This document shows positions 1-35,517 of a stretch of DNA of 35,517 bases, in pieces. The DNA is from a virus. Lineage: Duplodnaviria > Caudoviricetes. Under the pieces are notes generated by a model. It was given only the letters and a program-made list of their open reading frames with translations, was not told the DNA's origin and searched no databases. Numbering within the stretch: position 1 is the first letter of the stretch; each line of letters opens with the position of its first letter. The position numbers and the translations under genes are program-made. Location: positions 1 through 35,517 of the IMG/VR virus record IMGVR_UViG_3300048080_000033. One strand, 5' to 3'.

Positions 1-408
1 ACCATTGCCTCCGGAGGCTGCCCTTGCGCGGACGGGAGTTGTGCCCCGTCTTTCGCAGGTACAGTTTGCGCTCGGCTTCTCCGGTTCGATATGCAGGGTG
101 TACATCGGAATCCCGCGACTTTCCGCCGTCTGAACCGGATTTAGACACGTCCATCCTGTGACGGATTTCACTGTGTCTTACCCGTCGTCTGAGATATGCC
201 CCGCCGTCTTTTTGCTCGCCGCGTTGTAACGCATGGCCGCGAGGCTACCGAGCACAGTCCACTCACATGAGTTTACCCCATCACCTGCTTGTGCCTGGTC
301 CGTCCCTGCCTCCGTTGTACCTGCTCGAGCAGCCCACGGCCCGCCATACCAAACAAACGACGGTCGCTAGGTGCGTCACGTCGGCGCAAGGCGGGGAACG
401 TCTTGCCG
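1..408 (-). ncRNA. Candidate large structured RNA (may continue past window start)
   Basis: Nested inverted repeats 55-63/316-324, 70-75/248-253, 80-87/132-139, 143-148/173-178 and 31-36/45-50; wobble pairs are G-U only on the minus strand; no convincing ORF below 273. Confidence 0.5.
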
Positions 409-938
409 TTCAACATGATAGCGGAGCCGTTTAACCAATAAATCGGCTCAATGCCTAGCGCCCGCCCCGCCTGAACTCCCACCAGCGGCTGCAGCGTCCG
501 CACGTATGCTTCGAAGACCTCGTTGCACAGCGCGAAGTCGCGCCGCGCCTGTACGAAATCCACAGCGTCGGTGCCCGCCATACCGTACAGCAGACGCACC
601 ACGAGCGCGCAGACAAGGCCGCTGCGGTTCAGGCCAGCCCCACATACGACCAGCGTCCGCTTGCCCCGTGAGATGCCGCTGGCCGTGGCGTTAGCGATTG
701 CCGCCAACTGCGTCAAGTCGGGGAGCGGCCCGTCCTCAATCGGCCAGGTCATGTAGACCTTACCGTCAGGGACGTATACCCGCTGCCGGATGAGCTGAAC
801 CACCACGTCGTACTCATCCCACACAGCATCCCAGTCGTTCGGTGCCGCGCCGATGGTCAGCTTGGGGGTCAGGGTGTTGAAGTCGTTGCCGATGAGGAAC
901 GGATTGCCGCCGCCCTCGAACCCGCCGGGGCTAGTCAA
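273..938 (-). CDS. Dual-specificity/tyrosine phosphatase family protein
   Basis: WPIED loop and CX5R motif (VCGAGLNRSG); the last ~70 aa look like read-through into the structured RNA region. Confidence 0.8.
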   Translation of the reverse strand: MTSPGGFEGGGNPFLIGNDFNTLTPKLTIGAAPNDWDAVWDEYDVVVQLIRQRVYVPDGKVYMTWPIEDGPLPDLTQLAAIANATASGISRGKRTLVVCGAGLNRSGLVCALVVRLLYGMAGTDAVDFVQARRDFALCNEVFEAYVRTLQPLVGVQAGRALGIEPIYWLNGSAIMLNGKTFPALRRRDAPSDRRLFGMAGRGLLEQVQRRQGRTRHKQVMG

Positions 939-1110
939 GGCTCACCAGATTCCAGCGCGTCCAGTCGGGGTCATCCGCGCAGGCCTTCTCGACCGCCCTG
1001 TCGACAGCGTTCAGTTTCGCGTTCGGTGACTTCAGCCCGTCTCGAATCTGAACCTCGAGGTGATGGTTCCGCGTAGCATCATCGTATATCAGGTTCACAA
1101 TTGCCTTCAT
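931..1110 (-). CDS. Hypothetical protein (59 aa, MKAIVNLIYDD...)
   Basis: Translated by hand; fills the gap between neighbours with tight coupling. Confidence 0.6.
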   Translation of the reverse strand: MKAIVNLIYDDATRNHHLEVQIRDGLKSPNAKLNAVDRAVEKACADDPDWTRWNLVSLD

Positions 1111-1111
1111 C

Positions 1112-1435
1112 CTATCCTATGGCCTCCTTCACTAGGTCGATAATGAAATCGTCAAGGTTCGCCGTGGCGGTCAGTTGCCAGTCGTTTATACGCGCCGTGA
1201 ACCCGCAGCCATCGCACCAAATGTCACGGCATAGGTCAGCCGGATTTTGGAACCACAGCAGCGTCAGGTCGCATCGTGGGCAACGGTCATAGTGCTTCCA
1301 GCGAAACGCCTTGACCAGCACAGCGTATTCGGGGTCAGCGTCGGGAGCGGCTCCGGCCAGTATGAACTTCCGTTTGATGAACAGCCGCCCGTCAATCGTG
1401 GAGTAGAACTTCGCCGGTATCTGTGACTCATCCAT
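1112..1435 (-). CDS. Hypothetical Zn-ribbon protein
   Basis: CPRC...CDGC; coupled to neighbours. Confidence 0.65.
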   Translation of the reverse strand: MDESQIPAKFYSTIDGRLFIKRKFILAGAAPDADPEYAVLVKAFRWKHYDRCPRCDLTLLWFQNPADLCRDIWCDGCGFTARINDWQLTATANLDDFIIDLVKEAIG

Positions 1436-1838
1436 TGGGGTCGGCCACAGGTTCTATGTCGACGCGCTCGTACTCGTAGTCTGACCGCACATACATCAGG
1501 CGCTCTGCCGCCGCCGCGTCACCCGCGACCGCCTTGTCATACCAAATGAGCTGTGCGGCGGGAACATCGGTGCCCGACTTGCCGGTGCCGCCACAGCGCG
1601 AGCACGGAGTCTTCACGTCAGGCGGATTGCTGTCCGTAGGTGTCCTGAATCCGGGCAGGCTCTTGAAGCCGGTGCCCTTGCAGGTGTAGCACGGCCCGCC
1701 CGCCTTCGCATCCTCGATGTCCGCGTAGGCCTCGCAATCGTCTTTCAGGAACGCGAACCCCGCCAGCCATGCCTTCGGTTCATCCGTGGCGTCGATGAGG
1801 TAGTTGCCGTGCTTATGATAGATGGCTAAGACGTTCAC
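1428..1838 (-). CDS. Protein with DnaJ-type CxxCxGxG zinc finger
   Basis: CYTCKGTG and CSRCGGTG repeats. Confidence 0.7.
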   Translation of the reverse strand: MNVLAIYHKHGNYLIDATDEPKAWLAGFAFLKDDCEAYADIEDAKAGGPCYTCKGTGFKSLPGFRTPTDSNPPDVKTPCSRCGGTGKSGTDVPAAQLIWYDKAVAGDAAAAERLMYVRSDYEYERVDIEPVADPNG

Positions 1839-2040
1839 GTTCTCGCTCCGCTCCGACGCCCGCGCCTAGCCGCGAATCTAGCGTCTTGATTTGCTGGCCG
1901 GGTGTCCTGTCGGCCCGCGCCGTGAGCCGCACGTCAGCAGCGTCCTGGCGCGCCTGCCGCCGCCTGTGCTGTGGACGCGCCTTGCCTGCGGGTCGCCCGC
2001 GCCGGTCACTCGGTTCAGTGGTTACTTGCTTACGAGCCAT
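1813..2040 (-). CDS. Small basic hypothetical protein
   Basis: Arg-rich ORF overlapping neighbours in operon fashion. Confidence 0.6.
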   Translation of the reverse strand: MARKQVTTEPSDRRGRPAGKARPQHRRRQARQDAADVRLTARADRTPGQQIKTLDSRLGAGVGAERERERLSHLS

Positions 2041-2326
2041 CGGGTTTCCTTGTCATCACTGGGACGATTTTGTAGGTGCCGTCACCGGCCCACGACTCTG
2101 CCTGTTCCAACGTCTTGAACAGCGGCATGAATCCGCATGGTTGGTCCTCGTCATCCCCCGGCGTCGCCAGGTGCGTCGGGAACCCGTACAGATAGCCGAT
2201 GCCCGTCACGTCGATTGCGCTCCAGTCCATGAACCGCATGACCATGTACAGGATTTCCGAGTCAGCAACCGGTGTGGGCGAGTGCGGCCCGCCCACAGGT
2301 TGCGTCGTAATCTTACGGTTGCCCAT
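2030..2326 (-). CDS. Hypothetical protein
   Basis: ORF with AAGGGG SD, in operon. Confidence 0.6.
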   Translation of the reverse strand: MGNRKITTQPVGGPHSPTPVADSEILYMVMRFMDWSAIDVTGIGYLYGFPTHLATPGDDEDQPCGFMPLFKTLEQAESWAGDGTYKIVPVMTRKPDGS

Positions 2327-2333
2327 GTTCCCC

Positions 2334-3077
2334 TTACGGTCGGGTCACGATGTAGGCGAACACTACCAGCCCACCAATGCCGAAGAACGCGAGGAACACC
2401 AGGAACGAATCACTCACTCCGCTGTCCTGTGCCGGTTCCCCGCCGGTCGGGGGTAGACTGACCGGAGGCAGGGTTGTAGCCGGAGGCTGAGTTGGGCCAG
2501 GCGTCGGGGTAATCAACGGGGTTGGCTCCGGCGTGGCCGTAACGGTTGCAGGCGGCGTCGAAGTCGGGGTCGCGGTAGGGGTTGCCGTCGGCTCCGGCGT
2601 GGGTGTGGGAGAGGGTGTAGACGTAGGGACCTCGGAGGGAGACGGAGTGGGTGTGGGTGCCAGCGTTGGGGTTGGTGATGGTGTTACCTCCGGTGTTGGC
2701 GACGGGGTCGGCGTCACGAGCGCGCACCCGTTCTCGTAGATGGCGATACCGTCAGGCGTCCAGTTTAGGCCAGGAAACTCGTCGTGCGCCGGAATGATGT
2801 CGCCCCATGCTATGCCATCATCCTTGAGCGCCTGTGCTATCGCTTCCGTGGGCGCAAGTGGCCCGGTGTGTAGCGAATGGTCGCCGCCGTTCCCCGAACC
2901 GATGCTGTCAGGGTCAACGAACTGCGTGGTGTACGGGTTGCCGGGCGCGTTGGTCGCGTGGCATATCTGTACGTTGTCGTCCACGGGTTGCGTGGCTCCG
3001 GCCACACTTATTGTGGCGAAGAAGCCCATGAGCACGAAGACCGCGAACACCGCCGCGTACAAGAGTTTGAGTTTCAT
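2334..3077 (-). CDS. Secreted, sortase-type (LPxTG) surface-anchored protein with Pro/Thr stalk
   Basis: Signal peptide MKLKLLYAAVF...; ICHAT..NPY..H..H domain; (PT)n linker; LPPTGG followed by TM helix; AAAGGA SD before ATG at 3077. Confidence 0.75.
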   Translation of the reverse strand: MKLKLLYAAVFAVFVLMGFFATISVAGATQPVDDNVQICHATNAPGNPYTTQFVDPDSIGSGNGGDHSLHTGPLAPTEAIAQALKDDGIAWGDIIPAHDEFPGLNWTPDGIAIYENGCALVTPTPSPTPEVTPSPTPTLAPTPTPSPSEVPTSTPSPTPTPEPTATPTATPTSTPPATVTATPEPTPLITPTPGPTQPPATTLPPVSLPPTGGEPAQDSGVSDSFLVFLAFFGIGGLVVFAYIVTRP

Positions 3078-3134
3078 GCGGGTGTATCCTTTCACTGTTG
3101 AATTGCTTGCTTCCATTATATCCGGTTGCGCCGC

Positions 3135-3290
3135 CTAGCCCTTCGTATAGATGACCGCCTTCCCCGCCTCACGACACTCCTGTTCATAGCGACACAGGTT
3201 ACAGACGGTCAGGCCGTCCGCGATTTCCGCCGTGGTCAGCATGGTGCCGCAGCGACACTTGACGGTCAGCCGCTTCCGCTTACTTGCCAT
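3135..3290 (-). CDS. Small Cys-rich protein (51 aa, MASKRKRLTVKCRCG...CNLC)
   Basis: Translated by hand; AAGGAG SD. Confidence 0.6.
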   Translation of the reverse strand: MASKRKRLTVKCRCGTMLTTAEIADGLTVCNLCRYEQECREAGKAVIYTKG

Positions 3291-3648
3291 CGGTGACTCC
3301 TTTCACTCCTATCATCCCGCGCACCAGCTCCGCCGCCATGCGCCCGGCCAGTGCCGCCATCTCCCGACCGGAGCCGGTACTGATGGCGAACTCGCCGGTG
3401 ATGATGCGATAGAACCGCGCCGGTAGTGCCGCCACTTCGACGGTCACCTGACGCGTCTCGTAATCGTTGCTGTAAGTGAACCGGGCCAGCGGCGTCCAGT
3501 CCCTCGACATGGCGTCACCCGCCTTGCCGAAGAACATGACGTTGACGTCGTGCTTCCCGAATCCCTCATGGAGTTTGCGGAACGGTGCGAAGTCGGCTTC
3601 ATCCGCCTCGTACATCCCGCCGAACAGGTCATCCAATTCGCCTGCCAT
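3280..3648 (-). CDS. Hypothetical protein
   Basis: ORF with GGAAAGG SD. Confidence 0.65.
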   Translation of the reverse strand: MAGELDDLFGGMYEADEADFAPFRKLHEGFGKHDVNVMFFGKAGDAMSRDWTPLARFTYSNDYETRQVTVEVAALPARFYRIITGEFAISTGSGREMAALAGRMAAELVRGMIGVKGVTDGK

Positions 3649-3942
3649 TTCGTGTCCGCCTTTCCTGATAGGGGTATGGATTTACACTACCAGTTTCCGC
3701 CCACGACGCGCCCCGTGTCAACCCGTGTTCGGTGAACGACAAGTGAATAGCTTACAGAAAATGTAAGGTATCCCCACGTCGGCCAATTGCTAAGGCCGCG
3801 TTGTCATTTACACGATTTGGTATGAATCCGGGGATACAGAGACGGCTTCTAACGAGACGCCCTGTGTAGCACTATCGCTCAACCCCCAGAGCCGCGCTGT
3901 CGAGCGCCCCAGCGCCTCTGACGGCCCCTAGTCACAGGGTTC

Positions 3943-4932
3943 TCAAGGGGTGTTCTCGAAGCCAGACGCGGCCAGTTTTTCCTTGTACCACTCGGCCAGA
4001 CCAGCGGTCATCCGACGCGAAATCGTCGGCCATGCCCAACGGAACAATGCGTCTCGAATGTCGGCCTCGCACTCCGCGAGCACGTCAAGATTGACCGCCT
4101 TAATCAGCGGCCCGATGTCCTTCGGGGAGCCGTCGAGCGCGCCGTCCTCGGTCAGGTGCTGCACCGACTTTTGCCAGCGGGCATCCGTCCGGTAGGCCTC
4201 CACCAACTGCGCCACGATGTCCTTCCCGTTGGGATTAGCCTTGCCCCATTCCTTCTGATGCACTTCCTTGAAGGCCTCCGAGACATACTTGCCCATCAGC
4301 ACCTTCTTGTCGATTCCGAACCGGGCGTAATTCTTGACCACCACGCCCTCGATGAGCGCCCCGCCTAGAATTGACTCTCGCTGGAGCATCAGCTTCAGTC
4401 CGGCCCAATCATCGACCTTGCCGGTGTACAGGGTTGGCACGGACTCCAGCCCGACACGCGCCGCTTCCGCCGCAAGGCCCGCCGGGTCGAGAAACGCCTG
4501 TGTACTGGTCTCCACGTCGAACAGGATGATGTTGTGTTCGGGGGTGCGCCCGTAGGCAAGCGCGTTGTGCTTAGGCTTCGACAGGTACTCGCCCCTGTAG
4601 ATGTATCCCGCCCGCAGGTGAGTCAGCCGTTCAATCTGCTCGACCGCCGTGGCGAACATCTTGTCCGTGGTCGGGGGGGTTTGGTCCTTCCCCTTACTGC
4701 GGACAATCAGCCGGTACTCGCACCGGTTCATACACCCGTCATGGTCACACGGCTTACCGGTGCGCGGAACGAACGCAATGTGCCCGAAGGAAATCTGGCT
4801 CCCGTCAACCTTCTCTTGAACCACCACGTCGCCGTCGAACAGGTCAGTCAGTGCCCGATGTCCAAGCGCATAGATGGACGGATAGCTTGCCAGCTTGAAC
4901 GGGGTCGGGGTCATTTCGGTTGTCTCACTCAT
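3943..4932 (-). CDS. ATP-dependent RNA ligase (Rnl2-like)
   Basis: Nucleotidyltransferase motifs EKVDGS, RGEY, FDV, EGVVVK, KYVSEAFKE. Confidence 0.85.
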   Translation of the reverse strand: MSETTEMTPTPFKLASYPSIYALGHRALTDLFDGDVVVQEKVDGSQISFGHIAFVPRTGKPCDHDGCMNRCEYRLIVRSKGKDQTPPTTDKMFATAVEQIERLTHLRAGYIYRGEYLSKPKHNALAYGRTPEHNIILFDVETSTQAFLDPAGLAAEAARVGLESVPTLYTGKVDDWAGLKLMLQRESILGGALIEGVVVKNYARFGIDKKVLMGKYVSEAFKEVHQKEWGKANPNGKDIVAQLVEAYRTDARWQKSVQHLTEDGALDGSPKDIGPLIKAVNLDVLAECEADIRDALFRWAWPTISRRMTAGLAEWYKEKLAASGFENTP

Positions 4933-5227
4933 CGCGTACCCTCGAGTTTTCAGGATAGATGTCATCAGCGTTCTGTTCCCCGCGCAAGACAATCAACGCC
5001 CACAGCGCGAGGTCAAACGCGTCGCGCCGGTTGCGGGGGAAGTCCACCAGCGTACAGGTTTCTTCACCCGCGTCCTCGCGCACCAGCACAGCATCATAGT
5101 GGCACAGCCGTTCCGGTGTGTCAGGTTCCCCGTGCCCGCCCGTGTTGGTCAGGTACAGCGAGCCGATGGGATACGCCCGCGCTACATCGCCGTGGGGTAG
5201 GACTTCGAAGGTGATTCGGAGGGTCAC
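4925..5227 (-). CDS. Hypothetical protein
   Basis: ORF overlapping both neighbours by a few nt. Confidence 0.6.
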   Translation of the reverse strand: MTLRITFEVLPHGDVARAYPIGSLYLTNTGGHGEPDTPERLCHYDAVLVREDAGEETCTLVDFPRNRRDAFDLALWALIVLRGEQNADDIYPENSRVRDE

Positions 5228-5751
5228 AGCAACGCGCCTTGTGCCGGTGTCGGGTCGCGGCCCAATATGTCAGTTAGAAACGAACTCATTGGTCGCATCT
5301 TGTTGAACAGCCAATACCGATTGCCGAACTTCGGCGGGCCTTCCCGTGCGTGTTCGCGGTCGGAACCATAGCCCCATCCGGCCAGTGAAATCAGGTGCCG
5401 GTCGGTGTCGATGTATGCCTGAATCACACCCACGCCGTCGTCATCCGCCGCCCGCAACACCAGCGTTGCCCGCCGCTGTTCTGTACTCGGTCGGCACCGA
5501 ATCCGAGCTATGCCGCCGATGTACTTAGCCTTGCGGCCAGTAGGCCACAGGTTCACCTTCAGCAATCGGCAGGCCACGATAGCAGCCACCTGTACTTCTG
5601 TGTCGGCTCGTAGGTTATCCGCCGCATCCGTGGAGTTAGACCGCGCACCGCTGTTATAGGACATCCCGCCACGGGCGGTCTCGTCCCGTGCGATTCCCTC
5701 CGCCCGCTGTCGTGCGAACGCCCACTCAGAATCGGTGTACTGTGATTCCAT
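5224..5751 (-). CDS. Hypothetical protein (leaderless)
   Basis: ATG 6 nt downstream of TAGAAT -10 box. Confidence 0.65.
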   Translation of the reverse strand: MESQYTDSEWAFARQRAEGIARDETARGGMSYNSGARSNSTDAADNLRADTEVQVAAIVACRLLKVNLWPTGRKAKYIGGIARIRCRPSTEQRRATLVLRAADDDGVGVIQAYIDTDRHLISLAGWGYGSDREHAREGPPKFGNRYWLFNKMRPMSSFLTDILGRDPTPAQGALL

Positions 5752-5760
5752 ATTGTTATT

Positions 5761-6138
5761 CTACCCGAAGTCCTCAACGCTGGTGGTCAGCGGAGTGATG
5801 ACCCGTATGGGGATGCCCCGCTTGCGAGTCTCCGCTATCGTGTGGTTGGTGCCCCGCGAGTCTGGCGATTGCCGGAAGGCCAGTACCATTGAGGGGGTTG
5901 GTGCCGTGTCCAGCATCTCGATGTTCCGCATGATGCCCGCCCGCCTGCCGTACCGTTCCCAGTCGGCGTTGAACACCTGTACGATGTGACCGAGCCGCGA
6001 CGCGATATGGCCCGCCATGCGGTCAGCGCCCCGCCCCCCGCCGTGGCGGATGACAGAACGGGGTAGCTTGTGCAACTCGTCGTAGATGGCCCCCGGGTCC
6101 GCCCAATCCCGCGAGCCACACACCAGCACGAGCATCAT
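5761..6138 (-). CDS. YspA/SLOG-family (DUF2493-like) protein
   Basis: VLVCGSRDW, HGGGRGAD, ADWERYGRRAG.MRN..ML, SRGTNH motifs. Confidence 0.85.
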   Translation of the reverse strand: MMLVLVCGSRDWADPGAIYDELHKLPRSVIRHGGGRGADRMAGHIASRLGHIVQVFNADWERYGRRAGIMRNIEMLDTAPTPSMVLAFRQSPDSRGTNHTIAETRKRGIPIRVITPLTTSVEDFG

Positions 6139-6359
6139 AGCTCGTCGTCCTCGGCTTCCGCGTCACGGAGCTCTTCGAACGATGGCTTGCGCCCGCTGAT
6201 AATCATGGCCCCGACCGTCCAGTCTCTCTCGAGGCTGTTGACGAAGTCACGCACGGCCCCGCACAGCTTACACTCGCCCACGCTAGTCGGCCCGTTCGGT
6301 GTAGCTATCAGCCAATGGTGAGCGCAGGCGTCAGCTGCTACCACTCGCCCTGTGTCCAT
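6135..6359 (-). CDS. Small Cys/His protein (CAHHWLIATPNGPTSVGECKLCG)
   Basis: C-HHW...CxxC motif; real start likely the ATG at 6359, not 6605. Confidence 0.65.
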   Translation of the reverse strand: MDTGRVVAADACAHHWLIATPNGPTSVGECKLCGAVRDFVNSLERDWTVGAMIISGRKPSFEELRDAEAEDDEL

Positions 6360-6660
6360 CGTGCGCGTCGATGACCGCGATGGCGTCGCGTATCCTCTTG
6401 CTGTCAGGCCCGCGCAGGAACGCCCGCTTCTTCTCACTGACCCGCGCCCGACCGCCCTCGTTGCCCGGCTTGCCCACGTAGTCCTCATGGAGCAAGTGCA
6501 ACAGGTACAGCGGACAGCTAATGTCCTGTTCGCTGATGGTGTCCTTGTACAGCCTGACCCGCAGGTAGTAGCAGTCGAACCCGTCAACCGTGTCACCGTT
6601 GTCATCGGTGTAGGTCATCGGGAGTTCGCGGATTGACTGTTCGTCGTACAGTAGTCTCAT
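6331..6660 (-). CDS. Hypothetical protein
   Basis: ATGA overlap with the macro-domain gene. Confidence 0.6.
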   Translation of the reverse strand: MRLLYDEQSIRELPMTYTDDNGDTVDGFDCYYLRVRLYKDTISEQDISCPLYLLHLLHEDYVGKPGNEGGRARVSEKKRAFLRGPDSKRIRDAIAVIDAHDGHRASGSS

Positions 6661-7142
6661 AATCGGTCACGCTCCTCGGGTAGCACTACCAGCGTGAACG
6701 CATCGTTCAGCCGGTCGGCCATGATGGGATAGATTACCTTCGGGTCAAGCTGGCCGTTCCCGCAGCCGAGTAAGGGAACCGCCACGGCCCATTTGTACCA
6801 GACGTTTAACCGGGCAAGCTCTTCCGCCGTCCAGCGTATCAGGTCAACGCTCGCCGGTTGCCGCCATGATAGCGCCGGATTCGCGGCAAGCGGTTTGACC
6901 GGTGCCAGTATCAGCGCCTCGTGGGTCGCTAGGAACCGGTCGCTGCCGTCTACCTCTACCATCTGACGGCAGGTGTTCCCGTACTCCCGCGCAAGGTCGG
7001 GGAATCGCTGCGCCGCTTGCCGGGCCAGCCCGCGCCCCATGACGTTCAGCCCGTCCTTCTTCCAGCCGATGTTAGTCGGTATCACACGCCGTACAGGTGC
7101 GTTGAACTGCGCCTCCCACATGGAGCCAACGTACAGTTTCAC
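6657..7142 (-). CDS. Macro domain (ADP-ribose-binding/processing) protein
   Basis: IPTN...VMGRGLA...RFP and PLLGCGNGQLD motifs. Confidence 0.85.
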   Translation of the reverse strand: MKLYVGSMWEAQFNAPVRRVIPTNIGWKKDGLNVMGRGLARQAAQRFPDLAREYGNTCRQMVEVDGSDRFLATHEALILAPVKPLAANPALSWRQPASVDLIRWTAEELARLNVWYKWAVAVPLLGCGNGQLDPKVIYPIMADRLNDAFTLVVLPEERDRL

Positions 7143-7143
7143 G

Positions 7144-7332
7144 TCAGGTGCCGGTCGCCCTGAAGCATGACTTGCACAGCACGTCACCGCCGCCCGACTC
7201 AATCAGCTCCGATTCGGGGAACGGGTCATTGCACCAATCACAATACCCCGTCTTGTTCGACACGAGGTCGGACGCCAGTTGCCGGTTAGACGGTAGGGCA
7301 GGTGCAGGCGTAGAGCTCTCGGGGTCGGGCAT
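7144..7332 (-). CDS. Small Zn-finger protein
   Basis: CDWC...CKSC. Confidence 0.55.
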   Translation of the reverse strand: MPDPESSTPAPALPSNRQLASDLVSNKTGYCDWCNDPFPESELIESGGGDVLCKSCFRATGT

Positions 7333-7468
7333 CTTCATCCTCCTGGTCTTCATCTTGTTCCTCGATGAATCCGGTGCATCGACATTCGGGTGACTGACAC
7401 GGCCCCAACCCCGCGAGGGTCAGGTGCATGGTGAACGAACACCCGCACAGGTAACAGTCCGCATCCAC
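7286..7468 (-). CDS. Small Cys-rich protein
   Basis: C..CGC...H......C...C.C..F pattern. Confidence 0.55.
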   Translation of the reverse strand: MDADCYLCGCSFTMHLTLAGLGPCQSPECRCTGFIEEQDEDQEDEDARPRELYACTCPTV

Positions 7469-7469
7469 G

Positions 7470-7661
7470 CTAGAGCAGTATGGTCAAGGCCCACACGATG
7501 AAGGCCGTGTCGATGGCCGCTCCGAACGCGTTGCCCATGACCTTCGCTCCCGCGCCCTTCTGGTCAGCCGCCGCGTTCACGACGGCCACGAGCAGGTTGA
7601 ACACGAACGCCACAGCGAACAGGCCCGCCGTGACCGCCACATATGCTTCTGTGCTTGACAT
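7470..7661 (-). CDS. Small membrane protein
   Basis: Two hydrophobic helices; GGAGG SD. Confidence 0.65.
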   Translation of the reverse strand: MSSTEAYVAVTAGLFAVAFVFNLLVAVVNAAADQKGAGAKVMGNAFGAAIDTAFIVWALTILL

Positions 7662-7670
7662 TTCTGCCTC

Positions 7671-7913
7671 CTACTTTATGGGGGTCAGCCCGCCGGGCAT
7701 CGAGGTCGGAATGACCAGCCCTGGGCCAATGCCCTGAATGTTCAGCTTAACGGCGCTCGTCTTGAATGACCCGCACGGACAGGCCCATACCACCAACAGG
7801 AACGGGGGTTGTGGAACCGTCGCGCCCAGAATCCATGAGTGCGCCTGGTCGTTATTTGTGCAGTGTGCCGGTATCGGGTCGTCCCGCTCCTCGGTCACGT
7901 CAGCGTCTGCCAT
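7671..7913 (-). CDS. Hypothetical protein
   Basis: GGAGG SD; C..H.W...C.CG. Confidence 0.6.
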   Translation of the reverse strand: MADADVTEERDDPIPAHCTNNDQAHSWILGATVPQPPFLLVVWACPCGSFKTSAVKLNIQGIGPGLVIPTSMPGGLTPIK

Positions 7914-7914
7914 G

Positions 7915-8121
7915 TCAGCCTCCTACAAAATCCTTGTACGTGTCATCGGTGTCCTGTGGTGTGCGCTTCAGGCCGAACACGGCCAGCGCGTCATAGCAAG
8001 TGTGAACGGGTGACGCGACTGGAATCCAACGGACGCAGTTGTTACACCACACGTCCTCGGTTCCGTCTGACTGCTTCCTATACCAGCGCCCGTCATCCGG
8101 CTTCTGTACTAGAACCGCCAT
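7915..8121 (-). CDS. Small Cys/His protein (leaderless)
   Basis: CNNC...H.C; ATG 6 nt after TAGAAT. Confidence 0.65.
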   Translation of the reverse strand: MAVLVQKPDDGRWYRKQSDGTEDVWCNNCVRWIPVASPVHTCYDALAVFGLKRTPQDTDDTYKDFVGG

Positions 8122-8125
8122 GCTT

Positions 8126-8494
8126 CTATTCTACCCCGCCCACTTTCCGCGCCGCCTTCGCAACCGCTGCGAGCACTTCCGCGAGTGCCGCCGCCTTAGC
8201 TTCCCGCGCCGCCTTACTCGACATCCGGCGCGCTTCGGCTCGGACTTCGGGGTTGCGGAGGAACGCCCGCCGCGCCGCCCTGTTCATACCCTCCGCCTTC
8301 ACGACGGTCATCAGCACAGGCCGTTGCCCTTGCACCAACAGGCGCTCCCGTTCCGCCATCAGCTTCTCATGGTTCGTGTAGCTGTCAGGCAGGGACTTCA
8401 CCAGCCGCAGCCCACGCACCCGCCGCCGGTCGCGGGGATGTTCGTTGACCCATTCAGCCGGTGTTTGGACGTACAGGTTCAGTTTCGACCTCAT
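8126..8494 (-). CDS. Basic hypothetical protein
   Basis: ATGA overlap with upstream gene. Confidence 0.6.
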   Translation of the reverse strand: MRSKLNLYVQTPAEWVNEHPRDRRRVRGLRLVKSLPDSYTNHEKLMAERERLLVQGQRPVLMTVVKAEGMNRAARRAFLRNPEVRAEARRMSSKAAREAKAAALAEVLAAVAKAARKVGGVE

Positions 8495-8904
8495 CCCTTA
8501 TCTCCCTTGAATAGCGGTTGTGTAATGGGGGTGCCAGTGAACGGGGGAGGCAGGCCGGGCAGAAACGTCTTGCGCCCTTTGCCGTCAGGAACCTCGACCG
8601 TGGTGGTCTCTTTCGTGGCGGTCACGTTCTTCATCCGCCGCTTGCGCGTTCCGTCCGCGCCGGATTCGGTAGGGTAGCTGTGACGCTTGATAGTGGCGCT
8701 GTCCAGCCCCATGACGTAGGGAACGGACGGACGCCATGCGGACTCCCGCCCGCACACCCGCGTTATCTCGTTCCGGTCAACCTCGCTGTATGGACACAGG
8801 CCCACAGCCGGGCGCTGCTCATCGAACCGCACGGTGATTTCGAAGTCACCGTGTACCGGACAGGCGTAAACTTGCTGCGGCATCTCAGTCTCGTTGTCGG
8901 GCAT
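8491..8904 (-). CDS. FmdB-like zinc-ribbon protein
   Basis: YACPVHGDFE...CP...CG...W.PS.P pattern. Confidence 0.55.
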   Translation of the reverse strand: MPDNETEMPQQVYACPVHGDFEITVRFDEQRPAVGLCPYSEVDRNEITRVCGRESAWRPSVPYVMGLDSATIKRHSYPTESGADGTRKRRMKNVTATKETTTVEVPDGKGRKTFLPGLPPPFTGTPITQPLFKGDKG

Positions 8905-9145
8905 ACCATAGCCCCTGACCCATTATAGCCGCCCACTCGATTGCTACCACGCCAGCAATCGAAGCGCTCCAGTCGAGCCCTAGTGACGTGAACGCCAGAC
9001 AGTTGACCACCAACGCGCCCGTAGTTAGCAGGGACGTGACCAGGGGAACCGTGGTGCGCCTGATGCGCCACTGATGCCATATCGTCGGAACCAAACTGAC
9101 CGCAAACACGACGCCCGTAGCGAACAGCGCGAAATCCTCAATCAT
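8885..9145 (-). CDS. PQ-loop/SemiSWEET-like small membrane protein
   Basis: Three hydrophobic helices with LVPTI...RT pattern at the PQ position. Confidence 0.5.
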   Translation of the reverse strand: MIEDFALFATGVVFAVSLVPTIWHQWRIRRTTVPLVTSLLTTGALVVNCLAFTSLGLDWSASIAGVVAIEWAAIMGQGLWYARQRD

Positions 9146-9251
9146 CGCACACCGGGCACGGTTCGCCCGTCTCTCCGTGTGCCGTGCAGAACAGCCGGTT
9201 GCAGGCATCGCATATCATGTAGGGGTCGTCGCCGCACAGGTAGCACGTCAG
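9138..9251 (-). CDS. Small AN1-like Zn-finger peptide (possible CTG start)
   Basis: CYLC...CDAC..FC..H...CPVC; CTGA overlap with upstream stop and AAGGA SD. Confidence 0.45.
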   Translation of the reverse strand: MTCYLCGDDPYMICDACNRLFCTAHGETGEPCPVCDD

Positions 9252-9820
9252 CGGTCCTTCTGTTGCACCAGCATACGCATTTCGCCGCCCGGCCCCACCA
9301 CTACCTGAACCCGATTGTCCTGGTAGGACTCGCCGTCCTCGGTCGTCTTTGACCGTAAGCCTTGTAGCTCCTCCATAGCCTTCTCGCTGTCGCGGATAGT
9401 CCGTATCAGGTCGGCTTCCGACTTCCCTGATGCCGCCGCTGGTAAGTACCCCGTTGCTTCCCCGCCCTTGTCCGTTGTCGAGTGGGATACGATTTCCCCG
9501 CGTTTCGATTTCAGATATTCCAGCGTTTCCCACGCCTCGCGGATAATCGCCATATGGACGGCCAGCGCCGACGCCAGCTCCACACCCGCCACCTCGAGCC
9601 GTTCGTCGGCCAGCTTGACCTGCATCCGGCGCACGTCCTCCCGAACCTGAACGTGGCTCACGCCTACCTGTTCCGCTATCGTTCGGAGCGACTGGCGCTT
9701 GCACCACAGCACCCACACCTTGTCGACCCGCGCCGCTGTCTCCGGTATCTCCCACCATCGAATCTGCCTCACGGCCCGCCCGCGTTTCTTGTGCGGAACG
9801 AGCGCCTTATCGTCGCCCAT
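9248..9820 (-). CDS. HTH protein, terminase small subunit-like
   Basis: SLRTIAEQVGVSHVQV HTH followed by helical coiled region ending ...LQGL. Confidence 0.55.
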   Translation of the reverse strand: MGDDKALVPHKKRGRAVRQIRWWEIPETAARVDKVWVLWCKRQSLRTIAEQVGVSHVQVREDVRRMQVKLADERLEVAGVELASALAVHMAIIREAWETLEYLKSKRGEIVSHSTTDKGGEATGYLPAAASGKSEADLIRTIRDSEKAMEELQGLRSKTTEDGESYQDNRVQVVVGPGGEMRMLVQQKDR

Positions 9821-10148
9821 TATGCCGCCACGTCAAGGCAATCCACAGCGCCAACATTAGCTGTGGCGCGTGGGTGCCGAACGTGTACCAGAACTTCCGC
9901 GACGGGTGCCGTAGCGCCCGCGCTAGACCGAGCCAACCCCACTCGTATCCCTTATCCTGTACTTCCGCCGCGAGGGCCAGGCCGGTTCCGCCGCCCGCCA
10001 TCAGTAGGAGGACGAAGGCCGGTACAGACGGGTCGCTCGTCGGATGGCGGAACCACCACCACCACAGGAACAATAGGCCCGCGAGGGTAAACGTAAGGGT
10101 CGGCGTCTGGAGTTCGTGCTTCATCCGTTGCCGGTTCGTCGTCATCAT
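9807..10148 (-). CDS. Membrane protein
   Basis: Several hydrophobic, Trp-rich helices. Confidence 0.55.
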   Translation of the reverse strand: MMTTNRQRMKHELQTPTLTFTLAGLLFLWWWWFRHPTSDPSVPAFVLLLMAGGGTGLALAAEVQDKGYEWGWLGLARALRHPSRKFWYTFGTHAPQLMLALWIALTWRHNGRR

Positions 10149-10473
10149 GTGTCAATTGTACGTCACCGCACGTCGTACCAGTATGCCCTGCGAGCGCGCT
10201 TGCCATCCCGTGATTCCCGATGAGGATGATGAGAAACGGTAGATGCAGGTCAAGGTGCAGATGAGGCCAGCCGAAGTGTGCGTGGAACCCTAGCGATAGG
10301 GACGGAACGAACACCGGCTCGAACCACAGGTAGTACCACTGGCCCCGCCCGATGAAGCGCTCCAATGCCGCGATGGGATGGCGGAACCAACAGGTGCAGT
10401 CCGGCGGTCCTTCATCCGGGCACTCGCGGCCCCATACCTCGAGGGCGCAATCGTCAGTGTGATTCATGGGCAC
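9952..10473 (-). CDS. Hypothetical protein
   Basis: N-terminal half looks coding; long overlap with the next gene lowers confidence in the C-terminus. Confidence 0.45.
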   Translation of the reverse strand: MPMNHTDDCALEVWGRECPDEGPPDCTCWFRHPIAALERFIGRGQWYYLWFEPVFVPSLSLGFHAHFGWPHLHLDLHLPFLIILIGNHGMASALAGHTGTTCGDVQLTHDDDEPATDEARTPDADPYVYPRGPIVPVVVVVPPSDERPVCTGLRPPTDGGRRNRPGPRGGSTG

Positions 10474-10927
10474 TACCCTTCTGTGTGTAGACCCGCATGG
10501 ACAAATGCTTGACCCGCTTGAACACCGCGCCCGCTGCTTCCAGCCGCGCTCGACTAATGGCCCCGATTCGCAGGCCCTCTTTCATCGCGTCCGTATCGAC
10601 CGCCTCCACGATTACCTGACCAGCGACCTCCGCCGGTAGGACTCCGCGCAGCTTGACGGTATCGTATGCGTCCTCTGTCACGGGCGAAAGGCGGGCGAAC
10701 GCGCCGGATTCCTCATCGAATACGCGGTCACGCTCGTCGGCAATCATCAGCGCCTTGAGCTCATCCCGCAGTTTCTTGTCCTCGTCTTGCAAGGCAGTCA
10801 CGCCGCGCCGCTGAAGTTCATCCTGAATCGCAGCCAGACGGTTCACCAGCGCCGCCAGGTTGGCCGGGACGGGGGCTTCAGCTTCGGGCGCGTCTATCCC
10901 TACGGTTTCGATTTCGTCGGTCATCAC
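10454..10927 (-). CDS. Coiled-coil phage protein (Gam/Gp157-like)
   Basis: N-terminal coiled coil plus VDTDAMKE motif typical of such phage proteins. Confidence 0.5.
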   Translation of the reverse strand: MMTDEIETVGIDAPEAEAPVPANLAALVNRLAAIQDELQRRGVTALQDEDKKLRDELKALMIADERDRVFDEESGAFARLSPVTEDAYDTVKLRGVLPAEVAGQVIVEAVDTDAMKEGLRIGAISRARLEAAGAVFKRVKHLSMRVYTQKGSAHESH

Positions 10928-11622
10928 AGCTCCGTCAGGGGGAACAGCTCATCCTGCGTGATGTAGCGGTCGGCCAGCCCGTAGGCGATGGCATCCTCGG
11001 CGGACATCCAGTGCTCGAGGTTGATGTCCACGAGCAGCTTCTCGCGCACCAACGCCCGCCATCCCGTGTGCATCACGTCCGCCTGCTCGGGGGTCAGGCC
11101 CGTGGTGTCCGCGAGTGGTAGCCCCGCCGTCACGCCGCAGTCAATGTACGCCTTCGCCAGTTGTTCCTTGACACGGGTTAGCTCCGCCGTGCGGATGACC
11201 GCGACCGCTTCGCTCACGCCTTCCCCGAAGTACATGGATGGGAGGTGAAGCATGAACCGTGCGCTCGGATACACCAGCCTTTCGGTGCCCGCCGCTAAGA
11301 GAATTGTCGCCGCCGATGCGCCAACCTGGCCCACAGTCTTGACCGGTGCCCGTGACATCCTAATGGTGTCGTACAGGATGAATCCGCTGTTCACGTCGCC
11401 GCCGGGCGAGTCGATGAATACGGTGATGGGTTTCGTGGGGTCATCGCGGTTCATGGCGAGGATGCTATCCGAGACTGCCGTGGTGCTGAATTGGTCCCAG
11501 CGGTTCGGCGCGTTAGCCACCACGCCTCTAAAGAACAGGAACCGATAGACCCGCGCCAACATGAACGCGGATGTCTCAAGCTGTTCCTCTTTAACGCCGC
11601 CCGGTCGTTCTCGAACCCACAT
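10924..11622 (-). CDS. clpP: ClpP-family serine protease subunit
   Basis: IDSPGGDV, YDTI, ASAA (Ser), FMLH (His), WMSAEDAIAYGLAD. Confidence 0.9.
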   Translation of the reverse strand: MWVRERPGGVKEEQLETSAFMLARVYRFLFFRGVVANAPNRWDQFSTTAVSDSILAMNRDDPTKPITVFIDSPGGDVNSGFILYDTIRMSRAPVKTVGQVGASAATILLAAGTERLVYPSARFMLHLPSMYFGEGVSEAVAVIRTAELTRVKEQLAKAYIDCGVTAGLPLADTTGLTPEQADVMHTGWRALVREKLLVDINLEHWMSAEDAIAYGLADRYITQDELFPLTEL

Positions 11623-11647
11623 GGTTATGCTCCTCGCTGTTGATTCA

Positions 11648-12286
11648 TTATACCCCGCCGCCTAGCGGCAGCACTTCCTGGGCCATGCACCGCGCCGCCA
11701 TGTCACAGTATCGTTCGTCAATCTCAATTCCGATGGCCCGCAGCCCTAGATTCTTAGCGGCTCGTAGTGTGGTGCCGGAACCCACGAACGGGTCGAGGAC
11801 GGTGCCCGCGTCGGGGAAGAATGTCAGGCACCATTGGATGACGCGGAGCGGCTTCTGCGTGGGGTGTAGCCGCCCGTGTTGCTCGTTACGAACCCCGCTC
11901 ACCGGTTGGATGATATGCGAGGTGGTCATGGACTTGTTTGTCCAGCACAACTCCACGGAACCCATCGACGGGGGTGCATCCGGTTTGACCCACACCAGCC
12001 AGCCCCGCGATAGCGGCAGCGTGAAGTAGTTGCCGCCCCACACGCAGGCATTCCGGCCAGCAGCCACAACCGCCGCCATGACCTCATCGGGCGGAGGCGC
12101 GTTATCCCAGTCTTGCGGTTGGAACCCGTCGCGCCGTTGCCATTTGGTAGGCTGCGCCGCGAACCCTATCCCGTAGGGCGGGTCGGTCAGCACGAGGTCA
12201 ACCGGCTCCAGTTGCGGCAGGATGTCCGCACAGTTGCCGTGATAGATGGTGATGCCATCGCGGTCATAATAGGGCTTCAGCGACAC
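11648..12286 (-). CDS. DNA N6-adenine/N4-cytosine methyltransferase (beta class)
   Basis: TDPPY, HPTQKP, VLDPFVGSGTT. Confidence 0.92.
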   Translation of the reverse strand: MSLKPYYDRDGITIYHGNCADILPQLEPVDLVLTDPPYGIGFAAQPTKWQRRDGFQPQDWDNAPPPDEVMAAVVAAGRNACVWGGNYFTLPLSRGWLVWVKPDAPPSMGSVELCWTNKSMTTSHIIQPVSGVRNEQHGRLHPTQKPLRVIQWCLTFFPDAGTVLDPFVGSGTTLRAAKNLGLRAIGIEIDERYCDMAARCMAQEVLPLGGGV

Positions 12287-12906
12287 GGCTTGAACGACCT
12301 CCGGTGTTCGGGGGTCAGGCCGTGCGCCGCGATTCCTGCAAGGTGCTTCGGGGTGCCGTACCCGACGTTGTGCTTCCAGTCATAGCCACGATAGAACGCG
12401 TCTAGCGCCATCATGTACCGGTCACGCGCCACCTTCGCCACGATAGACGCCGCGCCCACGGTCAGCGACAGCGAGTCCGCCTTGTTGACGAATGTGGCCA
12501 GGTGTCGCGGGAAGAACAGGAACGGGCGGAGGTTCGCGCCGTCTACAATCACGCCGACCGGTTCCGGGCTACCGAGCTGCGTCCAGCATTCCATGAACGC
12601 TGCCATCATCGCCTTGCATCGCGCCTGAAAGATGTTGATGCTGTCGATTTCCTCCGGCCCCACACCGGCCACAGCCCACGCCGTCGCCATGCTGGTAATC
12701 TTGGGGAACAGCAGCTCCCGTGATGACCGCGACAACCGCTTGCTGTCATCCACATCCGCGTACCATTTGCATTTGGTGTCCAGCGGCAGCGCCACAGCGC
12801 CCGCCACTACCGGCCCCGCAAGGCATCCGGCCCCGACCTCATCTAGCCCGATGATGTACTGTGCGCCCCGCTCCAGTAGCTCGGCCTCAAGGTCAGTCGT
12901 CGGCAT
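12277..12906 (-). CDS. rnhB: Ribonuclease HII
   Basis: GLDEVG.G.LAGPV, DSK, VDG, AASIVAKVARD, GYGT..H, HRRSF. Confidence 0.92.
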   Translation of the reverse strand: MPTTDLEAELLERGAQYIIGLDEVGAGCLAGPVVAGAVALPLDTKCKWYADVDDSKRLSRSSRELLFPKITSMATAWAVAGVGPEEIDSINIFQARCKAMMAAFMECWTQLGSPEPVGVIVDGANLRPFLFFPRHLATFVNKADSLSLTVGAASIVAKVARDRYMMALDAFYRGYDWKHNVGYGTPKHLAGIAAHGLTPEHRRSFKPCR

Positions 12907-13600
12907 ACATCGGCTCGAGTTCCTGCTTCACCGGCTTCACCTTCGGGTAGGGTAGGTCAATCAACAGCGCCGCCTTAGCCTTGCGGTTCAGCGGCAGGCA
13001 GTACCGGTGCTTGCCGGTACGCTTGATTGCCACGATTCCCATGTGCTTGTTGCGCTCCATGACGACCGCGTGTGCCGCCGTTCCGTACTGATTATAGAAC
13101 TTCCGTGGGGAGATTTCCTTACCGCCGATGAAGTAGCGGGGGTGTCCCGCTGATGGCATCTCTCCCGTGTACGTGAAGTTGGATGCCTGATAGATGATAC
13201 CGAGGTGACCCTGCCCCACGTCAGCATAGGAAAGGATGGCGTCGTACCTCTCACGCCGTAGCTGTTTAACCGCCAATGCCAGCATCGCGGACAGCGGTTT
13301 GAACTCCGGCTTACAGGCCAGCCGCGACAGCTCCAGCACTCGCCAATCATCCGAACCGAACAGGTTCTTCCGAACGAACCGTGAGGACACGCCGCTGAAC
13401 ACGGCCACGCCGACCGTTTCGTTGCCGGTTGCATCGAAGAATCCATAGTACCGGCCCTGTGACACGCCGCCCATATAATGATACTTGCGGAGGAACGCGT
13501 CGGCTTGCTGCTTGCTACAGCCCCGGATTACCAGCGCGGGAGCCGCGCCGCGCTCAGCCTGGTCAAACAGGTTCCCTTGTTGTGTGTCAACGAGCGTCAT
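12893..13600 (-). CDS. mom: Mom-like GNAT adenine-modifying enzyme
   Basis: FL.KYHY, VLELSRL, ILSYAD..QGH.G.IYQASNF.Y.G, KHRY motifs; start reassigned to the ATG at 13600 because 13608-13683 is a tRNA. Confidence 0.85.
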   Translation of the reverse strand: MTLVDTQQGNLFDQAERGAAPALVIRGCSKQQADAFLRKYHYMGGVSQGRYYGFFDATGNETVGVAVFSGVSSRFVRKNLFGSDDWRVLELSRLACKPEFKPLSAMLALAVKQLRRERYDAILSYADVGQGHLGIIYQASNFTYTGEMPSAGHPRYFIGGKEISPRKFYNQYGTAAHAVVMERNKHMGIVAIKRTGKHRYCLPLNRKAKAALLIDLPYPKVKPVKQELEPMYADD

Positions 13601-13607
13601 AGCATTT

Positions 13608-13683
13608 TGGAGCGGGCGGGTGGACTTGCACCACCAACGCTGTGCTGGAAGCATAGCATGATACTCTGTTTCAACACGCCCGC
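13608..13683 (-). tRNA. trnG: Atypical tRNA-Gly(UCC), likely non-proteinogenic
   Basis: GCGGGCG/CGCCCGC acceptor stem, U73, encoded CCA, anticodon loop CUUCCAG, T-stem GGUGG/CCACC, 76 nt; T-loop UGCAAGU and D-loop lacking GG. Confidence 0.88.
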
Positions 13684-13687
13684 GTTT

Positions 13688-13951
13688 CTATTGTACCCCG
13701 CGCCGGGGGTGAGCCTTCTGGGACTGGACGGGGAACGGTCGTTCGGTCAGGATGCCCCGCGCCAACGCCTTAGTGATGAGCTGATTGACCCGCTGTCGGC
13801 TCACGCCCATCAGCGCCGCAAGGTCAGACTGGGACATGAATCCGTCCGCTATCCGCCGATGATGTTTGGTCAGCAGCCGCAACAGCTCCGCGATGGCCGG
13901 GCTGTGCTTCAGGTAGACCCGCAACACTTCAGGCGGGATGTTAGAACTCAT
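13688..13951 (-). CDS. HTH DNA-binding protein (Crp-like HTH)
   Basis: MSQSDLAALMGVSRQRVNQLI...RGIL. Confidence 0.75.
   Translation of the reverse strand: MSSNIPPEVLRVYLKHSPAIAELLRLLTKHHRRIADGFMSQSDLAALMGVSRQRVNQLITKALARGILTERPFPVQSQKAHPRRGVQ
13690..13698 (-). promoter_or_regulatory. GGG-TACAAT -10 promoter with predicted +1 at tRNA G1
   Basis: Hexamer at 13690-13695; 6 nt spacer to 13683, the same spacing as the leaderless genes. Confidence 0.7.
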
Positions 13952-14471
13952 CGTCGCTCCCCTTGAAGCCGCCAATGGACACGGGGATTCCGCCGGTCGG
14001 CCCGCCTGCCTCCACGTCCTCTTTCGGGTCACCCGCGTCCACGCCGGTCACGTCATCCGCGATGGTGTAGTGGTGTGGCGACTTGTCGCTGTGCTTCTCC
14101 TTCAGCCGGGCCACTTCGGGGGTCATGGCGTCAATGAACGCCCTGTATCCGCCCGCTACCATGCGGTCGTCGTTGAACCGGCCCGCCGCCATCGCGTCCG
14201 CCAGGATGGCGATGCTTGCCAGCGCGTGAGCGAAGTGGTGGAGGCCGGAATCGGGGTCGATGTCCTCACCCTCGAACCACGCGTTCATGTGCCGCCGAAC
14301 CGCGTCGTAATAGATGCTGGCCCGCACACCCGCCGCTCGCCAGTTGGTGCGCCCGTACTTCAGCATCCCGTCTTCGCATCCGAGCGCTCCGAGGATACTG
14401 GCGACTTCCGGCCACAGGTGGAAAGGAACCTTGTCGGAGCCGAGCGTCTGCTTCGGGTTGGTTAGTTTCAT
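13941..14471 (-). CDS. dATP/dGTP diphosphohydrolase (DUF5664-like)
   Basis: NPK...G..K.P, G..KYG..NWR, YYDA..RH..AW..GED.DPDSGLHH.AHA. Confidence 0.88.
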   Translation of the reverse strand: MKLTNPKQTLGSDKVPFHLWPEVASILGALGCEDGMLKYGRTNWRAAGVRASIYYDAVRRHMNAWFEGEDIDPDSGLHHFAHALASIAILADAMAAGRFNDDRMVAGGYRAFIDAMTPEVARLKEKHSDKSPHHYTIADDVTGVDAGDPKEDVEAGGPTGGIPVSIGGFKGSDDEF

Positions 14472-14482
14472 AGGTGCCTCCT

Positions 14483-15106
14483 TTACGCGCCCGCCATATC
14501 GAGCGCCTGGTCCAGATTGCAAAGTTTGATGTACCCGCTGTGCGCCCACACGTCATCCGTGGACGTGTACGGCCAGTCCATGAGCGCAACCGGTACGCCC
14601 CGTCTGGCGAACGCGACCGCCGTGTGGGGTGCGTCCTCAATCACGAGGCCGGGGTTGAAGTGCTCAATCAAATCCGCCTTGTCGGTGCCGCCGCCCATCC
14701 CGCCCCGCTTACTGACGATGACCAGCGGTTCCGCGATGCCTTGCATCTCGAGCCAACGTACCGTCTGGTGATACACCGAGTCGCCCGCGCTAGGTGCCCG
14801 CGCCGTGACGAACAGAATGGGAAGCCGCGACGCCGCATCCGCTATCCGCTTGAATTGCTCGGGGGTTGCCAGCGTCGGGCATTGCAGCCAGAAGTCAGGG
14901 ATAGTTTCAATGCGCTCGAACCCCCACGCAAACTGTTCCTTCGTGATGCCTTGCTTATCCCACGCCCAATCGGATACTTCACGCGTGTACGTGATGGGGG
15001 TGCCGAACTCTAGGTGAAGCAGCCTGCTGAACGCGAACGCGAACTCGGCCAATACGCCGTCCACGTCACAGAACGTCAGGGTCGGGCGCGTGAATGTGTA
15101 GGTCAC
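14483..15106 (-). CDS. HAD-family 5'(3')-deoxyribonucleotidase
   Basis: DVDGVLA, VTAR, K, IED motifs. Confidence 0.85.
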   Translation of the reverse strand: MTYTFTRPTLTFCDVDGVLAEFAFAFSRLLHLEFGTPITYTREVSDWAWDKQGITKEQFAWGFERIETIPDFWLQCPTLATPEQFKRIADAASRLPILFVTARAPSAGDSVYHQTVRWLEMQGIAEPLVIVSKRGGMGGGTDKADLIEHFNPGLVIEDAPHTAVAFARRGVPVALMDWPYTSTDDVWAHSGYIKLCNLDQALDMAGA

Positions 15107-16369
15107 CTATCGGCCAATCACTTCCAGTTGCCGGACTTCCTCGACTTCGGCCAGGTGTATGCGGTAGTGGTGCGTCTTGCCCCGCTTGGGGTGGAACAGC
15201 ATGAACTCCTGTGATGGGATGTTCGCCGCCGCCCGTGACATCTCGATGCTCAGGAGGGACGGCCCCACGAAGCACCCGTTCTGGACAATCTCGCCCCGGA
15301 TTTCGTGTTCCGCTGACTGCGCCTCGTGAAGATGCGCCTTGAAATAGTAGTTGATGATTTCACCGATGATGCTGTTCAGGCGCAGCTTGTTGTCGATGGC
15401 CCCTGTGTACGTCGCCTGTAGTCCCTTGATACCATGCCCGTGACGCGCCGCGACTAGCCATCCCTGGATGGATGCGAAGGCGATAGCGCCCTTGACGATA
15501 TGGAAGTCCACAGCGCCGCCGGTCAGGTGCCGTGTGCCGTTCTCTGACTCGTTCCATTCGCCGCCCGCCTGATTGCGGGCGCGTTCCGCTATCAGCTCCC
15601 ATGCCAGCGTCTCGAAGTTGTCAGGGGTGTACGCGCCCTTAGCCCGCGCCGCCGTGCGCCCGTGGTTGCCGGGCACCTTGACAATGCTGATGCTCTTGTA
15701 GCGAGCGAGCAGGGACACGATGATTTCAACCGCGTCCTCCACGAACCCCATAATCTGAAAGATGATACTTTCGGACATCTGAAGCGCCTGTGACTGGAAC
15801 ATCTCGCCGTGACCCTCAAGGTCGTCACCGAGCGCCAGAATGTTCAGCCGGTCAATCGTGATGACGAGTTGGTTCATCTGCGTGAACCGCAGCAGGCCGT
15901 TCCGCCATCGCGCCAGACGTTCGCGGGCGATGTCGATGTTGTACTCGGCCAGCCCGTTGCTCGCTCGCCGGTCAATCTTGCTGTAGTAGTGCAGGTCACT
16001 GAACAGCGCGACCGCTTCCTGTGTGGTGTCGAACCCCATGTCCTCGAGGCGGGTCGCCTGAATCTGGGCGGGGATGGGAGCCAGCGCCTTGTGTTCGCTG
16101 ATGAATGTCGCGGCCCGCCGCATGACGTTCTCCAGTTGTTCGGCCCGCTCGTCGCGCTTGTTCTGTCCGCCCGTGCTGCCCTGAAAGGCCAGCGACAGAC
16201 GCGCCGCCGCATTGCGGATGGTTGATAGGGTGATGGTGAAATCGGGGAACGCGTCAGCCAACTTCGTCGCCGTCTGAGCCATTGTTAGGCCGTCGTCCGC
16301 ACAGCGCCGGAGCGCCCCGTGAAAGGATGACTGCGTTGCCTCGTCCATGTACCGTACTGCCTTTGTCAA
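15107..16369 (-). CDS. Calcineurin-like metallophosphoesterase with N-terminal HTH
   Basis: SDLH, GD, GNHG, HGH, AHLH motifs. Confidence 0.85.
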   Translation of the reverse strand: MTKAVRYMDEATQSSFHGALRRCADDGLTMAQTATKLADAFPDFTITLSTIRNAAARLSLAFQGSTGGQNKRDERAEQLENVMRRAATFISEHKALAPIPAQIQATRLEDMGFDTTQEAVALFSDLHYYSKIDRRASNGLAEYNIDIARERLARWRNGLLRFTQMNQLVITIDRLNILALGDDLEGHGEMFQSQALQMSESIIFQIMGFVEDAVEIIVSLLARYKSISIVKVPGNHGRTAARAKGAYTPDNFETLAWELIAERARNQAGGEWNESENGTRHLTGGAVDFHIVKGAIAFASIQGWLVAARHGHGIKGLQATYTGAIDNKLRLNSIIGEIINYYFKAHLHEAQSAEHEIRGEIVQNGCFVGPSLLSIEMSRAAANIPSQEFMLFHPKRGKTHHYRIHLAEVEEVRQLEVIGR

Positions 16370-16839
16370 GATGCTCTAGCCTCCGTATCACGGCGCGACT
16401 GCTCACGGGATAGCGCCTGGAAATGTTGGGTGTACGCCGCTATTTTACCCCGAAGGATGGCTTCAACGGAACGTAGCTCAGTCAGCCGTTCATACAGTTT
16501 CCGTAGGTCGATGTCAGCGTTAACGGCCAGCGCCCTGACTTCCTCTTTATTCAGTCGCCCATGTTCCGCACGGATAGCGGGGATGAGCGCCGCTATGTTG
16601 GTGTCGAATTGCGCGTCAACCCCTATCAGCTCCGCTTCAACCTCGCCCTGTTTCACCAGCAGGTATCCGAGGTATCCGGCCAGCCGCAGCATCATCGCGC
16701 CTAGTTGCTCGCTGGTCAGGTTGCCGGGCGACTGTGGGAACGTGTACTGAGGCTCGCCTGCCTTCGGGCGGGTCGGGTTTGGTAGCCGGTGCAACGCTAC
16801 CTTATCCCGCGCCGATTCGTACAGCCCACGCCCGTCCAT
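16366..16839 (-). CDS. Coiled-coil protein, UvsY-like recombination mediator
   Basis: Long helical protein ending ...ALSREQSRR, downstream of the RecA/Cas4-like genes. Confidence 0.5.
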   Translation of the reverse strand: MDGRGLYESARDKVALHRLPNPTRPKAGEPQYTFPQSPGNLTSEQLGAMMLRLAGYLGYLLVKQGEVEAELIGVDAQFDTNIAALIPAIRAEHGRLNKEEVRALAVNADIDLRKLYERLTELRSVEAILRGKIAAYTQHFQALSREQSRRDTEARAS

Positions 16840-17192
16840 TACGATATGACTCCTTGCGCCTTTTCGCAGTAGGGAGCTATCTGTTCTAGTAGAGCCGCCA
16901 CATCATTTCGCGCCGTCACAGTCCATGAATAGATTGCGCCGGTCGGTTTGACGTAGTACCGCACAACCCCGACGCCGGTGACGCGCAACAACGTAGAAAT
17001 CGCTTCCACGTCTTTTTGACTCACGACGATTTGCGCGGGGTCAGTCCGACCCGGCCCGCGCTGGGGCCGATTATCTCCGGCTCTCCATCTTCGCAAATGA
17101 ACGCATCCGTCCGCCTGAACGAATGCCCCAACCCATGCGGCTTCAACATCTGACATCTGGCGTGTCTGGCGTTCACGTAATGGTGTCGGCAT
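16839..17192 (-). CDS. Single-motif LAGLIDADG homing endonuclease
   Basis: AWVGAFVQADGC motif, VSQKD...GVG.V, YSW; own -10 box at 17202-17207. Confidence 0.8.
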   Translation of the reverse strand: MPTPLRERQTRQMSDVEAAWVGAFVQADGCVHLRRWRAGDNRPQRGPGRTDPAQIVVSQKDVEAISTLLRVTGVGVVRYYVKPTGAIYSWTVTARNDVAALLEQIAPYCEKAQGVIS

Positions 17193-17199
17193 TGTGCTT

Positions 17200-18036
17200 C
17201 TATTGTACCCGCTCGCCCCGAAGTCCCTTGTCAACCTCCCGAACCACGGCCAGCGGAACCACGCCGGGGTCCAGACGCCTGCACAGGTACTGCGCGTAAC
17301 AGGATGCACATTTCTTATCGCCCGCCCCGTTCGGCTTCCGGTCAGCCGGAACCGGTGCCAGCTCCTGCTTCAGCACATAGGGCAAGGCCAGCCGGTGCAG
17401 CGCCCTGATTCCGTCGAACAACGCGGGGTCAAACGGGATGGGGTAAGTCGCCCGCCGTTGGCTGTTCTTGGCCTCGAACCGCAGGAACCCATCGCGCAAC
17501 GATGTCGCGCCTAGATAGAACATCAGTTGCTTGACGTATCGCGGCCAGACGGCCAGTAGGTTCTTCAGGTTGATGGCCGGTGACGCGTTCTTAGCCGGTA
17601 GCCGGTCGAACCCGCCCTCCTCAATCGACTTGATTTCCCCTATCATCTTGCGCCGCCGCAGCTCCACCAACGCGTCGTAGTGCCCCACCATTGGCGGGTC
17701 ATCCGTCCGCACGGTTTGCTCCTCAGCCACCAGCACACCGGCCCGCCGCCAACGTGTACGGATGGCGGACTCGATGGCCCGCCCCGTCTCGAAGATGCGG
17801 AGCAGCCGCGCCGTCGCCGGAACCCTGTGACCGAGGCACTTGAAACACATGGCCCTGATGCACGTCTCGCCCGCGTCTGAGCCCCTGAAGTATGTCCGTG
17901 GCTCCTCCCACAACGGCTGTTCGCCCTCCGCGGAGTCATCCTCCAGCACGTCCAACTCGTCAGGCACAATCGCGCCGGTCAGGAATCCGGCCAGTGGCCC
18001 GCCGTTCGTCTTGCCCGCGTTCTTCTTTACAGGCAT
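17200..18036 (-). CDS. Cas4-like PD-(D/E)XK exonuclease
   Basis: S....C.R, GHYD, EIKS, QL.FY, C..C....C Fe-S cysteines. Confidence 0.85.
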   Translation of the reverse strand: MPVKKNAGKTNGGPLAGFLTGAIVPDELDVLEDDSAEGEQPLWEEPRTYFRGSDAGETCIRAMCFKCLGHRVPATARLLRIFETGRAIESAIRTRWRRAGVLVAEEQTVRTDDPPMVGHYDALVELRRRKMIGEIKSIEEGGFDRLPAKNASPAINLKNLLAVWPRYVKQLMFYLGATSLRDGFLRFEAKNSQRRATYPIPFDPALFDGIRALHRLALPYVLKQELAPVPADRKPNGAGDKKCASCYAQYLCRRLDPGVVPLAVVREVDKGLRGERVQ

Positions 18037-18371
18037 GATTGCCGCCGCTCGTAGCCGGTCGGTGCCCACTCTCGCAGGAACGCCACGAAGCGCCTGGATA
18101 GGGGTGCCCTGTCGCCGGTTAGGTCAGATACCGTGACGTGGAAGACCGGTAGCTGGTACGCCTCCCAGAGCGCCTGGTCGCGCTTGGCGTCTGCCTTCGC
18201 GGTATGCGTCGGCCCGTCAGCTTCAATGGCTATGTGAAACGCCCCATTGTAGAAGTCCACCTGATAGGGGGAGAACGGTTCTTCGGCCAGTACAGACAGC
18301 CCGCCCTCGGTCAACCACGCCTCCACCTTTCGGGCGAAGTCGGTCAGCTCAATGTCGGTGTTAATTGGCAT
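18027..18371 (-). CDS. Vsr/DUF559-like endonuclease
   Basis: Y.VDF, IEADG..H, D.KRD..L. Confidence 0.8.
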   Translation of the reverse strand: MPINTDIELTDFARKVEAWLTEGGLSVLAEEPFSPYQVDFYNGAFHIAIEADGPTHTAKADAKRDQALWEAYQLPVFHVTVSDLTGDRAPLSRRFVAFLREWAPTGYERRQSCL

Positions 18372-19485
18372 CCGCCGCCGCCCGCTCCTCGTACCACTCG
18401 GGACTCCCCTCGATGACCGGCCCATGCGCCGCCGCCGCTGCCGCGTTCAGGTCGCGTACCCGCTCGTAGATTTCGTCATCCTGACGCACGATGTTCTCCA
18501 CCGCCGGTCGCCCGTGAATCTTGCGCCCGCACGTATCGGGGATGACGAAGTACCCCGCCGTGGGTTGTTCGATAACGCCCCGTGCGATGGCGTTATGCAC
18601 CAGCGAGGCCACACCATCGACGGTGCCATTGAACATGACGGTCAGCTCAATCTCCTGGTAGGGCGGAGCTATCTTGTTCTTGTCGGCCCGAATCCGCATG
18701 AGGTAGCCGATTTTCTTCTTGCTCTTTTCGTCACCGAGGTCAAGGAACGCCTCGGGGTTCTCCGGCCCGACCGCCGTCTTGCCGCCCGCGTAGACCCACT
18801 CCCCGCGCCTGACCCGCAGCCGTAGGGACGTGTGGTGCTTCAGCGCGAACCCGCCGGGGCTGGACTCGGGGTTACCCCACTTGACGGTCATGTCTGTGCG
18901 GATTTGGTTGATGACCACCACAGCCACCTTCTTGTTCAGGCCCACGGTACGCGTGATGCCCTCGGTCGTCTTACGTGCGGCCACGCCCCGGTTGTCGCTG
19001 TCCACCATCGAGGCGTCCATGATAGATGACGGGAGCAGGGACGTGATGCTATCCCACACGATGATGTCAGGCTCGAGGTTCCGCAAGGCGTCGGCCAGCA
19101 TATCGAAGGACTGCTCCAGCGTTTCAGGCCGAACCACCAGCAGGCGCTTCGGGTCAAGGTCAACGCCGGTCATGGAGAACCATCGCGGGTCGAACGTGCG
19201 CTCCGCGTCAATGAACACGGCCCGCCCGCCTTGACGTTGCGCCGCCGCAATCATCAGTTGTGACAGCAGCGTCTTACCCGCCGACTCCAGCCCGATGAGC
19301 ATGGTGACGCGGCCCCGTGGAATCCCGCCGCCCATCATCTCGTCAAGGGTCGGATAGCCGGTAGGAATCGGAGGCGGGAACAGGGTCGGGTCGTTCGGGT
19401 TGTAGGCCACTTCCCCGCCGACTTGCTTGTTCCACTTGTCGCCCCATTCCTCGAGGGTTTGCAGCACTTCCTGTACCGTTGTCAC
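18361..19485 (-). CDS. recA: RecA recombinase
   Basis: GGGIPRGR, G.ESAGKT, FIDAE, DS, INQIR, PGG.ALK, KNK.APP; AGGAGG SD before GTG at 19485. Confidence 0.93.
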   Translation of the reverse strand: MTTVQEVLQTLEEWGDKWNKQVGGEVAYNPNDPTLFPPPIPTGYPTLDEMMGGGIPRGRVTMLIGLESAGKTLLSQLMIAAAQRQGGRAVFIDAERTFDPRWFSMTGVDLDPKRLLVVRPETLEQSFDMLADALRNLEPDIIVWDSITSLLPSSIMDASMVDSDNRGVAARKTTEGITRTVGLNKKVAVVVINQIRTDMTVKWGNPESSPGGFALKHHTSLRLRVRRGEWVYAGGKTAVGPENPEAFLDLGDEKSKKKIGYLMRIRADKNKIAPPYQEIELTVMFNGTVDGVASLVHNAIARGVIEQPTAGYFVIPDTCGRKIHGRPAVENIVRQDDEIYERVRDLNAAAAAAHGPVIEGSPEWYEERAAADAN

Positions 19486-19501
19486 GGGTGCCTCCTGTTT
19501 C

Positions 19502-21451
19502 TTACGCCGCGAGTTTGTAGGTGTCCGCGTCATACCACGTCGTCTCACTTCTGTTCACGTCAACCGTTATCGGAACCCGCACGTCGGGGAAGTCACACAT
19601 GGCGTCGCGCACGTCCCGAATCATCGCCGGTTCCAACCCGTCCAGACGGATTTCGTCATGTACCTGTTTGCGCCATCCCTGGCCCGCGTTCGTGGGAATC
19701 CCCACTTCCGTTTCTATTCTAACCATCGCCTTCTTGATAAGGTCAGCGGCCCAACCCTGAATCAAGGAGTTGACAGCCACGTAATCAGGGGTGAACGGAC
19801 ACGACTTGTGGATGGCCGCGCACTTGTGGTGCCCCGCCTCACAGTGGGGATGGCAGTCGCGCCGCCATCGCCCGAACCCGTTTTTGATGTGCTCCGTCGA
19901 GCGCATCTTATCGCGTACCCCGTCTAGGAGTTTCGCGGACTTCGGGGAGCCTTCGCGGAACAGCCGGATGATGCGCTCGCCGCCCGCCTTGTCGGTGCCC
20001 GTCTGTTCGCCAATCTTGCCCGGCCCCGCGCCATAGATGACGGCCAGCGCGACCGTCTTCCCCACGTCACGCTCGGGGGTGCCTTTCGGATACTGGCTCC
20101 GGTCACCGCCGTAAATCCACGCGGCCATTTCCGAGTAGACATCCTCGCCCTGAACGAACGCGTCAATCAGCCGTGGCTCGTTAGTGTAGTGTGCGAACCC
20201 GCGCATTTCAATTTGGCTGTAGTCAAGGAACCACGCCGGTACGCCGGGGTCCATGAGGTAAGCCTTCCGCATTTTCAGGTTGCCTTCCTCGCCCTTCTTC
20301 TTGACTTGCTGGACGTTTGGCCCGCTACACCCGAACCGGCCAGTCCGCGCCGCCGTGGTGTTGAAGTCAGGGTGCGCTCGCCCGTCGTACTGTGACGCGT
20401 CCAGCGTTGGCTTAATATACGTGGTCAAGTCTTTCTCCGCGTCACGCCATTCCTCAATCAGGCCCAACAGCGGATAGTATTTGTGGTTCCGTGGGAGGGT
20501 AGCCCGCAGCGCCCGCAAGGTGTTGATGTCTGTGGATGGTGCGCCCTGTTTCGTGCGGCCCAAAATCGGCAGGCGTAGCTCCTCGTACAGGAACGCGGAT
20601 AGCTTAGCGTCGGAGCCAACCTCCAGCGGGTGCCCTACCAGGTCATCGAGTCGCCGCTGCGCCTTGTCCATCCGCGCCTGTGTGGGTTTGATTTGACCCT
20701 GTAGGAAATCGCGGTCAACGAGGACGCCCTGTTCCTCCATCTTCAGCAGCACCAATTGGGTCAGTTTCATCTCGGTATCGTACAGCTCGGTGAACTCGCC
20801 CCACTGAGGGTGTGCCGTGTTCCGTGCGTCCAGCCGCCACGTCAGGTGAGTGTCATAGGCGGAGTACGGCCCGAACACATGGAACGGGATTTGATACCAC
20901 GTCGACAGTCGGTTGTTCGCCACGTACCGCTTGACGGAGGTGAGGAATCGGTCAGCCTCCATGTTCAGAATGTCACCCTGTTTCTTCAGCGCCTTCGGGC
21001 GGTTCTCGTCCAGGAGATGGCACTGAACCATCGAGTCATCTACCAGCATCCGCGCCGTGATGTCCCATTCCTTGCGCGTCATATGGAGGTCGAACTTCTT
21101 GTTGTGCGCCACTACGCGGCCCTGATACTCGGTCAGGAGCCAGCGGGTGAACTCATCTATGTGTTCCACTGGCCGGTCGGAACCGTTGCCACAGCCAATG
21201 CCCGCAGGCATGGCCGTACACTCGTCCTCGCCGGGCCCCCACGCGAACGATACCACGGTGATGTTATCCCGAACGAACGTCGGGTCACCATGAATCGGCC
21301 CGCTTGTCTCGGTGTCGAACGCCACGGTCGGCGCGTTCCGGCAGCGCTCGTACAGGTCGGCCACGGTCACGGGTGCGCCGAACGCAGGCCACAGGTCAGA
21401 ACCGAGGGACATCTGGGCACCCTCGGTCATCGCCGCCCATCGTTTAGGCAA
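19502..21451 (-). CDS. polA: Family A DNA polymerase (3'-5' exonuclease + polymerase, no 5'-3' exonuclease)
   Basis: FDTET, HN.KFD, Y...D; RTGR, DYSQIE.R, K...L..IYG, QG.AAD, VHDE. Confidence 0.93.
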   Translation of the reverse strand: MPKRWAAMTEGAQMSLGSDLWPAFGAPVTVADLYERCRNAPTVAFDTETSGPIHGDPTFVRDNITVVSFAWGPGEDECTAMPAGIGCGNGSDRPVEHIDEFTRWLLTEYQGRVVAHNKKFDLHMTRKEWDITARMLVDDSMVQCHLLDENRPKALKKQGDILNMEADRFLTSVKRYVANNRLSTWYQIPFHVFGPYSAYDTHLTWRLDARNTAHPQWGEFTELYDTEMKLTQLVLLKMEEQGVLVDRDFLQGQIKPTQARMDKAQRRLDDLVGHPLEVGSDAKLSAFLYEELRLPILGRTKQGAPSTDINTLRALRATLPRNHKYYPLLGLIEEWRDAEKDLTTYIKPTLDASQYDGRAHPDFNTTAARTGRFGCSGPNVQQVKKKGEEGNLKMRKAYLMDPGVPAWFLDYSQIEMRGFAHYTNEPRLIDAFVQGEDVYSEMAAWIYGGDRSQYPKGTPERDVGKTVALAVIYGAGPGKIGEQTGTDKAGGERIIRLFREGSPKSAKLLDGVRDKMRSTEHIKNGFGRWRRDCHPHCEAGHHKCAAIHKSCPFTPDYVAVNSLIQGWAADLIKKAMVRIETEVGIPTNAGQGWRKQVHDEIRLDGLEPAMIRDVRDAMCDFPDVRVPITVDVNRSETTWYDADTYKLAA

Positions 21452-21737
21452 GGGTCATTTCCAGTTGCTGCGCCTGTGTCTGGCAGTTGTTGTTGTAGCC
21501 GGTGCCGGATGCGTAATACCGCTCGCTGTGCTTGTCCCAGTCCGTGACGCACAACAGCATCGGGCAGGTATCACACTTGCCCAACTCCGCGGCCTCGCCA
21601 CAGGCGTCGCAGTTACCCTGAACGCTTGCGGGTAGAGGAGGCTGGGGCCTTATTTGGTGGTGCGCTCGCTCCGGCGTCGGCTGTATCGCGTTCCGGGGCA
21701 GGCTCAGCGGTTGGGGTCGGGGGTTGTTCAGTGGCAA
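21444..21737 (-). CDS. Small Zn-finger protein
   Basis: CDAC...CDTC...C.....H; GGAGG SD before TTG. Confidence 0.45.
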   Translation of the reverse strand: MPLNNPRPQPLSLPRNAIQPTPERAHHQIRPQPPLPASVQGNCDACGEAAELGKCDTCPMLLCVTDWDKHSERYYASGTGYNNNCQTQAQQLEMTLA

Positions 21738-22062
21738 CGGGGGTGCCTCCCTTTAGCTCCTTGATAGTGGCAATCAGCTTGTTGACCACCTTGTTGTTGT
21801 TCTCGCGGTAGGCGCTGAAGTCCTTGACGGATACCGCCGATTCAACCACCATCCCCGACGCCGTCGATGCCTCATCAGCGAGCGTCTCCTCCATCTGACG
21901 GCCCACGAATTGCAGTGCGCCCCGCGCCCGTTCCACGTCCGCCTCGAACTCCGGTGATGCGGGGTCAAGGTCAGACACGCCCACGGCCACGCGGACGCTG
22001 TGAAACTGCTCCGGTTGAAACGTGATGCCTATGTCATAGCTAATCTTTGCCATCGTGGTCAC
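21613..22062 (-). CDS. Hypothetical protein
   Basis: AAAGGA SD; protein-like composition. Confidence 0.65.
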   Translation of the reverse strand: MTTMAKISYDIGITFQPEQFHSVRVAVGVSDLDPASPEFEADVERARGALQFVGRQMEETLADEASTASGMVVESAVSVKDFSAYRENNNKVVNKLIATIKELKGGTPVATEQPPTPTAEPAPERDTADAGASAPPNKAPASSTRKRSG

Positions 22063-22077
22063 ATCCTTTCAGGATTC

Positions 22078-22124
22078 AGGCGAAGGCGGAAGCCCGGTCA
22101 AGTCCCGGCAATCCGCCCGCGCCT
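22078..22124 (-). other. Intergenic GC-rich hairpin after SSB gene
   Basis: GGCGGA/TCCGCC and CCGG/CCGG stems; no U-tract. Confidence 0.4.
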
Positions 22125-22136
22125 GTGTGGTGTTGA

Positions 22137-22985
22137 CTAGAACTCGGGGTCAGGGTCAGCCGTGTCGTCGTCGGGGTCGGTCACCGGCTCCGGTGCTTCC
22201 GCTACCGGTTCCGCCGCCACAGGCTCATCGAACGACGCCGCGCTGGTGTCCACTGGTACGGACTCCGCCTGGTTGTCAGCCGGTGCTTCCTCAACGGTTC
22301 CACCGAGGTCAGACACGCGACCGTACATCACGTCCTCAAGGGATGGGAGGCCAGCCATGATGTCCTTCAGCTCCGCCGTCATCGGTGACGGGTCAAGCGG
22401 CTCCAGCAGGTACGTGGGCTTCTGAATCCCCCGCGCACCCTGACGCACCATCTCGAAGTCCCTGTCCAGCAGCGTCTTGTTGCGGTCGAACCGGAACACG
22501 AACGGGTCAAGGTGCGACACTGACATCGCTATCAGGCGAACGCTGTCCACGGTCTGCCGGTTGACCACCACGCCCTGGTCATTCTTGACCAGTTGCGTCT
22601 CAATCTTGTCAGACGCAGGCGCTTCGGGGTAGTCGATGAATCGAACGAAGGCCCACGCCAGGAATTGGCGCGAGCGGTTCGGAAGATGCTTGCGGTCCTC
22701 GGGAGTTGCGGCCACGTACTCTTCGCACGTCGCGCACCGCGAACCTATCTCTTGCGGACACAGGCGTCGCCGCCACACGGTAGCGCCGGAAGCGAGTACA
22801 TCCTGTACCCTGTGATACCACGCGGAAAGGAACCCGTCGCCTTCGGTCAAGACGCGCATCCGCGCCGTCTCACCGGGGCCAGTCAACCTTACTTCCCGAA
22901 TCCAGTTCTTCTTGCCGCCGCCGCCGCTCTGTGCGGCGCGTTCGGTGCGCTCTTGCTGCTCCGCAGCCAGTCCCTTAGTAGGCAT
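22137..22985 (-). CDS. Single-stranded DNA-binding protein (gp32-like)
   Basis: H...C......C..C Zn site, DFE..R.G....TY.L.P, acidic tail ending EF. Confidence 0.75.
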   Translation of the reverse strand: MPTKGLAAEQQERTERAAQSGGGGKKNWIREVRLTGPGETARMRVLTEGDGFLSAWYHRVQDVLASGATVWRRRLCPQEIGSRCATCEEYVAATPEDRKHLPNRSRQFLAWAFVRFIDYPEAPASDKIETQLVKNDQGVVVNRQTVDSVRLIAMSVSHLDPFVFRFDRNKTLLDRDFEMVRQGARGIQKPTYLLEPLDPSPMTAELKDIMAGLPSLEDVMYGRVSDLGGTVEEAPADNQAESVPVDTSAASFDEPVAAEPVAEAPEPVTDPDDDTADPDPEF

Positions 22986-23020
22986 AATCAGCCCTCCTCG
23001 TTTATCGCCATCCGGCGCGT

Positions 23021-23536
23021 CTATCTGAGGCTATTATACCCCAAATGACGCCGCAAGTCCGCCAGGCCACGCAAGGGAACCGCCGTAACTGGTACGCCTT
23101 GTAGGATGTCAGCCGCCGCCCGCTGTGCTGCCTCGGTTGCGCCGTACATCAGCAGGCCCGCGTCCGCGTCATCGTAGACGGCCAGCGCCCGCAGCTCCGC
23201 CGGGGTCCCGTCGCCGCCCTGGATGTCTAGCGCCTCAGCCATCGCTTCCAGCGACACGGCCCCGATGTCACCGAATCGCTTGCCAGCGTGTGCCTCGCGG
23301 TTCAGCTTAGCGAGCGCGTTCTGTAGGCAGTTGGTAGCGTAGGTGATGAACTTCACCTTGCCGGGGCGGAACGTGCGCCACGCCCGCCACAGCGCGACAC
23401 GCAGCACCTGGACAGTGTCCTCTTCCTCCAGATAATCCGGGCGCCGGTTGGCTATCTTGTGGACTAGGCGGTCGTACTGAGCCGCACATTGGTCAAAGGA
23501 TGTTCCCGTGCGCGTGACGATGTACTTGATTCCCAC
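23021..23536 (-). CDS. Sigma70-family factor (region 2 clear, region 4 reduced)
   Basis: Y..LV.KIA, ED..Q....LW.A...F......F.TYA...N. Confidence 0.75.
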   Translation of the reverse strand: MGIKYIVTRTGTSFDQCAAQYDRLVHKIANRRPDYLEEEDTVQVLRVALWRAWRTFRPGKVKFITYATNCLQNALAKLNREAHAGKRFGDIGAVSLEAMAEALDIQGGDGTPAELRALAVYDDADAGLLMYGATEAAQRAAADILQGVPVTAVPLRGLADLRRHLGYNSLR

Positions 23537-23539
23537 AGG

Positions 23540-24460
23540 TCAGACTCCTTTCGGAATGTAGACAGCGGGAGTCGCCATGTTCAGCGCCGCCCGTATCTGT
23601 TCGTTGGTCATGTCTTGCACGTCTTTGAAGGGGTCAGGGACAGCCGCCGTACAGACGGCCATCTTGGGTGCCAGCTTGCTAACTATCACGTTCGTCTGTT
23701 CGCGGCCCGGGCCGTCATTATCGAACATCACGGTGACCTTGACGGTGTTGGCTATCAGCCACTCCACCTGTACGTCGGTCGGAGGTCCAAGCGTTGCCAG
23801 CGCCGGTAATCCGTGCTGCATCATCCACATGGCGTCCAGCGAACCTTCGACAAGGATGGCCCACGTTCCCCAGAAGTGGTCAAGGGGGAACAGGCAGCGC
23901 CGGAACCCGCGAGGATACTGGTACTTCGGCCCCGCGCCCTCGCCGGGCAATCGCCGCGCCACGAACCCCACCAGCCGCTTGATTTCGTCACGGACGGGGA
24001 ACAGCATACGCGCCCGTTCCTTATCGTATCTTACGTCATATCGCGCCGCCGTTTCCATACTGAATCCGCGCTGCAGGAAGTAGCGGGGAACCTCGCTAGG
24101 TAACCGGTCGAAGTCCGCCGCCCACTCGTCAAGGTCAGACGGGGGTGTCAGGCCCGCCGGTCGGGGGAACATTCGGGCGATGACCTCCGCCGTGTCCACA
24201 CGAAGGCCGAACCGCTTGACCAGCGCCCGCGCCTCCACGTAACTACACCCACGAATCTGTACTACCAGCTCCACAATTCCGCCGCGCTTGCCGGTGTGCC
24301 GACAGACCCAACCGCCGCCTTCCGCCGCGATGCTGAAGCCGGGGTGTTTGCCGTCATCGTGGAACGGACAGAACGCGTCTAGCCATTCTCCGCGTTCGCG
24401 TTCGATGCCGATGCCTAGCTCCGCGAGGACGCTGGGCACGTCAGCGTTCAGGTCATCCAT
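23540..24460 (-). CDS. dnaG: DNA primase (Zn finger + TOPRIM)
   Basis: CPFHDD..P.F, FPV.D....VGF..R, KY, VEG..D, FDND..G. Confidence 0.9.
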   Translation of the reverse strand: MDDLNADVPSVLAELGIGIERERGEWLDAFCPFHDDGKHPGFSIAAEGGGWVCRHTGKRGGIVELVVQIRGCSYVEARALVKRFGLRVDTAEVIARMFPRPAGLTPPSDLDEWAADFDRLPSEVPRYFLQRGFSMETAARYDVRYDKERARMLFPVRDEIKRLVGFVARRLPGEGAGPKYQYPRGFRRCLFPLDHFWGTWAILVEGSLDAMWMMQHGLPALATLGPPTDVQVEWLIANTVKVTVMFDNDGPGREQTNVIVSKLAPKMAVCTAAVPDPFKDVQDMTNEQIRAALNMATPAVYIPKGV

Positions 24461-24468
24461 TTAACCGC

Positions 24469-25154
24469 CTAGTCTTTCCGCGCCCTGACGAACGCCGCCA
24501 CGAGTGGCCGCGCCCGCCGATTCAAGGCGTACAGATAGACGTGCTTCTGAACCGTGGGCATCTTGTCAGTCACTTTGTCTCCGTAGATTTCCCGCAGCGC
24601 CGCCTCGCGGTCGATGGCGGACTTCGCCAACTTCCGCAAGGATGACCGGCCCACTAGCTTCCCGTCTACCACGAACGACCCACGGCTGTCGGTGTGCCCC
24701 GTGGACATCCCGTAGTACAGCCAATTGGTAGCCCTGTAGATGATGCCCGTATGCCCGTATGTGGGGTCAGCATAGGACAGCAGCACGTCGGTTCCCTCGC
24801 GCCGTTGTTCCGTGAACAGCCGCCGGATGAATTGTGACTCGCTATTCTTGGGCATCTCGTCAGTCAAGGCCAGCCGCGACAGCTCTTTGATGGTCAAGTG
24901 GTTGTCCTCCGCGAACACCTGATACCGTGACCGCGATTTCTCATTGCCGCCGATAGTTGTTTGATGGTTGCCACGCCTACCAGCTCGACGCCCTTGAACA
25001 GCCCATAGAACGCGCCCGTGCTAGGCGTCTTGCTGTAGTGCCACTGACGCAGGAACCGCCGAGCATCATACGCCTGCACCAGCCGAACGGATAACTCGTC
25101 GTCAGCCGGTTGCCCGAACAGGCTCCCTTGCATCGCGGATACCGCCTTTGTCAC
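24469..25154 (-). pseudogene. Second Mom-like GNAT, split by a -1 frameshift
   Basis: N-half (FLRQWHYS, LVGVA) in ORF 24894-25154; C-half (ELSRL, KNSES, SYADP..GH.G.IY.ATNW.Y.G, KH.Y) in ORF 24469-24918. Confidence 0.75.
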
Positions 25155-25354
25155 TCCGTCACTACCTTCTTTCGCTTGCGCTCGAACCATGCCCGCCGTG
25201 CGGCCAGCTCATCTTCTTCGGTCAGGGTGTAGCCGTCCACAGTCAGGGTCACGAACCCGTCCAGCGGAGGGATGCGCTGCGCGTCAGGATTGGCGCACTC
25301 GCACCCGCGCTTGCTGTTCAGTTGCTTAGCACAGGTCAGGCACCACCACGCCAT
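25151..25354 (-). CDS. Small Cys4 protein, coupled to the split Mom-like gene
   Basis: CLTC...CEC; AAAGGA SD; GTGA overlap with the mom-like start. Confidence 0.65.
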   Translation of the reverse strand: MAWWCLTCAKQLNSKRGCECANPDAQRIPPLDGFVTLTVDGYTLTEEDELAARRAWFERKRKKVVTE

Positions 25355-25359
25355 CGACG

Positions 25360-25660
25360 CTTCCTTTCGTCTGGCCCGCCATCCGCTTATTCACAGCTTG
25401 GGGTTCCGTCCCTGTGGAACCACTGTGCGCCCTCACCCGCGATAGCTCAAGTCTGGAAGTTTCATCGCTCCCTCAGCCGGATGACTGGACCTCGTATTTG
25501 GTTCCGGGGCCGGTTCGCTGTCTGTTTCCGCTGCACACTGGTCTTACACGGTGTCGAATCAGCCTAGCGGCCCCGGTAGGAACGGTGAATCAATAGCCTT
25601 GTCCGTTGTGACTGTTGCCAGTCTGGTCAACCACACGCCTTCCAAAATCGCGTCGTTCCT
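25360..25660 (-). ncRNA. Candidate structured RNA / long 5' leader
   Basis: Stems 25504-12/25568-76, 25579-84/25654-59, GCAA-tetraloop hairpin 25610-23, 25402-07/25416-21. Confidence 0.5.
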
Positions 25661-25666
25661 GAATAC

Positions 25667-25695
25667 AAGTTATCGCATCCGCGCCCTGTTGTCAA
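25667..25695 (-). promoter_or_regulatory. Sigma70-type promoter TTGACA-N17-TAACTT
   Basis: -35 at 25690-25695, -10 at 25667-25672. Confidence 0.6.
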
Positions 25696-25705
25696 CCCTT
25701 AAATG

Positions 25706-26986
25706 TTAGAACTCGGTGTCAGGTGGGAGGTCGTCCATCTCACGGGAGTCCTCGCGGATGTCACCGATGTCCACGTCGAACACCAGCCCGCGAGCCTTCG
25801 TATCCCGTGCCCCGCCGCGCTGCTTCAGAAACTTGTAGACCCGCCGCTTCTCGTCGCCAGACGGGTCAGCTGCGAGCGCAACCACGCGGTCGGCGGATTC
25901 CATGACGCCGAACCCGTACCCCGCCTGATACATTCCGGGCAGGCGGGAGGTATCCTTCGCCGCCGCACGGGTCGTCTGGTGCGCCGCGATGACTACCTTC
26001 TGCTCCTGAACAGCCAGCGCCTTGAGTGTGGCGCACCCCTCCATGAGGGCATCCCATCGCTGCCGGTTCCCCGCCGATTTCAGCAGGTGTAGGCCGTCGA
26101 TGAATACCACGTCAATCGGTGCGTGTTCGTTCGCCATATCCCACACGTCCTCGAATGTCAACGGCTTGCCGGTTCCGCTGGAGTCGCGGCCCACGAAGTT
26201 AGCCCTGACCGAAATCTGGTCGAGGAACGACTTGTACTTCTCGCGGTCAACGGTGCCGGTCATCAGCTCCCTGTTGGAAATCGGCCCCGCTCCTATCAGG
26301 TTCGACACGACCGAGTCCAGCCGGAAGTTGAGGTCAATCCACGGCATCTCCGGTGAGATGCACAGCACACGATAGCCCGCCCTGTACGCCGCCGATGCGA
26401 ACAAGCAGCCGAGCCATGACTTGCCCACGGACGTTGACGCCATGACCACGATGAACTCGCCCTTCCGAAATCCCATGCTCGTACTGTCCAGCGAATCGAG
26501 TCCGGTCGGGATACCGGTCAGGCCCGCCGAATCGCCTTTCAATTCGTCTAGCCGCTCCAGCCGGAGTAAGGCGTCAGGCCCATCATAGAACACAGGCGAT
26601 TGGCGAACCGACCGCTGGAGCTGGCCGAGGTGCTGCGCCATCGCCTGAATGGTGCGTTCCGGTTTCGTGTCCAGCTCGGTCAGGTCACGGTAAATCATGG
26701 CCCGCGCCTGCCGCGCCAGCTCGTTCTCCCGCGCCAGTTTGACGTAGGTTTCGAGGTCGCCCACCTCCCCGATGGTACAGCCGGTGACAGCCAGGAAATC
26801 GTCAGCGGTCGGGATGCGTTGCAGCCGCCGCATATGGTCAGCGAGGTACACCCACGCCGCCTTAGTTTCCGGTATCTCGAACGATGCCTCAGTGACGCCC
26901 TCGTTCAACGCCCAGAAGTAGTCATCGGGTGACTGGACGGAGGCCAGTACACGCGGCTCGAGTTCCGCCGCTGTCAGCCTAGCCAT
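25706..26986 (-). CDS. dnaB: Replicative DNA helicase
   Basis: GIPTG...LD, GE....A..SVGKS, S.EM, FIDGL, LK.LA, Q..R, AD, K.R. Confidence 0.9.
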   Translation of the reverse strand: MARLTAAELEPRVLASVQSPDDYFWALNEGVTEASFEIPETKAAWVYLADHMRRLQRIPTADDFLAVTGCTIGEVGDLETYVKLARENELARQARAMIYRDLTELDTKPERTIQAMAQHLGQLQRSVRQSPVFYDGPDALLRLERLDELKGDSAGLTGIPTGLDSLDSTSMGFRKGEFIVVMASTSVGKSWLGCLFASAAYRAGYRVLCISPEMPWIDLNFRLDSVVSNLIGAGPISNRELMTGTVDREKYKSFLDQISVRANFVGRDSSGTGKPLTFEDVWDMANEHAPIDVVFIDGLHLLKSAGNRQRWDALMEGCATLKALAVQEQKVVIAAHQTTRAAAKDTSRLPGMYQAGYGFGVMESADRVVALAADPSGDEKRRVYKFLKQRGGARDTKARGLVFDVDIGDIREDSREMDDLPPDTEF

Positions 26987-27287
26987 TCAGGTCATCCTCC
27001 GTGTCCAAATCGCTCCACGGGTCAGCGCCTACCAGCCGCTTGTAGCCGTAGATGATGGCCGATACAAGGTCGTCCGCGAAGAACTCCACCTTGCCGTTGA
27101 CCACCACGGTCACCCGTTCTATCTGCATCCGTCCGCCCACCATGCCGGGCCGAACTCCGCCCGTGAACATGATGTCCAGTGACCCGTCCACCATCAGCCG
27201 CTCGCCAGTTTGCGGCAGATAGACCTCCCTGTCCAGGGTCGGTGCTGGTGCCGCCTTGCGCCTATCCGCCTTCGCCGTCTTTGCCAT
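26979..27287 (-). CDS. Hypothetical protein
   Basis: AGGAGG SD before ATG at 27287. Confidence 0.65.
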   Translation of the reverse strand: MAKTAKADRRKAAPAPTLDREVYLPQTGERLMVDGSLDIMFTGGVRPGMVGGRMQIERVTVVVNGKVEFFADDLVSAIIYGYKRLVGADPWSDLDTEDDLNG

Positions 27288-27774
27288 AGCTGTCCTCCTT
27301 GAACCAATTGACCGCCCACAGGTCGGGTCGGTCCTCGACCAACGCTGCAACCGTGCGGAGGTTTGTCAGTAACTTTCGCTGTTCGTCTTTCCCTTCAACG
27401 TCACCATCGAACACCCGCCGCAGCCACCAGACATAGTACCTGATTCCAGCGGGGGAGACCTTGCGGGTCATCCACACCAGCCGCCACAGCCACTCCGGTC
27501 GCCGCCCGTAGGCCCGCAGGAACCATCCGAGGTGTCGCGTCGTCAACAGGTGTTCCGGCTCCCAACCCACAGCAAAGAACGCGTCAATGGCGCAGGCCAG
27601 CGCCCACGGTTGAACATCGTGCAGCCCCTCCGCCTGAATGTTCTTGACGCGCCGCCCCATGACGGAAGCAGTCATCTTGTCAGGTCGGGGGTAACCCTCA
27701 CGGGCCAACGCCTCGAACACGTAGGCTTGCCAGTCCCCCGGTTTCGTTCGGAACGCGGGCGGTAGTTTGTCCAT
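27262..27774 (-). CDS. Hypothetical protein (leaderless), first gene of replication operon
   Basis: ATG 6 nt after TAGGAT. Confidence 0.65.
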   Translation of the reverse strand: MDKLPPAFRTKPGDWQAYVFEALAREGYPRPDKMTASVMGRRVKNIQAEGLHDVQPWALACAIDAFFAVGWEPEHLLTTRHLGWFLRAYGRRPEWLWRLVWMTRKVSPAGIRYYVWWLRRVFDGDVEGKDEQRKLLTNLRTVAALVEDRPDLWAVNWFKEDSYGKDGEGG

Positions 27775-27792
27775 GCTTCTATCCTACCCGGA

Positions 27793-27846
27793 ATCCCGCC
27801 ATTATTGCGGGATTTTGGCGGGATGCTTGCGGGATGCTTGCGGGAT
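27793..27846. repeat. GCGGGAT x4 at 11-bp period plus one inverted copy
   Basis: Copies at 27807, 27818, 27829, 27840; ATCCCGC at 27793. Confidence 0.85.
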
Positions 27847-27870
27847 TCACCGTGCGTTCACTTGTAACGG

Positions 27871-27898
27871 TTGACAGTCTGAACACGTCTGTTATGAT
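27871..27898 (+). promoter_or_regulatory. Sigma70-type promoter TTGACA-N16-TATGAT with extended -10 TG
   Basis: Directly upstream of the only plus-strand gene cluster. Confidence 0.7.
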
Positions 27899-27916
27899 GT
27901 AGTAGGAAAGGATAGG

Positions 27917-28105
27917 TTGACAGTGAACAGAACCGACACCACGAAAGACGCGGCCTTCTGGGCCATCGTCAATCGTGACCGCGACATCGCCGCTTGGAAC
28001 GAACGGCCCCGCGTGTACGTTCCGATTTACGACGACCGCCGTGACGATGACACCAACAGCGACCGTGGGGTTGTTGTGGTGAATCCCGTCACACTGGAGA
28101 TGTAG
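27917..28105 (+). CDS. Small hypothetical protein
   Basis: GGAAAGGA SD after promoter. Confidence 0.6.
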   Translation: MTVNRTDTTKDAAFWAIVNRDRDIAAWNERPRVYVPIYDDRRDDDTNSDRGVVVVNPVTLEM

Positions 28106-28107
28106 GA

Positions 28108-28338
28108 ATGAACACCAGTACAGGATACCAGAATAGCAACAGTACACAGGGGTCACGGGTGCGTTCGTCTTGCGCCATCATGGGTGCAGGCGACGAACGC
28201 GTGGTCACCGTGGGTGTGGATTGCCCGCGCTGTGGGAAATCCCGCGAACGATTCGGGCCAGGCCCTCACGGTGCCGCCGCCGCAACCTCGTTCAGGGTCA
28301 TGGTGGAACAGAAGCACACTGGACACACAATCCGATGA
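28108..28338 (+). CDS. Small Cys/His protein
   Basis: CPRCG...H..H; coupled to neighbours. Confidence 0.55.
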   Translation: MNTSTGYQNSNSTQGSRVRSSCAIMGAGDERVVTVGVDCPRCGKSRERFGPGPHGAAAATSFRVMVEQKHTGHTIR

Positions 28339-28616
28339 GCGCGCCAATCAGAAACATCGACACCTGTGACGAGTGCGGTAAGGGTTTGCCCTATCGCATC
28401 TACGCTACCGATTGGATGTTCGAGGCCGAACCCCTGTACCCGTGCGACGCCTGTGGCCGTGCAACGTGTGGGGGATTCCATACCGAGGTTGGCCCGTGGA
28501 CACGCGATGGTGAAGGTGGGGGATGGCCTGCCGCCGTGGAGTGCCCCGCTTGCCGCGAGGGTGCCGCTTATGTGGCGACCGTTCGCGGGGAATATGCGAG
28601 GTCAAGGGGTGTATAA
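28335..28616 (+). CDS. Cys-rich Zn-finger protein
   Basis: CDEC, CDAC..C..H, CPAC; ATGA overlap. Confidence 0.6.
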   Translation: MSAPIRNIDTCDECGKGLPYRIYATDWMFEAEPLYPCDACGRATCGGFHTEVGPWTRDGEGGGWPAAVECPACREGAAYVATVRGEYARSRGV

Positions 28617-28623
28617 CGAAATC

Positions 28624-29109
28624 GTGTCAATGCCGCGACGCCGTTCGGATGGTGGATTCAACCGACTCACGGCCCGCGTTCCGCTGTCATTAGTGGACAC
28701 GTCACGCCGCGTCAGCAAGGAGAAGGCGAAGCGCTACTCGTACCTGTTGATGTATGGTGCCGCGTTCCCTCCCGTCAAGCTGTTTTGGTGCGCCGCCTGT
28801 CCAGGCAAAACCCTGGCCGGAGGCAAACGCCGCCCCGCCCACGATTCAGGGATGTTCCATATCAGCGACGGCGGTCATCGTACCGCTGCCCATCGGCGGA
28901 TTGGTGCCGCCTACATCCCTGCACGGTTCAGTATCCGTGCGGTTCCTGATTCCGCTTGCCTTGTGCCAGTAACCGATGATTTCACAGCCGGGCCGAGGGC
29001 AAGTGAGGAATCCCCGCCTGACGGCAGGGATTGGACTTCACGAGCCGGTACATCGGGTTTCGTTCAGAACCGCTACTTCACACCTACCAGCTTGTTACCA
29101 GGCCGATGA
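28624..29109 (+). CDS. ParB/Srx N-terminal-like domain protein
   Basis: FPPV.L...ISDG.HR.AA....G...IPA; tail after ~28940 probably read-through. Confidence 0.65.
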   Translation: MSMPRRRSDGGFNRLTARVPLSLVDTSRRVSKEKAKRYSYLLMYGAAFPPVKLFWCAACPGKTLAGGKRRPAHDSGMFHISDGGHRTAAHRRIGAAYIPARFSIRAVPDSACLVPVTDDFTAGPRASEESPPDGRDWTSRAGTSGFVQNRYFTPTSLLPGR

Positions 29110-29313
29110 CGAGCAAGGCGTTCCGTGTTCGCCCGCCACTCGGTGTTTTTCACAACGCGGTCACTAGGCGCACTCAACACCTAGCGCTTCAACCGTTCCC
29201 TCTACCCGCCGTCCCGGGGCTACCGTCCGGTCAGGGTTAGATGCAGGTATGTCGGGCGGGGTCAGAAGGGAACAGCACTACTAACAAGTGACCGGCCCCG
29301 CCGTCTGGAAGTC
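29004..29313 (-). ncRNA. Candidate closed multi-stem RNA downstream of ASCH gene
   Basis: End-to-end pairing 29308-13/29034-39 and 29291-98/29042-49; internal stems; 3' hairpin 29009-29032; G-U pairs favour the minus strand. Confidence 0.6.
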
Positions 29314-29716
29314 AGGCGATAAGCCGCCCCTGTGACGCATCCGCGTCGGCCAGTATTTCTATCAGACGGAATCGAACGACCCACACGTCAACGGGATTCG
29401 TAAGCCAATCGTTCCACACGTCTACAGGTTTGCGCCCGCCGATACTGGCGTCGGGGTAGTTGTCCTCGAGGTAAGCAAACCCCTCGCCCATCCAGTCAGC
29501 CGGTGTTAGCCGCGCTGTGGATTCGTACTTCGGTGCCGCCGTCAGCTCGATGATGGCGACCGGCTTCCCGCCGTAGCGCCTATCCTTGTCCAGCGCCGTC
29601 AGACGTTCGCCGCGCCGGAACCCGACAGCATAGCCGTCCTTCCAGTTGCGCCGCGTTACGTTCTTGACTCCGGCCAGCACAGCCGGTGTCGTCCAGGCGA
29701 ATGAAATCTCTCGCAC
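29312..29716 (-). CDS. ASCH/PUA-like domain protein (leaderless)
   Basis: ISF.....VLAG.K..TRR.W, EGF, VWVVRF. Confidence 0.8.
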   Translation of the reverse strand: MREISFAWTTPAVLAGVKNVTRRNWKDGYAVGFRRGERLTALDKDRRYGGKPVAIIELTAAPKYESTARLTPADWMGEGFAYLEDNYPDASIGGRKPVDVWNDWLTNPVDVWVVRFRLIEILADADASQGRLIA

Positions 29717-29818
29717 GTCCCTATTATACCCGGCGCGTCACAGGCGGGCTTCCCGCGTCACCATGCGGGGGGATACAGGCCCACGGGGTAGACCCCACGC
29801 CAGCAGCGCCCCAGCGCG

Positions 29819-30106
29819 TCAGGATACTTGCTTGGCTAGTAGTCGGACCAGGACGTTCAGGCCAGCCGCGCCGAACGAACGAACCGCCGCGCCGACAACC
29901 ATGAGGCCGTAGACGTAGGGGTCAGTCAGGACAGCTTGCGGGTCGAAGTCCACGGCCAGCTCGAACGCGAGGATGCCAACAGCGGTCGCGCCTGCGAACG
30001 CTGCCTCAGCAAACGGCTTGAACGTGTACTTCTCGATGGTCACGACGGCTCCCGTTACAGGAACCGTGACCGTGGCCTCGGTCGGGGTTGGGGTCATGTC
30101 TGACAT
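29819..30106 (-). CDS. Putative holin
   Basis: Two TM helices, directly downstream of endolysin; AAGGAG SD. Confidence 0.6.
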   Translation of the reverse strand: MSDMTPTPTEATVTVPVTGAVVTIEKYTFKPFAEAAFAGATAVGILAFELAVDFDPQAVLTDPYVYGLMVVGAAVRSFGAAGLNVLVRLLAKQVS

Positions 30107-30122
30107 AACAGACTCCTTTCGG

Positions 30123-31088
30123 TTACGGGATGCGAAGGTTTTGGCCAGGGTAGATGACGTAGGGAGCGGCAATGCCGTTCAACCGTGCAATCTCCGGCCA
30201 GCGCGACGCATCGTTCAGCGTCTTCTGAGCAATGAGACTCAAACTGTCTCCAGAGACAACGGTGTACGTCCGCGTTGCCGGTGCCGGTGCAGGCGCGGGC
30301 GGGGTCGCTACGTTGTGCGGTGACGCGATATGCGCGTTGACCGTTCCGGCCAGGCCGTTGATGCGGTTGAGCAGGTCATCGTATTCAGCAGTCACGAGGT
30401 CATGTCCTCCTTCGGGGGTTGGTGGGGTCACGGGTGCAAGGTGCATCCGCCCATAGTCAAAGACGTTTCGGTCGGTGCCGACGCCACAGGTCGGCGTGGT
30501 TCCTGCGTATTGTAGCATGGCCCGTGAGGACCATCCGCCAAACGCCATCCACTTCCAGTCCAGGTCGGGGGGTGCGTCAGGTGCGCTGCCGCTGTTCAAG
30601 ACGTACCGCGCTTCCAGCAGGGGGTCTTCACCCGCGAAGGGGTAGACCACGTCGGCGCTGCCGAAGGCCCGCCTGTAGTACTCACGGCTTGTGTAGATGG
30701 GGGTCAGGATTCCGCCCGTCTGGTTTTTGATGTTCATGCGGAGGTTCACCAGCCGCTCCATGCGTAGCGGGGATGACGGCTCGATGTCAGGCGCAACGAA
30801 CGAAAGAACCCCACGTTCCGGCCCCGCCGCGTCCAACGCCACTTGGCACAGGATGGCGGTCTCGTCAGTAGTGTCGGGATACAGAACGATGTAGCCGCCC
30901 GTCAGCATACCGGCCAGCCGGATTTGCTCGAGCTGGTAGGCCGCGTCATGGTTCGGCCCGTTGCCCTGTGGCGTGGAACCCCATAGCTGAACCCAACCGA
31001 GCTTATAGCCCGCCGCCGCCATACACTGAAAGTAGGAGGGAGCCGGGCGCTTCTGCCAGCCGCTTATGTCGAACGCTAGGTCTGCCAT
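30123..31088 (-). CDS. Endolysin, GH25-like muramidase + LysM
   Basis: DISGWQ, DIE, IYT, QY, D.N; YTVVSGDSLSLIA...IYPGQNLRIP. Confidence 0.88.
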   Translation of the reverse strand: MADLAFDISGWQKRPAPSYFQCMAAAGYKLGWVQLWGSTPQGNGPNHDAAYQLEQIRLAGMLTGGYIVLYPDTTDETAILCQVALDAAGPERGVLSFVAPDIEPSSPLRMERLVNLRMNIKNQTGGILTPIYTSREYYRRAFGSADVVYPFAGEDPLLEARYVLNSGSAPDAPPDLDWKWMAFGGWSSRAMLQYAGTTPTCGVGTDRNVFDYGRMHLAPVTPPTPEGGHDLVTAEYDDLLNRINGLAGTVNAHIASPHNVATPPAPAPAPATRTYTVVSGDSLSLIAQKTLNDASRWPEIARLNGIAAPYVIYPGQNLRIP

Positions 31089-31249
31089 GTGAAGAGTCCC
31101 TCCGCCTTGTAGTCGCGCTGCATCTGAATCTTGACGCCGCCGTTGTTGAAGCTACACCGGCCACAGTAGACCGGCCCGGGCGTAATCTGTTCCTGTGGAA
31201 TCGCCCGCGTCAGCTTGCAGACCGGGCAGTACAGAATCAGGTCAGCCAC
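31076..31249 (-). CDS. Small Zn-ribbon protein (57 aa)
   Basis: Translated by hand: YCPVC...YCGRC. Confidence 0.6.
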   Translation of the reverse strand: MADLILYCPVCKLTRAIPQEQITPGPVYCGRCSFNNGGVKIQMQRDYKAEGLFTWQT

Positions 31250-31584
31250 TAAACGACGTACTGTTCTCCGAGGACGGTGATGGTCAGGGTCAGCGTGGTT
31301 GCCGCGCCGCCCACCAGGAAGTCCGTGCTCAGCATCTTCATGTTCGTGTACCAGTCGAACACCAGTTTCGCGCCCACGGGGTAATCGAAGAACAGCTCTG
31401 TACCCGCCGCGTTCGCGCCGGTCGCGCCGAGGTACAGCCGGAACGTGTCAGCCGCGAGCTTGTTGGCGACGTGGATGTGCTTCACGACGCTGAATAGCAG
31501 CGCCGAACCATCGTTGAAGATGTTGGTGGTCATGGTCGTGGTCAGTGCCACCGGCCCCACCAGTTTCTTTATCGTGCCAGCCAT
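31249..31584 (-). CDS. Small beta-rich virion/tail protein
   Basis: Resembles 33797-34120; in tail module. Confidence 0.6.
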   Translation of the reverse strand: MAGTIKKLVGPVALTTTMTTNIFNDGSALLFSVVKHIHVANKLAADTFRLYLGATGANAAGTELFFDYPVGAKLVFDWYTNMKMLSTDFLVGGAATTLTLTITVLGEQYVV

Positions 31585-31619
31585 GTTGTCTTAGTCCCTC
31601 CGTACTCTGCGGAACGGCC

Positions 31620-31997
31620 CTAAACCGGGCTTGGTTCCGTTGGCGGATTTGCCGCCGCCGTTGGTTGTTCCGCTGGGTCCACGATACCATTTGCTGCCTG
31701 GTCAGGCAATGCCGCAGCATCGTCCCAGTGTTCGCCCGTTTGCATCGCGCCGATGAGCGCGTAGACCGCCGCCGATAGGAACCCACGCGGCCCCTCGGTT
31801 CGCAGCGCCACATCAGTCGCTTCCACCAGCAGGATGTAGGAACCCTCGCGCCCGAAACGGATACCGCCCTTTCGCGCACGTTGGTCAACCACCAGCCGCG
31901 CAACCTGGTTGAGGTACGCGGTCAGTCTGTCCTCGAACGTGAGCATCACGGGCGGGGTCAGTGCCGGTGCCGGTTCTGTCTTTGGTTTCCGTGCCAT
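31620..31997 (-). CDS. Hypothetical protein
   Basis: AGGAGG SD. Confidence 0.65.
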   Translation of the reverse strand: MARKPKTEPAPALTPPVMLTFEDRLTAYLNQVARLVVDQRARKGGIRFGREGSYILLVEATDVALRTEGPRGFLSAAVYALIGAMQTGEHWDDAAALPDQAANGIVDPAEQPTAAANPPTEPSPV

Positions 31998-32007
31998 GTT
32001 GCCCTCC

Positions 32008-32583
32008 TTAGATTTTCAGCATTATCTTCGGTACGCCGGTTGAATTGGCGAGCGCCCCGCCGCCTGTGAACGTGCTAGGCAAGGCCGCGTAGGTGAACGC
32101 GACGCTCCAATAGTGCTGATGATTCGTCACGCCGACCGCCGTTTGCCCGAGGTAGTTGTAGGCGTCGGTGCCGCCGCGAATCGAGAAGCCGCTGGAATTA
32201 GTGACCAGCGCGAGCCAGTACCAGTCAGCGGTCAGCTCTTGACTGATGGCGATTTCCTTACCGCCCGTGGTGCCCACGTTGACGGTGCCCGCGTCCAGTA
32301 CCAACGCGTCAGGCTCGCACCCGTTCAGCTTGTTCCGGTAGATGCCTAGCCGGGCATCGTTCGGTGCCGACAGGTCAGCCGTGGTGACATGGATGGCGAT
32401 AGCCGTGTACGTGTTCTTTTTCATCACGCAGAACGGGGTCGCGTACAGAATGTCCGTCGCCGCCGCGAACCCGTTGACGCCATCACCGACCGCGTGTTGA
32501 CTGAAGTAGTATCGGCCCGTGACGTGCGGGGGATATGGCCACGGCCAGCCGCCTTGTCGGGTCACTTCGTGGCTTAGCTTCAT
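32008..32583 (-). CDS. Tail/receptor-binding beta-sandwich protein (paralog 3)
   Basis: LY..P, RLGIY, P..L..DAGTV, WYWLAL. Confidence 0.6.
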   Translation of the reverse strand: MKLSHEVTRQGGWPWPYPPHVTGRYYFSQHAVGDGVNGFAAATDILYATPFCVMKKNTYTAIAIHVTTADLSAPNDARLGIYRNKLNGCEPDALVLDAGTVNVGTTGGKEIAISQELTADWYWLALVTNSSGFSIRGGTDAYNYLGQTAVGVTNHQHYWSVAFTYAALPSTFTGGGALANSTGVPKIMLKI

Positions 32584-33200
32584 CGGAACTCGTAGCGCCC
32601 CATCTGGAGGAACACTCGCGGTACTTCATCCCCGAACAAGACGCCGCCTCCCGTGAACGTGGCCGGTAGCGCCGCGTAGGTGAAGTCCACGCGGATGCCC
32701 GGATACTGTAGCGTGTCGATGTTAGTGGTGACCCCGTTCCAATTGGCCCCGCCTGTCGCGCCGCCGCCTGCGAACCCTTCCGCCGTCACGGTTGGTGTAT
32801 CGTTGAACACCAGCGCCCCCCAATAGATGCCATAAGGCAGCACTAGGTCAATCGTCTGGAACTTCAACTCCGCCGTGTTCGTGTTCGTGATTTCCGTCTC
32901 TACGAACAGCCGCCGGTCAGGGTAGCCATTCAGGTCGGTGTATAAGCCCATCCGCATATCGTTTAGGCCCGCCGAACCGGTCTCAACCCTCATCATCATC
33001 CGACTTACGTGTATTGTGTCTCGTACCATAATCGGAACCGCGTACAGCTTGTCCGCAACCACAACTAGGTTCGCTATTCCGCCGTGCCCCGCCGCCGCAA
33101 TCAACAGGCCGTCCGTGCTGCCCGATAGGAACATAGACCGCCGCGTGTCCAGGTACATCCGAGGCGTGGTGTTCAGGTTCGGGGTGATGTCAACGCCCAT
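32580..33200 (-). CDS. Tail/receptor-binding beta-sandwich protein (paralog 2)
   Basis: LYAVP, RMGLY.D..G.P, G.YW.AL, FTYAALP.TFTGGG. Confidence 0.6.
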   Translation of the reverse strand: MGVDITPNLNTTPRMYLDTRRSMFLSGSTDGLLIAAAGHGGIANLVVVADKLYAVPIMVRDTIHVSRMMMRVETGSAGLNDMRMGLYTDLNGYPDRRLFVETEITNTNTAELKFQTIDLVLPYGIYWGALVFNDTPTVTAEGFAGGGATGGANWNGVTTNIDTLQYPGIRVDFTYAALPATFTGGGVLFGDEVPRVFLQMGRYEFR

Positions 33201-33797
33201 CTAAATCTCCAGGTACACCCACGGAACAGTGACGTGCGATGGTCGGCCCGTCGTCGGAAACTGACCCGGCAGTCCCGCCGCCACGTAACGCGGCCCGAGC
33301 GTTGCGCCGGGCGATGCGATAACGCCAAGCGGATTGTTGCCCGTCCCTAGCTCATCCGTCCTTGACATCAGCGCGAAGTGTGCGCCGGACGCATAGGCGC
33401 GAATGGTGCCGGTGCCGCCGTTCGCCTGAAGCGCGAGCCAGTACCAGCCCTGATGTAGAAACTGTGAGATGGATTTGTTCAGGAACACCGGAGGTGAGGC
33501 CGTGTCCAGCGCCACGGTTCCCGCGTCCAGCAACAGGTCGCCGGGCCGCCCGCCGTTGTCGTGGTAGATGCCTAGCCGCGCCAGCAATGCCGAACCCGCA
33601 GCCGTCACTTCCTCGATACCGATGACGGTTGCGGTCACGCCCGCCTGATTTGGAACGTACACCGGAACCGAATACAGCGTGGAGTTGATGTTGGTCAGCG
33701 TGGAGTGGGTGCCGACAGACTGTTGCCCGTACTTACGCCCTGTTGTCCACGGGGGAACCCATGTAATCGGAAAGGCCGACCGAACCCGCTGTGTCAT
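33201..33797 (-). CDS. Tail/receptor-binding beta-sandwich protein (paralog 1)
   Basis: LYSVP, RLGIY.D..G.P..LL.DAGTV, GWYWLAL. Confidence 0.6.
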   Translation of the reverse strand: MTQRVRSAFPITWVPPWTTGRKYGQQSVGTHSTLTNINSTLYSVPVYVPNQAGVTATVIGIEEVTAAGSALLARLGIYHDNGGRPGDLLLDAGTVALDTASPPVFLNKSISQFLHQGWYWLALQANGGTGTIRAYASGAHFALMSRTDELGTGNNPLGVIASPGATLGPRYVAAGLPGQFPTTGRPSHVTVPWVYLEI

Positions 33798-34120
33798 TAG
33801 GCGTCCGATTCCACTACGGTTCCGGTAGCGTCAACGCCGGTCGCGGAAGCGATAGCCTTGATAATCTCCGCGCCGTCATCCACTGTCCACGCGCCGGTCA
33901 GGGTCACGGTTCCCTTCGCCGGAATCACCTCGTCGTCAAGAATGAACACGTCGGTTGCCATGTCAATGAACACGTCAACGGTGATGTCCGCGTTCGTGGT
34001 GTTGACCAAGTGCAGGCAAATGAGCGTGCCCCGCTCCTTCGTTCCGTCAATGAACGGGTCGTACAGGTTCGTGTTTGTTGTCAGAATCGCCGCCGCGATT
34101 GGTTGCATAACTGAAGCCAT
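33797..34120 (-). CDS. Small beta-rich virion/tail protein
   Basis: T.LY, .HLVNT, IPA..T pattern common in phage tail modules. Confidence 0.6.
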
Positions 34121-34138
34121 AGCGTTAGTTTACCCCAC

Positions 34139-35517
34139 TTACAGCGCGACTGCCCACGCAAGCATTAGAACATCGTCTCCCGCCCCCGGTGACCCTGCTG
34201 CGCCCGTTGCACCAGCCACGCCGGGCGGCCCTATTTCACCCTGGTCGCCGTCGTCACCAGCCGGGCCAATCGGCCCCATTGGGCCAGCCGGGCCGGTCGG
34301 CCCCGCGCTGCCTGTGACCAGGTCAAACGTGGTGCCGTCCTGTTGCTGCCAGAACGGGTGAGTCTGGCCCGCCACGTCGAACCCGTACAGCCGCCCGAAG
34401 TTGGCCGCTGGTGCGCCTGGCGCTGATGCCCTTTCGGGGAACTCGAAGTAGTCATCGGTGCCGAGCTGCCAGCGGTTCGCGCCCGCCACAATCAGCTCAG
34501 TGTTGACGGTCACGCCGTCGCTACTGAACGATAGCCGGTCAGACTTGACCGCAACGCGCATGGCGCTATCACTCGCTGATTGGCCCTCGACCAACGCCCA
34601 CGCCGCATAGGGGTCTTCGCGGAAGAATGTAAACTTCGGCGGATCGAGGGCGAAGTCAAGCTGGCCGTTTGCGCCCGCTGGTGCCGAGTCGTAGATGGTC
34701 AGCATTGGACTCACTGTCGAGCCTAGCCGGTCGAGTTCCAGCCCTGCCGCGAGCAGACCCAACCGCCCCGAGGCCATATTCTGTAGGAAGTTATTGAGCG
34801 CCACAGCGCCGCCCGGCCCGAAGGCAATCCCGCCGCGTCCGCCGAACGATGTTATCTGAACGATTTGGTTTGCTTCCGCCGCCTCGAACAGGTTGATTGC
34901 CGGGATGAGTGCCCGCATATTGAGCGCGGCCCCGCCGCCACTGGTGCTGCCCATGATTTCAACGGTGATTGATTCGGTCAGGTTCTCAAACGTGACCTTC
35001 CGTTCCGCCGCTTCCGCAAACTTGAGCTTGAAGTCCGCGCCTAGCGGCTGCGCGTCAGACGCCTTGACGGACAGCGCCCGATTCAGGCCGCTGGCTCCCA
35101 TCGTCAGGAACGCTGCGTCGGGCATCATCCCGCCCATGCCGCCGCCATCCCCGCCGCCGTCCTCGCCATCCATACCGGGCGGCCCCGCCGCGCCCGCTGC
35201 GCCTGCCGGACCAGGGGAACCGGCCAGTGACAGATTCCGCAGCACACCCGCGCTGTTGACGTAGAACATCTCGGTCTCACCGAGGTACTCAAAGGCGTAC
35301 AGCCGAGCGTTGTTTGCCAGCGCCGCCGGACTGAGTCCCTGTTCCGCGAACTGCGAATACAGGTCATGGCGGTCGCCGGTCAGGATACCTCCGTCGTCAT
35401 CCGTGGTGTGGTTGTGCGCGTCCGCGCCTATCAGGATAGACGGCCCGCCGCCGCCGCCGATTCCGCCGCCACTGGTGCCGCCCAACATCCCGCCGCCGGT
35501 CAGTTGGTCAAGCCATC
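34139..35517 (-). CDS. Tail fiber-like protein with collagen (GXY) repeats, 5' truncated by window
   Basis: [13 protein letters not shown] and [16 protein letters not shown]...; frame open to window edge. Confidence 0.75.

Follow-up and report, generated by a model that had tools for sequence, protein, structure and literature searches.

A tRNA-Gly-derived RNA gene beside a phage mom gene: a probable dedicated glycyl carrier for DNA modification

Results

The tRNA-mom locus

The stretch of DNA analysed here, referred to as the window, is a whole phage contig of 35.5 kb from a sediment metagenome and carries replication, recombination and LysM genes. On its minus strand, a tRNA-Gly-derived RNA gene lies directly next to a gene of the Mom family (Table 1).

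Table 1. Features at the tRNA-mom locus and at the second mom locus of the window
Feature	Position	Strand	Basis or remark
N6/N4 DNA methyltransferase gene	11648..12286	minus	PF01555, E 6e-22
RNase HII gene, overlaps mom 3' end	12277..12906	minus	PF01351, E 6e-31
Mom-family GNAT DNA aminoacyltransferase, 235 aa	12893..13600	minus	PF25680, phrog_1384 and 8bv8 matches
ATG-CTA-TGA just past CCA, out of frame; stop overlaps mom ATG	13597..13605	minus	sequence
mom-frame extension, stop-free across the whole tRNA, in-frame ATG at 13654	13601..13687	minus	phase as in most upstream-type homologues
tRNA-Gly(UCC)-derived RNA gene, 76 nt, encoded CCA	13608..13683	minus	ARAGORN; 61.4 bits on covariance model R1; bulge-less type
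HTH protein gene upstream of the tRNA; its stop lies 4 nt ahead of G1	13688..13951	minus	MarR_2 / HTH matches
GGTACAAT, -10-only promoter-like motif	13690..13697	minus	overlaps last codons and stop of upstream HTH gene
Second mom paralogue, frameshifted near 24950, no tRNA	24469..25133	minus	two PF25680 pieces in differing frames

The gene next to the tRNA had been called Mom-like in the initial annotation, and database and structure comparisons bear this out. The protein matches PF25680 over positions 2-202 of 202 (E 3.6e-30, 105.6 bits against a curated cut-off of 27.1), phrog_1384 (E 1.3e-35) and, in a phmmer search, Mu Mom (PDB 8bv8, E 1.1e-5). With its predicted model (pLDDT 84), Foldseek returned 8bv8 as top match (E 2.4e-11, TM 0.57-0.66), the next GNAT following at E 8e-6. 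The two proteins thus share family and fold, at an identity of 22-25% in the structural alignment. Mu Mom residues H58, Y59, R111, D149 and Y159 correspond to H41, Y42, R93, D127 and Y137 of the window protein (our numbering, phmmer alignment). Among the residues catalytic in Mu Mom (R111, S124, D149, R151), R111 and D149 are therefore matched. R151 of Mu Mom is not kept (G129 in the window, a position that is variable across Mom alignment A1), and S104 pairs with Mu S124 in the MAFFT alignment and with S122 in the phmmer alignment. The window Mom probably acts on adenine in the phage DNA, in the manner of Mu Mom.

In a Mom tree computed with a quick method, the window Mom forms a long branch outside any supported clade. 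The presence of a tRNA is clustered on this tree (12 changes versus 34.7 when shuffled), from which the order of events is not derivable. A single-protein scan of viral contigs did not find close relatives of the window Mom on DNA, and the closest relatives, P0002 and P0055 (48-51%), were not located in metagenome contigs in a search with a two-sequence alignment.

The RNase HII gene likely shares one operon with mom, and the methyltransferase gene is likely the next member of it. The phage also encodes an RNA ligase, and an integrase was not found among the 32 ORFs scanned. At the second, frameshifted mom paralogue the R1 model (see below) finds no family RNA. Both mom loci, including the frameshift, read identically in one public sediment run; this run is possibly the source of the window itself, so the identical letters do not provide independent support. 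For a non-coding stretch of 300 nt (25360-25660), Rfam returned nothing noteworthy and the fold z was -1.4.

The RNA has a glycine identity and departs from elongator tRNAs

Sequence, coordinates and segmentation of the RNA were correct in the initial annotation, which had also proposed running ARAGORN and the Rfam model RF00005 on it. ARAGORN calls it as tRNA-Gly(TCC), the sole tRNA in the window, and default settings were sufficient for this. RF00005, however, gives no match to the 76-nt RNA, even when a stretch of 201 nt was tried at E<=10. The bases G1-C72, C2-G71, G3-C70, C35, C36 and U73, listed in the initial annotation as GlyRS identity elements, can all be read in the RNA, as can an encoded CCA end, and the bacterial tRNA-Gly identity set described in PMC9976931 (G1-C72, C2-G71, C35, C36, U73, CCA) is complete. 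U33 and A37 are retained, the anticodon is UCC, and the 7-bp acceptor stem and the 5-bp T-stem are both perfect.

At the same time, canonical features of elongator tRNAs are lacking: besides the missing RF00005 match, the D loop has no GG and the T loop (UGCAAGU) has UGC where UUC is canonical. These deviations, as well as U51-A63 in the T-stem (the others being G49-C65 and G50-C64) and an A-C mismatch in the anticodon stem, had been named before and are all present in the sequence; to them we add a U10.U25 mismatch and C32/G38. U10.U25 takes the place of the G10-Y25 consensus pair (PMC9976931). The GlyRS of T. thermophilus uses C50-G64 and G10 according to the same source, and the window RNA departs from both with G50-C64 and U10.

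The cloverleaf proposed for this RNA stood up in part. The RNA folds more stably than expected by chance (z -2.8, with 1 of 200 shuffles equally good) and ARAGORN recognises it, but the minimum free energy structure (MFE, -31.1) is not a cloverleaf, the literal cloverleaf reaching -19.2 to -22.8, and the D arm is weak. With pair probabilities of 0.96-1.0 for the acceptor stem and 0.13 for the T-stem, the acceptor stem is the only firm part of the predicted fold. Enforcing acceptor and T-stem together yields a structure only 1.7 kcal/mol above the MFE, in which the anticodon stem is extended and a true D arm is absent; it resembles the short D-arm-less relatives described below.

A promoter-like motif and overlapping reading frames

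The -10 box placed before the tRNA in the initial annotation is present: TACAAT ends at 13690, at a 6-nt spacing to G1, the predicted +1. The extended motif GGTAYAAT occurs five times in this phage, always on the coding strand and before a gene, where 0.78 occurrences are expected and none of 100 shuffles reaches five. The 6-nt spacing seen for G1 is repeated at 29723, where it separates the motif from a GTG start, and the site close to the tRNA has 13 nt in common with the one at 17202. A sigma-70 -35/-10 pair was not found at the motif before the tRNA. Judged from the sequence, the recurrence of GGTAYAAT supports a putative transcription start at G1 in this phage. As a family trait a promoter at G1 was rejected, since a TAnnnT hexamer at that spacing is present in just 4 of 60 upstream copies.

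The mom ATG at 13600 follows the CCA end by 7 nt, and an SD-like purine run is absent, as had been described. In the phase common to 51 of 60 upstream copies, the mom frame of the window runs on through the tRNA but has no start before G1. It had been stated that gene callers hide the tRNA by extending the mom ORF into it. For the window this did not hold, since the gene call of the collection (P0001, 235 aa) starts at 13600, past the CCA, and ARAGORN finds the RNA; it did hold for a longest-ORF caller, which starts mom inside the tRNA at 13654, and for homologues, of which P0003, P0011, P0013, P0019 and P0033 begin with translated tRNA sequence. This overlap in homologues may be real translation. 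Across upstream RNAs the mom frame is open in 61/62 cases compared with 34/124 for the other frames (26/27 versus 20/54 after dereplication), across downstream RNAs in 68/78 compared with 62/156 (31/40 versus 34/80). Because the mom frame is open far more often than the other frames, the RNA is usually dual-coding in the homologues. The short ATG-CTA-TGA frame whose stop overlaps the mom ATG may reflect translational coupling, or chance.

A family of tRNA-Gly-like RNAs is linked to mom

Whether a tRNA-Gly recurs next to mom had been put forward as a test, and we searched from both sides. On the protein side, the best 80 of 598 confirmed IMG/VR mom loci were scanned with a covariance model, R1, built from 61 full-length family copies with the window left out. 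In 29 of these best 80 loci a family RNA directly adjoins mom, 28 times in the same orientation; 12 of these 29 RNAs had been used to train R1. No family RNA was found near mom in the other 51. After clustering of the same loci at 70% protein identity, the RNA is beside mom in 22 of 53 clusters. A strict structural finder located a tRNA-Gly-like element at most 250 nt from mom in 24 of the best 80 loci, the expectation from shuffles being 0.009 per 500 nt. Five of the six cultured mom loci that were fetched first have no family RNA.

On the RNA side, IMG/VR was searched with a pattern for a bulged T-arm that leaves the 5' strand free, and an estimated 920 or so stretches match it. Mom is located beside 98 of 121 matches, and beside 68 of the 69 with flanks of at least 700 nt, in every case on the same strand; of the 80 contigs listed with the pattern, at least four were already in the mom-locus set that had supplied it. 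In GTDB genomes, mom is beside 76 of 120 matches (52 of 69 well-flanked ones), two of them on the opposite strand. Thus the linkage is found from both search directions, but the leader arrangement of the window is not the rule: positions downstream of or inside mom are more common. In the L004 group the RNA is more than 100 nt away from mom, in L126, L262 and L270 the two are on opposite strands, and in L002/L003 the tRNA-mom unit is duplicated in tandem. Cultured phages also carry unannotated copies: Pseudanabaena phage Pan3 (ON968454) has one after mom, and Psychrobacter phage Y8A (OQ059336) has two short tandem copies after the mom stop, no tRNA genes being reported in the available text of the paper on this phage (PMC10434257).

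The family RNAs have a conserved and covarying architecture. All seven acceptor pairs form in 205 of the 221 distinct matches to the pattern, a number that drops to 17.6 if 3' strands are exchanged between sequences. Covariation is seen for pairs 4-7 and for the D and anticodon stems (0.63-0.69 versus 0.16 for shuffled sequences), while pairs 1-3 do not vary. These counts lean towards structure because the shuffles ignore relatedness and alignment A5 was fitted to the model. Among 97 representatives, left after six spurious rows were dropped, 88 have an A bulged out between positions 63 and 64, most having been found with a pattern that requires this bulge; a reading as a G50.A64 mismatch was dropped in favour of the bulged A, which compensatory changes at 50-64 and 51-63 support. 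The window RNA has no bulged A and groups with the bulge-less, weak-stem minority. Anticodons, called as CC in a hairpin, are UCC in 41 representatives, ACC in 40, CCC in nine and GCC in three, with none found in four. U33 is retained in just 38 of 93, GG in the D loop is present in 30 of 64 full-length forms, and forms without a D arm are common (26 of 67-71 nt were aligned). The loss of U33, of the D-loop GG and of the D arm fits a non-ribosomal role. Homologues without tRNA linkage, or with a decaying pseudo-tRNA, had been named as the outcome that would speak against the proposal; the RNAs we found abut mom, covary and are not decaying.

The window RNA abuts mom on the same strand and has the invariant pairs 1-3, U73, CCA and an NCC anticodon, the features by which the family is recognised. 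Its 61.4 bits on R1 are no proof of membership, since ordinary phage tRNA-Gly reach up to 68.5 bits. Two candidate markers were rejected: of 46 loci with a GUGC loop, 12 have mom at a distance of up to 1.5 kb, and the exact T-stem of the window has mom beside it at 2 of 24 loci, these two being near-identical. Twelve of these 24 loci are tRNA-Gly genes that have further tRNA genes as neighbours, the T loop being TTC in all cases but one, and four precede a PF22555/PF22559 methylase-GNAT fusion or resemble those that do (two were checked). Thus, the tie of the window RNA to Mom consists of its position and the sum of its deviations, not of a single marker. BLAST matches of Yuavirus sequences to the tRNA 3' end were discarded as chance; they lie inside a DUF7694 gene, score 19 bits and have a broken acceptor stem.

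EF-Tu binding is predicted to be weak

The strength of the T-stem was calculated with the additive three-pair EF-Tu model using the values of Schrader and Uhlenbeck (Tables 1, 2 and 4 in PMC3239215). The three window pairs sum to -0.4 + 0.0 + 1.0 = +0.6, which with a baseline of -10.1 kcal/mol, back-calculated from the staphylococcal entry in the same source, predicts -9.5 kcal/mol. Bacterial tRNA-Gly(UCC) have a mean of -10.8 kcal/mol (sigma 0.68; PMC3239215), from which the window value is about 1.9 sigma away, and -9.5 kcal/mol is also the value calculated for the staphylococcal non-proteinogenic tRNA-Gly (PMC3239215). The prediction agrees with the EF-Tu evasion proposed in the initial annotation. 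All seven bulge-less Mom-linked representatives that could be scored, among them the window RNA, are predicted to be weak (-8.9 to -9.7), and 29 scorable GUGC tRNA-Gly without mom divide into 15 with tight and 14 with weak T-stems. The bulged T-arm type is outside the scope of this model.

Discussion

The adjacency of the RNA to mom, the membership of the enzyme in the Mom family, the family-wide linkage and the covariation are observations. Taken together with the predicted weak T-stem, they make it probable that the window tRNA-Gly is a dedicated glycyl carrier for Mom, charged by GlyRS and only weakly bound by EF-Tu. The initial annotation had read the locus in this way, as a phage-supplied carrier that evades EF-Tu, and we consider that reading supported to the same degree, its inferred parts being that the RNA is charged, that it escapes EF-Tu and that Mom uses it. 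Transcription would begin at G1 from the GGTAYAAT motif, and with +1 at G1 processing by RNase P may be unnecessary at the 5' end; trimming at the 3' side would then release the CCA end. According to the identity rules, G1-C72, C2-G71, C35, C36 and U73 would allow glycylation by the host GlyRS. Weak binding to EF-Tu (predicted T-stem -9.5 versus -10.8 kcal/mol) would leave a free pool of Gly-RNA. U73 is known to protect Gly-tRNA-Gly from DTD (PMC6097841), and it could shield the Gly-RNA where EF-Tu does not. Mom would transfer the glycine to N6 of dA, to be rearranged to 6-NcmdA as established for Mu, and 6-NcmdA in the phage DNA would, by analogy to Mu, give resistance to restriction.

The tRNA-like structure could also act mainly in cis, in that its processing or the binding of GlyRS gates the yield of Mom and so keeps a toxic enzyme in check; it would then hardly serve as donor. 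We regard this as unlikely, although the open mom frame over upstream and downstream copies and the phase shared by most upstream copies agree with it, and excision of the RNA would take the mom start or stop along. A control element of this kind is difficult to reconcile with the variable placement of the RNA, which is found upstream and downstream of mom, in tandem past the stop in Y8A, more than 100 nt away or on the opposite strand; in addition, CCA and U73 are kept, and the likely mom start in the window comes after the CCA. A cis-acting role would be compatible with a carrier role. Somewhat less probable still is an ordinary translational tRNA-Gly that refills the pool of Gly-tRNA or replaces host tRNA cut by anticodon nucleases, and that is located by mom because Mom drains this pool. 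The full length of 76 nt, U33, A37, the UCC anticodon and the default ARAGORN call would fit, phage tRNA-Gly located in Arg-Gly-Thr clusters have this T-stem as well, and the phage has its RNA ligase. Such a tRNA would not be expected to lack the D-loop GG, to have a UGC T loop and two stem mismatches and to give no RF00005 match; of the 473 Gly codons counted in 16 ORFs, only 54 are GGA, and many relatives have no D arm or no U33.

That the RNA is a decaying pseudo-tRNA or the relic of an integration site, without function in this genome, appears improbable to an even greater degree. Decay does occur in this phage, since its second mom is broken, and two stem mismatches, a weak D arm and an MFE structure other than the cloverleaf could be taken as its traces. 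Against a relic stand the perfect acceptor and T-stems, the intact identity bases and CCA end, the promoter-like motif at the right spacing, the intact mom ORF, the compensatory changes in relatives and the lack of an integrase in the ORFs scanned.

If the dedicated-carrier reading is true, the RNA is the phage counterpart, in DNA hypermodification, of the staphylococcal non-translational tRNA-Gly of cell-wall synthesis. It would show that Mom enzymes can sidestep sequestration by EF-Tu without draining translation, and a "pseudo-tRNA" described in 2011 (see below) would gain a function. It would also mean that many tRNA-derived genes are missed by standard annotation, the two Y8A copies being examples, and the RNA could serve as a marker for further tRNA-dependent DNA-modifying enzymes. 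A much wider proposal, which we consider doubtful at present, is that phages and mobile elements encode widespread glycyl-carrier RNAs excluded from the ribosome, ranging from full tRNAs to D-arm-less forms, which make up orthogonal pairs with Mom and with GNATs of PF22555/PF22559 fusions. Most would lie in frame within the enzyme gene, so that a transcript becomes either enzyme or carrier; the window would represent an uncoupled form with its own promoter and +1 at G1, converging on the staphylococcal type and preferred by Mom over host tRNA-Gly.

The chemistry of the Mom donor, the staphylococcal precedent and the tRNA-Gly-like locus of 2011 were known before. New from the window is a bulge-less, promoter-proximal and uncoupled form that matches the staphylococcal design. 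An element-encoded tRNA as donor for Mom was not found as a proposal in the open-access literature, to which the search was confined.

That Gly-tRNA-Gly is the Mom donor, as named in the initial annotation, is in print: Silva et al. (2026, PMC13219725) show that Mu Mom moves glycine from Gly-tRNA-Gly to N6 of dA. Mu Mom accepts each of the three E. coli tRNA-Gly isoacceptors but not Gly-tRNA-Ala, and Mu needs no tRNA of its own (PMC13219725). Thus, Mu uses host isoacceptors, whereas the phage studied here has its own tRNA-Gly gene by mom; the available text of PMC13219725 does not mention an element-encoded tRNA. A tRNA-Gly-like "pseudo-tRNA" of 76 bp was described by McMurdie et al. (2011, PMC3146451) in Dehalococcoides ssrA islands, where it falls within the initial 150 bp of a mom homologue; it has the anticodon DCC and is conserved in 16 modules, and the text available gives no function for it. 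This description predates knowledge of the Mom donor. The Dehalococcoidia loci from our GTDB search show the tRNA-Gly-like locus at the mom 5' end in the same way. In Dehalococcoides the locus is embedded in the mom ORF, whereas in the window the likely start is past the CCA and a promoter-like motif of its own precedes the RNA. Ordinary phage tRNA-Gly(UCC) genes in some cases have a GUGC loop or an identical T-stem, but they are located among tRNA genes and have no mom nearby.

A further parallel is found in Staphylococcus, whose non-proteinogenic tRNA-Gly have a weak stem and a TGC T loop, a TGC or TGT loop defining this kind (Rietmeyer et al., PMC7826273). There, EF-Tu inhibits FmhB by sequestration, and FmhB prefers the non-proteinogenic tRNAs (PMC7826273). 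The window RNA and the staphylococcal NP1-3 are alike in the UCC anticodon, the UGC T loop, the weak 51-63 pair and the calculated -9.5 kcal/mol, and in both cases the partner enzyme is an aminoacyl transferase with GNAT fold. The staphylococcal tRNAs are chromosomal and feed peptidoglycan synthesis, whereas the window RNA is located on a phage contig, and the T-stems differ (A49-U65, U50-A64, A51-U63 in staphylococci versus G49-C65, G50-C64, U51-A63 in the window). Since the staphylococcal lineage is stated to occur only in staphylococci (PMC7826273; PMC3239215) and the T-stem is a different one, the likeness between the two RNAs is probably convergent.

Genomic context in the window

The tRNA-Gly-derived RNA gene and the first mom lie in what is likely a nucleotide and DNA modification neighbourhood (11648-14549, minus strand), which also contains genes for a dATP/dGTP diphosphohydrolase (PF18909), an HTH protein, RNase HII and an N6/N4 methylase, with an NT5C-like gene directly upstream. 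The motif GGTAYAAT recurs in the window as a -10-only element, and at two of its sites the gene that follows has little or no leader. Among the phage's own products is a small protein with sigma-70 region 2.

The C-terminal piece of a second mom paralogue is 32% identical to the first mom. Its letters are the same in the public contig, which possibly shares its source with the window, and no tRNA was found next to this paralogue. The RNA ligase and the dual-specificity phosphatase-like protein encoded in the window might function in RNA repair. For a stretch lacking a long ORF, the Rfam search gave no match of note and the fold z was -1.4.

Coordinates of additional features in the window and in comparison loci
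Feature	Location	Strand	Remark
GGTAYAAT motif	11647, 13690, 17202, 23033, 29723	-	-10-only
Sigma-70 region 2 protein gene	23021-23536		small
Second mom paralogue	24469-25133	-	frameshift near 24950
Stretch without long ORF	25360-25660	-	~300 nt; after TTGACA promoter-like site
RNA ligase gene	3943-4992	-	PF09414
Dual-specificity phosphatase-like gene	273-938	-	
Two tandem D-arm-less RNAs	L375:1429-1569		Psychrobacter phage Y8A; between mom and small terminase gene
D-arm-less tRNA-Gly-like RNA	L381:1101-1180	-	directly 5' of DAM-like/GNAT fusion gene
D-arm-less tRNA-Gly-like RNA	L383:1050-1128	+	directly 5' of DAM-like/GNAT fusion gene

Related RNAs in other genomes

Mom-linked RNAs can occur in tandem. 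Both copies in phage Y8A (OQ059336) lack annotation, and a single IMG/VR contig (L002/L003) carries tandem units ordered tRNA-mom-tRNA-mom, in which the bulge-less RNAs are identical and the mom genes different.

RNAs of the family type were also found with no mom within 1.1 kb, both in bacterial genome contigs (Acidobacteriota and Bacillota MAGs; L250, L279, L273, L301, L254, L261, L269, L293) and at L145/L283, where glycosyltransferase-like and HTH genes flank the RNA. Three T4-like phage contigs (L008, L010, L029) contain a GG-less GUGC tRNA-Gly with a weak T-stem, preceding a gene labelled by eye as ssDNA-binding-protein-like, with no mom within 1.5 kb.

The L381 and L383 RNAs have the T-stem of the window RNA, and the fusion gene following them combines PF22555 and PF22559. 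RNAs of this kind thus accompany another family of enzymes besides Mom.
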